A stretch of 64,000 nt of DNA from Nitrospirales bacterium (lineage in GTDB: Bacteria; Nitrospirota; Nitrospiria; Nitrospirales; UBA8639), in the NCBI GenBank assembly GCA_965223615.1, contig CBDCXB010000002.1, positions 114,267-178,266 on the forward strand. The letters run 5' to 3'. How positions within the stretch are numbered: the first letter of the stretch is position 1; each line of letters starts with the position of its first letter. A program made the translations under genes and the position numbers. Shown piece after piece: positions 1 through 64,000 of the stretch. The notes under the pieces were generated by a model. That model was not told the DNA's origin. It did not search any database and saw only the letters and a program-made list of their open reading frames with translations.

Positions 1-51
1 AGGTCTGAACGACGCATGCTCCCTCTACATGGTTCTCTTTACTCTAAGGGT

Positions 52-80
52 ACGGCTCATCTCTTTTCGAGGTGGGCCGT
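52..80. other. GC-rich stem-loop, possibly the terminator of an upstream gene
   Basis: acggctcatctc-ttttc-gaggtgggccgt pairs over 12 bp with two G-U pairs; function not established. Confidence 0.3.
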
Positions 81-361
81 TGGCCTTTGGGGACTTATTC
101 CTCAAAATGGGGGGTGACTCCTCTGCGCAGAAACTCTAAATTTCACCTTCTCTAAGGTACCGAGTAATTGGCAAAGGAATGTTTCCTTTCCGATTAAAAG
201 TTTCTCTCAAGCCAACTCACTTTCCTTTGTACCCGATTGAACCTTTTGCTCAAATGGTTCGACTCACATACAATGCAGCTGTTTGAACCTTTTACTTCAT
301 TTCCTTGATCGTCATGAACAAGTAGATGAATCCAATGACTTTCAGCCCCCAGGAGGTCTGT

Positions 362-1513
362 ATGGTACGTGATCAGATTCAGCAGTGTATGCTTTTTGTC
401 TTGGGTATTCTTGCTTGTTCGGCAGTTTCCATTGGGGCAACAGAACCTTCGGATTCTTTGAATATTTCTTTGAAGCGCCCCCTCCATTTTCTCACGGCTG
501 ATGGGAGCGATGTGTTACTTCACCCTGGAGGCTATCAGGTGATGGCAACCGAGGACTGGTTAAAGGTCATACCGGAGGATGGCGGGACCCATGATGCTAT
601 TCTCCTTGAGGCCACAGTCTCCAGTCATGACGAAGATGTGGAGTTTCCAGAGGCCTTGACCAATATTGGAGACACAGAAGATGTGGAATATGTTGCCTTA
701 CTTCTTCCCAGTGGACGATTGTTAGAGGCATTGGGAACGTCTAGCGGGATACGGCCTCGAGGGCTGAAATTCGGACGGGTGTCCCGCTATAAAACAAGAA
801 AAATATTTCGAAGAGCCAGGAGCTCGGCGCGACAGGGATTAACCCGTACCGAAAAGCCGTCTAGTTCCGGTGGGAGTCCTGGCCCTTCCTGTGGAAAAAC
901 CGAATCCAGATACAAGACTGCACCAACTTGTGTCTGTAAAGGGGGCGAGCATAAGTCTACCTGGACTAAAAAATTTAAACGCAAACACTTAAATTTTGAC
1001 GAACAATGTAAGATGGCCGCGAATGGGGCTAAATATTTTTGTTCGACCAAGGGGAAAGTCGTCGGATTTCAGTATAAGGTTTTGGAAAAGAAGTCTCAGA
1101 AAACGTCTAAAGGGAGTTATGAAGGCCATTGTAAAGTCAAATATCAATGCAGGTATCAAAAAATCAAACATTCTCGACTCATTAAAAAGGGGCAACCCTT
1201 TCCCCGGATCAAAAATGGAGAGGAAGGGGGGAATATGGGAAGTGTTAAGGTCATACGAAATGAATACCATACAGAATCCGTTGACCATGAAGCGTTGCTA
1301 AAACAAGCGTGTCTCAATGGCAAAAATAAAACGATTAAAGAACTGCTTGAGAAAAAGTTTGAAAAAGTCCGTTCGTTTGATCAGGAATTTCTTCGGAAAG
1401 AAAAAGCCGATTGGGATACCTATTATTGGCTGAAGTGTGTGTTTCGGTATAAATACACCTATTGGCCGGTGGCCCGAAAAGATACCGGTATTTATTGGTG
1501 TGAAAACCAATAA
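362..1513 (+). CDS. Secreted hypothetical protein: N-terminal domain ending in GIRPRG, then a Cys/Lys-rich C-terminal region
   Basis: ORF 326..1513; GGAGG RBS 6 nt before ATG 362. Signal peptide (MLFVLGILACSAVSIGA). Many Cys after residue ~190. The N-terminal block resembles, from recall, a domain shared by Nitrospira secreted proteins. Confidence 0.8.
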   Translation: MVRDQIQQCMLFVLGILACSAVSIGATEPSDSLNISLKRPLHFLTADGSDVLLHPGGYQVMATEDWLKVIPEDGGTHDAILLEATVSSHDEDVEFPEALTNIGDTEDVEYVALLLPSGRLLEALGTSSGIRPRGLKFGRVSRYKTRKIFRRARSSARQGLTRTEKPSSSGGSPGPSCGKTESRYKTAPTCVCKGGEHKSTWTKKFKRKHLNFDEQCKMAANGAKYFCSTKGKVVGFQYKVLEKKSQKTSKGSYEGHCKVKYQCRYQKIKHSRLIKKGQPFPRIKNGEEGGNMGSVKVIRNEYHTESVDHEALLKQACLNGKNKTIKELLEKKFEKVRSFDQEFLRKEKADWDTYYWLKCVFRYKYTYWPVARKDTGIYWCENQ

Positions 1514-1695
1514 GATTCGAAGTAAGGATGATGAATCGGGGGGATTGAATCGAGAGAGACTTTCGCATCACACACGATATATGGAATGTTCATCACAAAC
1601 AAATGAAACTCTGAATGAAATTGAAGACAGATTCAGTAGGTAAAAAAGAATGAATGTGAGAAGGTGAACAAAATTTACACCAAAGGGGGAAAGGG

Positions 1696-2658
1696 ATGAA
1701 AGGAAGGTTGAAGGTGGGATGTCCATGTTTATCGACCATCACTCTGTTGTTGACGTTTATCACCCCTCTTGTCCTTCCCTCTCACGTTCAGGCTGGGGCT
1801 AAAGACGAAGCCCAACGGTATTGTTCTCAGTATAAAACTTCTACTCGACAACATTGCAATGTTGAAAAGTGCCCCTGTGGGGTCGGACAAAAGATCTTGA
1901 AAAAGTTTAAACGGAGTGGGATGAAGCGGGGATATTGCGTGTGTGTCTCGAAGTTTGTGAAGAAATCCGACAATCGAGCCCGTGCGGAACAGGCCTGTGA
2001 TTCCTATGAAGACAAGTATGGAGAAGAATGTCTTGTTTCTTCACGGAATTGTCCCCGAGGCATGATCCCTGTCGCTAAGTATCGAGGAGGGCCAAGGGTC
2101 AAGTATAGTGCCTGTCGAGATAAAAATGGCCCAGAACGGTTTAAGAAATTCTCGAATGAAATGAATCAAATTATGCCGCAAGCCCTGTTGCTGGTGAACA
2201 GTTATAAGGCGTTTTTTAAACGGATTAAGAATAAAGCGGATAGGCTGACTCCTCTTCCGATGGCTACACGCAGAGCCCTGCAACGCTATTTTCCAAAAGT
2301 TAATTTAGAGCGGGTAAGAATTGGGTATTCCAGCAGAGCGACTTCGGCCGGGATCACCGATTGCCATCGAATATATTTCAAACACGAGTACAATGCTAAA
2401 AACATTCGAGGAGGGCGGATTACCCGGCTTCTGTTGCATGAGCTGTATCATGCTCAGCAGTGTTCTCAGTGGGGAGGGAGAAACCGGTATGCGATGAAAT
2501 GGTTTCGCAATTTGGCTCCAGGAGTTGTACGAGGGTTAAAACGTAATCATGAAAAGTTCGGTGACCGGATTCACGATAAAATGCCGATGGAACAACAAGC
2601 AGAGCGGGCTGCCAGGTCCCGGTGTTTAAACATGTCGACTTGTAAGAGGGACTGGTAG
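1696..2658 (+). CDS. Secreted Cys-rich protein with a C-terminal DUF4157-like zinc metallopeptidase domain
   Basis: Signal peptide ending VQA; two Cys-rich modules; LPMATRRALQRYFPKVNLERVRIG...AGITDCHRIYF...LLLHELYHAQQ matches the DUF4157 pattern with HExxH. Confidence 0.75.
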   Translation: MKGRLKVGCPCLSTITLLLTFITPLVLPSHVQAGAKDEAQRYCSQYKTSTRQHCNVEKCPCGVGQKILKKFKRSGMKRGYCVCVSKFVKKSDNRARAEQACDSYEDKYGEECLVSSRNCPRGMIPVAKYRGGPRVKYSACRDKNGPERFKKFSNEMNQIMPQALLLVNSYKAFFKRIKNKADRLTPLPMATRRALQRYFPKVNLERVRIGYSSRATSAGITDCHRIYFKHEYNAKNIRGGRITRLLLHELYHAQQCSQWGGRNRYAMKWFRNLAPGVVRGLKRNHEKFGDRIHDKMPMEQQAERAARSRCLNMSTCKRDW

Positions 2659-2803
2659 GTTCACTCAATAATGAAGAATCGGACCCTACAGTGGATCAAA
2701 GGGAAGCTCTAAGGAAGGGGAATTGGCTTGAAACGTCTCCTAAGGATGAAAAAAATCAAAGTTAAAGTCTTGCTTTAGGAGTACTTTTTCCGGAAGCCTC
2801 TCG

Positions 2804-3229
2804 TTAAAACTTACTGCTTTTGGTGTCAGGTCGGGTTTGGAGAGTCGGAGAAACCTTGTCCGCTTGAACCGACGGTCGAATTTGCAAGCTTGGGCGTTCA
2901 ACCTTCGGCGTTTTCACATCCGGCCGATTCTGCAATCCGGGGCGTTCAACTTTAGGTGTTTTGACATCGGGACGACTGTGCAGTCCAGGCTGTTCAACTT
3001 TTGGAGTCTTGACGGACGGTCTTTTGAGTGTTTGGTTGGATATTGCCGCCTTATTCGTTTCGGAAACCTGAATATCTTTCGATCCAGCCAAGACCTCACC
3101 CATATTGACGCCTATTGAGGCTCCAAGGGCCGCAACCATGGCCGCGAGTTTTTTTGCACGTAAAGCTGAATCATTGGGGGAAAGATTGTTGGAGTCACGA
3201 TCAGAGTGTTGAGGGGGATTTTTCATCAT
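2804..3229 (-). CDS. Repeat-containing peptide with a hydrophobic leader; candidate modified-peptide precursor
   Basis: AAGGAG RBS just upstream of ATGATG; hydrophobic KKLAAMVAALGASIGV segment; three 16-aa repeats plus a degenerate one; overlaps the stop of the upstream YkgJ gene by 29 nt. Confidence 0.8.
   Translation of the reverse strand: MMKNPPQHSDRDSNNLSPNDSALRAKKLAAMVAALGASIGVNMGEVLAGSKDIQVSETNKAAISNQTLKRPSVKTPKVEQPGLHSRPDVKTPKVERPGLQNRPDVKTPKVERPSLQIRPSVQADKVSPTLQTRPDTKSSKF
2828..3016 (-). repeat. Coding tandem repeat, 48-nt period (SVKTPKVEQPGLHSRP / DVKTPKVERPGLQNRP / DVKTPKVERPSLQIRP / SVQADKVSPTLQTRP)
   Basis: Visible in the translation; nucleotide divergence is mostly synonymous. 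Confidence 0.9.
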
Positions 3230-3977
3230 CGTCTCCTTTTTGTTGCTGGGTAATCCAGGCTTCCATTGCGGCTAAGTATACATTCAGTCGTTCAGGTAGA
3301 TCCACTGGTTCAGTCATTCCATGGGCCTGGCAATATTGAGCGACGACGATATCTAAATCCAACCATTCTCTTAGGGTTTGTTGAATCGATTCTTCGTCTC
3401 TCAAGTTGCATTTGGTCATTTCGAATGCCTTTTCATCGTTCTCCACGTCCTGCGCCAACATATCCAACATTCGATACACCAGAGTGAGATACCGATCTCG
3501 TACTTCAAGAAAAGGGAATAGGCCCTGTGCGTGTAGAAAATCTTCCACGGTGCCTTCCCGTCCATACACCCCTTCGGTTCTTGGGTGCGGCTTGGCGGGG
3601 TGGAATGATTCGACCCCCTCGCCAGTCACCCGTTGTTCTAAGGGATAAATGCGACAGACCAGAGGGCGATCGGCATGAACCCCGCATCCGTGTTCGGTGA
3701 GTAGAACACAAGCCCCATCCGATCGGTTGTCCAAATAGGGTTTGCCGGGCTCCAAATAGCTGGCAATAAACTGGGTTGTGGAAAGGCCTTTGTTGTGAGC
3801 CAGGCGGGCGACCTCATATGGATTGACCTGAATCTGTTTGTGGTAACAGCAGCGAGAACACCGATGGCAGGTGTAGGAAAAGGCACTTCCTCGTGTGAGT
3901 GGGGTTTCTTTTTGGGATGCCAAGAAAGAGGGGGGTAGCATGGGGATAACCGTACCAATTGAAAAGGAAGACTGCAA
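3201..3977 (-). CDS. YkgJ/FliB-like cysteine-cluster (CxxCxxCC) Fe-S protein
   Basis: YTCHRCSRCC...GACVLL...CGVHADRPLVCRIYP is the family signature; true start uncertain (ATG 3941 or further downstream). Confidence 0.85.
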   Translation of the reverse strand: MQSSFSIGTVIPMLPPSFLASQKETPLTRGSAFSYTCHRCSRCCYHKQIQVNPYEVARLAHNKGLSTTQFIASYLEPGKPYLDNRSDGACVLLTEHGCGVHADRPLVCRIYPLEQRVTGEGVESFHPAKPHPRTEGVYGREGTVEDFLHAQGLFPFLEVRDRYLTLVYRMLDMLAQDVENDEKAFEMTKCNLRDEESIQQTLREWLDLDIVVAQYCQAHGMTEPVDLPERLNVYLAAMEAWITQQQKGDDDEKSPSTL

Positions 3978-4413
3978 GCAGATCTATAGGTCAAAAGGAG
4001 GGTGTCCGGGAAGGAGCCTTTTGATGCTTCAAGGCAAGAATGTTTGCGGGGAATCAAATGGAAAGAAAATTCCTAATTTTTTATGTCAGCCCGGATACAA
4101 TGTTGATATGAACAATCCGGTAACGGAGCCCATTGCAGAAAGAAAGTGCTCCCCAAGGTTAAACCCATCTTGTGCCCGAATGTTACTTTTATGGGGAGAA
4201 GCATGGGAACGTTTCAACAAAGCCCGATCCGGAACAGATATTTGTCGGGGACGGTTAACCGTGGCCGGAGTAAAGAATACGACCGATGATGCTCCTCTGA
4301 AATGTCCGTCTGGCTATTCCTATACACGAAATTACAGGGGACAACCGGATCGATGTGGCAAGCCAGGGAGATGGATTTTTAACGCACCTCCCTTACAATT
4401 CAATAGTAATTAA
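3895..4413 (+). pseudogene. Possible C-terminal fragment of a Cys-rich secreted protein
   Basis: 8 Cys with CQPGY/CPSGY motifs; no signal peptide; its ATG (3940) overlaps the ATG of the divergent YkgJ ORF, leaving no promoter space. Confidence 0.35.
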
Positions 4414-4650
4414 AATATTTTCAGCCCACTTCACCTCTAGGAATAGGGGGTGAAGTGGATTGTTGTTGTGGTGGTATTTTCTTCAAAATATTTCTGAACG
4501 TTGATTAGAGCACTCGGGGCAATCCATTCGAAAAAAATTTTACCTAACCGGCACTCGGTTTTTTTTAAGAATAGTCGAAGTCGTTGTTCAGGTAAATCTA
4601 TTATCTGACGAAGGGCCCTGAATGTCCTGGCAGAAAAAGCCCATGACATA

Positions 4651-6015
4651 TTATTGTTCAATGACGATAGTTTCAAGAAGGGCGGTTAAATTGGGTGCAT
4701 GCTCAAATGACCAAAGAAGGCCTAAAGCTTGAGCACACTGTTCCTTTGGCAATACCTGTCGGGCCAATGAACGAAATTTATTTTCTATCTCGATATCAGA
4801 GAGGGTATGCCCAGGGAAACCTTTGGGGTAGACCAAAGAAGTGGATAAAATCTCTCCAGAATTTGCAGTAACTTTCATATGGCAGTTGTATTCCTTGGCG
4901 AAACGTTGAGTAAAGGCAAAATCTTCATCTACATGTATTTTTTTGATCAGGGAGATCGTTCCTGAATCGGTCAGGGCTTCCTCACTGAAGCTTTTAGGTG
5001 TTATTTTCCCATGGTGAAAAGCGGTGGCGACTAAATAGGGAATGCTATGATCCGCCGTTTCCCGATTTTTGGGTTCCCATTTTTCTAATTCTGTTGCTGC
5101 GCTGGATACGGCTTTTCCATATGTTCGGATGTGAATGGAGGCGATGTCAGGGATTTGAATCTGTGGGCGTAGCTCTAGAGCGAGTGAGATTGGGCCTTGA
5201 GTATGAGTTTGGCAGGGATAAAGCTTGAAAATATTCGACATGATTCGGAAGCCTTCAGTATTATGAGAGAACGGTGTGATCGTCACGGTTTTTCCCAAGG
5301 TTTTTTCCATCAAGCCGTGTGTTCCCTCAAAAGGAGCGTTGGGCCCGGTCAATCCCAACTCCGCTAATTGAGCCATCACGATGGCCGTGCGTGATGAATT
5401 GGCTGCCGCACACCCTTTCCACATAGATAGTTCCCCCGTTCGTGTTACCCCAAGAGGTAAATTCGAAACCATGGCTAGAGAAATGGCATGTCCGAGAGTC
5501 TGATGATTAAGTCCCAGAATTTTTCCAACTCCACAAACAGCTCCGATGACACTGAGGGTGCCATGATCCCATCCCAGGTCTCCAATGGGTATTTGATCCG
5601 ACAGACGACAAAATATTTCATAGGCAAGCACAATTGCAGTGATTGTTGTCTGTCCATCGCAATCCATGGCGTCGGACATGGCTAGTATTGCGGAAAGCAT
5701 ATCGCTAGGATGTCCACCACTGGGTGATGCATAGGCATCGTTGTAATCCAGATAACGAGCCATGCAACCATTGGCGAAGGCCGTCATCTCAGGTGAACTG
5801 GTACTTTGCATACCCCAAATTCTAGAGCTTTTACGGCATTTCAGCCCTTGAGCCCACTTTTTAGCTATATGAGAAGGAGGGGAATGGAATCCTCCAAGTG
5901 CACACCCTAGAGTGTCTATGAGTATTCGCTTGGTCTGGTGTACAACCTCAGGGGGGAGATGGTTATAGGTAAGGCTGCGGGTATAGACGCTAAGCAATTC
6001 AGTGGTTCGGTCCAT
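4651..6015 (-). CDS. prpD: MmgE/PrpD family protein (2-methylcitrate dehydratase-like)
   Basis: TKRILIDTLGCALG, RYLDYND, GGHPSD, KLYPCQTH and YPKGFPGH motifs; 454 aa. Confidence 0.85.
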   Translation of the reverse strand: MDRTTELLSVYTRSLTYNHLPPEVVHQTKRILIDTLGCALGGFHSPPSHIAKKWAQGLKCRKSSRIWGMQSTSSPEMTAFANGCMARYLDYNDAYASPSGGHPSDMLSAILAMSDAMDCDGQTTITAIVLAYEIFCRLSDQIPIGDLGWDHGTLSVIGAVCGVGKILGLNHQTLGHAISLAMVSNLPLGVTRTGELSMWKGCAAANSSRTAIVMAQLAELGLTGPNAPFEGTHGLMEKTLGKTVTITPFSHNTEGFRIMSNIFKLYPCQTHTQGPISLALELRPQIQIPDIASIHIRTYGKAVSSAATELEKWEPKNRETADHSIPYLVATAFHHGKITPKSFSEEALTDSGTISLIKKIHVDEDFAFTQRFAKEYNCHMKVTANSGEILSTSLVYPKGFPGHTLSDIEIENKFRSLARQVLPKEQCAQALGLLWSFEHAPNLTALLETIVIEQ

Positions 6016-6219
6016 GAGGAATCTCTTGGTCGTATTAACTTTTTTATCTCAGGTTCCTATATTCTAGGCCGAAAAAACAGTATATGCTAGGAGTATAAAA
6101 TGAGATATGCCGGTAGGATGTCTAAAAACTTTCTATAGCTCACCTTGATGAATAAACAATATCGATGAAATAATATATTTGATGATGCCTTGTCTGGCTA
6201 ATACTTTTATGTGTTCTGA

Positions 6220-8100
6220 TTGAATGTGCATAGTTTCACTACTCGAAAACCCCCTATGCCCGAACATGGCCTTTCAACGGAAACTTTCCAGCCTTTTGCT
6301 CGATCAGAACTCGAAAAATCTCTGACCGAACGATTCCAGCATCAAGTCAATCAATTCCCAAATCGATTGGCAATCGGACATTCAACTGGCGATTTGACCT
6401 ACGATGAGTTAAATCGAAAAGCCAATGTTGTGGCCAGGAAAGTACTGGAGCGAGTGCTCCCGGGTACAAGGCCTGTTGCCCTTCTTTTCCATTCTGACAC
6501 TGATATGATTGTGGCCTTGCTTGGGGTTCTCAAAGCCGGGCATTTCAGTGTTCCATTGGACCCGTCCCATCCGGCTGGAAGAAATGCGATGATTGTGCAG
6601 GAAGTTCAGCCGGATTTACTCCTCACTAATCATCAAGGAGCAGAGCATTCAGAGGCTCTCGCCCTTCATGTCACCAATATTTTAAATATAGAAGAAATAC
6701 CCAATGGCACCAATGAGACCAATCTTGATGGTCCCAATTTGCCAAGGTCTCTGGCTTTTGTGTTGTTTACCTCAGGGACAACCGGGGCTCCAAAAGGTGT
6801 CGTGATCACCCATCAACTCCTTATGCATTTAGTCATGTACCATACGAATACCCGACAAATTTGTTCAGATGACCGGTTTTCTTCTTTAACACGATGTCAT
6901 CATATTGGTGGGATCGCCGATGTTTTTCGGGCCTTGCTAAATGGCGCAGGGTTGTTTCCCTATGATTTGCGAATTCAAACCGTTGGTGAGTTGATCGAAT
7001 GGCTTATCGATAGGCATATTACGATACTTCACTGTGTGCCTACCATTTTCCGTATGCTAATGGATCAACTTCCGTCAGGTGAACTCCTGCCCTCTTTACG
7101 CCTGATTCACCTTGGGGGGGAACCTGTGACCAAACGAGATGTTGAGCTTTACCAAGAACGTTTTTCGGGCCATTGCCTGTTGGTGAATAACTTTGGTTCT
7201 TCAGAAACCGGGCCGTTGGGTCAGTACTTCGTCACGAAAAACACAAAGTTATCCCATACGATCGTCCCAATCCATTTGAAAGTCGAGGACAAGGAAATAT
7301 TCCTGGTGAACCGGACTCCTTTACCAGATGGCCAAGGAGAGGTTGGGGAGATTGCCGTGAGAAGTCAATATTTGTCTCCGGGGTATTGGGAAAAATCCGA
7401 TAATGACCCAGTCGAGAGATTTGTCGATAAGCGAAACCGCTTCAGAACTTTCCTTACGGGTGACTTAGGTCAGATGGGACCCGATGGGCTCATTCTATAT
7501 AAAGGACGTAAGGATCACCAAGTGAATCTTCGAGGCTTTCGAGTGGATCTGATTGAAGTGGAAGCCAGGATTCGCAATATTACCGACTGCAAGGATGTCG
7601 CGGTGGTTGCCGGAGTATCTGTCGAAGAGGAGGTGCAGCTTGTTGCCTATTTGGTCTCAAAACAAGATATTGAACCAGAGGTAACCGTCCTTCGGAAACG
7701 ACTGTCAGATATATTACCTGGGTACATGATACCGGAGGAATTCTATTTTCTAGATCAATTTCCCAGAACTGCGACGGGCAAAGTTGACCGTCAAGCCCTT
7801 TCCGTCGAATACCAAGATCGTAAAAACCCACCCATTGAGTGTGTCGCTCCACAAAATGAACTGGAGGAAGGGCTTGTGCAATTATGGAAAGATCTGTTGA
7901 ATGTGCCTTCCCTAGGTACTCGGAATAAATTTATAGATTTAGGAGGAAACTCTCTTATTGCCACAAGATTGTCTAATCGAATCGAAGGTTGGTTGGGAAT
8001 TCGATTAACCATTGGGGACATTTTGGCTCATCCGACGATTGAAGAATTATCCCAATACATTCTTGATCGAGAGCCTAGTTCGCCCATTGTTGATGACTGA
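6220..8100 (+). CDS. Stand-alone NRPS-like adenylation + carrier (A-PCP) didomain protein
   Basis: A3 FTSGTTGAPKG, A5 NNFGSSET, A7 TGDLG, A8 GRKDHQVNLRGFRVDL, A10 PRTATGKVDR; PCP motif FIDLGGNSL. No C or TE domain. Alternative start ATG 6256. Confidence 0.93.
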   Translation: MNVHSFTTRKPPMPEHGLSTETFQPFARSELEKSLTERFQHQVNQFPNRLAIGHSTGDLTYDELNRKANVVARKVLERVLPGTRPVALLFHSDTDMIVALLGVLKAGHFSVPLDPSHPAGRNAMIVQEVQPDLLLTNHQGAEHSEALALHVTNILNIEEIPNGTNETNLDGPNLPRSLAFVLFTSGTTGAPKGVVITHQLLMHLVMYHTNTRQICSDDRFSSLTRCHHIGGIADVFRALLNGAGLFPYDLRIQTVGELIEWLIDRHITILHCVPTIFRMLMDQLPSGELLPSLRLIHLGGEPVTKRDVELYQERFSGHCLLVNNFGSSETGPLGQYFVTKNTKLSHTIVPIHLKVEDKEIFLVNRTPLPDGQGEVGEIAVRSQYLSPGYWEKSDNDPVERFVDKRNRFRTFLTGDLGQMGPDGLILYKGRKDHQVNLRGFRVDLIEVEARIRNITDCKDVAVVAGVSVEEEVQLVAYLVSKQDIEPEVTVLRKRLSDILPGYMIPEEFYFLDQFPRTATGKVDRQALSVEYQDRKNPPIECVAPQNELEEGLVQLWKDLLNVPSLGTRNKFIDLGGNSLIATRLSNRIEGWLGIRLTIGDILAHPTIEELSQYILDREPSSPIVDD

Positions 8101-8155
8101 GAATTGAGTGTGAAGATGAAGGATAGATGAGGTTCCCATTTGAAGGACGCATGAA

Positions 8156-9106
8156 GTGAATCAACTCTTCTCTACTCTCACTGACACCTATCTGGAGATT
8201 CCTGAAGCCGTTTCGGTTCTCCTCGCGAATTTTAAGGAAGATCTCTTTAAGCGGAGGTCACGTCTCTACGTCCCTTTAATTTGTGAAGAATTCCTTCAGA
8301 CGATTTCCTCGACGATTGTCGATGGGCTGATCTTTGACTTGGAAGATAGTGTACCTCCTCACCAAAAGGAGTTGGCAAGATATAACATTACTAAGATTCC
8401 ACCAAAAACAAAAGGGGTTGAACATATCCTTAGAATCAATGCCTATCAATCTGGACTTTGGAAAAAGGATTTGGAATTCCTTGATCAATACCCATTTGAT
8501 ACAGTCATGATACCCAAAGTGGAAGCTGCACAGCATGTTGAAATTATTTCTGAGCACTTCCCCACTTCTGGTGTAAGAAAAGTCGTCCTGATTGAAACCA
8601 TTCATGGAATTTGGAATCTTCGTGAAATTGCCAGAACCTTAGGGGAGGGTGATGCGATGGGCTATGGGGCAGGAGATCTGTCCACCACGTTCGGCGTGGC
8701 CCGTGAACCGATCCATGAGTCGTTGATCCTTCAACGCATACTCATGGAGGTACTCATGGCCGCCAAATATGTGGGGGTCGATGTGTTTGATCCTCCATTT
8801 CGAAACTTTTCCGATATGTCGACTTTAGAGAAAGAAGCCCAATTTGGTCGTAAATGTGGAACGATAGGGAAGCAAGCGGTGCACCCTTCGCAATTAGAAA
8901 TCATCAATCGCATATACTCCCCTACAAAGTCCGAGATTGAACAATTCGTCAGAGAATTGGATGGGTTTGCCCATCAAAAGGATCGACAAGCTATAAAAAT
9001 TGATAGAACGTATAAAGGCAAACCATCTAAAGTTCTGGCCGAACAAAAGTTGAAAGATTATGTCAGAAGAGGCTACATTAAGCTGCTTTCTCCAACCAAA
9101 ATTTAA
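8156..9106 (+). CDS. HpcH/HpaI aldolase / citrate lyase beta (CitE-like) family protein
   Basis: RRSRLYVP, DGLIFDLEDSV, RINA, VMIPKVE, LIET and GKQAVHPSQ motifs. Confidence 0.9.
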   Translation: MNQLFSTLTDTYLEIPEAVSVLLANFKEDLFKRRSRLYVPLICEEFLQTISSTIVDGLIFDLEDSVPPHQKELARYNITKIPPKTKGVEHILRINAYQSGLWKKDLEFLDQYPFDTVMIPKVEAAQHVEIISEHFPTSGVRKVVLIETIHGIWNLREIARTLGEGDAMGYGAGDLSTTFGVAREPIHESLILQRILMEVLMAAKYVGVDVFDPPFRNFSDMSTLEKEAQFGRKCGTIGKQAVHPSQLEIINRIYSPTKSEIEQFVRELDGFAHQKDRQAIKIDRTYKGKPSKVLAEQKLKDYVRRGYIKLLSPTKI

Positions 9107-9449
9107 CCAAGAATATTGGGAAGCGATAAAAGTAGAAGTCTTCAATGATCCAGTAATTTTTCTAACGCCTGATTTCATTCTGTGCTTGAGGTGTGCGGGA
9201 TAACAAAATCCCTTGGTTTTCTGATCGTCCCTCCCCTTAAATCCTGTTTCCTGGATCGGACTTTTTAAAAATAGAAGAGAATCTCCCTTATGAGGGGTCC
9301 ATTGGTTGACTATTTTCACTAAGCCCGTATGATGGTCATGGTAGTTCTATGGAAATTTCATTTTTACGGGGACGAATGGATTCATTATTTACATGTGGCT
9401 CGAGGTCTTACGGATAACTTGATATCCAGAGTTGAAGGGGAAAACGTAA

Positions 9450-9965
9450 ATGCCCAATGGTGGATCGGATTGTTGCGGGACTTGTTGGTTCAACGCTAAG
9501 AATAAAGGGGAGGCTGGATATCAACATGCATCTGATCCGGGAACAGCATTTTGCATCATTCGGGATTTAGAGATAAGAAATCCCTTTTACACCTATTGCG
9601 CCAATCATCCCCATCGTTGTCCCAATCGGGATCCAATTCCTATAGGTCCGGTCTATACCGGTGACTCCTCCGGTGAGCGAAAGGTTTGGATGTGTTCGCC
9701 TGACTCAGAAGAAATTCGCCAGCATTTGCTCTTCCTGCTGGGTGAAATCGTGGAGCAACCACGCTCCGAGTACCCTATAGGAATCTATGCAGACGAAGCC
9801 GTCGTTTGGCAGTTGGGTGAATTCAGGGAACAGCGAGCTGTAAAGCACCTTCAGAGAATCCTGCAATTTCAGCCTGAAGCTGCTGAATCGGGACCGTTTG
9901 GCCGAACTCGTAAATATTTGATCCATCTTTCCCGCGATGCGTTAGGGAAGATTGAACGTGATTGA
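9450..9965 (+). CDS. Hypothetical protein with a Cys-rich N-terminus and HEAT-like C-terminus
   Basis: MPNGGSDCCGTCWFN...FCIIR...YCANHP, then helical AVVWQLGEFREQRAVKHL; purine-rich RBS. Confidence 0.75.
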   Translation: MPNGGSDCCGTCWFNAKNKGEAGYQHASDPGTAFCIIRDLEIRNPFYTYCANHPHRCPNRDPIPIGPVYTGDSSGERKVWMCSPDSEEIRQHLLFLLGEIVEQPRSEYPIGIYADEAVVWQLGEFREQRAVKHLQRILQFQPEAAESGPFGRTRKYLIHLSRDALGKIERD

Positions 9966-10080
9966 ATTTAGAAAACGATTGGAATCAATCCAATCTAACT
10001 ATTGAAAGTCTTTCGTTGAGTCAAACCGGAAAGTTATTGCCTGCCCATTTCCCAGGTACCGACACTTCCCTGAAAATGCT

Positions 10081-10254
10081 CTATGTTTGGGCCGTTTCTT
10101 GGCCTTGTTCGTCTTTTTTAGTTCTGCCGCCCAATTATCAAAAGTTGTTTTAGGACATGACCAGATTTGGGAGCTGGTGGCCTATTTTGATTTTGATAGG
10201 GAAGGAAATCGGCCGGCATGGTTTGCATCCAATGTACTTTTGTTGTGTACGTAA
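10081..10254 (+). pseudogene. Remnant of a membrane protein (FDFDREGNRPAWF motif)
   Basis: Manual translation LCLGRFLALFVFFSSAAQLSKVVLGHDQIWELVAYFDFDREGNRPAWFASNVLLLCT*. It resembles, from recall, the FdlDxExNxPxWF motif of polysaccharide-locus membrane proteins; truncated. Confidence 0.4.
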
Positions 10255-10520
10255 TGGCTTCCTTGAATTGTTTGTCAACAATGCATTACAAAGAACTCCT
10301 CCACAAAGTATAGGGTTTATCGATGTGTGATTTTTTCTTTTCGTCTATAGACGAATCCCTGGGAGCGCATGAACGGGGCATTTTGCCCTTGCAACGAGCT
10401 TGAGGGGTTGGAGGTTTTTTCTTGTGTCATTCCAGGGGCCTTGTTCCCGGCTATTTTTGCCCAAGTTTTTTCCCATTCTTCAATCTTCTGTTTACATCCT
10501 ATAAACAAAAAATTCTATTC

Positions 10521-10739
10521 TCAGGTTGTGTCTACGGTGGTGCAGCTCTCGACTTGTTCAGGCGGGACCGTTGCGACAATTCGCTTTGACGCGTCTAAAA
10601 TGAAACTTGAAACGCCGTGATCCAACAGAGTTTTGGCACTGGCTAGTCCGGTAGAGTCTCCTCCGACAATGATGACATCATAAGAATGAAGGATGCTGTA
10701 ATCCTGGATGATTGTTCCTCCCCCCCCATGAGTTGCCAA
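10521..10739 (-). pseudogene. Remnant of an FAD-dependent oxidoreductase N-terminus
   Basis: YDVIIVGGDSTGLASAKTLLDHGVSSFILDASKRI is a Rossmann beta-alpha-beta with a broken GxGxxG; the ORF stops shortly after. Confidence 0.6.
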
Positions 10740-11377
10740 ATATTATCATGTCGGGGTTTGGACGGGTTTGTCCATGATAGAAAGACGGATAGTACCGGCT
10801 TATCAATAATGGGATTACGGATTCGCCCCGAGTGAACCAATCCCTACTGAGGCATACACCAAAGATCCATCCTGAATGTCTGCGGAGAAGCCCCAATTTT
10901 TTGTTCTGAACTAGGCCCATTGCGATAGGAAAATTATGCTCGTTAAAGGGATGAGGCATGCTATCTTCGAATGCCTAGACCTGGTTTTCCCGCAGTTATT
11001 ACAGTTGAAGGGTGTCTGGCGAACGCTTGAGGAATTTTTCTCTTAAGACTCCTCTTTTAGTGGTCGATGAATATTATCGAAAGTGTATGATCTTCGGATG
11101 AGTGCACCTTTGTCAGGAAAGCGAATGGCTGTTAAGGATGAGTTGAGCCGTCATTGCAACATTATCACCAGATAGTATTGTTTCATAACATGGTTCCATA
11201 TTTACCACGAAGGCCGTTCTCAGTGCCTCCAAGTAGTCAGCCTCAATTGTTCGATTCCTAATCATGTCCTTCTGTCCCCCTCAGTTGTACCTCTCAAGGT
11301 CTAGAGACGAGCCCGCATTCCTGTATGAACACTTTAAGACGCCGGTTACCCTGTGCGCCTACTAAGGAATAAAATAT

Positions 11378-13246
11378 ATGTGTGGAATCTTTGGAATTAT
11401 CTATAACGATAATCAGCGTAAGCCTAGCGAAGATCAACTGCGACGCTCTGCTGAGCTTCTCACTCATCGTGGACCAGATGATTGTGGGATTTACAGTGAA
11501 GGAGGAATTGGACTTGTTCACACTCGTTTGGCACTCGTTGATCTCGATGTACGGAGTGCCCAACCGATGTGGGACCCAACGAATCGATATTGCTTGATCT
11601 ACAACGGAGAAATCTACAACTTTCGAGAGTTAAAAGAAAAATTGGTGGCTGCCGGTGTTCCATTTCGGACAACGAGTGATACCGAGGTTCTCATGCAGTC
11701 CCTGATCGTACTGGGAATAGAACAAACGTTACCAAAACTAAAGGGCATGTTTGCCTTCGCTTTCTACGATAGGCAACAACGACAAGTTCTCCTGGCGCGC
11801 GATCGCTTCGGTATCAAACCGTTACTGGTCTACCGCGACAAGACACAATTAATATTCTCATCAGAAGTAAAAGCCATGGGTCCATGGATTGAACTTAAGC
11901 CTAATGCGGCACGGATGACAAGTTTCTTGATGGCGTTCAAGCCTCCAGCACAGAACGCTTCGTTTTTCGAATACATCGATATCCTCCCCCCGGGAACAGG
12001 GATAAATCTGGATGTGGGAGCAAAACCGGTGGTACGCCACTACGGGGATGCCATCGATATGATTGATCCCGAGCGGTATGAATATCTTGCCAGGCTTAGT
12101 AAAGAACAAATCGTCGACCATGTGGATGAATTGTTGCAAGAATCGGTCGAAATGATGTTGATGGCAGACGCCCCGGTTGGGGCCTTATGTAGTGGGGGTG
12201 TAGATTCTTCCCTGATCATGGCGATGGCAGCTCGCAGACATCAGAACCTTGCGATCTTTCATGCCAATGTACTCGGTCCGTTGAGTGAATTCTCCGCAGC
12301 GAATGAACTCGCACGACACCTTAAACTGGATTTGTTAACTGTTGAGACTCGAGATGAGGATTTTCTCGAGTTAACTCCTGAAGTGCTTTGGCATTACGAA
12401 CAACCGTATTGGCAGCATCCGCATAGTGTGCCATTTTTGCAGGTGTCCAAGTTGGTGGAAAAAAGTGGTGTTAAGGCTGTTCTTACCGGTGAAGGTTCAG
12501 ATGAGTGCTTTCTTGGATACCCAAGGCTTGCCCAAGAGCCTCTTTGGGAATTCTACCGAAAGCAAATCGATAGAGTGTCTCGTATCGTTCGTGCGATTCC
12601 AAAAGTGGGAGATTGTTTGTGGGCTCAGCCCAGCCGGGAACATTCCCTTATTGGGAGGATGTTGACACAATTCGAAATAATTTCAAATGAGACTAGGGCG
12701 CGAAGGGAATTTGTGAAAAAGTGGGGCAGACAGCCAGACCGCGGGATTCGTAGCCTGGATCTCATGACTCACCATTTACGGACGTTATTGCATCGCAATG
12801 ACACCATGGGTATGGCAGCAAGTATAGAATCCCGTTTTCCTTTTCTGCATGAAGATCTGGTCAGGACGGCGATCAATCTTCCTTATGAGTACAAAATTCG
12901 ATTCCAAGCGAACGTTTGGGAGAAAAACCACCCTTTCCTTAGAGATAAATGGGTCATACGTGCCGTGGCTGACCGGTACCTACCAAAAAGTTTAAGCCAA
13001 CGAAAGAAACTTGGATTTCACGTGTCCACCTTTCATCGCGTGCGAATCCCCAAGCGGTATTTTCAAGGCGGATTTGTGGCGGATTTCTTCAACCTTAGGG
13101 ATCACGAACTTAACCTATTATTCGAAAACAACAACCAGGATCTCGAAGTCAGGATGATGATGTTGGAGGCATGGGCACAAATTTTCATCGAGGGAACAAG
13201 CCAGGGCGCAGTTGGTGATCAATTATGCGAGTACGCACATTTCTAA
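11378..13246 (+). CDS. asnB: Asparagine synthetase B-like glutamine amidotransferase
   Basis: N-terminal MCGI (Ntn Cys), HRGPD, YNGEIYNF, RDRFGIKPL, SGGVDSS and TGEGSDE motifs. Confidence 0.93.
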   Translation: MCGIFGIIYNDNQRKPSEDQLRRSAELLTHRGPDDCGIYSEGGIGLVHTRLALVDLDVRSAQPMWDPTNRYCLIYNGEIYNFRELKEKLVAAGVPFRTTSDTEVLMQSLIVLGIEQTLPKLKGMFAFAFYDRQQRQVLLARDRFGIKPLLVYRDKTQLIFSSEVKAMGPWIELKPNAARMTSFLMAFKPPAQNASFFEYIDILPPGTGINLDVGAKPVVRHYGDAIDMIDPERYEYLARLSKEQIVDHVDELLQESVEMMLMADAPVGALCSGGVDSSLIMAMAARRHQNLAIFHANVLGPLSEFSAANELARHLKLDLLTVETRDEDFLELTPEVLWHYEQPYWQHPHSVPFLQVSKLVEKSGVKAVLTGEGSDECFLGYPRLAQEPLWEFYRKQIDRVSRIVRAIPKVGDCLWAQPSREHSLIGRMLTQFEIISNETRARREFVKKWGRQPDRGIRSLDLMTHHLRTLLHRNDTMGMAASIESRFPFLHEDLVRTAINLPYEYKIRFQANVWEKNHPFLRDKWVIRAVADRYLPKSLSQRKKLGFHVSTFHRVRIPKRYFQGGFVADFFNLRDHELNLLFENNNQDLEVRMMMLEAWAQIFIEGTSQGAVGDQLCEYAHF

Positions 13247-14549
13247 ACGGGGGTCTGTTGAGTCTTGCAATTTAACCTAGCCCGGTCGAAATTGAGTCGG
13301 TTTGCATTCTCCCGGTTAATAACGCAGCTGGCTTGCCAGGAAAGATTAAAAAAAAATATTTATCAGGAAGGAGAACGTAAGTCAGGTAAAAATTGAACCC
13401 GGAGATACTCGATTTCCTCGACAGACCACCTGGGACACATCACAGATCGAAAAACAGGAATCGTTTTTTCGCCCCTACCGTTGTGACGTACTTTTCATTA
13501 AGTTTTCTTGAGAGGCCTTCCAGAAAAAGCTTTTTGCCCAGTTCACTTCTCTTCTCATTCTTGTAAAATTACAGTCTTTGAAAAAATTATCCCAATTGAG
13601 TCTTCGATTAGGAATATCCCCAGGTCTGGTTTTTGGGAGCCGTGGTTGACTGTAGCTCATATCCACAAGTGCGAGTTGACGTGCTCCCTTTAACCCTACA
13701 AAAGAAATACGACGAATCAAGCTATACACTGCTTAATTAAAATTTTTGAATGCAATTTGAAGGCCAGCTATTTGTTCTCGCAACAAGTACTATGTTTCGG
13801 TGGTTTTTCGAGTTCATCAGACTCAAAAAATGTTAAGTAGATTACAATCCGATCTTCCAGTAAGATATTGAAAAATAATTTCAAACTTTTGTTGAACCAT
13901 TTCCTTTTGAGGTTCGACATACTCGTCGAAATACCCAGTTCCCCTCGTTCCGAGGGAACATGACAACAATTCAAGGAAATGGTCGGCAGCTGCTGAGCGA
14001 TTTTCTCGTTCATGGCTCCTTGACCGTTATTTTTCATAAGAAGAAGAAAGGTTGTCTTCATGGTAGGCATAAGATATTCGGATATACGGTGGATGCAGGC
14101 CTCAATCGGTAATCAGGGTCCTTCACTCACCAATTTTTTCCAAAAATATTAAAGCGTTTCATTACAATCTCGAATGTCCTGACAAGCTCTTTGTCCGGGG
14201 AAGTTGGTATAGATGTTAAAAACCTCTGACCAATGAAGGAAAAGCCTAAGATCATGCATGATTTCCAACGAAAATTCGTATTTGTCTATGGATGATTCAT
14301 GGCATGCTTCCATGACTAACATTTTTACCTAAATATTTTACGAAAGGAGGGTGTATGAAATGCATGCTGGGTTCAACGGCAAAAGCCGCTGGGCCAAGAA
14401 TGCCGGAGGATTTTGATCCTGAGATGTGATTTAATTCGATGTTTTTGAGTTGAATGAAAGAAAGGAGGATGCATTTTTTTCTATGCTCAACTATCACTTA
14501 AGAAACCAAGGCATCGGAAGATGCCTCAAATCGTAAAGGGAGAACGTAT

Positions 14550-15758
14550 ATGAGTCTGAGAAAACCAATAATTATCATGACTGCAATCGCTGGGTTGGCC
14601 ATGAGCGGAACCGCTTGGTCGCACAGCGATGCAGATCCCGTGCAAGCAGGAAACCTGCAAGCCCTTACTGAGGAATCGAACCTTGTGGTCCATGGTTCAG
14701 TCGTAGGAGTTGAATATCAGACCGTGACGGAAAATGGGGAAACGGTGCCCCAAACACGCGTCACCTACGAAGTGAAGGAGACGATTCGTGGAAAAGCCGA
14801 CGGCCAGACGGTTACGCTCCAGTTCCCTGGCGGGGCTGATGGCATGGGTGGGTTTCTTGCTGTCAGCGGAGTCCCCCTTTTCCAGAAGGGAGAGGAGGAC
14901 ATCCTTTTCGTCAAAGATAACGGTGAGGCGAGCGATTGTCCTCTGGTCAAATGCGAATTCGGTCGCTATCGAGTCACCAAGGGGCAGATCTTTAACGCCC
15001 ACGGAAAACCTGTGAGGGCCATCAAGGGGAATAACGCCATTGCGCGTGGTAGTAGTACCCCGGCCTTCAATACCTTCAGTTACCCTGCGCCTAAATTTGA
15101 TGATTTGATCAAGAATCCTCAAGTCAAAGCAGCCCTTGCTCAGCGAGGGATGTCGGAGCAGCAAGCACGCGCGGAATACGCCAAGAGTGCCCCTAAGACG
15201 ATTACACTCTATGCCGACGTACCGACGGCCGGCCGAGGTAATGATTCAGCCAACAAGGACCCACTTGAAGAAAAAGCTAAACAAGGGACGAAGGGAAAGG
15301 CCCGGGGTCCTCAGATGAGGAAGGAAATCGGTAAAGGGGCTATGTCAAAGGCTGAATTTTTCTCCAAGATCAGGGGGTTAGGGAAAAAGGCCAAGCGCCG
15401 CCCGAATGCCGTGAAGAATGCGCGTAAGGGGGGCAAGATGAGCCTTAAGAAACCCGGATTTCAGAAAACTGTTCGGGCCCCGCAGCCACCTAAAGCTCCC
15501 GGTTTGAAGAGGCAGGCCAGTGCAGCGGACGAAAACGAGGTCAAGGCATTAAGAGGCAATAAGGGCAACCCAGTCCTGAAAGGAAGGCCACAGAATCTCA
15601 AGCCAGGCACGAAACCTCGACAACCGAACCTTAACCAACGCCGGAAACCTGGGCAACGGAGCCGTAATCCGGTTCGCTCACGAGGGATTGATTCATCTCC
15701 CCAACTGGTGATTCCCGATCCCGAACCACCGGCACTTCCGAATACTGAAACGAAATAG
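14550..15758 (+). CDS. Secreted protein with a matrixin-associated prodomain-like beta domain and a long basic low-complexity tail
   Basis: Signal peptide ending AWS; LVVHGSVVGVEY...TRVTYEVKETIRG...LQFPGG...GVPLFQKGEEDILF pattern seen before metalloprotease domains; K/R/P-rich C-terminus. Confidence 0.75.
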   Translation: MSLRKPIIIMTAIAGLAMSGTAWSHSDADPVQAGNLQALTEESNLVVHGSVVGVEYQTVTENGETVPQTRVTYEVKETIRGKADGQTVTLQFPGGADGMGGFLAVSGVPLFQKGEEDILFVKDNGEASDCPLVKCEFGRYRVTKGQIFNAHGKPVRAIKGNNAIARGSSTPAFNTFSYPAPKFDDLIKNPQVKAALAQRGMSEQQARAEYAKSAPKTITLYADVPTAGRGNDSANKDPLEEKAKQGTKGKARGPQMRKEIGKGAMSKAEFFSKIRGLGKKAKRRPNAVKNARKGGKMSLKKPGFQKTVRAPQPPKAPGLKRQASAADENEVKALRGNKGNPVLKGRPQNLKPGTKPRQPNLNQRRKPGQRSRNPVRSRGIDSSPQLVIPDPEPPALPNTETK

Positions 15759-15793
15759 GGACCATGCCTAGCAACTAATCAAAGGAGATAACC

Positions 15794-16882
15794 ATGAAAG
15801 CATTGTTAACACTCGTTGTGGCCATCACGATTGGCGTCTTTGCCCAGGACGCCTTCGCATACAGCTACAAGTATTGTGGCAGCACTTCAAATAAGATCAA
15901 GTGGGGCGGGACCAGTAAGAGACTCTATGCCAGCACGACAAGCTTTCCGGCCGGATACTGGCAGAATGGGATACAGAATACCATCAACATCATGAACCAA
16001 AACCCCAGCAAATTTCGCTACTCCCTGTCGATGGACTCGGGTGGTGTGGGCCGGGGCAATGGACAATCAGAAATATGGTTCTCCTCGTCCCTCTGTAGCC
16101 CTGCGTGTGCCTATCAGTATTATTCATGTTATTGGCTCTTTGGCTGGCGCTATGGAGTGAATGAGGTGGACATCGTGTACAGTACCTCCACCTCATGGAC
16201 CGCGAGTACCGCCAAAAGTAATTTGATCCGCTATGGAGGGACGAGACGTTCGCTCCAGTCAACCGGGGTGCATGAGCTAGGTCATGGTCTCATCCTCAAC
16301 CATGTGAACACCAAATACAATATCATGGGGACCGACTTTGAGCATATGCATGCCAATGGCGGGACCGTCCGCACCTATCTCGGCGAGGACGCCGCCAATG
16401 GAATGGTCTTCCTGTATGGAAATCGTGGGGGCTGGCAGGATTTGGCCGTCACACACTGGAAATATTCTGGAGCCTCCGGAGAATACAGTGATCACACCAG
16501 GACGGTCATTTATAGTAGCGGCGGCTCCGTACTTCCTGCCATTACTATTAATGGAGAAACAGGACGACGCGTGTCTCGTGGTACCTGGGTCAAGGCTGAA
16601 TTCACGTTTGAGAACAATGGATCGGATACGCAAAGCAGTGTGCCCGTTGGTTTCTACATCTCGACCAACGATTACATCTCGACATACGATCGCAGAGTGT
16701 CTACCCGCACGCTCACCCTGGCTCGAGATAATCCGTACACTTCAACGAGCTGGGTGTACATTCCGTCCGACCTGACGCGAGGCCGAAACTACTGGCTCGG
16801 CGTTATTGTCGACTACACGAACGTCAAACCGGAAGCGATTGAGTATAACAACGCGACCTATATCCCCATACGTATCAATTAA
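15794..16882 (+). CDS. Secreted metzincin (matrixin-like) zinc metalloprotease with a C-terminal CARDB-like domain
   Basis: AAGGAG RBS; signal peptide ending AFA; HELGHGLILNH plus Met-turn NIMG; C-terminal FTFENNG...VGFYISTN...LGVIVD...E.NN. Confidence 0.85.
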   Translation: MKALLTLVVAITIGVFAQDAFAYSYKYCGSTSNKIKWGGTSKRLYASTTSFPAGYWQNGIQNTINIMNQNPSKFRYSLSMDSGGVGRGNGQSEIWFSSSLCSPACAYQYYSCYWLFGWRYGVNEVDIVYSTSTSWTASTAKSNLIRYGGTRRSLQSTGVHELGHGLILNHVNTKYNIMGTDFEHMHANGGTVRTYLGEDAANGMVFLYGNRGGWQDLAVTHWKYSGASGEYSDHTRTVIYSSGGSVLPAITINGETGRRVSRGTWVKAEFTFENNGSDTQSSVPVGFYISTNDYISTYDRRVSTRTLTLARDNPYTSTSWVYIPSDLTRGRNYWLGVIVDYTNVKPEAIEYNNATYIPIRIN

Positions 16883-16901
16883 CTCCTAATCCTTCACCAC
16901 G

Positions 16902-16934
16902 GAGGTGTGGGCAGGGAATCCCTGCCCACACCTC
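16902..16934. terminator. Bidirectional hairpin between convergent genes
   Basis: Perfect 16-bp inverted repeat gaggtgtgggcaggga-a-tccctgcccacacctc. Confidence 0.75.
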
Positions 16935-16956
16935 AGGTGTGGCGAATCGATGTCAT

Positions 16957-17397
16957 TTAGCGAATGGCAATCGTGAAGCTGAATGTCTGCTCAGAAGTTG
17001 TTCCTGTCACCGGATTGCGTAAATCGAAGGTGACTTTCCCTGACCCACCAGAATACGTTTGAAAACGAAAGACTTGGACCGGCCCTGTCTCAGATTTGCG
17101 ACTCCCCATGTCCTTGGCCTTCGTAAGGGGGAGACCATCCTCGACCCGAGGTTCCCACGCAGCAGGGGCATCGGCCAATGGTAGTTCAAATTCCAGCCAG
17201 TCTCCGGATTCCACCTCTACTGTGCGTCCCACATCCGCCTTGGTGATAACATGAACGGGGATGGCCATCCCTGGTAAGGGTTCATTGTCGTTGTTCCTTT
17301 GTCCGCAGGCAGTTCCCAAAAGGCTAGCGAACAGTATGCTTAGCAGGAAGATTGGTACCATATTGTAGTAGGTGATCATATGATTTCTTTTTCGCAT
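16957..17397 (-). CDS. Lipoprotein with a chagasin / I42 protease-inhibitor-like domain
   Basis: GGAGG RBS before ATG 17397; lipobox LGTAC; ADVGRTVEVESGDWLEFELP...W...QVFRFQTYSGGSGKVTFDLRNP...TFSFTIAI pattern. Confidence 0.65.
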   Translation of the reverse strand: MRKRNHMITYYNMVPIFLLSILFASLLGTACGQRNNDNEPLPGMAIPVHVITKADVGRTVEVESGDWLEFELPLADAPAAWEPRVEDGLPLTKAKDMGSRKSETGPVQVFRFQTYSGGSGKVTFDLRNPVTGTTSEQTFSFTIAIR

Positions 17398-17797
17398 TTC
17401 TGGTCCTCCCTGTGTTCGGTAATACCTGGCCAGCCAGCAACAATGATGGGTAACGATTTGTGAACATATTGTCTTTCTTGACGGATAAACACGAATGCCT
17501 GTTGGTTGCAGTCTCATTATATAATATTTTGAAAGCTAGACGGAGACGTGCCAAGAAGGATAGCCGGGCTCAAGGGATCCAACGGGATGTTTTAAACCTA
17601 GGTCAAACAAGAAAGCAGCCAACGGAGGGAATTCCAAAATCCACTCCCCTAAAGTGGTGGGGATTGTGAGTTGAATCCAAAGTCACATGAATTTTTGGGC
17701 CGTCTTTAGATCTCCAGAATACCATAACCAAGTTGGGTCAGGCCGGTGCTGAAATGCGGAGGGTTGAAGGTTAATGGAGGAAGCATTTAAGCCTATA

Positions 17798-17845
17798 TGG
17801 AGCTAGTGAAGGGAATCGAACCCCCAACCTGGGGTTTACAAAACC
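17798..17845 (-). repeat. att-like direct repeat of the tRNA-Thr 3' end
   Basis: 48 nt matching 22116..22163 at 45/48 positions, same orientation. Confidence 0.9.
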
Positions 17846-18435
17846 TTTCAGGCACAGAAGAAGAGGACACTTCAAACCCCTCTCCAGAAAAGCAAAGCGA
17901 TGAATTAGAAGAGGATTCTATATAAATTAGACGTTGCATCTGATTGCATAGCATTGCGGGAAGTTGCATCAATTAGGTTACATTTTTGGTTACAGTTGCA
18001 TCACGATTCTTCTCTTATGCCAGCCCCCCTGCGTACTTCATTCCTATAAAAAAGACCTCCTCCTTTTCACCCAAATCTACCCATGAAGCCACTATTCCTT
18101 CATGGGTAGGGGGTACTTCAAATATCCAACCCCACTCCCCCCTCCAAATAGCCCTGGTGGCTTGTAGGGCGAGACAAAAGAAAAAGGTTTACCAAGATGG
18201 TAAACGTCTGTCGGGTGATTTTAGACCCCGGTGACCCCTGGTCTTGCCCCACACCTCCCAAGGCCCACGTCGCAAGACGCACATCGCATGTTGTAGACCA
18301 TCAGTCACACAGAACAGTAGGAAAAACGTAGGATCGGAGAGGTGCGTGGCATGCCCAAGTGACTTGTACCTGATGACTTGTGTCTTGGGAATTGGGCCAC
18401 ACCGCTAAGCAGGTAGTAAGCAAGGATGTGCAAAC

Positions 18436-18471
18436 AAAAAAGCCCCACACCCTTAAAGTGTGAGGCTTTTT
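18436..18471 (-). terminator. Intrinsic terminator after the PEP-CTERM gene
   Basis: aaaaaagccccacac-ccttaaa-gtgtgaggcttttt with T/A tracts on both sides. Confidence 0.7.
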
Positions 18472-18496
18472 CAATATCCACTTACTTGTCGTTTTT

Positions 18497-19054
18497 TCAG
18501 GCTGTTTTCTGCTTCCGATACCGCCAGAATCCTAACCCAGCTAAGCCTGTGCCGAAGAGGATCATAGTGGAGGGTTCGGGGATGGGTGCGGTGGTCACAA
18601 CACCCTTGGTTACCAGGATGCTGGTGCCACCCTGAGTCCCTGCACAGGCGGGAAATCCCCCACCGCCCATATTACATTCACCTTCCCTAGAAGTCATTTG
18701 TGTCGTGTCGATATCGACAGTGCCACCGGCATCAGTTAACGGGGACGAAAATAAAAGGACGAGTATTGGGTCATTCCCATTCGGAGTGTTATCGGTGAGG
18801 GCACTTAACCGATCAGGGCCAGAGGGGTTAAAGGCGTTGGGGTTTTCAAACGTATAGGTATTTGGGGTCGTTGTCATGATCATAATGTTGGAATATGTAT
18901 CGGTTGTTCGGTCATAGTCAAATGACCCATCGGCGGTAGCCCCGTTCTCAAACATCACGTCTTGCAAATGCCAGGTTAAGTTGAGGCCAAATGCAGGGAA
19001 GGTGAACGCCATAGTGAAAAGAACAACACTAATCCCAAAAAAAGTTTTATTCAT
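18497..19054 (-). CDS. PEP-CTERM sorting domain-containing secreted protein
   Basis: Signal peptide; C-terminal PIPEPSTMILFGTGLAGLGFWRYRKQK. Confidence 0.93.
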   Translation of the reverse strand: MNKTFFGISVVLFTMAFTFPAFGLNLTWHLQDVMFENGATADGSFDYDRTTDTYSNIMIMTTTPNTYTFENPNAFNPSGPDRLSALTDNTPNGNDPILVLLFSSPLTDAGGTVDIDTTQMTSREGECNMGGGGFPACAGTQGGTSILVTKGVVTTAPIPEPSTMILFGTGLAGLGFWRYRKQKTA

Positions 19055-19311
19055 GATCTTCCTCCGACCCCAATAAATAAAGAATTCCTCGTAAACATTA
19101 TAAAAAGCAACCCAATTTCTTATATTTCAATGAAAGTGCCCAAAACTCTCAACAATAGGCCACAATTATACACAAGGAGCCTCAACGAACACACCCCCTC
19201 AAAAGAACTATAAGGAAAGAGGGAAGCAGGAGTCTCTTGCAATGTTAGAGGCAATTTTAGTCATTTGATGTGGAACTAGGCCGTTTGCGACCCAGACGTC
19301 CGCTTTGGGTC

Positions 19312-20982
19312 CAGGCTGTGTGAAAACTTCAACTTGCCCATCATTAGCCATGCGCTACTTGGCGCAGCAGGCCATCTCCTCTTGAGTTGTTCGTTGAGAC
19401 GAACGTTTCTGTTTTGGAGCCCCATGAGCAACCTACTGCGTCACAGGCGGCGCTCCTGCGTCCATTTTTGTGGGTAGGAGGGTGGCCCTCACGCTTGGAT
19501 TGCCTGGAGGAGTGGCTTCACCCCAAGGATGGCCAACACCCGTTTGAAGTTGTACGCCAACACATGCAAACTCATCTCGGTGCGCACATGCTTGAGCGTT
19601 TTCATTTGGAAATGGGTGGCGCCCATCCAGGCTTTCAAGGTCCCGAATGGATGCTCCACCGTTTGTCGTCGCATGCGCATCCGCTCTGGCTCTCGCTCGA
19701 GACGGCCTTCGGCAGCCTCCAGCACGGCTTCATGTTCCCAGCGTGTGATTCGCCGATTCCTCCCGGTCGTACACTGCGACTTGATGGGACAGGTCGGACA
19801 GTGCGAGGACCAGTATCTGTGAAGCGTTAAGCCTTTCTCCTGTGTCTTGAACCGCCAGATCAAGCGTTCCCCGGCTGGGCACGCATACTCATTCTTGTCC
19901 GCGTGGTACACGAAGTCGCGTTTGCTGAACAACCCTTTCTTCGGACTCCCTGAGGTCTGCGGTTTGGGAAGATAGGTCGTAATCTTTGACTGTTCACAGG
20001 CCAGGAGTTCTTCACTGGTGAAGTAGCCCCGGTCAGCGACCACCTCGAGAGTCTCTGCTCCGATGGCCTCCTTCGCTTGGTGCGCCATGTGGTGCAACTG
20101 GTGCCGATCATGCCCTTCATTAGTGACCTCGTGAGTTACGATCAAGTGATGTGTCGCATCCACTGCTGTCTGCACGTTATACCCCACCATCCCCGTGCCT
20201 CGACCACTGGTGGCCATCGACCGCGCATCCGGGTCCGTCAGGGAGAGCTGTTGGTCCGGGGCTTGAAGCATTTGGACTTCGAGTTTTTTGAGACGTGCCA
20301 TTTCCGTCTTCAGGGCTGCGATCTTGTCCTCCAGCCGTTGGGTTTTGTCCTTGGCCACCGCCGCTTCGTGCCGATCCGCGCTGGCGATCTGGCTCAGATA
20401 CCGTTCAATGCTCTCATCAATCTGTTGTAAGCGGCGCTGGAGCTTGGCCTTGGTGAAGTTTCGGTCTCGATTATTCACGGCCTTGAACTTACTGCCGTCG
20501 ATGGCCACAAAGGCGTCGGCAAACAGATTGAGTTTCTTGCAGAGCAGGATGAACTCGCGACAGACCAAGCGAATGGCGGGCCCATTGTTCTTGCGAAAGT
20601 CGGCGATAGTCTTAAAGTCCGGGGCTAAGTGTCCGGTCAGCCACATGAGTTCCACGTTGCGGTGGGCTTCGCGTTCCAGACGACGACTGGATTGGATCCG
20701 GTTGAGATAGCCGTAGACATAAAGCTTCAACAGGGTTGTGGGGTGGTAGGCGGGGCGGCCCGTTTCCTCTGAATGGGTCTTGAAGCCCAGCCCGGAGAGA
20801 TCCAGCTCGTCGACGAAGACATCGATCACCCGAACGGCGTTGTCTTCGGCAATATACTCATCCAATCGTTCGGGGAACAGGGTCGCTTGGTGGCGATCGG
20901 TCCCTTGAATAAATCCACTCATTCCTGACACCTCCCTTGGAAAGGTGCAGTATACCTTCTTCAAGAGTTTTCACACAGCCTG
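19312..20982 (-). mobile_element. IS1182 family insertion sequence
   Basis: 17-bp terminal inverted repeats CAGGCTGTGTGAAAACT (19312-19328 and 20966-20982); 4-bp target duplication GGTC (19308-19311 and 20983-20986). Confidence 0.93.
19489..20922 (-). CDS. IS1182 family transposase
   Basis: MSGFIQGTDRHQATLFP..., GRPAYHP, PDFKTIADFR, DGSKF, TDPDAR, GYNVQ, ADRGYF and TVEHPFGTLK motifs; GGAGG RBS before ATG 20922. Confidence 0.96.
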   Translation of the reverse strand: MSGFIQGTDRHQATLFPERLDEYIAEDNAVRVIDVFVDELDLSGLGFKTHSEETGRPAYHPTTLLKLYVYGYLNRIQSSRRLEREAHRNVELMWLTGHLAPDFKTIADFRKNNGPAIRLVCREFILLCKKLNLFADAFVAIDGSKFKAVNNRDRNFTKAKLQRRLQQIDESIERYLSQIASADRHEAAVAKDKTQRLEDKIAALKTEMARLKKLEVQMLQAPDQQLSLTDPDARSMATSGRGTGMVGYNVQTAVDATHHLIVTHEVTNEGHDRHQLHHMAHQAKEAIGAETLEVVADRGYFTSEELLACEQSKITTYLPKPQTSGSPKKGLFSKRDFVYHADKNEYACPAGERLIWRFKTQEKGLTLHRYWSSHCPTCPIKSQCTTGRNRRITRWEHEAVLEAAEGRLEREPERMRMRRQTVEHPFGTLKAWMGATHFQMKTLKHVRTEMSLHVLAYNFKRVLAILGVKPLLQAIQA

Positions 20983-21274
20983 GGTCGGGAACCGACCGGT
21001 TGAAACCGCAGCCCAAAAGCGGACGTTTCATTAGAAATGTTTTTGGCGGAAGCGGAAAGATTTCTTTCCCACCCTGATAACCGCCACAGAACGCACGGAG
21101 CGACTCCATCAATCACCTAAGACAATGGCATTCATTAGAGGAAATACTGTATGGACATACCCCTTCAAAAGAGGGGTAAAGCTACTCAGATAGCTTATGT
21201 TACGTTCTGTTTCCGTTCATTCCGGTCGTTTTCACGAGAACTATAATAGAATTTCAATTTAATTTGGAGGAGAC

Positions 21275-21853
21275 ATGCTGCCTAAATTCTCTTACTACAA
21301 ATTAGTTTTACTGCTGGGACTTTCAATCATCAGCACAGGCACGTTTTCCCCACAAGAAGCGGCAGCATTACATATATTCCAATGGAGTTTTGAGGCAACA
21401 TTTGATGAGGGTGGTACCGTTACCGGTAGAATAGAGTACGACACTTCTACATCGACGATCATAACCGCGGAGGCCACATCGGATGGAGGAACCAAGTGGA
21501 CACCTCGGACATTTGACACTATTCAATTCAATAATAACTCAAACTGGATACGATTAATTGATGCAGCGGACGGGGCGGATTGGAGCTGAAGCCCAGGGTT
21601 AGATTTAGTACCAGATACGAACTGGGGCACACCCGGAGACCTGGGCGTGTTTTTGATCGAGTGCATTTCCGCCGCGTGCGATCTCGGGGATTTCAGGATT
21701 GAACCAAACACGTCCACCGTCACCGTAACAAATCGCACTCATACGGACCCGATTCCCGAGCCGGCCACCCTGTTATTATTCGCCAGCGGCCTTCTCGGCC
21801 TAGCTGGCTATCGATGGCAGCAACGGCGACGTGAGGGGACCCAGGTCGGATAA
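21275..21853 (+). pseudogene. PEP-CTERM protein interrupted by one in-frame TGA (21587-21589)
   Basis: ORFs 21275..21589 and 21647..21853 share a frame and the intervening sequence is open (SPGLDLVPDTNWGTPGDLGV). Signal peptide at the start; PIPEPATLLLFASGLLGLAGYRWQQRRR at the end. Confidence 0.85.
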
Positions 21854-21880
21854 CGAACTTACCTCAGATAGATAGTTAGG

Positions 21881-21919
21881 GAAGCCTCTTGTCGTCAGGA
21901 TGAGAGGCTTTCTTTTTTT
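21881..21919 (+). terminator. Intrinsic terminator
   Basis: gaagcctct...agaggctttc followed by a T-tract. Confidence 0.65.
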
Positions 21920-22115
21920 CTATAATCTTCAACTTCCGACTCACAAAATCTGAGCCATGCTCTTTGTGCCTTGCCTCATGCGTCACAAGCCTTGAGCCTT
22001 GGGTCTTACGAGGTGGGGCTCGCGACTTGTGATGCAAGAGAGGGATTAAACTTTAAGTAACCTAACGAAGAAAGTCAGACTGGTATTGAGAGGGAGGGAA
22101 TGAGGTTGGAAAAAA

Positions 22116-22191
22116 TGGAGCTGGCGAAGGGAATCGAACCCCCAACCTGCGGTTTACAAAACCGCTGCTCTGCCGATTGAGCTACGCCAGC
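22116..22191 (-). tRNA. tRNA-Thr(UGU)
   Basis: GCTGGCGTAGCTCAATCGGCAGAGCAGCGGTTTTGTAAACCGCAGGTTGGGGGTTCGATTCCCTTCGCCAGCTCCA: 76 nt, cloverleaf, TGT anticodon, TTCGA T-loop, CCA end. Confidence 0.97.
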
Positions 22192-22320
22192 TCTAAAGAA
22201 AAGGAATGGACAGATTGCCGTCCAGGAAATTTTATGGTTGTCTGTTGGGCCAAAGTCCAAGCCCCTGTGCGTGCTTTCAAGTACAGCATAAGCTTACCAT
22301 ACTTTCATTCAATTCTCACT

Positions 22321-23274
22321 TTATTGATTCCGTATTTCATTCCGTTTTTTTCGACGAAGAATTTGGTTCTTTTTGTTTTTTTCGGAATAGTCGATCCGAA
22401 TCGTTTGAACTTTTTTCTGGAGTTCGGCAAATTTATTCATGAGTTCTTGTTGGTCAACTTCTTGCTCTCCCGTCCCCTCCGGTCTGAGGAAGCTATAGAA
22501 GCTTAGTTCGGATTGAATCTTATGAATGTCTTCTTTTTCTTGCCATTTGAGTTTGAAATCTTCTTCCATATTTGAGAGTTCCCAATCCCTGAGGGCCTTC
22601 CCGTTTTTATACTCCCTGAGGGTTCGCATGTGTCGTTCATAGATCCGTTCGACTTCTTTTTCTTCACGATCGTTCCAGTTTTTTTCATTACGGGTGAGTT
22701 CTCCACCAATGGGCTCTGCCAGGATAGGGTCGGGTTTTTTGGTGAGGCCCAGTGAATCGGCTTCATCCAGAATTTCCTGATCTCGTTTGTCCAAAAGTTC
22801 ATTTTTCTGTTTTTGAATGGCCACTCGCTCTGCTTGTACAAGCGCGGCAGCCTCTTTTTTGATCCGAAAATTCTCATCGGCATATTGTTTGAATTGTTCT
22901 CGAAGTTTTTGTGTGGCTTCTGGTCCTTTCCCATGGGCACCAGTAAATAGCCCCATGATCAATTTTTGGTATTCGGCTTCGGCTGCCGCCTTTTTTTTGT
23001 CTCGATCAGCCTTCAGCTCTACCTCTGTTAACTCGAAGTCGAGGTCCAAATCCTTCAGTTGTTGTTGGTAGTCTGTTTTAAGGTCTCTGGCCAATGCTTG
23101 CAAAGAACGGTTAGCGTCCGTAAATTCGGCAGACCGGTCACGTTTTTGTTGTTGCCGTTCCTTATTGGCTTCTTGGCGTTGTTTTCGTAAGGCTTTGTCA
23201 TCTTTGGCGAGCACAGAATCCAATGGCACTATACAAAGAATGATGACAGCCATCAGGTACAGGCGTGCTTTCAT
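22321..23274 (-). CDS. Secreted coiled-coil hypothetical protein
   Basis: GGAGG RBS before MKARLYL; signal peptide ending VLA; highly charged helical sequence. Confidence 0.8.
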   Translation of the reverse strand: MKARLYLMAVIILCIVPLDSVLAKDDKALRKQRQEANKERQQQKRDRSAEFTDANRSLQALARDLKTDYQQQLKDLDLDFELTEVELKADRDKKKAAAEAEYQKLIMGLFTGAHGKGPEATQKLREQFKQYADENFRIKKEAAALVQAERVAIQKQKNELLDKRDQEILDEADSLGLTKKPDPILAEPIGGELTRNEKNWNDREEKEVERIYERHMRTLREYKNGKALRDWELSNMEEDFKLKWQEKEDIHKIQSELSFYSFLRPEGTGEQEVDQQELMNKFAELQKKVQTIRIDYSEKNKKNQILRRKKRNEIRNQ

Positions 23275-23409
23275 GTTTCCGACCCTCCCTTTATTATCTT
23301 GTTCACAAGTGTGTTCCATACGATTCTTTACTTAATCTGCTTCTTGTAATCCCTGTCAAGTAGACGTGGGTAGAAATAAGGGAATTTTATTTGTTGGTGG
23401 ATTCTGTCC

Positions 23410-24366
23410 TTAGGATACTTCAAGGAGGACTTTTAAGGTTCCAGAGTGAGCAGCTTGCTCCATTGCTTTGATGCCATCTTCTAAAGAGAACCGAGCATGG
23501 ATGAGCGGCTCCACTTGAATCTTTTGCCCTTCGAGTAAGCGGAGAGCTGGCGCGAATGGACCACATCGGGAGCCGATGACTGACACTTCATTGATGACCA
23601 ATTCGGTCATGTTGACGGCCACCTGCCCATGATAGGTGGACTTTAAGATAATTTTGCCGCGCGGCCTGACGAGTCGACTAGCAGTGGCCAATCCCTCGGG
23701 ACTTCCCGTGGCCTCCACCACCAGATCAACTCCTGGAGAGAGTTCCGAGGCATCATTCGAGAGGGCTACTCCCTGGGATTCCAACCACCCATGGTGCTGG
23801 CAATGTCGTCCCAAAAGGGTGATGTCACATCCTAAAAGAGCCAACACTTGGGTACACAATAGGCCCAGTTTTCCATCCCCGATGACGATAATACGATCGG
23901 TGGGTTGAATGAAAACCAGGTGGGGAATTTCACAGGCGGCAGCTAGAGGTTCAATGAAGACGGCGTGTTCGTCCGTAATCGAATCTGGAATGATATGCAG
24001 GTTTTCAACGGGAAGACTCAGGTAATCGGCGAATGTGCCATCCCGGCCTTGAATGCCCAGCACCGTTCGCTGGGGGCAATGAGTGGGGCGTCCGGCAAGA
24101 CACGTGGGGCATGTCCGACATGCGGCATTAATCTCTCCCACCACTCGTTTTCCGATTAATCCAGAGTGATTTGAGGCTTGTTCAACGACCCCCACAAATT
24201 CATGCCCCAGCACACCTTCATAACTCATATATCCCTTTAATATCTGAAGGTCTGTTGAACAAATCCCGGCTTTTAAGACTTGTACGGTGGCCTCTTCAGG
24301 AAGTGGGGAGGGTTTCGAGCGTGATGTCTGTAGATGCAGGGTTTTTTCCAGTACCAGTCCGCGCAT
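23410..24366 (-). CDS. Zinc-dependent alcohol dehydrogenase (MDR family)
   Basis: GICSTD, GHEFVG, CxxCxxCxxxxxxxC structural Zn site, GDGKLG and VVEATG motifs. Confidence 0.92.
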   Translation of the reverse strand: MRGLVLEKTLHLQTSRSKPSPLPEEATVQVLKAGICSTDLQILKGYMSYEGVLGHEFVGVVEQASNHSGLIGKRVVGEINAACRTCPTCLAGRPTHCPQRTVLGIQGRDGTFADYLSLPVENLHIIPDSITDEHAVFIEPLAAACEIPHLVFIQPTDRIIVIGDGKLGLLCTQVLALLGCDITLLGRHCQHHGWLESQGVALSNDASELSPGVDLVVEATGSPEGLATASRLVRPRGKIILKSTYHGQVAVNMTELVINEVSVIGSRCGPFAPALRLLEGQKIQVEPLIHARFSLEDGIKAMEQAAHSGTLKVLLEVS

Positions 24367-24535
24367 GAAGCCTCTCATCATTTTGAGATAATATTCGATA
24401 ACTCTCCGTAAGATAGCAAAACCTTCTGAAACCTTCATTATCTAAAAGCACCAGCATTCAAATAGAAGGAATCTTCCTACTAAGCCCAAAAAGAAGAAGA
24501 ATAGTTCTCTCTATGGCCAAGAAAAGCCTCGTCTG

Positions 24536-24562
24536 GAAAGTTTTTAGTCTTTATGTCGATAG
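24536..24562 (+). promoter_or_regulatory. Putative sigma28 (FliA) promoter
   Basis: GAAAGTTT-N11-GTCGATAG versus consensus TAAAGTTT-N11-GCCGATAA (7/8 and 6/8), upstream of a flagellar-rod-like gene. Confidence 0.6.
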
Positions 24563-24617
24563 GAGAAGGAGGATAGCAGCAAGTTACCTTACCGGAACCT
24601 TCGTGAAGGAGATTTTC

Positions 24618-24968
24618 ATGATTGCTGGATTACATTCCGCCCTTTCAGGCATGCAGGCTGGCGGCCGACTCTTAGGAGCCTCCGCTCATAATATTGCGAA
24701 TGCCTTGACGGAAGATTTCAAGCGCACGGAAGCCATTCCTGAAGTGAACGCCTCGGGAGGTGTTTCGGTCCGGCTAGAACAGGATAATCGTCCGGGTCCT
24801 ATCTTTTTCGATCCTGAGAGTCCTGATGAGCCTCGTGAGGGGTCTAATGTGGATTTGGCAGAAGAAATCGTTGGATCGCTTGAAGCTGCACACCTGTTTG
24901 AAGCCAATGCCGCCAGTTTTGAGATTCAGAACCGGGCGCTTGGGTCGGTGTTGGATATCCTGGAATAG
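24618..24968 (+). CDS. Small flagellar basal-body rod-like protein (Flg_bb_rod N-term + Flg_bbr_C)
   Basis: AAGGAG RBS; SALSGMQA...AHNIANALT and SNVDLAEEIV...FEANAASFE motifs. Confidence 0.85.
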   Translation: MIAGLHSALSGMQAGGRLLGASAHNIANALTEDFKRTEAIPEVNASGGVSVRLEQDNRPGPIFFDPESPDEPREGSNVDLAEEIVGSLEAAHLFEANAASFEIQNRALGSVLDILE

Positions 24969-25388
24969 CCTCGAAAATTTCTCCCCTGCCTTTCTCCTTT
25001 GCTTCACGCTTTTGTTGTCCTCACGCCCTGTCTCATCTTTTTTGAGTTTGTAGATTCCATCTTCATATCCCAACCGGGTATTTCATTTTTAGGCCTGAAT
25101 TTTTAGGAGACGACCGTTTGCATGGCGGAATACTTGAGTTTTCCCATGAATACTCTCGTCAATTAACAGAAAGACAGGGGTATAATGAGGAGGTTGGACG
25201 AAATTTGCTTGAAAAAAGCCCGTATTTGACTTTGAAGGTGACGAAACAATTATTGTAGAATCAATTGTTTAGCCTGTTTCTGGTGTTTCCAGGTAATTCT
25301 AGGGAGTCAAAGAGCTGCCGCTTTTTTGTCAATTTCGTCGAACCATTCCATTGAAGTTCCATATTTTATTTCCAATAGGGAGAATTGG

Positions 25389-26906
25389 ATGATGCACATG
25401 TCACGAATGCTGTCGCGTAGATTCCAAAGCATGGGATTGGGCCTGTCCCTAGTTGTAGGGGTTGGATTTGCTGGGGGCCTAATTGCAACTGGGGTGTTTA
25501 TACCCTCAAAAGCTGAAGCCATCGTGCCTGGTGCCTTTGCCGAAGGATTCTCAGAGATCGTTGAAAAAGTCGGTCCCGCAGTCGTCAATGTGGCGGTGAC
25601 TGGTGGCGGATCCTCCTCTCGTGCATTGCCTCCAGGGCCCTTTGGTGGTCCTCCCGGTGGTGGCCCTCCTGGCGGTCCTCCTGGTGGTGGCCCTCCCGGG
25701 CGCCCCCCTGGCCCCCCTGGAATGAGTGCGGGGTCCGGTGTGGTCATTGATCCTCGAGGGTACATCGTGACGAACAATCATGTCGTTGAAGATGCCAGTG
25801 AAATCAAGGTGACGTTTAACGATGGCCGGGAAGTGCCCGCGACCATGGTGGGGACGGATCCTAAGACGGATCTGGCGGTGATTAAGGTCAAGGTCGAAAA
25901 TGGGGATTTACCCTATGTTCCCTGGGGTAAGTATGATGCCCTTCGAGTGGGTGACTTTGTGTTAGCTCTCGGAAGTCCCTTTGGGCTCCGGTCATCGGTT
26001 TCTCTGGGTATCATTAGTGCCTTGGGGAGGGGGAGCGTAGGGATCACGGAATATGAAGATTTTATTCAGACCGATGCCGCCATTAATCCAGGGAACTCCG
26101 GAGGGGCCTTGGTCAATATGAATGGGGAACTCATCGGAATCAACACGGCGATCTTTTCCCGGACGGGGGGCTCAGAAGGTGTGGGCTTTGCCATTGCCGT
26201 GAGTATTGCCAAAGATATTGCCCTGAGTCTGATGGAGTCCGGAAAAGTGGTTCGAGGCTGGATGGGAGTAGCCATTCAGGAGTTGACGCCGGCACTCGCC
26301 AAATCTTTTCAACTCCCGGACAATCATCCCGGAGGAGTCTTGATCAGTGAAGTACATGAGGCTGGGCCATCCGCCAAAGCCGGGCTTCAACGTGGGGATG
26401 TGGTCCTTGAATATGGAGGGCAACCCGTGAAAGATGTGAATCATCTTCGCAACATTGTGGCTCGGACCAAAGTCGGCAAGCAAAAAGACTTGAAAGTTTT
26501 ACGCGAAGGGAAAGAGGTTACGCTGACCTTGGTGTTGGGAGAACGGCCGTCTGATCAAGTCTTGGCCAAACGTGGACCTGTTCCTCCTAAAGAAAAAGCG
26601 CCGGCCATGGAAATTCCCGACAATGTCTTGGCTGGGTTGCAGGTGGAACCTTTGAGTAAAGACAACCGGAGTCAATATGGCATTCCCGAAGAGGCCACCG
26701 GGGTCCTCGTGGCCAAGGTGAAATCAGGCAGTAAAGCGGAAGCTGCAGGAATTCAAGCTGGGGATCTCATCCAGGAAGTCAGCCGGGAAACGGTAAAATC
26801 CATGGATGATTACAAGAACATTGCTCTAAAAATCTCGAAAAACGAACTGGTCGTCCTGTTGATCAATCGGCGTGGCAATAATTTATTCGTGGCCGTTAAT
26901 CCATAA
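25389..26906 (+). CDS. degQ: DegQ/HtrA (Do family) serine endoprotease with two PDZ domains
   Basis: TNNHVV, TDLAVIK and QTDAAINPGNSGG catalytic triad; two PDZ domains; N-terminal TM/signal. Start approximate. Confidence 0.93.
   Translation: MMHMSRMLSRRFQSMGLGLSLVVGVGFAGGLIATGVFIPSKAEAIVPGAFAEGFSEIVEKVGPAVVNVAVTGGGSSSRALPPGPFGGPPGGGPPGGPPGGGPPGRPPGPPGMSAGSGVVIDPRGYIVTNNHVVEDASEIKVTFNDGREVPATMVGTDPKTDLAVIKVKVENGDLPYVPWGKYDALRVGDFVLALGSPFGLRSSVSLGIISALGRGSVGITEYEDFIQTDAAINPGNSGGALVNMNGELIGINTAIFSRTGGSEGVGFAIAVSIAKDIALSLMESGKVVRGWMGVAIQELTPALAKSFQLPDNHPGGVLISEVHEAGPSAKAGLQRGDVVLEYGGQPVKDVNHLRNIVARTKVGKQKDLKVLREGKEVTLTLVLGERPSDQVLAKRGPVPPKEKAPAMEIPDNVLAGLQVEPLSKDNRSQYGIPEEATGVLVAKVKSGSKAEAAGIQAGDLIQEVSRETVKSMDDYKNIALKISKNELVVLLINRRGNNLFVAVNP
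25629..25721 (+). repeat. Gly-Pro low-complexity coding repeat inside DegQ
   Basis: PPGPFGGPPGGGPPGGPPGGGPPGRPPGPPG, immediately before MSAGSG. Confidence 0.9.
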
Positions 26907-26915
26907 GGACATACC

Positions 26916-26950
26916 AAGAAGCCTAAAGGATCGCCTCCTTTAGGCTTCTT
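26916..26950 (+). terminator. Hairpin between degQ and tatC
   Basis: Perfect 15-bp stem aagaagcctaaagga-tcgcc-tcctttaggcttctt. Confidence 0.75.
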
Positions 26951-26965
26951 CTTGTTAGGACACCT

Positions 26966-27949
26966 ATGGCAGAACAAAGTAAATGGGGACGATGGTTTGA
27001 GGATAAAGTCTTCAAGCCCCTGGAAGATAAAAAAATGCCCGTTATGGAGCATTTGTTCGAATTCCAGGCACGCCTCACTCGTGCCGTCATCGTCATGGGG
27101 GCCGTGTTTGTCGGGACCTTTTTTTATGCGGATACCCTCGTAACATGGCTTCGGGTCCCCCTTCAAAATTATTTTATTATGGATTCCTTCGAATGGGTGC
27201 CTTCCGACCTACCGAAAATTCCCTTTGTCTTTTTAGCCCCTGGCGAGGCCTTATTTCAGAACATGAAAGTGGCGGCTCTGACTTCGGTGGTCCTGACCAC
27301 TCCGTATTGGCTTTGGGAAATCTGGCAGTTTGTGGTTCCCGGTCTCCATAGCCAGGAACGCCGGTTTATCGCACCGTTTACCGCCATTAGTACGGTGGCC
27401 TTTTATTTGGGGCTGGCCTTTTGCTTTTTCGTTGTCCTTCCTTTCGCCCTCCACTTTTTGATTTCGTATGGGTTGACCTCCGGGTTCATCGCGCAAATTT
27501 CTATCGCGAATTATGTTGGGTTTTTGTTGTGGTTTATGCTGGTCTTCGGTTTGATCTTTGAAGTGCCTTTGGCTATTACCCTGATGGCCAAATTGGGCTG
27601 GGTCGATGCTCCCTTATTGCGGCAATACCGAAAATGGGCCTTTTTAGGAGCCTTTTTATTCGCTGCCATTCTTACTCCCACCCCAGATCCCTTTAATCAG
27701 TGCATCATGGCCCTGCCCATGTATTTCTTCTATGAGGTGGGGATCATTAGCGCCCGAGTCTTTGGGAAGAAGAAACAGGTCGAAGACGATGATTCAGATG
27801 ATCATGCCTCTAATGGGGGACCCGGTAATGGAAAGATGACTGCAACTGATGCAGGGACTTCTAGCGCCTCGTCTCAAAAACAACCCGTGATCGCTGGGGG
27901 AGGCGGGGACGATGATTATGTCAGTGTGCCGGACTCCGGTCCCCGGTAG
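26966..27949 (+). CDS. tatC: Twin-arginine translocase subunit TatC
   Basis: MPVMEHLFE, WQFVVPGLHSQERR, FGLIFEVP and AAILTPTPDP motifs. Confidence 0.95.
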   Translation: MAEQSKWGRWFEDKVFKPLEDKKMPVMEHLFEFQARLTRAVIVMGAVFVGTFFYADTLVTWLRVPLQNYFIMDSFEWVPSDLPKIPFVFLAPGEALFQNMKVAALTSVVLTTPYWLWEIWQFVVPGLHSQERRFIAPFTAISTVAFYLGLAFCFFVVLPFALHFLISYGLTSGFIAQISIANYVGFLLWFMLVFGLIFEVPLAITLMAKLGWVDAPLLRQYRKWAFLGAFLFAAILTPTPDPFNQCIMALPMYFFYEVGIISARVFGKKKQVEDDDSDDHASNGGPGNGKMTATDAGTSSASSQKQPVIAGGGGDDDYVSVPDSGPR

Positions 27950-27972
27950 AATCAGCAACTGGAGGATGAAGA

Positions 27973-28455
27973 GTGGTCCGGGTCTCGGTGGTAGTGGTGA
28001 GTTCGAAAATATTGTCGGGGGAGAAAGCGGATACTGCCCAGGAAATGCTCAAAGAGACCTTGACGAACCACCAAATGTCTCTTTTATCCTATGATATCGT
28101 TTCCGATGATCGACAAGCCATCGGGGATCAACTCTCCCGGCTCTGTCTAGATTCTGCGCCAGGTGTCATTTTCACGGTAGGTGGGACGGGGGTGCGTCCC
28201 ACTGATTGGGCTCCGGAAGCGACTCGGGATGTGATCGATAAGGAAATCCCTGGAATCGGGGAAGCCATGCGTGCTGAAAGTCTCAAAAAGATTAAAACGG
28301 CCATGCTGTCTCGTGGAACGGCAGGCATCCGGGGACGTACCCTCATCATCAATCTTCCGGGTAGCCCCAAAGGTATGAAAGACAATCTTCAAGTCGTATT
28401 GCCACTGCTCGACCATATGGTGGAAAAAATATCAGGATCATCGGTGACATTATAA
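27973..28455 (+). CDS. mogA: MogA/MoaB molybdenum cofactor biosynthesis protein
   Basis: TVGGTGVRPTDWAPEAT, SRGTAG and NLPGSP motifs. Confidence 0.88.
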   Translation: MVRVSVVVVSSKILSGEKADTAQEMLKETLTNHQMSLLSYDIVSDDRQAIGDQLSRLCLDSAPGVIFTVGGTGVRPTDWAPEATRDVIDKEIPGIGEAMRAESLKKIKTAMLSRGTAGIRGRTLIINLPGSPKGMKDNLQVVLPLLDHMVEKISGSSVTL

Positions 28456-28524
28456 GATTCTATTGTTTATTTATCGGAGCCACGTGGTCCCCCGACTTCA
28501 AATTGGCTCCATGTGGAGGTATTC

Positions 28525-29490
28525 ATGGCGACTGAGCTGAAAATGATTCAACCCTCTCCTTCATCGAGTGGAGATGTCTGTACCTATATGTGGGCTTGTG
28601 CCATTTGTGATGAAACGGAGACCTGTCAAAAGGATCGAGAAGGCCATAGCCGTTGGCTCGTGGCCAAACGGATGGAGCGAATCGATTATAAAATTCTGGT
28701 CATGAGTAATAAGGGAGGTGTCGGAAAAAGTACGATGACCACCAATCTGGCCATCAGCCTGGCGCTCAAAGGCTATGAAGTGGGTGTTTGTGACATGGAT
28801 ATTCATGGACCCAACATCCCGAAGATGATGGGAGCCGAAGGGGAAAAGCTGAAGATCAGTACGGGAGGTGGGATCATTCCTCATCAGGTGTATAATCTGA
28901 AAATTGCCTCCATGTCATTCCTTCTTCAAAACTCGGATGATCCTATTATCTGGCGTGATGCCTATAAATTTGAATTTATCAACCAATTGTTGGGTGGGAT
29001 CGAATGGGGTGATTTGAACTACCTTTTAATTGATCTGCCCCCTGGGACAGGGAATGAGTCGGTCACAACCATGGATTTAATCGGTGATGTGACGGGGTGT
29101 GTGATTATCTCGACTCCTCAGGAAGTAGCCTTATTGGATTCCCGAAAGTCCGTTACCTTTGTTCGTGATAGCGAACTTCCCATCATTGGGATCGTAGAAA
29201 ATATGAGTGGGCTGGATTGTCCCCATTGCCATAAAGCGATTGAAGTGTTCCGCAAGGGTGGTGGGGAGGCTTCCGCTGCCGATATGGGTGTGCCTTTCCT
29301 TGGACGGGTTCCCTTGGACCCTGATTTGGTCTTACAAAGTGATCGTGGAGAACCCTATGCCCTCTTCCATTCCGACCTCCCCACAGCTGATGCTATCCAT
29401 GGTGTAGCGAATAAGATCGATGAGTTTTGTAAGAAAAAGGGCTCCTTAGTCAACATTGCCGCGAAACCGGCCCCATTCAAAAAACCCTGA
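28525..29490 (+). CDS. mrp: Mrp/ApbC/NBP35 family Fe-S carrier ATPase
   Basis: SNKGGVGKST, DMDIHGPNIP, DLPPGTG, ENMS and CxxC motifs; GGAGG RBS before ATG 28525. Confidence 0.92.
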   Translation: MATELKMIQPSPSSSGDVCTYMWACAICDETETCQKDREGHSRWLVAKRMERIDYKILVMSNKGGVGKSTMTTNLAISLALKGYEVGVCDMDIHGPNIPKMMGAEGEKLKISTGGGIIPHQVYNLKIASMSFLLQNSDDPIIWRDAYKFEFINQLLGGIEWGDLNYLLIDLPPGTGNESVTTMDLIGDVTGCVIISTPQEVALLDSRKSVTFVRDSELPIIGIVENMSGLDCPHCHKAIEVFRKGGGEASAADMGVPFLGRVPLDPDLVLQSDRGEPYALFHSDLPTADAIHGVANKIDEFCKKKGSLVNIAAKPAPFKKP

Positions 29491-29550
29491 TGATGACCTC
29501 CGTTACTTCCCTGATGATATATCCTTGGAAAACAAAGGTATCATAATTCT

Positions 29551-30780
29551 ATGAATGGATTGACACCTCTGACGAAGGCACAGCAAATCGTGCTTGAGGC
29601 CGCTCAACCCCTTGGTTGTGAAAAGGTCGGTCTCTTGGATGCATTGGGACGGGTGTTGGGAGAGGACATAATTGCCCCCCGCTCAAACCCTCCTTGGGAT
29701 AATTCTGCGATGGATGGGTTTGCCGTTCGTTGGGAAGACATTAAACAAGATCACGCGATCACAAAAATCCCTGAGTTGTCCATCGTGGAAGATGTCGCGG
29801 CTGGCGCCGTCGCTCAAAAATCAGTGGGTCCTGGTGAAGCGATCAGGATTATGACCGGGGCCCCTATGCCAGCCGGTGCGGATACGGTCGTGCGTGTCGA
29901 ATATACAGAGCCTGGGGAGACGTCCGTCCGGATCATGAAATCAGAATATGGACAAGGAGCCAATATCCGGCCCAAAGGGGAAGATGTGAAAGAAGGAGAC
30001 TGCATCATCGCCAAAGGAACGATGCTTCGTTCCGGAGAGATCGGGATGCTCGCTATTCTGGCGAAGTCATTCGTGTTGGTGTACCAACAGCCCCGTGTGG
30101 GAATTCTCTCGACCGGAGATGAACTGGCGGATCTTGATGAAAAGTTCGATGAGCACAAAATCGTCAATTCCAATAGTTATGGGATCGCGGCTGGTGTACG
30201 GGAAGCTGGCGGAATTCCCATGCTATTGGGTATTGCCAAAGATGATCCCGATTCACTCAAGGCCAAAATTCGACAGGGACTGAATTGTGATATCTTGGTC
30301 CTCTCCGGTGGCGTTTCCATGGGTGATTATGATTTTACCAAGCCGGTTTTTGCCGAATTGGGAGCGGACATGAACTTTTGGAAATTGGCCATTCGCCCAG
30401 GACAACCCGTAGCTTTCGGAAAGATTCAGGGTAAGCTGGCGTTTGGGTTACCTGGAAATCCGGTATCGTCCATGGTTACCTTTGACCAGCTTGTGCGACC
30501 GGCCATGCTGAAATTAGGAGGGCATCGTTCCTGGGAACGTCCTGTGGTTCAGGCGGTCTTTCAGGAGACATTCTCCAAACAGAATGATCGTCGCCATTTT
30601 CTGCGAGGGGTTCTGGAGCGCAAGAATGGTGAGTTGACGGTCCGAACGACCGGTGGACAGGGATCGGGAATCCTGACCTCTATGGTGAAAGCCAATGGAT
30701 TTATCGACGTCCCTGAAGAAGTCGAGTCTCTTAAGCCTGGGGACATGGTGACGGTTCAATTATTGTCCAGGAATTTTTAG
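29551..30780 (+). CDS. moeA: Molybdopterin molybdotransferase MoeA
   Basis: SAMDGFA, RIMTGAP, STGDEL, SGGVSMGDYD and GLPGNP motifs. Confidence 0.95.
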   Translation: MNGLTPLTKAQQIVLEAAQPLGCEKVGLLDALGRVLGEDIIAPRSNPPWDNSAMDGFAVRWEDIKQDHAITKIPELSIVEDVAAGAVAQKSVGPGEAIRIMTGAPMPAGADTVVRVEYTEPGETSVRIMKSEYGQGANIRPKGEDVKEGDCIIAKGTMLRSGEIGMLAILAKSFVLVYQQPRVGILSTGDELADLDEKFDEHKIVNSNSYGIAAGVREAGGIPMLLGIAKDDPDSLKAKIRQGLNCDILVLSGGVSMGDYDFTKPVFAELGADMNFWKLAIRPGQPVAFGKIQGKLAFGLPGNPVSSMVTFDQLVRPAMLKLGGHRSWERPVVQAVFQETFSKQNDRRHFLRGVLERKNGELTVRTTGGQGSGILTSMVKANGFIDVPEEVESLKPGDMVTVQLLSRNF

Positions 30781-30858
30781 AAGGTTGTCTTTATCATTTT
30801 TCTAATCTTTGTAACCCTTTGAGCACCGTATCCTTTAAGATCGGGAAGTGTAGGTTGA

Positions 30859-31365
30859 ATGATGTCTTCACCCATTTTATGTTTTGTGGGCCGTTCCAAC
30901 AGTGGAAAGACCACTCTCATCGAACGGCTGATTCCGGAACTCACTCGAGCTGGGTATCGTGTCGCAACGATAAAACATGCCGGACATGGATTTGATCTGG
31001 ATACGGAAGGAAAGGATAGTTGGCGACATAAACGGGCCGGGGCCAGCAAGGTTGTCGTGTTGTCAAAGGGAAGCCTGGCGATGTTTGCTGATGTTCCCGA
31101 AGAGCTCCCTGTTGAACAAGTCCGTGATCAATTCGTGAATGAAGGTATCGATTTGATCATTGCTGAAGGATGGAAAAGCGAAGGATTTCCCAAGGTTGTT
31201 GTGGTTCGGGAAGAACTCCAAGAAGTGAACGTATCGCTTGAAGGCCTCTTGGCCGTGGCCTCCATCAAGCCTATCGAGTGTGATGTGCCTCGGTTTGACC
31301 GGGACGATATCACGGGATTAGCCCAACTCATCATTTCACGATTTCCTCTTACCAAAGGCTCCTAA
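30859..31365 (+). CDS. mobB: Molybdopterin-guanine dinucleotide biosynthesis protein B
   Basis: VGRSNSGKTT, IKHAGHGFDLD and GKDSWRHKRAGA motifs. Confidence 0.93.
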   Translation: MMSSPILCFVGRSNSGKTTLIERLIPELTRAGYRVATIKHAGHGFDLDTEGKDSWRHKRAGASKVVVLSKGSLAMFADVPEELPVEQVRDQFVNEGIDLIIAEGWKSEGFPKVVVVREELQEVNVSLEGLLAVASIKPIECDVPRFDRDDITGLAQLIISRFPLTKGS

Positions 31366-31370
31366 CGTCC

Positions 31371-32069
31371 ATGGGTAAATCCCTGACCCTCATTGCCGCC
31401 ACGCTCTTTGTGCTGGCACTAGGAGGGGCAGCGGCGATTCCTCTGACCAATCAACCGACGTTTTGTGCGGGGTGTCATACCATTCAACCGGCGTATGAGT
31501 CCTGGACCAAGTCTAGCCATCACGATGTGACTTGCGTGGACTGTCACGTTCGCCCCGGTATCGCAGGATTCCTCGAAGATAAGGTGTGGGCAGGGTTGGA
31601 AGATGTGACCATTACCTTATTGGGTACACCAACCGAACCGCACAATTTAAAGTCACAGGTGGCCACTTCGGTGTGCCTTAGCTGTCACCGCGCAATCTTA
31701 CGGGTCTCAGAAGTCGCCAGTCGGGACTTACCTCCACCCGTGAAAGACATTGGACTCCTTATGGATCATGGTAAACATATGAAGGCCTTCGAGAAACGAG
31801 GGAATGGGGAGGGATGTACCACGTGTCATTCTCGAGTCGTGCATGGGACTCCGATTAAAGGGTATCCCATCGTGATACCCCGAGGGCATGTAAAACTGGA
31901 TGAAAAACCGCATGAACCCGATTTGCCTCAGGATTCGGTGTTATGGAAGGCGTCGATGGCTGATTGCATGAGATGTCACGATGGAAAGCAACAATACGAG
32001 GGAAGGGTGTTGAGTAATCGCTGTGAATCCTGCCACCTGGAAGATAAAATCGGTGGATTTTTGTTTTGA
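31371..32069 (+). CDS. NapC/NirT-like membrane-anchored hexaheme cytochrome c
   Basis: N-terminal TM; six CxxCH (CAGCH, CVDCH, CLSCH, CTTCH, CMRCH, CESCH); FCxxCH...YESW..SSH..VTCVDCH signature. Confidence 0.9.
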   Translation: MGKSLTLIAATLFVLALGGAAAIPLTNQPTFCAGCHTIQPAYESWTKSSHHDVTCVDCHVRPGIAGFLEDKVWAGLEDVTITLLGTPTEPHNLKSQVATSVCLSCHRAILRVSEVASRDLPPPVKDIGLLMDHGKHMKAFEKRGNGEGCTTCHSRVVHGTPIKGYPIVIPRGHVKLDEKPHEPDLPQDSVLWKASMADCMRCHDGKQQYEGRVLSNRCESCHLEDKIGGFLF

Positions 32070-32087
32070 ATAACCTCCTCCGATTTT

Positions 32088-32825
32088 ATGTCTAACTCTA
32101 TTGTCCAAGTTCAAAAACTGACCAAACGCTTCGGCGAATTTACCGCTGTTGATCATATTTCCTTCGATATCAAGGAAGGGGAAATTCTTGGCCTCCTCGG
32201 CCCTAATGGGGCGGGGAAAACCACGACCATTCATATGTTGTTGGGGCTTATTACCCCGACAGCGGGTTCCATTAGGATGTTCGGGCTGGATTTGGCCCAG
32301 CACCGAGAGGAAATCCTCCGCCAGGTAAACTTTTCTTCTACCTATATCTCCATGCCCTATTCTTTGACGGTGGAAGAAAATTTAAAAGTCATCGCGCGAC
32401 TCTATGGTCTCAAACACATCAATCAAAAAATTGATGACATCGTGAAAAAACTGGAAATGGAAGAGATCCGGTACAAAATGACTCGTAAGCTCTCCTCCGG
32501 ACAGATGTCGCGGTTAACTTTAGCCAAAGCCATCATGACCGAACCCAGGGTGCTGTTCCTGGATGAACCGACGGCCAGTTTAGACCCTGACATCGTGAAT
32601 AAAATAAAAGGATTTCTCAAGGAATATCAAAAAACCGAGGGTCTGAGCATTCTGTATACCTCTCACAATATGCGTGAAATGGAAGAAATGTCAGATCGAA
32701 TCATCTTCTTACAACGTGGGACTATCGTCGCGGAAGGGACTGCCGCGGAGATCATTCAAAGGTTTGGTCAACGGGACCTTGAAGAGGTGTTCCTTAAATT
32801 GGCCCGAGAGGATACGTCATCATGA
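32088..32825 (+). CDS. ABC transporter ATP-binding protein
   Basis: GPNGAGKT, LSSGQ and LFLDEPT motifs. Confidence 0.95.
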   Translation: MSNSIVQVQKLTKRFGEFTAVDHISFDIKEGEILGLLGPNGAGKTTTIHMLLGLITPTAGSIRMFGLDLAQHREEILRQVNFSSTYISMPYSLTVEENLKVIARLYGLKHINQKIDDIVKKLEMEEIRYKMTRKLSSGQMSRLTLAKAIMTEPRVLFLDEPTASLDPDIVNKIKGFLKEYQKTEGLSILYTSHNMREMEEMSDRIIFLQRGTIVAEGTAAEIIQRFGQRDLEEVFLKLAREDTSS

Positions 32826-33613
32826 GTTTAGGGAGGATCGGAGCCCTCCTTTCTCGGCATTTATACCTGTATAAGCGTAGCTTTGCCCGGATGCTGGAGA
32901 TCTTTTATTGGCCGTTTTTAGATTTAGTCGTTTGGGGTTTTATCACGATCTATCTCGATAAGGTCGGACTTCAATTGCATGGAGCGGTCACGTTTTTTCT
33001 CGGGGCGTTGATCTTATGGGATGTCTTGTTTCGGGCGCAACAAGGGATTGCCGTTTCTTTTCTGGAGGAGATGTGGGCCAGAAACCTCATGAATCTCTTT
33101 GCCAGTCCTTTGACAGTTGGAGAATATCTCGCTTCAACGATGACCATGAGTGTGATGAAGGTAACCGCAGTTGCGAGTTTGATGATGGGTTTTGCCTGGA
33201 CGTTTTATTCTTATGATATTTTTAAAATGGGAATGTCGTTATTCCCCTTTATCATTAACCTGGTGGTGTCGGGGTGGATTATCGGGGTGTTGACCACATC
33301 GATTATCATGAGATTCGGCCAACAAGCGGAGGTGCTGGCCTGGGGCATGGTGTTTCTGTTTCAGCCAATTTCATGTGTATTTTACCCCCTGGAAGTGTTG
33401 CCCTCTACGCTGCAATACATCGCATGGAGTATCCCTCCTTCTCACATTTTTGAAGGCATGCGGGCCGTGTTGAATTCAGGGGGAATGCCAGTCGATCATA
33501 TTCTTTGGGCTACCGGACTCAACCTTTTATACATGGGGACAATCGTCGCCTGGTTCTATCATACCTTTAACGTCTGCAAAGACCGTGGCATGCTGGTCCG
33601 GGTTGGTGAGTAA
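32822..33613 (+). CDS. ABC-2 type transporter permease
   Basis: Multi-TM, VFYPLEVLP motif; 4-nt overlap with the ATPase gene. Confidence 0.9.
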   Translation: MSLGRIGALLSRHLYLYKRSFARMLEIFYWPFLDLVVWGFITIYLDKVGLQLHGAVTFFLGALILWDVLFRAQQGIAVSFLEEMWARNLMNLFASPLTVGEYLASTMTMSVMKVTAVASLMMGFAWTFYSYDIFKMGMSLFPFIINLVVSGWIIGVLTTSIIMRFGQQAEVLAWGMVFLFQPISCVFYPLEVLPSTLQYIAWSIPPSHIFEGMRAVLNSGGMPVDHILWATGLNLLYMGTIVAWFYHTFNVCKDRGMLVRVGE

Positions 33614-33649
33614 TATTAAAGGCTTTCCTGCAGCGAAGAAGAATATTGC

Positions 33650-35137
33650 TCAAGGGGTATCTCCTTTTAACCGATTCAAGCGATCTTGTTTGACCTCAAC
33701 CCAAAAAGTCTTTTCCCTGGTGACATGGACCGCGCCAGGTTTTTGCCCCTTCGCCTTTTTAACGAACTTTCGAAGCGTGTGAATCACTTCTCCCTTCCCA
33801 CTTTTCCGCAAGTCACTAAACCAGAGGGTAAGGGTGGCCGCATCCTTTAGCGTTTCGTGCGGAACCGTCTCGCCTTTATCCAACCGAACCAGGACATGAG
33901 AACCCGGTTGGCCACGGGCATGTAACCACAAGTCATCAGGTTTGCCCACTTTGAAGGTTAAATAATCGTTATCCTTGGCGGTTTTGCCCACCAGAATGGG
34001 TTTCCCATCACTCGAAATATAAGTTCGATATCCTCGCGATGGGGAAGATTTCCCTTTTGAGGACTTTATTTTCATGGAGCTAGCCGGTGTGGGCGTAGGT
34101 TGTATGTTTCCCGTGATGTCGATCTCACCTTTTTCCATGGCCTGCACCTCATGCTCCAATTTCAAAATTAGGGTCTTTTGGTTATCGATTCGTGGCAGGA
34201 GATGTTGTTGCGCTCCTAAAAATTTTTGATATTTTCGAAAATAGGCCTCCATGTTTTTGGTAGGACTCTTCTCCGGGTCCAGGGGAATCGTAAGGGTCGG
34301 GAGAGCAGGGTCATAGTAATCTGTCAGTGAGATGGTTTGTTGTCCTTTCTGTAATTCCGGTATTACGCCCTTCAAGAGTTCCCCATAACGTCCGTATTCA
34401 CGGTATTGCTCGACTTTGGACACGTCTTCTTGTAATCCCTTCAATTTGGCCTTGGCTTGTTTGAGCTGTTTGCGAAGTTGCCCCAAATAATGTCGGTGGC
34501 GGGAATCAAAATTTCTTTGTTCTTCAATCTGCTGAAACCGACGAGCAATCATGGACGAGGTTGGATATTTGGTGAAAAATTTATCATCCTGATTGGAAAG
34601 ACTCCGTTCCGGCAATACGGTTTGTTGATCAAGGTGTAAAACGTTTTCTGACATAGAAGTGGGAATAACAGAGCTTTTCTTTTCGGGGGGAGTAAAGATG
34701 TCACCGATCTGACGGTGTGAGGCTTTTTGTGTCCGTAATATTTTTCCCTGGGCGTCCAAGAGGAAGACATTCGCATTTCGTCCTATTAGGGCAATAACAA
34801 GGGTGTAGGGTTTGTGACTTTTGATGATATGGAAGTAGATGATTCGATCGTTAGGCTCTTGGGCGAGGCTGACAATCTTTCCGCCTTGAAGATGTGATCG
34901 GAGAAACTGACAAAATGGCAAGGGGGTAGAGGGGTGAGGGTATTGATGTTGTGTTACATGAAAGCGGCTTGTCCCGGAATCAACGGATATCAACAGGGTC
35001 AGGGTTTCTCCCGGAATTCGAATGTCTAGGGTCAGGGTGTGAGAAAAGGGTTGATGGATTTTTTGAATCCATCCGCCAGGGAGAATGTGTTCGAGTTCAT
35101 GAAAGACTTGGGTGCATTCAGGAAGGGAAAACCCCAT
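33650..35137 (-). CDS. rqcH: NFACT family (RqcH/FbpA) ribosome quality-control protein
   Basis: IQKIHQP, EPNDRII, ALIGRNAN, VGKTAKDND and WLHARGQPGSHV motifs. Confidence 0.88.
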   Translation of the reverse strand: MGFSLPECTQVFHELEHILPGGWIQKIHQPFSHTLTLDIRIPGETLTLLISVDSGTSRFHVTQHQYPHPSTPLPFCQFLRSHLQGGKIVSLAQEPNDRIIYFHIIKSHKPYTLVIALIGRNANVFLLDAQGKILRTQKASHRQIGDIFTPPEKKSSVIPTSMSENVLHLDQQTVLPERSLSNQDDKFFTKYPTSSMIARRFQQIEEQRNFDSRHRHYLGQLRKQLKQAKAKLKGLQEDVSKVEQYREYGRYGELLKGVIPELQKGQQTISLTDYYDPALPTLTIPLDPEKSPTKNMEAYFRKYQKFLGAQQHLLPRIDNQKTLILKLEHEVQAMEKGEIDITGNIQPTPTPASSMKIKSSKGKSSPSRGYRTYISSDGKPILVGKTAKDNDYLTFKVGKPDDLWLHARGQPGSHVLVRLDKGETVPHETLKDAATLTLWFSDLRKSGKGEVIHTLRKFVKKAKGQKPGAVHVTREKTFWVEVKQDRLNRLKGDTP

Positions 35138-35207
35138 TCTTGCATTATATCAAAAATTATGGATCGACATGTTTAAGATAGTGGGGAAAATTTGGATGTA
35201 TAAAATT

Positions 35208-36059
35208 CTAGCCAGGATTTTGACCAACGAGGTAAGCAATCCATGCTAAGTCCGCTTCGCCTTTATCTGCACGATCGTATTCTTGAGTTCCTTCCCCCGT
35301 TTTTGGGTCCGTGCCTTCCCAAAGCACATGCACATCCTGAAAGCCGGCCTCTGTCATCAATTCCCGGACCTCAGGAATGGTCCAGAGACGCCAATCATAG
35401 ACAAATGCATCACGAATCTCACTCTCATCCGTGAATGAAAAGTGAATCCGAGCGGTGTATTTGTGTGTGAATGGATCGAACGCATCTTGATCCCACACAA
35501 ATACAAAGTCCCCGATATCCTCGTCCAGTGGATTGTCAATCTCCCGACCTTCTTCTTGGAGGACCTGACTTTCGCTTCCACCCCAGATATCCAAGACTAA
35601 CAGACCGTTTGGGTGAAGGGATTGCTTGGCATTCTGTAGATAGCTGAGGAGGGTGGGGCGGTCATGAAAGACCATATAGCTAAAATTTAATGCAGCAATC
35701 ATCTGGGAAAGAGGCTTTTGGATGTCCAGTACGTTCGCATTGATCAAGGACAGTCGTCGTTGTTGACCTGGGGCCATGGGAGAACGATGGTGTTTTATGC
35801 CCCAATTGATGGTCGGCCAGTCAAGATCGATTCCAATCGCATAGTTCCTGGGATGTTGTTTGACGAAATAGGAAGATAAATAGGCCGTCCCACAAAAATC
35901 TTCCCGAAAATGCCGTAAAGTCTTGCCCGTGATCTTTTTGAAGTAGGCAGACAGAAATGGCATGTCATTTTCTGGACTTTGAACACTCTTTTCATAGAGA
36001 TCGTGGGGGTCGGCCTTATCGGCCATGGTGATGGTCGAGGCAAGACGTTTTTCTTTCAC
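35208..36059 (-). CDS. Class I SAM-dependent methyltransferase
   Basis: REDFCGT motif I, GIDLD, ALNFS and LVLDIWGG. Confidence 0.82.
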   Translation of the reverse strand: MKEKRLASTITMADKADPHDLYEKSVQSPENDMPFLSAYFKKITGKTLRHFREDFCGTAYLSSYFVKQHPRNYAIGIDLDWPTINWGIKHHRSPMAPGQQRRLSLINANVLDIQKPLSQMIAALNFSYMVFHDRPTLLSYLQNAKQSLHPNGLLVLDIWGGSESQVLQEEGREIDNPLDEDIGDFVFVWDQDAFDPFTHKYTARIHFSFTDESEIRDAFVYDWRLWTIPEVRELMTEAGFQDVHVLWEGTDPKTGEGTQEYDRADKGEADLAWIAYLVGQNPG

Positions 36060-36272
36060 GTATGGGAAACTCCGTAAATAAAATTCTGCTGATGATTTAT
36101 TCAGGTTTGACTATCCGTATGGTATCTTCTGTGAGGCAGCATAAATTGTACGAAAATCCTTCGTCCTTTTTCTACCCAGAGGTTCTAATTTCCTGGGGAT
36201 CAAAAAATATTCTTTATGAGGGAAGGTCAAGCTGTTTCCTTCAGGTTTCCTTCCTAAGGGAGTCATGGAGTT

Positions 36273-36725
36273 ATGCCGATTGACATTATCCGTCATCGAA
36301 CATTCTGGTGTTACATTCTTAGTTGGATTGTCGTAGGGTGTGGATCTTCCACTTCGCCTCTTTCTGAAGAGATAACCAGGCAATTTCAATCTTCAGGCAG
36401 GACCTTCGTGAATTTAGCAGAAGCGGTCCCTGGGAACTGGGCAAAAGTCTGCATTTTTGGGCCTTATTCGGATAATAATGCGGCATATAAGACCTTGGGA
36501 TTTAGGTGGAATTTAGAAAAGCATTCTTCTATCACCACAGGGGAAGGGATAGGTCTTTTAGTATTTATTAAAGGTCAGAAAGTTGTAGCACAGGTGGAAC
36601 ATCCCAGAAAAAATGGGGATTTTACGAATTTATCTCGCCAATGTTTTCAACGGGAATATTCGACTTTTTATCACCAAACCAACCCGAAAAAAGGTTGGCC
36701 GGGACTCTTTCCTAAGAAACAGTAA
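36273..36725 (+). CDS. Hypothetical lipoprotein
   Basis: AGGGAG RBS; lipobox IVVGC; 150 aa. Confidence 0.7.
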   Translation: MPIDIIRHRTFWCYILSWIVVGCGSSTSPLSEEITRQFQSSGRTFVNLAEAVPGNWAKVCIFGPYSDNNAAYKTLGFRWNLEKHSSITTGEGIGLLVFIKGQKVVAQVEHPRKNGDFTNLSRQCFQREYSTFYHQTNPKKGWPGLFPKKQ

Positions 36726-36744
36726 TCCTTCTAATTCACCATTT

Positions 36745-37878
36745 TCATGTGCTGGTGTTTTTGGCGGTGAAATGTCTCCAGGTCTGGTGCCATAAATGTT
36801 TTGTCAGGAGAGGAAATGGCATGCGCAACCAATGAGACCTGATGTAAAGAACCCAGAGGGAAAGTTTGGTGAAAGGTCCCGGGTTGTTGGATAGGGGAGC
36901 AAGAAAGGCCTGGTGGGTGAGATAATCCATGATTGTTAATAAAAGAAGAGGTGGGCGCCGTTCATCATGGATGCGTTGGGCTAGGTCCGGTAGGGGCGTT
37001 TGTAGAAATTTTTGGGCGTAGCGAACCCCATAATAAAGGGGACGTGTTAATTGTAGAACTTCAGCACGGTTCATCAGGTCCTCCCAAAATCCTGGAATTG
37101 ACTGAAACGAACGGAACAATTCATCGAGGTCAATCAGATCTCTTAGAATTCTTGATAATTCTCCATCCTGAAAGGCATGGGCTGCACTATGGAGAACCAT
37201 ATCCACGGGACAAAGGATCTTTACAGATTTTCCGGGTACTTCCTGTGAAGCCTGGAGTAATTTTTGCGAGTCTACGCGGAGCCGTCCAGTGGGAGGAAGA
37301 ATCGTATGGTGAACATCCAGGATGGTATCACGTTGTGTATGGCGTAGTGGAGGCAATTCATGCGACCAATTCCGATAGTACCATTGGTCATAGTCTTCAA
37401 GTTTGATATGTTTCCATCCATGTGCCAGGAGAGCGTCTTCGACTCTTTTGAGAGATTGTTGAGGAACTAAAATATCGACATCCGTGGAAATTCTTCCTCC
37501 GGCAACCGAAAGGTTGGCGAGGACATATGCTGCGCCTTTCAGCAGAACCAGAGTGGTTTCAATCGAGTGAAGAGCTCGGCAGAGTTGGTGTACTTCCCAT
37601 TGAATGACGCGATGTTCATTCTGGACGACGATATGGGCAGATTCCATATGATTGAGTACTTGTGACGGAATGTGACTAAGCATTCCTTTCTCCTTGATCA
37701 CCACATACAGCTTGGCAAGTATCCCTGTACGTTTGGCGCAGCGTACGATTTCATCCCAATCAGATATCGTGAAAGAGCGTATGCTTTCGGGATGATGGAA
37801 AATTGCTGAAAGGCGCTCAGGAGTTAGGGCCATGAAACGACTCATGAGAGTGGGAAAGTAGGGTATCGAACCAGGCAA
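36745..37878 (-). CDS. Nucleotidyltransferase family protein (NTP_transf_5-like)
   Basis: LVLLKGAAY, RISTDVDILV, HELPP and DVHH motifs; start probably 37845 or 37833, overlapping the kinase stop. Confidence 0.85.
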   Translation of the reverse strand: MPGSIPYFPTLMSRFMALTPERLSAIFHHPESIRSFTISDWDEIVRCAKRTGILAKLYVVIKEKGMLSHIPSQVLNHMESAHIVVQNEHRVIQWEVHQLCRALHSIETTLVLLKGAAYVLANLSVAGGRISTDVDILVPQQSLKRVEDALLAHGWKHIKLEDYDQWYYRNWSHELPPLRHTQRDTILDVHHTILPPTGRLRVDSQKLLQASQEVPGKSVKILCPVDMVLHSAAHAFQDGELSRILRDLIDLDELFRSFQSIPGFWEDLMNRAEVLQLTRPLYYGVRYAQKFLQTPLPDLAQRIHDERRPPLLLLTIMDYLTHQAFLAPLSNNPGPFTKLSLWVLYIRSHWLRMPFPLLTKHLWHQTWRHFTAKNTST

Positions 37879-38755
37879 TAGCCTCTCTCAGATCACTGTA
37901 GATCAGGGAATAACACTCCGTTGTTTCAATCACATGCGTTAAGGTGTGAAATCCTTCAATGCCTAAGATTGGATAATTGACCAGTCCATCAGCAATGAGA
38001 ACAAATGCCTCTGCCTTATCCAATGTTTTGACCGTTAGGGGTACTTGTGCCTGGTAAAGTGGAAAGATGACAAACTTAGGTGAAGCAGGTTGATCCATGT
38101 TGGTCACGCTTTGAGTCGGTGGTTTCATGTAGGCTACCGTTCCTTTTGCGGTTCCAGAAACATTGGTACCTAAAATCGCATCGGGCGCGAAATTTTTAAT
38201 CACTTGGATGGATTCGTTCTTAAGGCTGACCGGGCGAGCAAGGGGGAAAATGTGTTTGGTGGAGGGAGCGATGAGGGTGAGTTCGTCTGTCAATAATCTC
38301 CAGCCTCGATGGGTTAAGGCTGCGGTAAGGGTGCTTTTACCCGAGCCCGTTTTAGCTGGAAGGATGACGGCATATCCATTGCGTTCTACGGCCCCGGCGT
38401 GAATGATCAAAAAATTAAAGACTTCTGAATAAATGTACCAATTTAAGCTGGTCTCAAAGAGCGGGAACGATTGCGCGACGGAGAGGGGAGGAAAGGGAGT
38501 CACCCCATCGAATCGACAAAGAACCTGTGGTTTTATCCATCGGCGAAGATATTTTGAGGGCTGGAGTGAGATATGAAAATCGACGAAGCCCCTCTCCTCA
38601 ATAATGGGAAAGTCCGCATACAATTCCTGCAACCCTTGACGAACCTGCGGGAGGGGAGATTGGAGTCCTACCACGAAAGGACCGGTCTGAAACACCAGTT
38701 CTGAGGATTGAAGACGTTGTTGTAGTTCAGAGGTGGAAAGCTGAGAAAGAATCAC
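37817..38755 (-). CDS. HprK-related kinase A
   Basis: IIHAGAVERNG, PAKTGSGKST, LLTDEL, LARPVSLKN and GTAKGTVAYMKPP motifs. Confidence 0.88.
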   Translation of the reverse strand: MILSQLSTSELQQRLQSSELVFQTGPFVVGLQSPLPQVRQGLQELYADFPIIEERGFVDFHISLQPSKYLRRWIKPQVLCRFDGVTPFPPLSVAQSFPLFETSLNWYIYSEVFNFLIIHAGAVERNGYAVILPAKTGSGKSTLTAALTHRGWRLLTDELTLIAPSTKHIFPLARPVSLKNESIQVIKNFAPDAILGTNVSGTAKGTVAYMKPPTQSVTNMDQPASPKFVIFPLYQAQVPLTVKTLDKAEAFVLIADGLVNYPILGIEGFHTLTHVIETTECYSLIYSDLREAIAWFDTLLSHSHESFHGPNS

Positions 38756-39042
38756 TGTCCACTATTCTCAAACGGCTGAATGATGCCCAATTGGTCAAAG
38801 TCCTGAAGAAGTTGAGCAACTTGATAATAAATTTCGTCATTAACTTGCAGGTTTAGTTTTTGGGCAAGTTTTTTCGCCACAGTCACAGAGGTAGCAGGTT
38901 CATCCTGTAAAACTTCTAGGATAAGGGCGGCGGTAGAATTAAGGAGATGAGTATTGCCGGAGAGAAAGTTGTAGACAACCGTGTGGTCACCCCAATTTTT
39001 CCAGTAGAGTTCAAGGACTTTCCAACGAATGGTCCCTGGCAA
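38752..39042 (-). CDS. PqqD-family (RRE) peptide chaperone of the HPr-rel-A system
   Basis: WGDHTVVYNFLSGNTHLLN...FDQLGII; 96 aa; overlaps the kinase start. Confidence 0.85.
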   Translation of the reverse strand: MPGTIRWKVLELYWKNWGDHTVVYNFLSGNTHLLNSTAALILEVLQDEPATSVTVAKKLAQKLNLQVNDEIYYQVAQLLQDFDQLGIIQPFENSGQ

Positions 39043-39074
39043 AAATTCTCCTAAAAAATTATAAATTCCTGGAA

Positions 39075-39407
39075 TTAATAGGGTGTGGAATTACCACATT
39101 CTTCTTGATATTTTTCGTAATTTTGCTCCACCCAACCTTGGACTCTATCATGGTCGACCTCTGGATGTAGCGAGGTTCCATTCATAATCGAGGTTGCCAC
39201 AGAACATCCAATATTATTCCTCGCAAAAGCAGACTTACTGAAAAGGGAAAAAACCACAGGGGTGGTAGCTAATCCTACCAGCAGAACCTTACGGCGAGAA
39301 AGGCCGGGCTTTTCAGAATCGCCCAGTTCCTGGGGAAAACCCGTAGGGCCCTCAGGTTTCTGCTCTGGCTCTGGTTTGTCCAAGGCTTCCTTTTCCATAC
39401 GGTACAC
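39075..39407 (-). CDS. Small twin-arginine-like exported peptide; candidate precursor/substrate
   Basis: SRRKVL, hydrophobic region, AFA, then a CSVATSIMNGTSLHP core; first gene of the PqqD-kinase-NTase run. Confidence 0.75.
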   Translation of the reverse strand: MYRMEKEALDKPEPEQKPEGPTGFPQELGDSEKPGLSRRKVLLVGLATTPVVFSLFSKSAFARNNIGCSVATSIMNGTSLHPEVDHDRVQGWVEQNYEKYQEECGNSTPY

Positions 39408-40221
39408 TATATGGGATCATTGGAGGAATATCAAGGAAATGTATAAAAAAAACTTTGGAAATGCCATTTGTAAATAATTGTAAATAATGAAGAAATTGTT
39501 TGTTTTGATTTTTGTTCCTCCAAATTGATGTGTTTTTTATAGGGTTAAAATGAGAATAAAAATAGGAAGAATTATACGTATAGTCCCCCTGTGAACAAGC
39601 CTGTGCATAAAATAAAAAATTCGCCGTCACGGTTTTGAGAAAAAAAGGCAAAAAAAATGGAACAGGGCATACCACAAGTTTTCCCCATACCCTTAATAGG
39701 GACAAATGCACATATTAGAAAGTATTTCGGATACGCATGAGATCGTGCTTTTCCAGATTCATAAGATTTTTGATGGGGTTCAACTCATTTTTCAAGGAGC
39801 CAACATTTGGATCCTTGGGGTGTTGGGAGGGGGCACGGACCATTGCCCCTGTGATGGCAGTCAGGGAGTATAAGGATTTTGCGCCACGGTAAAGGTATCC
39901 CTCATGACTGTATGGTGAGGAATGGAACGCATCGCTTTTACGGGGCACATAAAATGGAGGGGCAATCTGACTCCCTATAAAAGAATTTTTCAGCGGGGCT
40001 TCGTCGTTTTTCCTTATCCTTACTATAGGCCTTTTATATTATGTTGAAAGAGGGGAACTCAGAGGGGAAATCGTCAGGATTCCATCGAGGCATAAAATAA
40101 GTAGGCCTGACTTCGGGATAAGGGTATCCGTCATTGGTTCAACAGTTCTCCTAATTAAGGAAAACCACCCTTAGTTCCTACGTGAACGAAATGGGAAGGA
40201 GAGGAAGGAATATGGGCGTTG

Positions 40222-40422
40222 TTAGGCCTCAAGATATAATCGGAGGGTATTTTCTTGCCCAAGAGTGACATGTCCGACTTTACATTCCCCGCTCATTGAG
40301 CAGGTACGTTTTATGGCAAGTACGACAGCAGGACTTTCATCAGAGCGATAAATGACATCTTCGATTCGAATTTCTACAGCTTTTTCTTGATCCTCTTGAT
40401 CTAAATATTCCGAGTCATACAT
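40222..40422 (-). CDS. Small hypothetical protein
   Basis: AGGAGG RBS before MYDSEYLDQEDQ; ~66 aa. Confidence 0.65.
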   Translation of the reverse strand: MYDSEYLDQEDQEKAVEIRIEDVIYRSDESPAVVLAIKRTCSMSGECKVGHVTLGQENTLRLYLEA

Positions 40423-40680
40423 GAATGCATTCCTCCTACGAAAATTGCCAATCCTTCCATCTTCAGTGAAGATAACCAAGAATTGTGCCAGGGCTGTATT
40501 TGAAATTTAGCGCGAAAAGCCCACAAATTGAGGGAGCTTTCCCTTTCCCGTTTCAAATCACCCGGCAAGGAATTCCTAGATAGGAAAAAATGAAAGAGAG
40601 CGCGTGTGCGGGTCGGTGGAACTCGAACAACCGTCCTGGAGGGAAACCCTCCCTTTAAACCAAACTATTTAAGGGAAATC

Positions 40681-43600
40681 TTACCCGGAGGAGGGAAGAG
40701 CATTCTTGGGTGAATTAAAAAGAAGCGGCAGCTCAGGAAGGGCGGGGAGGATGATCGGTAGAAGAGAGATTAGGGTAATAAAGGAATTCTTGAATTCTTG
40801 TTGAGTCACGAATAAAAAGATCAAAATAATGGCGAAGATGAGTAAAAAGGGGAGTCGCAAATTTGCCCAAGTTTCTTCGTTAGCCCGATCTTTCCACTTT
40901 AATATATTGGATTCATTCCCGATTTGAAGGATAAATCGTCTAAAGCTCCCATTCATGATTTGGAGGTCAGGAGTAACCCGCACCAAACCATTTTGGGTTA
41001 AGGAGGCCAATTCAGGATTATTGGCATGGAGATATCCATCTTGAGCGATATGAAATAACGCGAGTTGTTCCTGAACGGAGCATGAATGCCAAAGTGAACG
41101 ATAATAGGGCGATGCGACAAACTGGAACTGCTGTTGGAGTTCCTGGGGTGCCAACATGGGCCATTCATGGAGTGCAAAAATCCAATTGCCGATTTTTCTT
41201 AATTGGGAAGTGGGCTGAGCCTCAGATTTGAGGAGGGATTTAACCTTCAAGGGTTGCCCTTGATCTTTGGATATCTCATGAACTGCGGTCGGCTCTAACC
41301 ATATTCTAAGGATGTCCATGGATTTTCTTGGCAAAAAGTACATCATACCGAATGATTGAAACAGGTGAACCCACGGGTCCTTTGAAACCTCTTGGGAATG
41401 ACCGGGTGGATGCTTCCCGGTTTCAACATGGCCGGAAAAGGGATCATGCGAGGTGACAATGCACAGTTTGTGTCCCCGTGAAAGCAGCTCTCCGATGAAA
41501 TAGCGCTTTTCCTCATCGGTTTGGGGCAGGCCGAGTTGAAACTCAAAATGATCGAGGACCACACCCCCTTTATTTCCTTGTATGGTCTTCAACCCCGACT
41601 CCGCCCAGTGTTCCTTCCCCTTGATCGAATGAAAATCAAATATTTCGAAGCTCTGGGGTAGTAGATGGATTGCTTCAGTTTTTCCTGTTCCTGGGGCTCC
41701 AAAGAGTAGGAGATGTCTGAGGGATTCCTCAGAACGTCCCTGATCATGTTGAAGCCATTCGTGACTACGAAAATGAAAAGAGGGGAGTGGAAAAACTTTG
41801 GCAACCATAAAATGCAGCAACAAATATCCGAACAAGAGAAACATCACACCTAACAGGATGAGGGCACCTGCCAGAGGGCCAAGGCTCCATGGAAAGAGTT
41901 GGAGCGCCCCTCGAAGCCATAGGGTTCCGAACGTTTCACCCTTGTCGTCAAGGCTTGCGACAAAAGGTTTGATGGGCAAATAAAGAGTTTGTTTGTCCTT
42001 CGAAATGGTCTTGAACCAGTGGTTTTGAGACGTGGAGGGAGAGAGGTCCAAGAACCCCCAACTTTGTTGAACGGTTGAACTGTGAAGAGAGCTTTTCCGA
42101 ATTACTCGATGAAAGGCTCGCAACCAACGTGGAGAGGACGGTGCTGGATCTTGTGTGATGCCTGAATTGAAAGAGAGGCAGATGGGAAAGGCAAAGTCAG
42201 GATATAAATTTTGTAAGGAATAGGGAAAATACGATTCAGAAAAAGAAGCAGTACGGGAAACACCACAGGAGGGAGAACCGGGGAGAGGGAGGGAGGAAGA
42301 ATTCGTCGTACACCCTGGGAACAGACAGGGTCTCTGGGATGACATATAGTGAAAATCCTTTGGGGTGGTTCCCGTTCCTAAAGCCTCCCAGGGAGCTGTG
42401 GTGTGGTGTTGAAGGATCTCAGACATTCCCCATAATTGCTGTTGAACGAACATTCGCATTTCCTCATCATGACCTAACTTGAACATGATGATGGCTGGAA
42501 AAACCCCAAGGAGAAAAAAGGATGCCACCGCAAAACGGGAAAAGGCACGATATAACGATCGTGAATCCCCCAGGATCCATGAGGGATCTGGGGATTCCTG
42601 AATATTCTCGGGTAAGGGACAGGCTTTTTTCCAGAGAGTTCTCATGGCCACCCAGAGGCCGATAAAAGGTACGGCCAAAAAGGCAATCGTAAATTGTTGG
42701 CTGATTCCCCAATTCCAGTCTAAGGCGATGATGGCAAAGAGAAAAATAAGGCCCAGCACTACCTGGAAAAGGGAAAGCCAGTTATAGGCCGAATGCGCTG
42801 CCTGCCTCGGCCAAAGCCAACGAATAAGGCGGCCTTGTGCATCGAACTGATACAAGGCGGCAAGTAACCTTCCCCAAAGCAAAAGTGAGAGAATATATAA
42901 GGAAAATAAGCAGGTAGAAAAAATAAGGATTTCGAAATTAATGGCGCGTAGAGGTTCTTTGTTCCGGAACATCACAAGAGTCCAGGGGAGATCACTGATG
43001 GGCTTGACGAAAAAATAATGACCCATTCCCCAGTAGTTTCCATCTATCAGGCCTGAAGTTCGAGAATAAATGAGGGATGTGAGTTCACCATGGTTGTCGG
43101 TTTCTTCGAGGAAATTTTCTCGAAGCATGCGGTGTTCGTCAGAATGAAAAAGAACCAGACCGGTTTGGTCCTCGATTACGGCATATCCGGCACCAGGTGG
43201 AAGAATAGCCGGTTTGAGAAGAGATAACTCTTCGGTTTGAATCGCTGCAATCCATGGGTTTGATTCTGTCGATTCCGTTTTCAGAGTTTGATGGGGCGTT
43301 GAGATAACCAGGCTCCGTTGGCTGGATTCAAGGGAAATGAGAGGTTGGGCATAAAACTCGACCCATTGCTCATCAATGAGCCGGCGATTGAATGGGCTTG
43401 TCTGCTGATGGAAGGAGGAAACATAGGCCCGCTGTCTTAAGTCATGAACACCACGAACGTAAGGTGAGTGACCACGTGTCCAGGTTTCTCGTAAAAATCC
43501 TTTCGGGTCAACCCAAAACGCCACAGAAAAATCCGGGAAGCATGTCGCAATAATTTGCCCGTCTTTGTCTAAACATGGGTCGGGAATATTGATGCGGGCC

Positions 43601-44946
43601 AACCAGGCTTTTGAGTCAGGGCTTTGGGGAAATTGTTCCAAATCACCGAGGGCATCGATTTTTCGGTCAAACCGGATGAGTTGGGATAATGAACGATCTA
43701 ATTGGAGTTGAAACGCTTCATGGAGCGATTCTCCGGATTGCTGCATTCGCTCATTGAGGGTTTGCGTCATTTGCTTGTAAAAAACGAGGTCGAGAAGGAA
43801 AAAGGTTCCAACGCCGGCAGCCAGAATATTCGTGATGACCAGCATTCCTACACTGAACCGACTTAGCCGTTCACGAGGATGCATCAAAACAAGACTGAAA
43901 AGGGGGAGGCCCAAAATGACACTGATAAGGAGAAAAATGCAGATCAGCAATACGGTGAAGGGAATGGAAAGATATTGTTCTTGAAAATCCGGGGTGGGTA
44001 ATAGACCGCAAATAATCCAGGAATTCGGTAGGTCTTTTGGTGGGTTCCCACTTCCATTGATCTGTGGGATCGAGACGGCCTGCATGAATACGTCAAAGGA
44101 AGTGCCTCCGATCATGACTTGAAAGTGAGCTGGGGTGGAGGCATAGAGGACGTCATGGAAATTTTTCAAATCGAACGGTTTGTGGGCATTGACTCCACCT
44201 TCTCGAAAAAAATCAGCCAACCATCCCGTGTCAATTCGCTGGTTATAAAAAAGGTTTCGTAAATGGGAAAACTGCAGGGTAGAACGATTATTCTGATAGA
44301 CAATATTGCCGGTGGGGTCAGCCAACAAGACATCTTCAAAAACCGATCCTTGTGCCACGTTTTTAATGAGGTGGTTCAAAGCAATAGTGGCACGTATCGT
44401 CGCTTCTTTTCCCGTGGCCGAAAAAGACAGTTCGCCTGCTTTCTGGCCCTGTTGCAGAGAAAAGTGAATGGTTTGAGGCGAGATAGAAGACTGGAGGGAT
44501 GAAGAAGCTTGAGGTTGAATAACCTGGACATGGTCAACAAAAGGCAGTTTCTCTAACTCCTTCTGAATCGTGAGTTGTTTTGGTGGAATCTCCAGAACGA
44601 AAGAATCTGCATACCCCAAAAGGACCTGTCCCTCGGATGCCATGTGTTTGGTGGTGGAGCGAGACCTCACGCGGGTAGAGGGAATTTTTCCACTTTGAAT
44701 CTCTTGTAGACGAAATTGAAAACTCCGTTGGTAATTTTCGAACGTTTCCCGAAGTTCCTTGCTCCATGTGGATAAAACCCGGAAATTTCGTTCCACCAGA
44801 TAGGTGTAGTTTTGAGAGACATAAAAGTAAAACAATGTTCCGAATAAGAACAGGACACTGAACGTGCCGATGGAGAAGACTTTGCCGGTCCCTAACCGTA
44901 ACGTTTTTGAGATTTCTTGGAAGGAAGAATCAGGCATGAACCACAA
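40681..44946 (-). CDS. Large multi-pass membrane protein with two Cache-like extracytoplasmic regions and a cytoplasmic P-loop NTPase-like domain
   Basis: About 9 hydrophobic segments; VLLADPTGNIVY and GYAVIEDQTGLVLFHSD Cache-like strands; GAPGTGKT Walker A and VVLDH Walker-B-like. Confidence 0.75.
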   Translation of the reverse strand: MWFMPDSSFQEISKTLRLGTGKVFSIGTFSVLFLFGTLFYFYVSQNYTYLVERNFRVLSTWSKELRETFENYQRSFQFRLQEIQSGKIPSTRVRSRSTTKHMASEGQVLLGYADSFVLEIPPKQLTIQKELEKLPFVDHVQVIQPQASSSLQSSISPQTIHFSLQQGQKAGELSFSATGKEATIRATIALNHLIKNVAQGSVFEDVLLADPTGNIVYQNNRSTLQFSHLRNLFYNQRIDTGWLADFFREGGVNAHKPFDLKNFHDVLYASTPAHFQVMIGGTSFDVFMQAVSIPQINGSGNPPKDLPNSWIICGLLPTPDFQEQYLSIPFTVLLICIFLLISVILGLPLFSLVLMHPRERLSRFSVGMLVITNILAAGVGTFFLLDLVFYKQMTQTLNERMQQSGESLHEAFQLQLDRSLSQLIRFDRKIDALGDLEQFPQSPDSKAWLARINIPDPCLDKDGQIIATCFPDFSVAFWVDPKGFLRETWTRGHSPYVRGVHDLRQRAYVSSFHQQTSPFNRRLIDEQWVEFYAQPLISLESSQRSLVISTPHQTLKTESTESNPWIAAIQTEELSLLKPAILPPGAGYAVIEDQTGLVLFHSDEHRMLRENFLEETDNHGELTSLIYSRTSGLIDGNYWGMGHYFFVKPISDLPWTLVMFRNKEPLRAINFEILIFSTCLFSLYILSLLLWGRLLAALYQFDAQGRLIRWLWPRQAAHSAYNWLSLFQVVLGLIFLFAIIALDWNWGISQQFTIAFLAVPFIGLWVAMRTLWKKACPLPENIQESPDPSWILGDSRSLYRAFSRFAVASFFLLGVFPAIIMFKLGHDEEMRMFVQQQLWGMSEILQHHTTAPWEALGTGTTPKDFHYMSSQRPCLFPGCTTNSSSLPLPGSPSCGVSRTASFSESYFPYSLQNLYPDFAFPICLSFNSGITQDPAPSSPRWLRAFHRVIRKSSLHSSTVQQSWGFLDLSPSTSQNHWFKTISKDKQTLYLPIKPFVASLDDKGETFGTLWLRGALQLFPWSLGPLAGALILLGVMFLLFGYLLLHFMVAKVFPLPSFHFRSHEWLQHDQGRSEESLRHLLLFGAPGTGKTEAIHLLPQSFEIFDFHSIKGKEHWAESGLKTIQGNKGGVVLDHFEFQLGLPQTDEEKRYFIGELLSRGHKLCIVTSHDPFSGHVETGKHPPGHSQEVSKDPWVHLFQSFGMMYFLPRKSMDILRIWLEPTAVHEISKDQGQPLKVKSLLKSEAQPTSQLRKIGNWIFALHEWPMLAPQELQQQFQFVASPYYRSLWHSCSVQEQLALFHIAQDGYLHANNPELASLTQNGLVRVTPDLQIMNGSFRRFILQIGNESNILKWKDRANEETWANLRLPFLLIFAIILIFLFVTQQEFKNSFITLISLLPIILPALPELPLLFNSPKNALPSSG

Positions 44947-45155
44947 GAAAGAATCAGGAGGCCGAGAGAGAGTTTCCGAAAAAAATGATGATTGGAAAAG
45001 GTTTCACGAACGCGGCGCCAGAGCTCATTGTTCGTCGAAAACTCATTCAACAGAAAGATTATCGAGTCATGTTCTGTTAGCATAGCATGGTTGGGAGAAA
45101 ATCAAAATGCATAGGTGGTGGCCTGCTAATTGAGTGGAACGGAAGAGGGTGCCGT

Positions 45156-45956
45156 TCAAGTCAAAGCAGACTTAAACGAACGGGCGGTATGTTCCAGTGA
45201 ATCTAAAAAATGGGGATCCGAATGACGGTCTTTTACCAGACGAACCAGAGCGCTACCGATTATCACTCCGTCGGCAAATGCTGCAACTGCGCGGGCTTGG
45301 TCAGGGGTAGCAATCCCAAACCCAACGGCAACTGGATGACGTGACACTCGTTGGAGCGCGGTGACATTTTGTTGGACCTGACTCATATCTGCCAGTTGGG
45401 CGCCGGTAATCCCCGTGAGGGATACATAATAAATAAACCCATGGGTCCGTTGGATGATGGCCCGACGGCGCTTTGGGGTACTGGTTGGTGCTAACAAAAA
45501 AATGACGGTGGGCCCGTCACAGGTCATAGTCGTCTGGTACAGCGTTTCTGCTTCTTCAGGCGGAAGATCAGGAACGATCAAGCCATCGACCCCTGCCTCA
45601 ACCGCTTCTGCACAAAAAGCGGAAATTCCCATTGCCATGAGGCTGTTATAGTAGGCCATGAGGACCAGGGGAATCTGGGATTGTTTTCGAATCGAACGAA
45701 CCATGAAGAGAATATCCTGCAGGGAAGTTCCTGAATTCAAGGCTCGTTCGGCTGCCTGTTGGATGACTGGACCATCGGCAATCGGATCAGAAAACGGGAC
45801 ACCTAATTCAATGATATCGGCTCCCCCTCTTTCCAGTGCCAATACAAAAGATTCTGTCAAGGATAAGGACGGGTCTCCGGCCATGATATAGGGAATCAAG
45901 GCCTTTTCTCCCTTACCCTTCAACGCTTCGAATGTCAGCTGAATACGATTGCTCAC
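45156..45956 (-). CDS. trpA: Tryptophan synthase alpha chain
   Basis: ELGVPFSDPIADGPVIQ, SLTGITG and GFGI motifs. Confidence 0.97.
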   Translation of the reverse strand: MSNRIQLTFEALKGKGEKALIPYIMAGDPSLSLTESFVLALERGGADIIELGVPFSDPIADGPVIQQAAERALNSGTSLQDILFMVRSIRKQSQIPLVLMAYYNSLMAMGISAFCAEAVEAGVDGLIVPDLPPEEAETLYQTTMTCDGPTVIFLLAPTSTPKRRRAIIQRTHGFIYYVSLTGITGAQLADMSQVQQNVTALQRVSRHPVAVGFGIATPDQARAVAAFADGVIIGSALVRLVKDRHSDPHFLDSLEHTARSFKSALT

Positions 45957-46031
45957 CTGTTTTGCCTATCAAGAGATTGGATGCCTGTCCTGATACCTTT
46001 AAACCTAGCGATTGGAAGTGGGGAAGTTTCT

Positions 46032-47225
46032 CTAAAGAGGGATTCCTCGCATTCGGGCGATTTGTTGAACATCTTTGTCTCCACGTCCTGACAAATTCAT
46101 CAGAAGGATCTGATTTTTCTTCATTGTTGGTGCGAGTTTGATCACTTCTGCTACGGCATGTGCACTTTCCAGAGCAGGAATGATCCCTTCTTCCTGACTC
46201 AATAAATCAAAAGCGGCCAAGGCTTCATCGTCGGTGGCGGAGGTATACTGTATGCGGCCGGTATCATGGTAGTAGCTATGTTCCGGACCGACCGCCGGAT
46301 AGTCCAGTCCCGCGGAGACTGAATGGGTGGGGTTCACCTGTCCGTCTTGGTCTTGAAGGAGGTAGGTCATGGTTCCATGAAGCACTCCCGGTTTGCCTTC
46401 GGAAAAACGAGCGGCATGTTTTCCTGATTCGATCCCGACTCCTCCGGCCTCTACCCCAACCATTTTCACCCGTGAGTCCTTCACAAAAGGATAAAACAGG
46501 CCCATGCTATTACTCCCTCCCCCAACACAAGCGACCAGACAATGGGGAAGACGACCCTCGACCGATAACATCTGCCGCCGAGCTTCGCGGCCGATGACGG
46601 ATTGAAAATCACGAATCATCATCGGGTAGGGATGGGCGCCTAAGACGGATCCCAAGAGATAATGCGTGGTTCGGACGTTTGTGGTCCAATCACGCATGGC
46701 CTCACTGATCGCATCCTTCAGCGTTCGGCTCCCGGCATCCACTCCGGTAACTTTGGATCCCAGGAGGCGCATCCGAAACACATTTAACGCCTGGCGTTCC
46801 ATATCTTCCGTGCCCATGTAAATTTCTGCGTCCAACCCGAACATGGCTGCGACAGTCGCCACGGCGACTCCATGCTGACCGGCACCGGTTTCAGCGATCA
46901 CACGTTTTTTCTTCATACGCCGGGTTAGCAGGGCTTGTCCGACGGTATTGTTAATTTTATGAGCGCCAGTATGGCAGAGATCTTCTCGCTTGAGGTAGAT
47001 TTTGGCTCCCCCCAGCGTTTTGGTGAGGCGTTCGGCAAAGTAGAGAGGGGTCGGACGGCCGACGAATGTTTTCAGGCAGGCTTGAAAGTCTTTTTGAAAC
47101 GACTTGTTCTTTTTGGCCCGAAGGTATTCTTTCTCCAGTTCCTGGATCGCGGGCATGAGGGTTTCCGGAACATACATTCCTCCGAATTCTCCGAATCGCC
47201 CAGCCGTGTTTGGAATGGTGGCCAT
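46032..47225 (-). CDS. trpB: Tryptophan synthase beta chain
   Basis: [24 protein letters not shown] and SGRGDKD motifs. Confidence 0.98.
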
Positions 47226-47282
47226 GACAAATTTCTCTGACTCAAAAAAAAGCCAAAAGGGGAGAGTATAGCGAGGGCCTCG

Positions 47283-47912
47283 TCAACACACAAGGCGAAC
47301 GGCTTGAATAAAGGCACGAATTTTTTCATGATCTTTCTTGCCCGGTTTGGATTCCACCCCACTACTGACATCCACCCCATAGGGGGTGACCTGTTGGATG
47401 GCCTCAGCAACATTGTGAGGAGTCAAACCTCCGGCGAGGAGAATCGGGGCCGCCTGAGCTGCCTCATGTGCCAAACTCCAATCGGTGGTCTGACCCGTTC
47501 CCCCATAGGCCTCCTCCGAAAAGGCATCAACCACAAAACCTCGTACCCCTATTCGTCCTTTATACTCGGCCAAGGCGAGAAAACTTCCACGATCGCGTAA
47601 TCGTACGGCTCGTAAGACCGGGCGGTGGACCGATTCACAGAATTCGGGGGATTCATCTCCATGGAGCTGGGCAAGAGCGAGCCCACAAGTATCAAAAATT
47701 TCTCGTACCCCTTCCAGAGATTCGTTCACAAACACTCCAACGGGGAGAATAAATGGCGGGAGGTGACGGATAATACTTTTCGCGATTGCTGATTGAACAT
47801 ACCGGGGACTTTTCTGGTAAAAAATGAATCCAATGGCATCGGCCCCGGCCTCCACCGCAACCTGGGCATCTTCCAGATTCGTAATACCACAAATTTTTAT
47901 CTTTGGCGTCAT
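47283..47912 (-). CDS. trpF: Phosphoribosylanthranilate isomerase
   Basis: IKICGIT, QLHGDE, LAGGL and DVSSGVE motifs. Confidence 0.96.
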   Translation of the reverse strand: MTPKIKICGITNLEDAQVAVEAGADAIGFIFYQKSPRYVQSAIAKSIIRHLPPFILPVGVFVNESLEGVREIFDTCGLALAQLHGDESPEFCESVHRPVLRAVRLRDRGSFLALAEYKGRIGVRGFVVDAFSEEAYGGTGQTTDWSLAHEAAQAAPILLAGGLTPHNVAEAIQQVTPYGVDVSSGVESKPGKKDHEKIRAFIQAVRLVC

Positions 47913-47959
47913 CGTATCTTCAAGAGATGGACGGGCAAATAACAAAAATAGAAAAGGCC

Positions 47960-48808
47960 TTAGACCCATTTAGGTCTAGGAAAATCTTCTTGGTTATCTG
48001 AGGAATGGATAGCGAATAAATCCTCTATTTTTTTCTCGATCGAATCTGCCCGTAGCAGGGATTCACCGATCAACATGGCTTTCGCTCCAGCCTCCATGAT
48101 TCGAACCACATCTTCCCGTTTATGAATCCCGCTTTCACTCACGATGAGTTTGTCTTGAGGAATTCGTTGGGCCAACCGTTCGGTCACACCCAGGTCGGTG
48201 GAAAAAGTCTTCAAATCACGATTATTGATCCCAATGAGACGGGCCTGAGGGACACGTTCCAGGACCGTATCCAATTCAGCCTCATTATGGGTCTCAATCA
48301 GGATATCTAAGCCGAGCTCTGTGGCTAAGGCATAAAAATCGACGAGCTGTACCCGATCCAACCCGGCCATGATTAAAAGGACGCAATCGGCGCCAAATGC
48401 TCGGGCTTCATAAAATTGAATGTCGTCAACCATAAATTCTTTATTCAAGGACGGTAGGTGAATCTCTTCTTTGACTCGGGCTAAATATTCCAGAGATCCC
48501 TGAAAGAAATCTTGATCGGTTAAGACCGAAAGGGCCGAAGCCCCATGATCTCGATAGGTCCTTGCGATGGTTACTGGATCGAAGGCGTTCTGATACTCCG
48601 GTCTCATGAGCCCTTGGCTCGGTGAAGCTTTTTTCACCTCAGCGATCAACGCCGGAGCTTTGGCTTTTGCCTGCGATTCCAGGGTGTGGATAAATTGTAG
48701 GGGTTCCGAACGATTGGCAATGCGGGCTCTCATCTCATTGAGGTATCCCCGGCTTTGTTTTCGTCGAATTTCAGCCCGCTTATGTTCAAGAATACGATCG
48801 AGAATCAT
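47960..48808 (-). CDS. trpC: Indole-3-glycerol phosphate synthase
   Basis: IAEVKKASPS, LSVLTD, GINNRDL and VSESGI motifs. Confidence 0.96.
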   Translation of the reverse strand: MILDRILEHKRAEIRRKQSRGYLNEMRARIANRSEPLQFIHTLESQAKAKAPALIAEVKKASPSQGLMRPEYQNAFDPVTIARTYRDHGASALSVLTDQDFFQGSLEYLARVKEEIHLPSLNKEFMVDDIQFYEARAFGADCVLLIMAGLDRVQLVDFYALATELGLDILIETHNEAELDTVLERVPQARLIGINNRDLKTFSTDLGVTERLAQRIPQDKLIVSESGIHKREDVVRIMEAGAKAMLIGESLLRADSIEKKIEDLFAIHSSDNQEDFPRPKWV

Positions 48809-49830
48809 GGAGCCAGTTTTTGGGAAAAGGCAATGAGTTTTTCCAATTTTTCATAAGCGGCGCCGGAACTCACGACTTGTGCCGCTTCTTCATATCCTTC
48901 TTTTAACGAGGAAGCTTTTTGGCAAGCCACGAACGCCGGAGCGGCGTTCATGAGGACGATATCCCGTTTCGGGCCTTGGCGTCCTCGAAGAATATCCAGA
49001 ATGATTTGGGCATTATCGTTTGGCCCTCCACCCAAAAGTTCTTTGCTGGAAACCGGTTCAAGGCCAAAGTCCTCCGGACTGATAGAATACCGTTGGACCC
49101 GACCTTTATTCCCTTCCGAAATGGTGGTTTGGCTAGTTAAGGAAATTTCATCGAGCCCATCTGCTCCATGGAGGACAAAACAGCGTTGAGTTCCTAATCG
49201 GACTAAGACTTGAGCCAACCGATCGGTTAGCGCTTCGTCGTAGACGCCGAGGACCTGAATCGTGGCACCGGCAGGGTTTGAAAGAGGCCCCATGATATTC
49301 ATGAGGGTGCGAATTCCCAGTTCAGCCCGGGGTTTCGCACAATGTTTCATGGCTCCGTGGTACAGGGGGGCGAAAAGAAACCCAATCCCCACTTCGTTGA
49401 TACAATCACCGACTGTTTGAGGGGAGAGTTCAATGTTTACTCCAAGAGCTGATAAAACATCCGCACTGCCCGACCGAGAAGAAACAGAGCGATTCCCGTG
49501 TTTGGCCACGGTAATGCCTGCACCGGCGACGACGAATGCGGCTGCAGTGGAGATGTTAAAGGTTCCACTTTTGTCGCCACCCGTCCCGCAGGTATCCACC
49601 ACTTGTGGGTCGGAGATAGGAATGCGTGTGGCCATACTCCGCATGGCTCGCACTGAGCCAGCAATTTCTTCGATGGTTTCTCCCTTGCTTCGTAAGCCCA
49701 TCAGGTAAGCCGCGATCTGGGATTCCGTGGCCTGTCCTTGCATGATCTCTAACATCGTGGCTTCGGCTTCTTTTTCCGAAAGGTCGATGCGGTCAGCAAG
49801 TTTGGCAATCATGTCTTTCATGGTACTCAT
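48805..49830 (-). CDS. trpD: Anthranilate phosphoribosyltransferase
   Basis: DTCGTGGD, NIST, AKHGNRSVSSRSGSAD and GLDEIS motifs. Confidence 0.97.
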   Translation of the reverse strand: MSTMKDMIAKLADRIDLSEKEAEATMLEIMQGQATESQIAAYLMGLRSKGETIEEIAGSVRAMRSMATRIPISDPQVVDTCGTGGDKSGTFNISTAAAFVVAGAGITVAKHGNRSVSSRSGSADVLSALGVNIELSPQTVGDCINEVGIGFLFAPLYHGAMKHCAKPRAELGIRTLMNIMGPLSNPAGATIQVLGVYDEALTDRLAQVLVRLGTQRCFVLHGADGLDEISLTSQTTISEGNKGRVQRYSISPEDFGLEPVSSKELLGGGPNDNAQIILDILRGRQGPKRDIVLMNAAPAFVACQKASSLKEGYEEAAQVVSSGAAYEKLEKLIAFSQKLAP

Positions 49831-49871
49831 CCTGCGAAATCCTCCCTGTCAGTCACAAATCCTGTGGAGGA

Positions 49872-50459
49872 TTAGGTTTTGACTTCCGAAGGGGCAGATA
49901 GTTGGAGAAAATTGTTCAACAAGTCTTTTCCCGAAGTCGTTAAGATCGATTCAGGGTGAAATTGTACCCCCTCTGCTCCCGAAGGCCGATGCCGCAATCC
50001 CATGATTTCTCCCTCAACCGTCTCAGCTGAGATTTCGAAGTCTGAAGGAAGGGACTCCCGATTTACGATAAGAGAATGATACCGTGTGGCTTCAAAGGGG
50101 TTAGGGAGACCGGAAAAAATCGTCCGCCCATCGTGGTGGACCTGGGAGGTCTTTCCATGCATCAGTCGATCGGCCCGGACGATTTGCCCATCAAAGGCAT
50201 AAGCTAAAGACTGATGCCCCAAGCAGACCCCTAAAAGGGGGAGACGGCCGGCAAAGTGCTGCACGACCTCCACCGAAATCCCAGCTTCATTCGGAGTACA
50301 GGGCCCGGGGGAAATAAGAAGCCGTTCAGGGGCAAGGGATTCTATGTCGTCCACGGTCAATTGATCATGGCGGAATACTTGGACTTCCGCGCCCAATTCT
50401 CCCAGGTATTGAACGAGGTTGTAGGTGAAAGAATCGTAATTATCGATCACCAGGAGCAT
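49872..50459 (-). CDS. trpG: Anthranilate synthase component II
   Basis: [26 protein letters not shown] and QFHPES motifs. Confidence 0.95.
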
Positions 50460-50477
50460 AGGTCACCATTGTCTCGA

Positions 50478-51974
50478 TCAGGTTAATCCTCGTTCAGCCA
50501 TTTCGATGCCTCGCATCATCGCTCCAGCCTTATTACAGGTCTCTTCGTATTCCTTGGTCGGGTCGGAATCGGCCACGATACCAGCCCCTGCCTGAATATA
50601 GGCCTTTTTCCCCTTGATGACGACGGTTCGGATATTGATGCAGGTATCCATGTTCCCTGAAAAACTGAAGTAGCCGACCGCCCCCGCATAAGGTCCGCGA
50701 CGAGTCGGTTCTAATTCTTCGATAATCTGCATCGCCCGGATCTTGGGAGCTCCGGAAACGGTTCCCGCGGGAAAACAGGCCTTCATGACATCATAGGAAG
50801 ACAGATCAGGATGGAGTTTGCCGGTGACCTGGGACACGATATGCATGACGTGGGAATACCGTTCAATCTTTAAGAAACGCTCTACATTTACCGTGCCGGT
50901 TTGGGCCACTCGCCCCGTATCATTCCGTCCTAAATCGACGAGCATGACATGTTCGGCCAGTTCCTTGTGGTCGGATAAGAGGTCTCGTTCCAACGCATGA
51001 TCGTCTTGAGGTGTCTTCCCGCGGGGGCGAGTTCCGGCAATAGGCCGGACTACGATTTCACCTTCCTCGCACCGAACTAAAATTTCCGGTGACGCCCCGA
51101 CCAACTCTATCCCTGCTATTCGCAGGTAAAACATATACGGAGAGGGGTTGATGATCCTCAACGCTCGATAAATTTCGAACGGATTGGTACGGATGGTGGT
51201 TTCCCAACGTTGGGACATAACGCCCTGAATGATATCCCCAGCTTGAATATATTCCTTGGTACGAAGAACCATCTTTTCAAATTCCACCGGAGTCATGTTG
51301 GATTGAAATTTAAGGGACCGTCGGCTTTTAATGGGCGTGGGTTTCTTGACGGACTTATTGAGTTTGTGGATGATGGCATCGATGCGTTGTGTGGCCTCCT
51401 GATAGGTCTTTCGCAGGTCGGATTTCTTGGTGCTACCAATGAAAGCATTGGCCACGACTTTAATCGTATGGGCCACATTGTCAAAAATCAGCAGTGTATC
51501 GGTGATGCAAAAAGCGAAGAGGGGAGTCCCTACTTGAGCCTTCGGAACAGTGGGAACCGGCTCAAAAAATTTCACCACATCGTACCCTAAAAACCCTACC
51601 GCTCCCCCGACGAAAGGAGGCAGACCAGGGACCGCCACGGGTTGATACCCTTCCATGGCTTCCTGGATATGGTCTAGGGGGTTGGCCCGGAGGGATTCGC
51701 GTGTCTGCTTGCGACCTTTTTGCGTGACGACTTCCCCGTTTTCTTCCCAAATTAAGACGGAGGGGCGACTGCCCAAAAATGAATAGCGAGCCCAATTCTC
51801 TCCACCCTCAATGCTTTCGAATAAAAACGCATGTGGTCCCGAATTGATTTTGGTAAAAGCCGAGACCGGGGTCTCATAATCTGCAAGGATTTCACGATAC
51901 AAGGGAACAAGATTTCCCTTGGTTGCCAGATCACAAAATTCTTCAAAACCCACTGAATAATAAGCATTTTTCAT
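50478..51974 (-). CDS. trpE: Anthranilate synthase component I
   Basis: NPSPYM, SPE, PIAGTRPRG, AEHVMLVDLGRND and GAPKIRAM motifs. Confidence 0.96.
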   Translation of the reverse strand: MKNAYYSVGFEEFCDLATKGNLVPLYREILADYETPVSAFTKINSGPHAFLFESIEGGENWARYSFLGSRPSVLIWEENGEVVTQKGRKQTRESLRANPLDHIQEAMEGYQPVAVPGLPPFVGGAVGFLGYDVVKFFEPVPTVPKAQVGTPLFAFCITDTLLIFDNVAHTIKVVANAFIGSTKKSDLRKTYQEATQRIDAIIHKLNKSVKKPTPIKSRRSLKFQSNMTPVEFEKMVLRTKEYIQAGDIIQGVMSQRWETTIRTNPFEIYRALRIINPSPYMFYLRIAGIELVGASPEILVRCEEGEIVVRPIAGTRPRGKTPQDDHALERDLLSDHKELAEHVMLVDLGRNDTGRVAQTGTVNVERFLKIERYSHVMHIVSQVTGKLHPDLSSYDVMKACFPAGTVSGAPKIRAMQIIEELEPTRRGPYAGAVGYFSFSGNMDTCINIRTVVIKGKKAYIQAGAGIVADSDPTKEYEETCNKAGAMMRGIEMAERGLT

Positions 51975-52052
51975 GAAATCGACGGTAGCATACGGTCTGG
52001 GGGCTGTCAACGAAAGGGATAAGCCCAGGCGAGGGCATAGCACTAGGAAGAC

Positions 52053-52097
52053 AAAAAAAAGCTAGGAGCCTGAAGCGAGATCATTCAGACTCCTAGC
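52053..52097 (-). terminator. Intrinsic terminator after the LysM gene, upstream of trpE
   Basis: On the minus strand gctaggagtctgaa...ttcaggctcctagc followed by T8. Confidence 0.75.
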
Positions 52098-52125
52098 AGA
52101 TTAGGAAACGATCGAAGTGAACGAT

Positions 52126-52812
52126 TTAGGGAGCGCTGACGATGAGTTTCTGGCCAACGTGGATGGTATTGTCATCCAGATTGTTCCAAGCCTTTAATTC
52201 ATCGACGCCCACACCATATTGCTTGGAAAGCCTGTAGAGCGTTTCCCCTTTGCTCACCGTATGTTCCTCACCATCCATGGAAACTTCGGGAAGATCGGCG
52301 GCGGTTTCCAATGGGACGTCGGAATCCAGTTTTAAGTCCGATTCCAGTTGCGCCAAGTCGGAGTCCTTAAAGTCCAAATCGTCAAGACCAAATTCCGAAA
52401 TAGATGGTTCGTCCAATTTCAGGTCGTCAGCTTTCCCACCTTCACGGACGCGGGCGAGTTCATCGTGGGAACGATTGAGTTGATCACGCAGAGCTTCCAA
52501 TTCCGCGTTCACATCACGGTTCTGTGACTCTATGGAGCTTAACTTGCGTTGAGCGTCCTGATATTTGACGTTAAGTTCACCGGTTCGTTTTTCTTCTTGC
52601 GCGAGGAGCCGTTGGAAGTTCAAGGCCCGGGCTTTTTCGGCTTCATATTTTTCCGAGCTGACACATCCGGAGAAGAGCCCTCCAAACAGGAGTATGGCAA
52701 GTCCGGCTTTCAGGTAAAGGTTCCATTGGGTTGGTCGAGGGTCTACCTGGGACCCTGTAATCGTTCTCTGCGCCATATTACGCATTCCTCCTCCATTGAG
52801 GTTCATAGTCAA
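52126..52812 (-). CDS. LysM peptidoglycan-binding lipoprotein with a coiled coil
   Basis: Lipobox LFSGC; C-terminal HTVSKGETLYRLSKQYGV...WNNL..IHVGQKL. Confidence 0.9.
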   Translation of the reverse strand: MTMNLNGGGMRNMAQRTITGSQVDPRPTQWNLYLKAGLAILLFGGLFSGCVSSEKYEAEKARALNFQRLLAQEEKRTGELNVKYQDAQRKLSSIESQNRDVNAELEALRDQLNRSHDELARVREGGKADDLKLDEPSISEFGLDDLDFKDSDLAQLESDLKLDSDVPLETAADLPEVSMDGEEHTVSKGETLYRLSKQYGVGVDELKAWNNLDDNTIHVGQKLIVSAP

Positions 52813-52960
52813 TCTTCCTCCACGTGAACAATTTCTAAAAATACGGATTGAAACCTTAGCATCCGGTTCGCTTCTCCTACACCATAATTCGGAATCAGGG
52901 TAATGTCAAACCTCTGTATATCAATGAGAAAATGTTTGAGAAGACTGGATGAATTGACCC

Positions 52961-53968
52961 GTGAAAAATGCCTATGATAGGTTGCCAGAACGATTGCATT
53001 CCTCCTTAGGTATGGTCCCACACACTCCAGAATCTACCCATCCTACCACCGTCCGAATAGGACAGGTTTCCCTTCGACTTTCCCGTCCATTAACCCTCAA
53101 GCAACAGTGGATGGGGGAGCGAGAGATATTGCGCCAATTATTGGCCTGCTGGTTTGTGGTGGATGAAAAAGATTGTCCCCTCACCCCCCGTGTGATTGGC
53201 CAACCCGGGGTCGGCAAAACAACTCTGGCAATGGCCGCCGCTCAGGAACGCAAGCAGGATCTTTTCATCTACCAATGTACGGCCGATACCCGGCCCGAAG
53301 ATCTCTTGGTGTCTCCAGTGATTGCGGAGGGAGGAACGATCACCTATCAGGCGTCGCCCCTCGTGACAGCCATGGTGACTGGCGGTGTGTGTCTCTTGGA
53401 TGAAGGCAATCGGATGAATGAAAAGAGTTGGGCCTCCCTGGCCTCCCTTCTTGATCATCGGCGGTCGGTTGAATCCATCCTCACCGGAGTTCAGATTCAC
53501 GCCCATGAACACTTCCGCTGTTGTGTCACGATGAATGAAGATGCTTCCACTTATGAAGTTCCGGATTATATCCTTTCCCGCCTTCAACCGACGTTAAAGG
53601 TCGGATTTCCGGACAAAGACCAGGAGTTGGCTATCCTGTCCTACCACCTTCCCTTCGCTTCGGCGGAATTGATCCAGTTGACCGTGGAGTTTTTGCAACA
53701 AGCTCATCAATTGGATTTGCCGTTTTCCGTTCGTGATGGAATTCATATGGTCCAGTATGCGATGAAACGCATGAGTCAGGATCCCAAGCATCCTTTGGCA
53801 CGAGATGAGGCCTGGCGGGAAGCCCTGATAAAAATCCTAGGAGAGGAAGCGTTAAATTTGGAACAACTTGCCAAGTCCCGCTCACACGCCTTGGGAGGCC
53901 AAAACCTCCCCAAGGGATTGGGAGACTTTTTCTTTGAAGAGGATCATCCCCTCCACCCAGACCATTAA
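52961..53968 (+). CDS. MoxR-like AAA+ ATPase
   Basis: GQPGVGKT Walker [10 protein letters not shown] Walker B, TMNED. Confidence 0.9.
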
Positions 53969-54052
53969 TGCTCATGAGAGCCTGAAAATCTTCAACACCC
54001 CAAGAAGGCTCTGGTGAAAGACCATTTGAGACGAGTTGAGGGGTAGATCGCC

Positions 54053-55948
54053 ATGGATTCAGGTTCTCTGACCCCAACCGCTGTTTTTTCTTTATCGTCT
54101 CGGGTCCAAGTGCTCCCCATCATTCACGGAAGTGGAGATATGGCCTCTACGGTCCGCGACGTCATGGTATCAAATCCCATCGATTGCCTGGCACTTCCGT
54201 TGCCACCGTCAGTGGAAGAACGGCTTGAACAAGCGGTGGAAGAACTCCCGGCCATCAGTGTAGTGCTCCTGCCGGAAGAAACATCGGAGGAAACCGAACG
54301 ATGCTCATTCGTCCCGGTCGATCCCTGTCAGCCGGTGGTGATGGGGATTCGCGTGGGCATGGGTGAAGGTATTGTGCGGGCCTATGTTGACCGGGAAGTG
54401 GCACACTATGAACCGACGCCGTGGACAGGGCCTGATCCGTATACCTTAAAGTCCGTGTCTCTCGCCACCTTTGCAGCAGCCACCATTCCCTTTCTCCCGC
54501 AACCGGATACCAACGGAGCCCGTTGGAAGCGGATCTGTTGGATGGCCTTTCGGCTGCATGAATTAGAATTAGACTTTCACCATATTCTTTTGCTTTGCCC
54601 GATGAGTGATTGGCCCTGGCTGCGGCAGGCTTACCAGGAACGATTGCCGTTTGAATCCCCGGAAAGACCACAGGGCTTTCCAGACTGCTGGAAGGTCGAC
54701 CCTGAGACGCTCTATTTTGTCTTAGGAGAGTTACCCTTTGTCACACAACTTTATGAACAACGCCGTGCGGAAGCCCGATCGGATTCCCATTTATCGGTCG
54801 ACGGAGTGAAGGAATTAGTGCTGGAAGCCCGCTCTCGCTGGATGGAGACACGCCCATCCTCTATCATTCAGGAAGCGAATTGGGTGACGCCACAATTATT
54901 ACAACGGTATTTTCAATACGTCAGGAATCTCACCCTGATGGACCGCCGATTGACACCGGATCTCTATACTCTGGTCCAAGCGGCCCAACAAATGGCGGGA
55001 GATGAATTTGCCTTGGTCCTATTGGAAACCGCCAAGTCTTACCACTATCAGACAGACGAGGTGGTCTCCGAAGCTTCTCCGGGCGTTCGAATAGGAATGG
55101 GCGCACTCCAAGACCCGGATGGAGGAATTCTTCAAGCCACCAATCGGTTGGAAGGTCCTCCATTAGTCTGGCGGAACATCACGTTGCGACCCAAACCGAC
55201 TCCACCCCAAAAACAGGCTTGGTCCTACCAATGGAACCCCTTAGGACAATGTTCTTGGCCACCTGAAGATGAACGAATCGAATCGTTTGCCTCACACGTC
55301 CGGCAACAAAGCCGGCAGGTGCTGGGAGCCGATTTAGCCCGGATTGAAAAGTTTTCCACTTCCTTGGAAGACGGCATTGATGTCCGGGGAACCCTTCGCC
55401 AATGGACGTCTTCGTCATCACGTGCTCTATCCGATATTCATGTGAAGGTGATTCCGCCCGCACGAGGGACGATTGAAGTCATTGTCTTTTTCTTCGAAGT
55501 TCCGGCCGATCCTGAGAAGTTTTCCTGGAGAACCACCTGGTATGCCGAACATCAAGAAGAATCCACCTTAAGTTTTTTTGCCACCCCGTTTTCGACCAAT
55601 ATGATCGGGCCGGGAATCGGGGAAGCCTGTTATGGAGGAGCCTTGTTCTTGTTTCCTCCACGACTGATTCCGGATATCTGGGAAAATCCCATCTTTGACT
55701 TTGCCGCGACCTTAGAAGAACGATTGTTGGCAGGGGCCTGCGGCCATTCCCAGGAAACACACGTTGCGGTCGTGTCTCCAGTTCCCTTGAAAGCCGCCTG
55801 GCGAAAAATTGCCCGGCGTTTCCATCGAAAATTGGTTCCGATACCGCTCCATCGTTTTTCAGGACAAACCATCGCCTGTCTCAGAAAGTTTCATGTGCTC
55901 AACGGACATGAAATTCGGAGCTATGCCTCTCGATTCATTCGAGAATAG
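54053..55948 (+). CDS. Hypothetical MoxR-partner protein (YehM-like N-terminus, degenerate pre-VWA motif)
   Basis: 631 aa directly downstream of the AAA gene; GIDVRGTLR motif; family assignment from recall only. Confidence 0.65.
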   Translation: MDSGSLTPTAVFSLSSRVQVLPIIHGSGDMASTVRDVMVSNPIDCLALPLPPSVEERLEQAVEELPAISVVLLPEETSEETERCSFVPVDPCQPVVMGIRVGMGEGIVRAYVDREVAHYEPTPWTGPDPYTLKSVSLATFAAATIPFLPQPDTNGARWKRICWMAFRLHELELDFHHILLLCPMSDWPWLRQAYQERLPFESPERPQGFPDCWKVDPETLYFVLGELPFVTQLYEQRRAEARSDSHLSVDGVKELVLEARSRWMETRPSSIIQEANWVTPQLLQRYFQYVRNLTLMDRRLTPDLYTLVQAAQQMAGDEFALVLLETAKSYHYQTDEVVSEASPGVRIGMGALQDPDGGILQATNRLEGPPLVWRNITLRPKPTPPQKQAWSYQWNPLGQCSWPPEDERIESFASHVRQQSRQVLGADLARIEKFSTSLEDGIDVRGTLRQWTSSSSRALSDIHVKVIPPARGTIEVIVFFFEVPADPEKFSWRTTWYAEHQEESTLSFFATPFSTNMIGPGIGEACYGGALFLFPPRLIPDIWENPIFDFAATLEERLLAGACGHSQETHVAVVSPVPLKAAWRKIARRFHRKLVPIPLHRFSGQTIACLRKFHVLNGHEIRSYASRFIRE

Positions 55949-58012
<2,064 letters not shown>

Positions 58013-58097
58013 TTTTCTTCCCAATGTCGTGATACCTGCAATTTTAAAGTCTGCCCCTGCAGTTTTTGGAAGGGGCCTGTATCTCTTTATCCGTTTC

Positions 58098-58181
58098 GTC
58101 ATTCCCGACATCAATAATCAGGAATCCTTCTTGGAGTTTTTTCCTCTTATTCTCCTGGATTCCCGCTTTCGCGGGAAGGAC
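58098..58181. repeat. REP/dRS3-like palindromic pair
   Basis: gtcattcccg...caggaatcc and tggattcccgctttcgcgggaaggac in inverted orientation, in the ligA-mlt intergenic region. Confidence 0.65.
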
Positions 58182-58281
58182 GATACCTCCTCCCGAAAAT
58201 TCCATTCATATCCCTAAAATACTCTACGAACAGTCTGTTTCCATTCCTAGCCGGAAGAGCATTTTGTAGTATGATAAAAAA

Positions 58282-59304
58282 GTGTTTATGGAGTCTTCTT
58301 GCAGATATGAAATCTCTCATCCCTCTAGGAGTCAAAAACGAGTGATATACCATTTTTTCCTCGCAACAGTGTTGGTTGTTCTCTGGCCTTCTCTCTCGTT
58401 TGCCGAAGAAAGTTTTGACCAATGGGTCGGTACCTTGAAACAGGAGGCCGTGGAGAAGGGTATTTCTTCTTCCCTAGTCGATGAAGCGTTTCAGGGAGTG
58501 AAGCCTTTAGCACGTGTCCTGGAATTAGACCGAAAACAACCTGAGTCCACGATGACGTTTGGACAGTACAAAAAAAGGATTGTTTCGACTCAGCGGGTTC
58601 AACGGGGCCGTACCATGAGATCAAAGTACGATGCCATTCTAGAAAAGGTTGGGGATCATTATGGGGTGCAACCTCGATTTATCGTGGCTCTCTGGGGTAT
58701 TGAAACGTATTACGGGAAAAATACCGGGGGCTACAGCATTATCGAAGCGTTGGCTACTTTGGCCTTTGATGGACGACGCAGCCAGTATTTTCGCACGGAA
58801 CTCCTGAATGCCCTGAAGATTTTACATGAGGGTCATATTTCTCTGAAGAAAATGAAAGGGTCCTGGGCGGGAGCGATGGGACAATGTCAGTTCATGCCCA
58901 GTAGTTTTTTGCGATTTGCCGTGGACTTTGACAAGGATGGGAGAAAAGATATTTGGACGACCCCGGCCGATGTGTTCGCGTCTGCTGCGAATTATCTGGC
59001 TCAATCCGGTTGGCGGGGCACGCAGATTTGGGGTCGTCGGGCTCAACTTCCTCAAGGGTTTAACGCCAAACAAGCCAGTTTAAAAATTAAGAAACCACTT
59101 CAAGTTTGGCAAAAATTGGGTATTCGGCGGGGCGATGGAAGTAATTTGCCTCTGGTGCCCATCAAGGCCTCGGTGGTGTTGCCTGATGGAAAAGGTGGAC
59201 CGGCCTATTTGGTCTACGATAATTACCGGGTCATCATGAAATGGAATCGGTCGACCTACTTTGCGACAAGCGTGGGGCTTCTGGCTGATTCTATCGGATA
59301 CTGA
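58282..59304 (+). CDS. Lytic murein transglycosylase (MltB-like)
   Basis: DRKQPE, ALWGIETYYG, LATLAFDGRR and GSWAGAMGQCQFMPSSF motifs. Confidence 0.93.
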   Translation: MFMESSCRYEISHPSRSQKRVIYHFFLATVLVVLWPSLSFAEESFDQWVGTLKQEAVEKGISSSLVDEAFQGVKPLARVLELDRKQPESTMTFGQYKKRIVSTQRVQRGRTMRSKYDAILEKVGDHYGVQPRFIVALWGIETYYGKNTGGYSIIEALATLAFDGRRSQYFRTELLNALKILHEGHISLKKMKGSWAGAMGQCQFMPSSFLRFAVDFDKDGRKDIWTTPADVFASAANYLAQSGWRGTQIWGRRAQLPQGFNAKQASLKIKKPLQVWQKLGIRRGDGSNLPLVPIKASVVLPDGKGGPAYLVYDNYRVIMKWNRSTYFATSVGLLADSIGY

Positions 59305-59428
59305 ATCCTCCCGAACCTTCTCAATAACGTTCCTGCCTCTACCTCAACCGATACATGAGACTCCGCGCTGGACCTCCTTCGGCTCGATATCACACTTCAA
59401 TCTGTTTCAAGAGAGTAAGAAAACGGAA

Positions 59429-60700
59429 TTACGGTTCGGAGCCGACCGGAGACGGTTCGGTCGAGGAGGGGTCTTGGACCGGCTGTTCTTTAATGATTTG
59501 TACACTCTTAATGGACCGTTCATCGGCTTCATGAACGATAAGGAGACAATTATCCGTATGGACCTTCTCGCCGATGGAGGGAATGTGACCAAGTTCCTCT
59601 AAAATGAGCCCGCTGATCGTGTTCTGTTCATCGTCTAATTCCACCTTCAGGAACTCATTGATCCGACGCACCTCAGTCCGGCCATCGACCAATATTTGAT
59701 TTTTCCCGGTTCGCCGTATCCATTCTTCGTGCAAGTCGCCTTCATCCAGGATTTCTCCCACCACTTCTTCCAGTAAGTCTTCAACGGTAACGAGTCCCAT
59801 AACACCGCCAAATTCATTCACCACGATCGCGATATGTCGCTTTTCCTGCTGAAACTGTTTCAGCAGATCGTCGGCGGTTTTGGTTGAGGGGATGAATAGG
59901 GGGGCCTTAGAAATTTCCTTGAGTTTTAGTTGTGAATGCCCCTGAGCTAATTCCATGAGGGCATGGCTTCGATACAGGATGCCGGTAATATTGTCCGGAT
60001 TTCCGTCATGGATCGGAATTCGAGAATATTTGGCCTTATACAGATCCTGCCTAGCGCCTTCCAGCGTTTGTGTTCCATCCAGGGCAAACATATAGATCCT
60101 GGGGGTCATGGCATCTTCCGCGGTTACATCGTTAAATTCAAAGACGTTTTTGATCATTTTGACTTCGTCTGTTTCCAACACCCCGGCTTTGCCCCCGGCA
60201 TCCAACATGATTTTCAACTCTTCCTCCGTGATAAAGGGTACGGTCAGGCCCCGGCCTCCGGTTAGCTTGAGGATGAAGGGTTCCAACACATACAGGAAGG
60301 GGAAAAAGAGCTGTTCCAGCCAATAAATGGGGTAGGCCAGGATCTGGACGGCTGTTTCGGCATATTTGGCACACAGGGTTTTGGGGACGATCTCGCCAAA
60401 CAGGAGCACCAGAAAGGTCAACAGGCCTGTGGCCACTGCCACGGCCTCGGACCCAAACAGACGAATGGCAATAAGCGTGGCCAACGAGGCGGCCATGATA
60501 TTCACGAGATTATTTCCGATCAGGATCGTGGAAAGGAGCCGTTGAGGGTTGGACCGTAACTTGAGGCCCATTTTGGCCCCCTTATGGCCCTCCTCCGCTA
60601 GGGTTTTAAGCCGGCTTTCCGTAATAGAGAAAAAAGCAATCTCTGCACCGGAAAAAAAGGCAGACAGGCCTAGACAAATAAAGACAGCGATAAAATCCAT
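59429..60700 (-). CDS. Hemolysin/CNNM (HlyC/CorC) family protein
   Basis: SAFFSGAEIAFFS, GEIVPK, CBS pair (YSRIP, VNEFGG...VEDLLEEVVGEI) and CorC_HlyC domain. Confidence 0.93.
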   Translation of the reverse strand: MDFIAVFICLGLSAFFSGAEIAFFSITESRLKTLAEEGHKGAKMGLKLRSNPQRLLSTILIGNNLVNIMAASLATLIAIRLFGSEAVAVATGLLTFLVLLFGEIVPKTLCAKYAETAVQILAYPIYWLEQLFFPFLYVLEPFILKLTGGRGLTVPFITEEELKIMLDAGGKAGVLETDEVKMIKNVFEFNDVTAEDAMTPRIYMFALDGTQTLEGARQDLYKAKYSRIPIHDGNPDNITGILYRSHALMELAQGHSQLKLKEISKAPLFIPSTKTADDLLKQFQQEKRHIAIVVNEFGGVMGLVTVEDLLEEVVGEILDEGDLHEEWIRRTGKNQILVDGRTEVRRINEFLKVELDDEQNTISGLILEELGHIPSIGEKVHTDNCLLIVHEADERSIKSVQIIKEQPVQDPSSTEPSPVGSEP

Positions 60701-60951
60701 GGGTAGATTAGCGAGCTCCTGCTGGGAAGCCGGAGAAGCCCCTTGGGCAGAGTATTTCTCCTACCATTCGGGACTGTGATATGTAGGGGAGTTGAATCAG
60801 TTGGGAATGAAAAGGATTGATAATTCGGCCCAACGTCCCATTGCGATAATGGGTTGACCTATCAGTGTCCATGTACCAATCAATCTACCATAGAGGTTTG
60901 GATTATGGCAATGAAATTTGGAAATAATCAATAATTTCCATTATATTTCAA

Positions 60952-61734
60952 TTAGTTATATTTAATGATTTTTGGGGTTCCTGGATAAGCTTTTTTCAAA
61001 CTGGATAGGACCTGTTCGGCTTGATTCTTCGAGGAAAAGGCTCCAATCTGGACACGATGAAATTCACCCGACGGTAATTGGATGGTGTTGACCCGAACTC
61101 CCGAATACGACTTAGCCAGGCGCTCTTTGAGGCTCATGGCCTGGGTTAGAGACGTAAAAGACCCGGCCTGTACCCAATACCGATTTGAGGCTTTTTTGAG
61201 GGAAGCGGTTCTCGAGGAACCCGGAGGGTTTAGGACGTGAAGAGTCACGGGTTCTGTCCCTTTTCCGACGATTCTCAGCTCTTTGGCGGCTGCATAGGAG
61301 AGGTCGATAATCCGACCTTTTACGAAAGGGCCTCGATCATTAATCCGTACCGTCACTGAGCGGCCTGTTTCTTGGGATTGAACTCGTACCATCGTTCCAA
61401 ACGGTAAAGTTTTATGGGCCGCGGTCATGGCCCACATATCAAACGGCTCTCCGCTGGCGGACAGCTTTCCATGAAATCCCGGTCCATACCAAGATGCCAC
61501 TCCTCTGCTGGGTGAATCCGGCTCAATTGGTAGCCGTTTCGTGGAGCCTCCCACACATCCGGCCGCCACGAGCAGAGCCATGAGACAGAAATGGAGTAAG
61601 AAAGATGGGCGCAAGACGGTTTTCCTCAGGTCGAAAACGAAAAATTTAGGGGGATTAGATGCTGAATCAAAAAGGGAGACCCAACCTCTTAAGAGGCCTG
61701 ATCCATGGCTTTTCGATCGATATACCTGTAGCAC
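60952..61734 (-). CDS. rlpA: Septal ring lytic transglycosylase RlpA with a SPOR domain
   Basis: GVASWYG, TAAHKTLPFGT, RINDRGPF and IIDLSYAAA; C-terminal SPOR; lipobox AAGC. True start is downstream of the ORF-track start. Confidence 0.93.
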   Translation of the reverse strand: MLQVYRSKSHGSGLLRGWVSLFDSASNPPKFFVFDLRKTVLRPSFLLHFCLMALLVAAGCVGGSTKRLPIEPDSPSRGVASWYGPGFHGKLSASGEPFDMWAMTAAHKTLPFGTMVRVQSQETGRSVTVRINDRGPFVKGRIIDLSYAAAKELRIVGKGTEPVTLHVLNPPGSSRTASLKKASNRYWVQAGSFTSLTQAMSLKERLAKSYSGVRVNTIQLPSGEFHRVQIGAFSSKNQAEQVLSSLKKAYPGTPKIIKYN

Positions 61735-62924
61735 TGCCGATTTAACACCGGGTAGACAGAGAAAATGGGAGTTCCGTAGGGAACCAGCGCACTTTCTCTT
61801 CCTGGAAGCAGTTGTAAATGAAGATTGACAAAATTGAAACTAAGCCCTTCCTGCCAGGGCTGAGAAAGGTTATGGACGTATGATTCGACCTTATCGGAGG
61901 CATAGGTCCGAGTCATGAGGCCTGCGCCCCCCTGAAGCCCGTAATCCCCCAGATCCGGGGCTCCTTGGATCAAAAGGGACACGATAGCCGCATCAAACCA
62001 GAATTTCATATTACAACTGACTTGAACAAATGGCCCTAAACTGCCCGTATGTTCCAGAACGGCCATTGGGTAAGCGAATTCAGGAGGTATTTGAGGGTTA
62101 GATTCTGAAGGTTGAATAGTAAACTCCGGGTCCTTAATACCCGATACAGAAACAAAGACGAGATTGGGATCCCCAAGATCGATATCCAACACTTGACCAT
62201 CATGGTAGCTACACAATTTCCCCATCTCGTACCGTAAGGGAAAGGAATAGCCCATTTTCCCGAAGAAAATTCGGATTCCGGCTTCCAAAGGATCTTCCGG
62301 GCTTCGACTTATCTTCAGGTCAAAGGGCAAGAGCAGATGAAACGCTTGAGTCCGGGCATTCATGAAGGGAGCACAGGCCCCTGGAAATTCTTTATGGATG
62401 GCTACGTTCTCGGGTTCAAATTTTTTAGGGGGTCCTCCGAAGTGCTGGGCAGTTTTTGCCTCTTTGGATAACCGGTATTTTTCTTGAAAATAAGTAGAAG
62501 CACGTTTTTGGGCTCGATCCAGGAAATATTCAGGAAAGTCGGTTTCCACGATGAGGTTTTGGCGCTCGATGGATTGGGAACGGGCCACTTTCATCGCTTC
62601 GTTGTAGCGTTGAAGGTCGCTTTGGGTCTTATTGATTAAATGGGTTAAATCTCGGACGAGTTCGGGATCATCATAGCGTGTCTGAGGAAGAATTTGGCGG
62701 GCTTTTTGCAGTAATTCTAGTTTAGTCGTGTAACGTTTCGGTTCTGCGGAAAAAACGGTTGCAGTGGCCATGAGTAAATTAAACTGTTCTTCTGCCAGGA
62801 GACCCAACTGGGTAAGGTCTTGTTCCTTCACGAAGGCCAAGGCGAGGGGCCCAAAGGCTTCCTCTTGACGCAGGTGAAGGGTCAGGAGATAGTTGAGATA
62901 GGCTCTAGCGTCTTCTGAAGTCAT
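61689..62924 (-). CDS. Conserved-looking hypothetical protein
   Basis: 411-aa open frame with a helical N-terminus and a beta-rich C-terminus; no family recognised confidently. Confidence 0.75.
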   Translation of the reverse strand: MTSEDARAYLNYLLTLHLRQEEAFGPLALAFVKEQDLTQLGLLAEEQFNLLMATATVFSAEPKRYTTKLELLQKARQILPQTRYDDPELVRDLTHLINKTQSDLQRYNEAMKVARSQSIERQNLIVETDFPEYFLDRAQKRASTYFQEKYRLSKEAKTAQHFGGPPKKFEPENVAIHKEFPGACAPFMNARTQAFHLLLPFDLKISRSPEDPLEAGIRIFFGKMGYSFPLRYEMGKLCSYHDGQVLDIDLGDPNLVFVSVSGIKDPEFTIQPSESNPQIPPEFAYPMAVLEHTGSLGPFVQVSCNMKFWFDAAIVSLLIQGAPDLGDYGLQGGAGLMTRTYASDKVESYVHNLSQPWQEGLSFNFVNLHLQLLPGRESALVPYGTPIFSVYPVLNRQCYRYIDRKAMDQAS

Positions 62925-63109
62925 AACGGATTTCGGGACCGGGGAGCCATTCTAAGGAAATGGTTCCAAGCGAGGCAAGTCAATGAGTGAACGATTGCGA
63001 AATATTTGTTTTTCCCCATTTTTTCCAAGAGGGGGATTTCATCCAATCCCTCTCGATGGAAAAGGTCATTTAGTTGTGCAGACCGTAAACACAAAGCGAG
63101 GATCAGCTC

Positions 63110-63523
63110 ATGCCTAATGCCCTAAAACACCTAGGAATTGGACTTTTGGTCGTATCTTTTGGATTACTCGTCGTGGATCTCGAAGACACTTGGGCTTCAC
63201 CAGGTAAGGGGACCGAAAAATCCCCCGCTGCCTCGGCTCCCTCCAGCAAGGAAGGGATCGGTGACGGGAACCTGCAACGACAAATTCAAGACCTTGACGG
63301 GCAGATCCAGAAACTTCGGAAACAAAGTCTGGAATTGCAGGAGCGAACCCGTGCAAAATTGCAGGCTCAGTTAGATACCCTACGGCAACAACGTGATACT
63401 CTGCTCCCCCGGATCGAAAAACTTCGAGATAATAGTGAGAGCGCTTGGCAAGAGGTGAAAGAAAATATTCAAGGGGCTATCGAAGATCTCAAAAAATCCG
63501 TTGAAGCGTTTGAAAAAAATTAG
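63110..63523 (+). CDS. Exported coiled-coil hypothetical protein
   Basis: Signal/TM, then heptad-like sequence ending SESAWQEVKENIQGAIEDLKKS. Confidence 0.8.
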   Translation: MPNALKHLGIGLLVVSFGLLVVDLEDTWASPGKGTEKSPAASAPSSKEGIGDGNLQRQIQDLDGQIQKLRKQSLELQERTRAKLQAQLDTLRQQRDTLLPRIEKLRDNSESAWQEVKENIQGAIEDLKKSVEAFEKN

Positions 63524-63661
63524 CTCCCAGTTCCCTCCGGTTCTCCTTTCTTCGAGGCCGGTCCCTTCTGAACATTTCGTTCTCTCTTACCGATTGTCCT
63601 GGCTTGCGATCTGAATATCAGATCTTGCTTCCATTCCCTGCCCTTCTTACACTCTACATCC

Positions 63662-64000
63662 ATGGGGCCATTCTCACTTAACCATCAAACTACTCAGGTT
63701 TTGGAGTGGCCGGTCTTACTGGAGTATCTGGCTCAGGAGGCTGCTTCCAGTTTAGGCAAAACTCAGTGCCGTTCCTTAAAGCCGGCTCTCGACCTTCCCT
63801 CCGCGCAGTTTCAGCAAAAAGAAACGGAAGAAATGATGAATATGATGGAGGGGCCGAATCCGCCCCAGCCCATTGCCTTCCCCGATATTGAAAACATGCT
63901 GGTCCGTGCCAGTAAAGAAGGGATCTTGACTGGGGCCGATCTTCGGGACATTTCTTTGGTGTTGGGCCTGGGGCAACAAGTCCGGCAGCTGCTTCTGTTT
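63662..64000 (+). CDS. mutS2: Endonuclease MutS2, 5' part (runs off the window)
   Basis: Manual translation MGPFSLNHQTTQVLEWPVLLEYLAQEAASSLGKTQC...RASKEGILTGADL matches the MutS2 N-terminus. Confidence 0.8.
   Translation, partial: MGPFSLNHQTTQVLEWPVLLEYLAQEAASSLGKTQCRSLKPALDLPSAQFQQKETEEMMNMMEGPNPPQPIAFPDIENMLVRASKEGILTGADLRDISLVLGLGQQVRQLLLF

Follow-up and report, generated by a model that had tools for sequence, protein, structure and literature searches.

The locus described here raises the question of whether a small lysine-rich repeat protein is the substrate of the cysteine-cluster enzyme encoded beside it. Both genes lie on the minus strand of a 64,000-nucleotide stretch of DNA from a Nitrospirales bacterium (GCA_965223615.1, CBDCXB010000002.1:114267-178266), called the window below, and all coordinates are counted from its first letter. 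The enzyme gene occupies positions 3201-3941, running from an ATG start to a TGA stop codon (3201-3203), and encodes 246 aa, identical to the gene-call P0008. Its mechanical open reading frame starts further upstream, at TTG 3977. The partner gene, which encodes the predicted substrate, lies at 2804-3229, with its stop at 2804-2806. It is delimited by its open reading frame, its orthologues (P0002-P0007), family adjacency and the leader profile described below, and yields 141 or 140 aa from an ATG at 3229 or 3226. The earlier note on this DNA had claimed that the two genes overlap by 29 nt and that the ribosome-binding site of the second lies inside the coding end of the first. Both statements hold: the reading frames overlap by 29 nt from ATG 3229 (26 nt from ATG 3226), and a Shine-Dalgarno AAGGAGA, read from the sequence, is found at 3232-3238 on the minus strand, within the enzyme's coding end. 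The partner gene is thus predicted to be translationally coupled to the enzyme gene. Other genes within about 4 kb of the pair encode secreted Cys-rich proteins and a PrpD-like protein, and no flagellin gene was found among them.

The enzyme is a cytoplasmic protein that belongs to the YkgJ/PF03692 cysteine-cluster superfamily: it scores 46.6 bits against the Pfam HMM of PF03692 (cut-off 23, E=5.6e-12), a result confirmed on the genome, and has no signal peptide. Proteins of the PF03692/YkgJ type are widespread among bacteria and archaea. To our knowledge nearly all of them are without an assigned function, the exceptions being FliB and, more remotely, DpdM. The window enzyme falls in a distinct subfamily of proteins about 235 aa long, and every residue that is invariant in this subfamily is found in it. 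Searching a library of 1.84 billion proteins gave 225 representatives of the subfamily at E<=1e-30 and 4410 of the wider PF03692 family at E<=0.001.

The CxxCxxCC motif (C25, C28, C31 and C32; 3846-3869, minus strand) provides the putative [4Fe-4S] ligands and is invariant or nearly so in 71 homologues. Together with C78, C86, C96 and C204 these residues make up eight cysteines that are invariant or at least 90% conserved in sets of 19 and 71 homologues. Because of these eight conserved cysteines the enzyme is probably a [4Fe-4S] protein; the metal could be zinc instead. Also conserved among the homologues are H89, H119, a DRPLVCR motif and a WLDxD motif. The AlphaFold2 model of the enzyme (pLDDT 83.4) is a globular fold in which a small Cys-rich alpha/beta core is followed by a helical C-terminal domain. 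According to DSSP on this model the domain, which is specific to the subfamily, spans residues 132-239 (3225-3548, minus strand). It holds the WLDxD motif and C204, and W193, D195, D197 and C204 are conserved in it across the subfamily. The domain has no match in Pfam or the PDB and is a candidate docking part for the substrate or its leader. Foldseek found no PDB structure resembling the whole model below E=0.75, and PDB sequences searched with a profile yielded no relevant match. Neither a detectable SAM-binding motif nor, by Pfam and Foldseek, a PqqD/RRE domain was found in the enzyme. The cysteine pattern and PF03692 membership are shared with YkgJ/YcgN (PF03692/UPF0153), and the subfamily gives marginal matches to YcgN models. 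It differs from these proteins in its additional helical C-terminal domain of about 110 aa and its fixed partner gene.

Two characterised relatives give a first indication of what such an enzyme may do. FliB of Salmonella enterica is a SAM-dependent flagellin lysine N-methyltransferase with eight conserved cysteines, which works on flagellin in the cytosol, ahead of its export; an N-terminal CX4CX3CC motif, which the authors only likened to PF03692, binds the oxygen-sensitive [4Fe-4S] cluster of FliB (PMC8598068). The earlier note had counted FliB among the members of the enzyme's family, a placement that did not survive comparison with the NCBIfam model NF038110, through which alone the two were compared. 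This model (cut-off 85 bits) matches neither the window enzyme nor anything else in its genome. Among the 71 homologues it gives marginal hits in five (best E=0.029), the similarity being confined to the Cys motif, and the best orthologue reaches 13 bits. Membership in the FliB family was therefore rejected, as the cysteine spacing is also CX2CX2CC and not CX4CX3CC, the length is 246 aa and not about 370-400 (the NCBIfam model has 373 positions), and there is no flagellin neighbour. What the two systems have in common is an N-terminal Cys-rich motif with eight conserved cysteines, an enzyme gene that adjoins the substrate gene and, as proposed here, a cytoplasmic enzyme that acts on numerous lysines of a protein before its export. 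Dependence on an Fe-S cluster and SAM is established for FliB only. The substrate of FliB is folded flagellin, which takes the flagellar type III export route and shows no sequence consensus around its lysines, whereas the dedicated substrate predicted here is small, disordered and built of repeats, with a Sec/Tat-type signal and a short motif around its lysines.

The second relative, DpdM (DUF3109) from phages of Vibrio and Cellulophaga, is reported as a YkgJ homologue and methylates preQ1 in phage DNA at the nitrogen of its aminomethyl group (bioRxiv 10.1101/2023.04.13.536721). The -CH2-NH2 primary amine that it methylates is chemically like the epsilon-amine of lysine, but its substrate is preQ1 in DNA and not a protein, and it belongs to another Pfam family. 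Pfam assigns PF03692 alone to the window enzyme at E<=0.1, with no sign of DpdM/DUF3109. A tblastn search of 50,697 phage records with the enzyme returned four weak, unannotated matches and no annotated DpdM.

The partner has the layout of an exported protein with a repetitive tail. A polar, net-basic n-region ending in RAKK (residues 1-26; 3149-3226, minus strand) precedes a hydrophobic core and c-region, LAAMVAALGASIGVNMGEVLA (3086-3148, minus strand), which is conserved across phyla and contains a predicted signal-peptidase site between VLA and GS. Four tandem repeats of 16, 16, 16 and 15 aa follow (2828-3016, minus strand): SVKTPKVEQPGLHSRP, DVKTPKVERPGLQNRP, DVKTPKVERPSLQIRP and the degenerate SVQADKVSPTLQTRP, at 2969-3016, 2921-2968, 2873-2920 and 2828-2872. 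Each ends in RP and holds one invariant lysine, in TPK or ADK. The hydrophobic leader (KKLAAMVAALGASIGV) and the three to four tandem repeats ending in RP that had been noticed earlier are thus indeed present. At the DNA level Tandem Repeats Finder reports a period of 48 nt with 2.5 copies and a score of 133 at 2895-3013. The protein closes with the tail DTKSSKF (2807-2827, minus strand), and close orthologues keep RPDTKxSKF. In the AlphaFold2 model of the partner the sole helix covers residues 17-46, while the repeats are without secondary structure and have low pLDDT, so that the repeat-bearing part is modelled as disordered. Pfam matches of the partner to Extensin_1 and PspC were discarded: they lie far below the cut-offs and reflect Pro/Lys-rich composition only.

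To learn how regularly the two genes occur together, one genome per species was scanned for enzyme loci, and the best 80 of the 237 loci found, together with three metagenome loci, formed a set of 83. A profile built from the leader of about 30 residues matches 70 of the 83, always on the enzyme's strand, and gives no match on the opposite strand of any of them. One further locus (L051) carries a frameshifted partner copy, which brings the partner to 71 of the 83 loci. It is nearly always directly downstream, the leader motif starting a median of 35 nt past the enzyme stop. In a six-frame translation of the bacterium's own 4.18-Mb genome the profile matches the partner gene only. This sole match and the strand bias show that the partner open reading frame is not a product of chance. 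Names given to homologues assign the window to an uncultured Nitrospirales genus. Among 25 genomes of this genus the enzyme is present in four, and in all four a small open reading frame with leader and repeats overlaps or abuts its 3' end.

The pair also extends well beyond this genus. Enzyme homologues of 40-50% identity are found far outside Nitrospirota, and paired loci occur in Nitrospirota, Pseudomonadota (alpha, beta, gamma and zeta), Thermodesulfobacteriota, Chlorobiota, Verrucomicrobiota, Methylomirabilota and Myxococcota. The consistent adjacency of a leader-repeat reading frame to the enzyme subfamily, which the earlier note had proposed as a check, is therefore borne out in 71 of 83 loci and about ten phyla. 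Gene order is reversed in three loci (L052, L077 and L081), where the partner directly precedes the enzyme, so the linkage survives rearrangement, and four loci contain two tandem partner genes. The partner is absent from 12 of the 83. Paired enzymes occur throughout a maximum-likelihood tree of the enzyme, on which the unpaired state amounts to about eight scattered changes; the pairing therefore looks ancestral. Clustering of all flanking open reading frames uncovered no protease, ABC exporter, RRE, methyltransferase or other gene conserved with the pair across phyla. The clusters beyond the pair represent lineage-specific synteny only, and one antisense cluster inside the enzyme gene was set aside as an artefact of the procedure. 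With no third conserved gene and a single leader gene in its own genome, the unit joins one enzyme specifically to one partner. A description of this pair was not found in the searched literature on YkgJ, CxxCxxCC, PF03692 and COG0727. The spread of the two genes as a unit over about ten bacterial phyla makes it probable that they form a protein-modification system not described before, although conserved adjacency by itself is also compatible with a partnership of another sort.

The partners match no Pfam or NCBIfam family, and proteins found with the partner profile are annotated as 'hypothetical', apart from one mislabelled 'FtsB' and two with unreadable source names. The leader is the part of these proteins most conserved across phyla; repeat sequence and period vary. 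It consists of a basic n-region and a hydrophobic core with the consensus LAxAAxVAxLGxSLGV, followed seven or eight residues past the core by a (V/L)x(A) site and then A, G or S (in full, LAxAAxVAxLGxSLGV...LxA). An n-h-c layout with small residues at -3 and -1 is seen in all 49 aligned partners, the net charge of the n-region being mostly positive; this signal-peptide call is based on pattern and family context. A twin-arginine stands just before the h-region in nine of the 49. The leader thus looks like a cleavable Sec or Tat export signal with an AxA-type site, by its residue pattern Sec-type in the window partner and Tat-like in some lineages. In one homologue (L026) the partner ends in a PEP-CTERM segment (PF07589, 30.6 bits against a cut-off of 20.7; TIGR02595, 22.4 against 16). 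PEP-CTERM signals are found on exported, exosortase-processed proteins, so this homologue and the twin-arginine motifs support export of the partner, as does the AlphaFold2 model of the window partner with its single N-terminal helix and unstructured repeats. The hydrophobic segment could also be an uncleaved membrane anchor. A double-glycine leader served by a PCAT exporter at VLAGS was rejected: no transporter is present, and throughout the family the motif conforms to the -3/-1 rule for signal peptidase. What had earlier been called a leader is therefore hydrophobic and conserved as described, but it resembles a Sec/Tat export signal with an AxA-type site, in one homologue on a PEP-CTERM protein.

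The repeats behind this leader are far less uniform. The window type consists of 16-aa Pro-rich units with the lysine in TPKVE, and Desulfurivibrio has FPKVERPGTA decamers. Other lineages have units of 7-9 aa containing, for example, SNQIKL, ANQHKV, ATQQKL or SKQGKF, and the partners of Syntrophales and Geobacter contain long heptad or coiled-coil-like arrays of 180-230 aa. Repeat sequence, period and predicted structural type all differ between lineages. This variability bears on the reading of the partner as a classical multi-core RiPP, in which the enzyme would modify the 16-aa units and these would then be cut out and released as bioactive peptides. A conserved leader and a variable core beside an enzyme, all hallmarks of RiPPs, are found here (the leader profile in 70 of 83 loci, with varying repeats); the number of repeats ranges from one to four among close relatives, and some loci have tandem precursor genes. 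Yet no dedicated leader protease, exporter or RRE was found among the flanking open reading frames or by Pfam and Foldseek, nor is any protease, transporter or immunity gene conserved with the pair. The leader has the features of a general export signal, including a site of the signal-peptidase type, no conserved cleavage motif flanks the repeats across lineages, and the Syntrophales and Geobacter repeat regions resemble long proteins. The PEP-CTERM anchoring of one homologue moreover implies that the product is kept as a protein. We consider release of the repeats as peptides quite improbable, and the earlier inference that they are released or displayed as modified units is not upheld as far as release goes, given the absence of a conserved protease or transporter and the variation in repeat sequence, period and structural type. 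An exported, modified repeat protein fits the data better.

What the repeats do share is lysine. One lysine per unit, usually within [S/A]xQxK, is the sole universal repeat residue. The mature parts of the partners contain 12.4% Lys against 4.5% Arg, and Cys is almost absent. Gln occupies position -2 of 46% of the lysines (4.2-fold enriched) and Ser or Ala position -4 of 50%; position +1 tends to be hydrophobic, L, V and F together making up about 30%, each 2.2- to 3.6-fold enriched. Gln was weighed as a universal modified residue and rejected, as the Desulfurivibrio-type repeats (FPKVERPGTA, locus L041) contain none, which leaves lysine as the only residue common to all repeats. Among the orthologues of the window protein, which have one to four repeats, the second lysine of VKTPK is invariant, and the first is replaced by R, S, Q or other residues. 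The earlier proposal that the KTPK lysines are modified can therefore be kept for the second lysine and not for the first. Invariance of one lysine beside a varying basic site argues that the amine itself may matter here and not mere positive charge. That lysine is the target of modification is about an even proposition from these patterns.

Whether the partner is a substrate can be weighed against a different role, that of a membrane-anchored or exported tether, regulator or scaffold of the Fe-S protein, or of a gene that merely shares its operon. The hydrophobic segment has a small-xxx-small (GxxxG-like) face typical of membrane helix packing, FliB is membrane-associated (PMC8598068), and 12 of 83 enzyme loci manage without a partner. 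Such a role leaves unexplained the invariant lysine of every repeat in an otherwise variable tail, the linkage that persists through changes of gene order, and the duplication of the partner beside a single enzyme gene. Partner loss is moreover scattered, in about eight changes, on a background of seemingly ancestral pairing. A role other than substrate thus appears rather unlikely, and the partner is somewhat more probably than not a substrate of the enzyme. The fuller proposal, an enzyme-substrate module in which a cytoplasmic Fe-S enzyme would modify the repeat lysines before export, has in our judgement roughly an even chance of being right on the sequence patterns. It accounts for the persistence of the pair through rearrangement and partner duplication.

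The chemistry is less certain than the partnership. Methylation is a tentative choice, with clearly less than an even chance, and N-methylation is the likeliest form by analogy because FliB and DpdM both N-methylate primary amines. The partner may instead be the substrate of another change directed at Lys or at Gln and Lys, such as 3-amino-3-carboxypropyl transfer, hydroxylation or a radical cross-link. Methylthioadenosine is formed from SAM by FliB, and an ACP-radical route was proposed in that study (PMC8598068). The strong enrichment of Q at -2 and S or A at -4 suggests a defined site, and nearly all PF03692 proteins (4410 representatives at E<=0.001) are without a known function, which leaves room for other reactions. 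These points are countered by the fact that FliB and DpdM both end in N-methylation, by the missing Q in some repeat types (L041), and by substrates without Cys or other cross-link partners. A different modification of the partner is accordingly given a low probability.

For an enzyme that modifies the partner, the following course of events is proposed. In the cytoplasm the enzyme would bind the freshly synthesised partner at its conserved leader, with the core of the export signal as docking element; this conserved core is probably an enzyme-recognition element. The enzyme would then modify the epsilon-amino groups of the repeat lysines, most likely by SAM-dependent N-methylation. The partner would afterwards be exported and its signal cleaved after VLA, giving a periplasmic or surface-exposed, lysine-modified, polycationic repeat protein. 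Docking on the leader would explain why conservation in the partner is highest in the signal peptide, and why the tail can vary in sequence, period and predicted structure provided that the lysine motif is retained in every unit. By analogy with flagellin and with mycobacterial HBHA, the modification may tune the charge, hydrophobicity and protease resistance of a polycationic envelope or extracellular protein.

Two other systems offer parallels to single parts of this scheme. Mycobacterial HBHA is an exported protein with a methylated, Lys-rich, disordered repeat tail; as proposed for the partner, the methylation sites are Lys-rich repeats of an exported protein. Bufferins are RiPP precursors with Sec signal peptides on whose Cys residues MNIO (DUF692) enzymes act, so there too a ribosomal product begins with an export signal and undergoes modification first. 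Neither uses a PF03692 enzyme, and the enzymology of HBHA methylation is unrelated.

The subfamily is therefore a well-delimited part of PF03692 that comes with a candidate substrate: short, Cys-free, disordered and with one target-like lysine per repeat. As the enzyme has a candidate substrate of its own, its chemistry can be tested by co-expression and mass spectrometry. It is possible, if on the doubtful side, that these pairs represent a new and widespread class of leader-guided modification, in which a YkgJ-type Fe-S/SAM enzyme reads the core of an export signal and decorates one lysine per repeat before Sec/Tat export. If the proposal is correct, Fe-S-dependent modification of protein lysines would exist outside flagella, and an export signal would double as an enzyme-recognition leader. 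The large PF03692 family would gain its first defined substrate and motif ([S/A]xQxK or PKVE), and amine N-alkylation would be suggested as its general chemistry. Nitrite oxidisers, sulfate and iron reducers, and likewise syntrophs, green sulfur bacteria and iron oxidisers, would then possess modified polycationic proteins of a new type, located in the envelope or outside the cell.

Several Nitrospirales genomes carry members of a secreted protein family on the flanks of the enzyme-partner pair. In the window the family is represented by a gene at 326-1513 on the forward strand, and further members are found in two other loci (L002 13-1341; L006 971-2350 and 2419-3897). These proteins have in common an N-terminal domain of ~85-135 aa, 39% identical across alignments of 135 and 84 residues (E=3e-26 and E=4e-13); their C-terminal parts are unrelated. 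This architecture, together with the recurrent position beside the pair, suggests that the secreted family is polymorphic. Also beside the pair, on the forward strand (1696-2658), lies a gene whose Cys-rich product of 320 aa begins with a signal-like segment and contains an HExxH motif (LLHELYHAQQ). Its match to eCIS_core/DUF4157 is below threshold (E=0.0046, 17.5 bits vs a cut-off of 22), and a close homologue, equally convergent beside the pair, is present in a same-genus genome (L004 77-1036).

Upstream of the enzyme gene, a divergent candidate ORF on the forward strand (3895-4413) would encode a Cys-rich protein of 172 aa. It overlaps the first codons of the enzyme on the opposite strand and has no Pfam or NCBIfam match. 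The region 4651-9106 is probably a small biosynthetic cluster separate from the pair: it contains a stand-alone adenylation-plus-carrier-like ORF (6220-8100), a 316-aa ORF (8156-9106) and, divergent from these two, an MmgE/PrpD-family gene on the reverse strand. This cluster is not conserved alongside the enzyme-partner pair.

Two proteins from the representative library, P0320 (718 aa) and P0321 (599 aa), join the enzyme-subfamily domain (E about 1e-45) to a long C-terminal extension. In P0320 this extension scores 46 bits against PF00501, the family of AMP-binding enzymes, a hint that some relatives work jointly with an adenylate-forming activity. The window's own genome encodes a second, unrelated PF03692 paralogue of 206 aa (contig C4, 206796-207065; L090 1447-2067), which lies in another gene context and lacks a leader-plus-repeat partner.

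At four loci a single enzyme gene is followed by two tandem partner genes (L021, L035, L039, L076); three of these are beta-proteobacterial (Burkholderiales-type) and one belongs to Caulobacterales. A partner homologue from a groundwater Nitrospirota genome (L026 3196-3837) has, besides the leader and QxK repeats, an additional beta-rich region, and it ends in a PEP-CTERM sorting signal. In at least one lineage the partner family is thereby linked to exosortase-dependent surface display.

What the first reader, a model, noticed from the sequence alone, without database searches (positions are those of the whole stretch)
4651..13246. PrpD-like + stand-alone A-PCP + CitE-like + AsnB: compact organic-acid biosynthetic cluster
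Seen: prpD-like is divergent from an A-PCP/CitE-like pair, with asnB nearby. Knowledge: the MmgE/PrpD family includes citrate/methylcitrate dehydratases, iminodisuccinate epimerase and cis-aconitate decarboxylase. CitE-like enzymes cleave citryl/citramalyl/malyl thioesters, and AsnB paralogs amidate glycans and natural products. Inference: a carrier-tethered di/tricarboxylic acid is made and cleaved, then transferred to a glycan or small molecule. I do not recognise this combination as a described pathway.
Basis: partly seen in the sequence, partly recalled or inferred. Interest (0 to 1): 0.68.

Follow-up and report, generated by a model that had tools for sequence, protein, structure and literature searches.

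The report
Carrier-linked CitE/PrpD organic-acid gene module
Three of the four genes form a rare, mobile and uncharacterised unit: a peptide-synthetase-type loader for a non-amino acid, an unusual citrate-lyase-like enzyme and a PrpD-like enzyme, which probably build an unusual multi-carboxyl acid on a carrier protein, while the asparagine-synthetase-like gene is only a neighbour.

Summary
All four genes are real: PrpD-like (4651-6015, -), A-PCP (6256-8100, +), CitE-like (8156-9106, +) and AsnB-like (11378-13246, +).

PrpD<->A-PCP-CitE recurs as a unit in three Nitrospirales genomes, further metagenome contigs and a gammaproteobacterial contig, each time with different flanks. It is accessory: 3 of 201 Nitrospirales genomes carry it.

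AsnB is not part of it. One module-bearing genome lacks it. Another has it 2.8 Mb away in a glycan/NRPS operon.

- **A domain.** It lacks Asp235 (Ile instead) and the Pro of the YGPTE motif, as alpha-keto and alpha-hydroxy acid-activating domains do. Its code IGAHHGNPLK, preceded by two His, is almost invariant in all 12 orthologues.
- **CitE-like protein.** It belongs to a tiny clade (about 20 clusters in 5.8 billion proteins). It keeps the CitE fold, the Mg ligands and the Arg. In all 21 members the lid Asp, otherwise reported as conserved superfamily-wide, is Gly.
- **History.** The CitE/PrpD pairing predates the A-PCP, which joined one subclade. In one lineage A-PCP-CitE sits in a small NRPS cluster.

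Best reading (about 0.4): a carrier-thioester-coupled route to an oxo- or hydroxy-polycarboxylate. The order of steps and the substrate are unresolved. I found no description in the literature searched.

The parts
4651..6015 (-). MmgE/PrpD-family protein (454 aa). Motifs: LDYND (5731-5751), GGHPSD with His102 (5701-5718), GWDHG with His151 (5560-5574), Lys200 (5413-5427), Lys264 (5215-5232).
   Evidence: Pfam N and C domains. PrpD equivalogs score far below cut-off (147 of 950 bits). PDB best hit is 2-methylcitrate dehydratase, 4e-28. Orthologues at 61-67% identity sit in the same divergent position in L001, L003 and L004. It belongs to a large subfamily found mostly outside the module.
6016..6255 (.). 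Divergent intergenic (promoter) region between the PrpD-like and A-PCP genes.
   Evidence: Geometry. No motif is conserved between orthologous spacers. Only consensus-level promoter matches were found.
6256..8100 (+). Stand-alone adenylation-PCP didomain (614 aa from ATG 6256; the ORF is open from TTG 6220). A4 region CHHIGGIA 6895-6918 (Ile at position 235). A5 FGSSE within 7183-7218 (Ser replaces the conserved Pro). Lys517 within 7768-7788. PCP LGGNSL 7939-7956.
   Evidence: Pfam AMP-binding, AMP-binding_C and PP-binding. HMMER alignment to GrsA 1AMU gives the code I G A H H G N P L K. The code is near-invariant in 12 orthologues. The A5 Pro is absent in all 60 closest family members.
8156..9106 (+). 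Divergent CitE-like Mg2+-dependent C-C lyase/synthase (316 aa). DLEDS 8333-8353, Arg93 in ILRINA 8426-8443, Glu123 in PKVE 8510-8530, Asp174 in GAGD 8663-8683, lid hairpin T-Y286-K-G288-K-P-S-K 9008-9034 (Gly replaces the catalytic Asp), RRGY 9062-9079.
   Evidence: Pfam HpcH_HpaI. AF2 pLDDT 95.9, with best Foldseek hits malyl-CoA lyase, CLYBL and Mtb CitE at TM 0.71-0.84 including the lid. Clade alignment and tree. Asp numbering checked on 4l9y and 4l7z.
11378..13246 (+). AsnB-family glutamine amidotransferase. It is a neighbour, not part of the module.
   Evidence: TIGR01536 above cut-off. Not syntenic in any related locus. The orthologue in G134 sits in a glycan/NRPS operon 2.8 Mb from the module, and G164 has no match at E <= 1e-30.

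Best explanation
**What it is.** PrpD-like, A-PCP and CitE-like form an autonomous, horizontally mobile thiotemplate module. It makes an unusual oxo- or hydroxy-polycarboxylic acid unit.

**Proposed mechanism**
1. The A domain adenylates a non-amino acid, of alpha-oxo or alpha-hydroxy type and probably with additional carboxylates. It loads this acid on the phosphopantetheine arm of its own PCP.
2. The CitE-like enzyme binds the pantetheine-bound acyl group under its lid. At its Mg2+/Arg site it forms a C-C bond between that acyl group and a 2-oxoacid. The reverse (cleavage) is less likely.
3. Because the usual thioester-enolising Asp is Gly, the base is different, perhaps Tyr286. Alternatively the thioester acts as the electrophile, which would free the carrier without a thioesterase.
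4. The PrpD-like enzyme dehydrates or hydrates the free polycarboxylate, either before loading or after release.
5. In one lineage the carrier-bound unit is passed to an NRPS.

**Shown**
- Gene content and co-conservation.
- The A-domain code.
- The CitE fold, its retained Mg and Arg residues, and the lost Asp.
- Independence from AsnB.

**Inferred**
- That the CitE-like enzyme works on the PCP thioester.
- The direction of the reaction.
- The identity of the acid.
- The position of the PrpD step.
For: - **Adjacency.** A(-PCP) is always immediately upstream of the CitE-like gene in all readable contexts, with identities falling in parallel: A-PCP 70/61/59/54/51% and CitE 73/63/62/56/54%. This is the pattern of A-PCP plus on-carrier tailoring enzyme pairs.
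- **Autonomy.** The unit carries no C, TE or R domain and has different flanks each time. It is patchy, in 3 of 201 Nitrospirales, so it should be self-sufficient.
- **A domain.** No Asp235 (Ile, as in the keto-acid domain StsA; PMC11253843) and no A5 Pro. The pocket has His278, His299 and Asn322, with His233 and His234 beside it. The code is almost invariant. A PCP Ser motif is present, and the genome holds one PPTase.
- **CitE-like protein.** High-confidence CitE fold, with the pantetheine-binding lid retained. Arg93, Glu123, Asp174 and DLEDS are kept. The lid Asp is Gly in all 21 members (PMC3832036), which fits a thioester that needs no alpha-deprotonation.
- **NRPS context.** A-PCP-CitE lies inside a compact NRPS cluster (L104/L105), which points to biosynthesis.
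- **PrpD linkage.** PrpD-family partners accompany this CitE clade in three lineages.
- **Family behaviour.** A characterised MmgE/PrpD enzyme, methylsuccinate isomerase, is active on the free acid and not on its CoA ester (PMC12290011). CitE-like enzymes can combine aldol condensation with thioester hydrolysis (PMC6689899).
Against: - Sister and basal members of the CitE clade (L112 at 56%, L012 at 49%, L106 at 40%) sit with PrpD but without any A-PCP.
- Only about 10 conserved positions separate A-linked from A-less CitE proteins, so a PCP thioester is not required for this enzyme type.
- An alpha-oxo/alpha-hydroxy-type A domain would thioesterify the carboxyl next to the oxo or hydroxy group. 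That is not the position used by canonical CitE substrates.
- L007 has the A domain without a PCP.
- Loss of the catalytic Asp leaves the chemistry undefined.
- No biochemical data exist, and the substrate is unknown.
Confidence: 0.4

Rival explanations
1. Supply-then-load. The CitE-like and PrpD-like enzymes act on free acids or ordinary CoA esters. They make an alpha-hydroxy or alpha-oxo polycarboxylate, such as a substituted malate/citrate or a 4-hydroxy-2-oxo acid, which may then be dehydrated. The A domain activates that finished acid and parks it on the PCP, for hand-over in trans to an NRPS condensation domain or another acyl acceptor.
For: - The CitE/PrpD pair is ancestral and works without A-PCP in sister lineages, where it sits with isochorismatase-like and EamA/TauE transporter genes.
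- The products of CitE-type reactions are alpha-hydroxy or alpha-oxo acids with additional carboxylates. That matches an A domain with keto/hydroxy-acid hallmarks and a His-rich pocket (PMC11253843).
- In L104 the A-PCP looks like the loading module of a two-module NRPS.
- All three module-bearing Nitrospirales genomes are NRPS-rich.
- A related A-PCP (42% identity) sits beside an RraA-like aldolase-family gene and an Ldh_2 gene.
Against: - No acceptor (C, TE or acyltransferase) travels with the three-gene unit, although it moves between genomes with changing flanks.
- The strict A-PCP-to-CitE adjacency is tighter than usual for mere precursor supply.
- Without the lid Asp, a Claisen-type synthase step from acetyl-CoA is itself doubtful.
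Confidence: 0.3
2. Catabolic or detoxifying route modelled on itaconate/methylsuccinate degradation. The PrpD-like enzyme converts a free unsaturated or wrong-isomer C4-dicarboxylate-type acid into the accepted form. The A-PCP replaces the CoA transferase. The CitE-like lyase splits the thioester into a 2-oxoacid and a short acyl group.
For: - The best family and PDB hits of the CitE-like protein are RipC and CLYBL, which are citramalyl-CoA lyases.
- A known cluster combines a thioester-forming enzyme, an MmgE/PrpD enzyme acting on the free acid, and a CitE-like lyase (PMC12290011).
- The His-rich pocket suits a polycarboxylate.
- The PCP-less L007 variant could yield a CoA ester.
Against: - There is no hydratase or dehydrogenase.
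- The cost is ATP to AMP per turnover.
- The residual acyl group would block the PCP, with no transferase or TE to remove it.
- The pair lies inside an NRPS cluster.
- The enolate-protonating lid Asp is lost.
- It is an accessory unit in a chemolithoautotroph lineage.
Confidence: 0.1
3. First reader's extended model. The AsnB-like amidotransferase belongs to the pathway and amidates the acid, or transfers it to a glycan or small molecule.
For: - AsnB lies 2.3 kb downstream on the same strand.
- Among 26 genomes of the genus, its orthologue occurs only in the two that also carry the module.
- In G134 it directly precedes an NRPS gene in a glycan operon.
Against: - It is not adjacent to the module in any other locus.
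- G164 has the module but no AsnB match at E <= 1e-30.
- In G134 the two are 2.8 Mb apart, and the neighbouring NRPS there has ordinary Gly-type A domains only 28-31% identical to the window's A domain.
- G000 and G134 are congeners, so shared accessory genes are expected.
Confidence: 0.08

Closest known systems
Citrate lyase system CitC/CitD/CitE/CitF (EC 4.1.3.6; description from general knowledge, not from a paper read here)
   Same: An ATP-dependent adenylating ligase puts an acyl group on the thiol of a dedicated carrier protein. A CitE-fold, Mg2+-dependent enzyme handles the carrier-bound thioester and a 2-oxoacid.
   Different: - The carrier here is an NRPS-type PCP fused to an NRPS-type A domain, not CitD with its phosphoribosyl-dephospho-CoA group.
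- No CitF transferase was seen among the neighbours.
- The CitE-like protein scores 97 bits against the CitE cut-off of 443.
- It lacks the catalytic lid Asp.
Itaconate/methylsuccinate degradation cluster of Pseudomonas and Cupriavidus: Ict, Ich, Ccl, methylsuccinate isomerase, methylsuccinyl-CoA dehydrogenase (PMC12290011); also RipABC
   Same: It has the same trio of enzyme types: a thioester-forming enzyme, an MmgE/PrpD enzyme acting on the free C4-dicarboxylate-type acid, and a CitE-like C-C lyase. RipC is the best NCBIfam hit.
   Different: - It uses a CoA transferase and CoA esters instead of A-PCP.
- The hydratase and acyl-CoA dehydrogenase are absent here.
- The PrpD-like protein here appears to lack the second-base Tyr of the isomerases (Leu four residues before His151, judged by motif spacing only).
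- The CitE-like protein is about 25% identical and lacks the lid Asp.
Methylcitrate logic PrpE-PrpC-PrpD, and alkylcitrate or dialkylmaleic-anhydride biosynthesis (tautomycetin TtnMOPR, PMC11350588; details of those genes from memory)
   Same: An acid is activated as a thioester, condensed with a 2-oxoacid to a hydroxy-polycarboxylate, and then dehydrated by a PrpD-type enzyme.
   Different: - The condensing enzyme is of the CitE fold, not the citrate-synthase fold.
- The thioester carrier is a PCP.
- The PrpD-like protein scores far below the PrpD equivalog cut-offs.
[quoted passage not shown]
   Same: Asp235 is replaced by an aliphatic residue (Ile, as in StsA Ile306). The A5 Pro is replaced. 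The protein is stand-alone A-PCP, and close relatives often carry a TE.
   Different: - There is no KR, TE or C domain.
- The His-rich pocket code IGAHHGNPLK matched no characterised domain I could find.
- It is paired with a CitE-like enzyme.

Membership tests
CitE-like superfamily (citryl/malyl/citramalyl-CoA lyases, CLYBL) | HpcH_HpaI TIM-barrel with a C-terminal helix/beta-hairpin/helix lid | tested here: met
   Pfam PF03328 at 5e-29. The AF2 model (pLDDT 95.9) shows a barrel plus H258-273, hairpin 280-287 and H289-304. Top Foldseek hits are 4l9y, 5vxo and 6aq4, at TM 0.71-0.84 over about 270-315 columns.
CitE-like superfamily | Mg2+ ligands Glu and Asp, and the Arg next to the 3-hydroxyl (Rv2498c Glu112, Asp138, Arg64; PMC6689899) | tested here: met
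   Glu123 (PKVE), Asp174 (GAGD) and Arg93 (LRIN) align with the PDB homologues. They are conserved in the clade. In the NRPS-linked L104 type, Glu123 is Asn.
CitE-like superfamily | Catalytic Asp on the lid beta-hairpin (Asp299 in MCL-R, Asp318 in MCL-C). It is stated to be conserved in the whole superfamily and in malate synthases, with Glu only in the thioesterase group (PMC3832036). | tested here: not met
   The lid motif M-[VI]-D-x-P of generic CitE aligns to Y286-K-G288-K-P here. Gly is present in all 21 clade members, and the hairpin has no conserved acidic residue. The identity of the Asp column was verified by numbering on 4l9y and 4l7z.
CitE-like superfamily | Scores above the curated equivalog cut-offs (CitE TIGR01588; RipC/Ccl NF038242) | tested here: not met
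   97 bits against 443, and 112 bits against 375. The clade is separated from generic CitE by a long, fully supported branch.
CitE-like superfamily | Acts on a pantetheine thioester (CoA or carrier protein) | not testable with these tools
   There are only indirect arguments: the lid is retained, and an A(-PCP) gene lies adjacent.
Citrate lyase complex CitCDEF | CitD acyl carrier and CitF transferase encoded with CitE | tested here: not met
   No such domains were found in the ORFs scanned around the module. The carrier is a PP-binding PCP fused to an A domain.
NRPS amino-acid adenylation domain | Asp235 binding the alpha-amino group; Lys517; the YGPTE Pro | tested here: not met
   Position 235 is Ile and the A5 motif reads FGSSE. 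Lys517 is present. TIGR01733 scores 283 bits against a cut-off of 317.
NRPS-type carrier module | AMP-binding core, C-terminal subdomain and a PCP with the GGxS serine | tested here: met
   PF00501, PF13193 and PF00550 all hit. LGGNSL lies at residues 574-579 of the ORF. One PPTase gene is present in the genome.
[quoted passage not shown] | Asp235 replaced by a small or aliphatic residue, and the A5 Pro replaced (StsA Ile306 and Met415; PMC11253843) | tested here: met
   Ile235 and Ser in place of the Pro, conserved in the orthologues. The Pro is absent in all 60 closest relatives. Actual substrate preference was not tested.
MmgE/PrpD family | N- and C-terminal MmgE/PrpD domains | tested here: met
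   PF03972 at 1.8e-70 and PF19305 at 3e-38. PDB hits are PrpD, CAD and IDS epimerase.
MmgE/PrpD family | Conserved carboxylate-binding and catalytic His and Lys residues (PaMsi His102, His152, Lys202, Lys266; PMC12290011) | tested here: inconclusive
   GHPS His102, WDH His151, Lys200 and Lys264 lie at matching spacing, and the GHPSD block aligns with PrpD. I made no structure-based mapping. The residue four positions before His151 is Leu, not the isomerases' Tyr.
2-methylcitrate dehydratase PrpD proper | Equivalog-level score | tested here: not met
   147 bits against 950, 132 against 575, and 108 against 458.
Itaconate/methylsuccinate degradation cluster | CoA transferase, MaoC-type hydratase and acyl-CoA dehydrogenase encoded with Ccl and the MmgE/PrpD protein | tested here: not met
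   None of these is in the module or its conserved neighbourhood.
AsnB as pathway member | Co-conservation with the other genes | tested here: not met

The most novel reading that the evidence does not exclude
This would be the first CitE-superfamily enzyme to work on an NRPS-type PCP thioester. An 'NRPS-style citrate lyase/synthase' clade has swapped the universal catalytic Asp of the lid for Gly, with an invariant Tyr two residues upstream on the same hairpin strand. It uses the carrier-bound 2-oxoacyl or acyl thioester in a C-C bond-forming step that needs no thioester enolisation, for example attack of a Mg2+-bound oxoacid enolate on the thioester, which releases the carrier. The result would be a new class of polycarboxylate building blocks for free acids and for nonribosomal peptides.
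Probability: 0.25. Interest if true: 0.75.

Novelty: new variant of a known kind. Interest (0 to 1): 0.58.

Why it matters
- **New connection.** If the model holds, thiotemplate (NRPS) logic and citrate-lyase-type C-C chemistry are joined in a way not described before.
- **A testable enzyme subfamily.** It defines a CitE subfamily with a different catalytic lid. Y286F and G288D mutants would test this directly.
- **A substrate lead for a large family.** It offers a lead for the many stand-alone A-PCP(-TE) proteins that lack Asp235 and the A5 Pro.
- **Possible products.** It points to unknown polycarboxylate metabolites, which might include metal chelators, anhydride-type inhibitors or acyl caps of peptides. 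The hosts would be nitrite-oxidiser relatives and other uncultured bacteria.
- **If it is only precursor supply.** It still annotates a rare accessory gene unit and removes AsnB from it.

Tried and rejected
- **AsnB as a member: rejected.** It shows no synteny, is absent in G164 and is unlinked in G134.
- **Central-metabolism role: rejected.** An alternative citrate cleavage for the reductive TCA cycle does not fit a module present in only 3 of 201 Nitrospirales genomes.
- **Canonical amino-acid NRPS module: rejected** on the specificity code.
- **True PrpD, CitE or RipC equivalogs: rejected** on curated cut-offs.
- **Conserved regulatory motif or RNA in the divergent spacer: none found**.
- **Other syntenic genes: none**.
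- **Separate PCP or A-PCP orthologue for the A-less or PCP-less variants:** none found in L007, nor in the incomplete genomes holding L012 and L013.
- **The 428-aa protein after CitE in L012:** no family or PDB match.
- **Literature:** searches for this gene combination found nothing relevant. The tautomycin and tautomycetin cluster papers were not held.
- **A-linked against A-less CitE sequences:** only about 10 scattered differences, so this did not settle whether the thioester carrier changed.
- **NRPS content of module-bearing genomes:** does not discriminate, because NRPSs are common in the genus.

Full report
**1. What is in the window**

Positions 4651-13246 hold four clear genes.
- **PrpD-like protein:** 4651-6015 (-), 454 aa, MmgE/PrpD family.
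- **A-PCP:** ORF 6220-8100 (+). The start on record is ATG 6256, giving 614 aa. It has AMP-binding, AMP-binding_C and PP-binding domains.
- **CitE-like protein:** 8156-9106 (+), 316 aa, HpcH_HpaI family.
- **AsnB-family amidotransferase:** 11378-13246 (+), 622 aa.

PrpD is divergent from A-PCP across 240 bp. CitE follows A-PCP after 55 bp.

Between CitE and AsnB lie 2.27 kb with only small ORFs that match no family.

Relatives are named Nitrospirales. The genome is 4.18 Mb, 99% complete and NRPS-rich, with one PPTase gene.

**2. The conserved unit has three genes, not four**

The closest A-PCP relatives (51-71% identity) were traced to their contigs. PrpD<->A-PCP-CitE recurs in:
- two other Nitrospirales genomes (L001/L010 = G164, and L003/L011 = G134);
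- further metagenome contigs (L002, L004);
- a gammaproteobacterial contig (L007).

The flanks are entirely different each time. An all-against-all ORF comparison found no other shared gene.

Identities of the three proteins fall in parallel, so they are inherited as a unit.

The unit is accessory. It occurs in 3 of 201 Nitrospirales genomes, and in 2 of the sampled same-genus genomes.

AsnB is never next to it elsewhere.
- G164 has the module but no AsnB match at E <= 1e-30.
- In G134 the AsnB orthologue (60% identity) lies 2.8 Mb away.
- There it sits in an operon with a decarboxylase, a DegT aminotransferase, glycosyltransferases, a Wzy_C protein, a methyltransferase, a GNAT and a second AsnB.
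- That operon is followed by an A-PCP-C-A-PCP-TE synthetase. Its A domains have an ordinary Asp235/Gly-type code and are only 28-31% identical to the window's A domain.

**3. The A domain**

HMMER alignment to GrsA-PheA (1AMU) gives these specificity positions: 235 Ile, 236 Gly, 239 Ala, 278 His, 299 His, 301 Gly, 322 Asn, 330 Pro, 331 Leu, 517 Lys. His also sits at 233 and 234. This agrees with an earlier first-stage note.

The code is near-invariant in all 12 orthologues, with only Gly/Ala at 236 and Ala/Ser at 239 varying.

The Pro of the YGPTE motif is Ser. It is absent from all 60 closest family members, many of which are A-PCP or A-PCP-TE proteins.

A review of A-domain structures reports the same two changes in the alpha-keto acid domain StsA (Ile306 for the Asp, Met415 for the Pro). 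It also reports aliphatic replacements of Asp235 in alpha-hydroxy acid domains (PMC11253843).

From general knowledge of the code, His or Lys at 278 and 322 are used to bind side-chain carboxylates in Asp- and Glu-activating domains. My inference is a non-amino acid, probably of alpha-oxo or alpha-hydroxy type with further carboxylates.

**4. The CitE-like protein**

- **Rarity.** It belongs to a very small clade: about 19 clusters at 43% identity or more, plus three at 37-40%, among 5.8e9 proteins. Only four of 185,579 species representatives hold it.
- **Separation.** A long, fully supported branch separates the clade from generic CitE.
- **Fold.** The AF2 model is confident (pLDDT 95.9). 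Its best structural matches are all thioester-dependent: malyl-CoA lyases, CLYBL, Mtb Rv2498c and citramalyl-CoA lyase. They match at TM 0.71-0.84 and include the C-terminal lid.
- **Retained residues.** DLEDS, Arg93, Glu123 and Asp174 are kept. Their equivalents are Arg64, Glu112 and Asp138 of Rv2498c (PMC6689899).
[quoted passage not shown] It is reported as conserved across the whole superfamily and the malate synthases (PMC3832036). Here it is Gly288, in all 21 clade members.
- **Lid motif.** The lid reads Y286-K-G288-K-P-S-K, where generic CitE reads M-[VI]-D-x-P. I confirmed that this column is Asp299/Asp318 by numbering on 4l9y and 4l7z.

So the protein has the CitE fold but fails one defining catalytic feature. 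Tyr286, two residues upstream on the same hairpin strand, is a candidate replacement. That is inference only.

**5. History and other contexts**

The tree resolves the clade as follows.
- **Basal group:** L106/L107, with CitE, an SDR and a PrpD-family gene, and no A domain.
- **L013:** a contig end, so the context is unknown.
- **A-less sister group:** L112 and L012, with isochorismatase-like, PrpD, CitE and EamA or TauE genes.
- **A-linked sister group:** L007 lies at its base and has an A domain without a PCP, plus an LLM-class oxidoreductase gene downstream.

The A-linked group also holds the L104/L105 type. There, A-PCP-CitE lies in a compact NRPS cluster bounded by housekeeping genes. That cluster comprises:
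- C-A-PCP on one side;
- an unknown 296-aa protein, an O-methyltransferase, A-PCP and CitE in the middle;
- C-A-PCP-TE on the other side.

It has no PrpD gene.

The PrpD partners of the three groups belong to different MmgE/PrpD subfamilies, 25-35% identical to each other. The window's PrpD-like protein is part of a large subfamily, with hundreds of members at 55-60% identity. That subfamily mostly occurs outside the module, and once sits beside a split family-III CoA transferase.

In summary:
- The CitE/PrpD functional link is old and recurrent.
- The A(-PCP) was recruited once.
- The PrpD-type enzyme most likely works on a free acid. The characterised methylsuccinate isomerase of this family was active on the free acid and not on its CoA ester (PMC12290011).

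**6. Mechanism**

The following points are shown:
- gene content;
- co-inheritance as a unit;
- the non-amino-acid code of the A domain;
- the CitE fold with retained Mg and Arg residues and a lost Asp;
- a biosynthetic (NRPS) context in one lineage;
- independence from AsnB.

The readings, with my odds, are:
- **On-carrier coupling (about 0.4).** The A domain loads the acid on its PCP. The CitE-like enzyme then carries out a C-C step between the pantetheine-bound acyl group and a Mg2+-bound 2-oxoacid. The PrpD-like enzyme (de)hydrates the free acid before loading or after release. This accounts for three things:
  - the strict A-PCP-to-CitE adjacency;
  - the lack of any offloading domain in a mobile unit;
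  - a retained pantetheine-binding lid combined with loss of the enolising Asp.
- **Supply-then-load (about 0.3).** CitE-like and PrpD-like make the acid and the A-PCP loads the finished product. The A-less sister lineages favour this, as does the fact that CitE-type products are themselves alpha-hydroxy or alpha-oxo acids.
- **Catabolic route (about 0.1).** An itaconate-type degradation is unlikely: there is no hydratase or dehydrogenase, the carrier would be blocked, and one lineage has an NRPS context.
- **AsnB-coupled model (under 0.1).**

**7. Comparison with known systems**

The nearest analogues are:
- citrate lyase with its CitC ligase and CitD carrier;
- the itaconate/methylsuccinate cluster: CoA transferase, MmgE/PrpD isomerase and Ccl (PMC12290011);
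- PrpE-PrpC-PrpD, and dialkylmaleic-anhydride logic (PMC11350588);
- keto-acid-type NRPS-like A domains (PMC11253843).

None combines an NRPS A-PCP with a CitE-fold enzyme. Full-text searches for that combination returned nothing relevant.

Earlier notes of this scan describe other PrpD plus citrate-lyase-like operons with CitD-CitE fusions. I treated them as leads only.

**8. Verdict**

- It is a new variant of known kinds, rare and uncharacterised. Two concrete sequence features make it experimentally attractive: the Ile235/His-rich A-domain code and the Asp-to-Gly lid.
- Substrate, order of steps and product remain unknown.

Noticed in passing
window 9107-11377: A 2.27-kb gene-poor stretch lies between CitE and AsnB. 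Its only sizeable ORF (9450-9965, 171 aa) has a Cys-rich N-terminus (CCGTCW...YCANHPHRCP), matches no family and has no counterpart in related loci.
   Followed up: partly
L113 (G134:C1:1028000-1047900): The AsnB orthologue sits in a glycan-type operon: Orn/DAP decarboxylase, DegT, GT4, Wzy_C, methyltransferase, GNAT, a second AsnB and a GT1. An A-PCP-C-A-PCP-TE synthetase with two Gly-type A domains follows directly. This may be an NRPS-decorated glycan system.
   Followed up: partly
P0018-P0060; L008 5878-9911: A large family of stand-alone A-PCP(-TE) proteins (Binatia, Chloroflexi and others) lacks both Asp235 (mostly Asn) and the A5 Pro, and has His/Arg/Lys-rich codes. One member sits beside RraA-like aldolase-family, Ldh_2 and PEP-mutase genes. 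I did not look for described substrates.
   Followed up: no
L104 2771-5965 (-) and 6146-7036 (+): In the NRPS cluster that holds A-PCP-CitE, the first C-A-PCP protein shows no HHxxxDG motif and no Asp235 in my alignment. The unknown 296-aa protein looks like a second SAM methyltransferase by eye. The CitE-like protein there has Asn in place of the Mg-ligand Glu123.
   Followed up: partly
L012 9003-10289: A 428-aa protein directly after the A-less PrpD-CitE pair in a Legionellaceae MAG has no Pfam, NCBIfam or PDB match. It is a candidate missing partner, for example an activating enzyme.
   Followed up: partly
L106 and L107: Called genes on these contigs (GC 41-43%) are separated by unusually long uncalled gaps of about 0.7-1.7 kb. 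This hints at missed genes, an unusual genetic code or low coding density.
   Followed up: no
one search hits P0273, P0279, P0285 and others: Distant CitE relatives of about 375-410 aa carry a fused citrate-lyase ACP domain (PF06857). This is another lineage in which a CitE-type enzyme is welded to a carrier.
   Followed up: no
window 18497-22191: A PEP-CTERM protein (18497-19054), a DDE transposase (19489-20964) and tRNA-Thr (22116-22191) lie just downstream. This is consistent with a rearranged accessory region.
   Followed up: no
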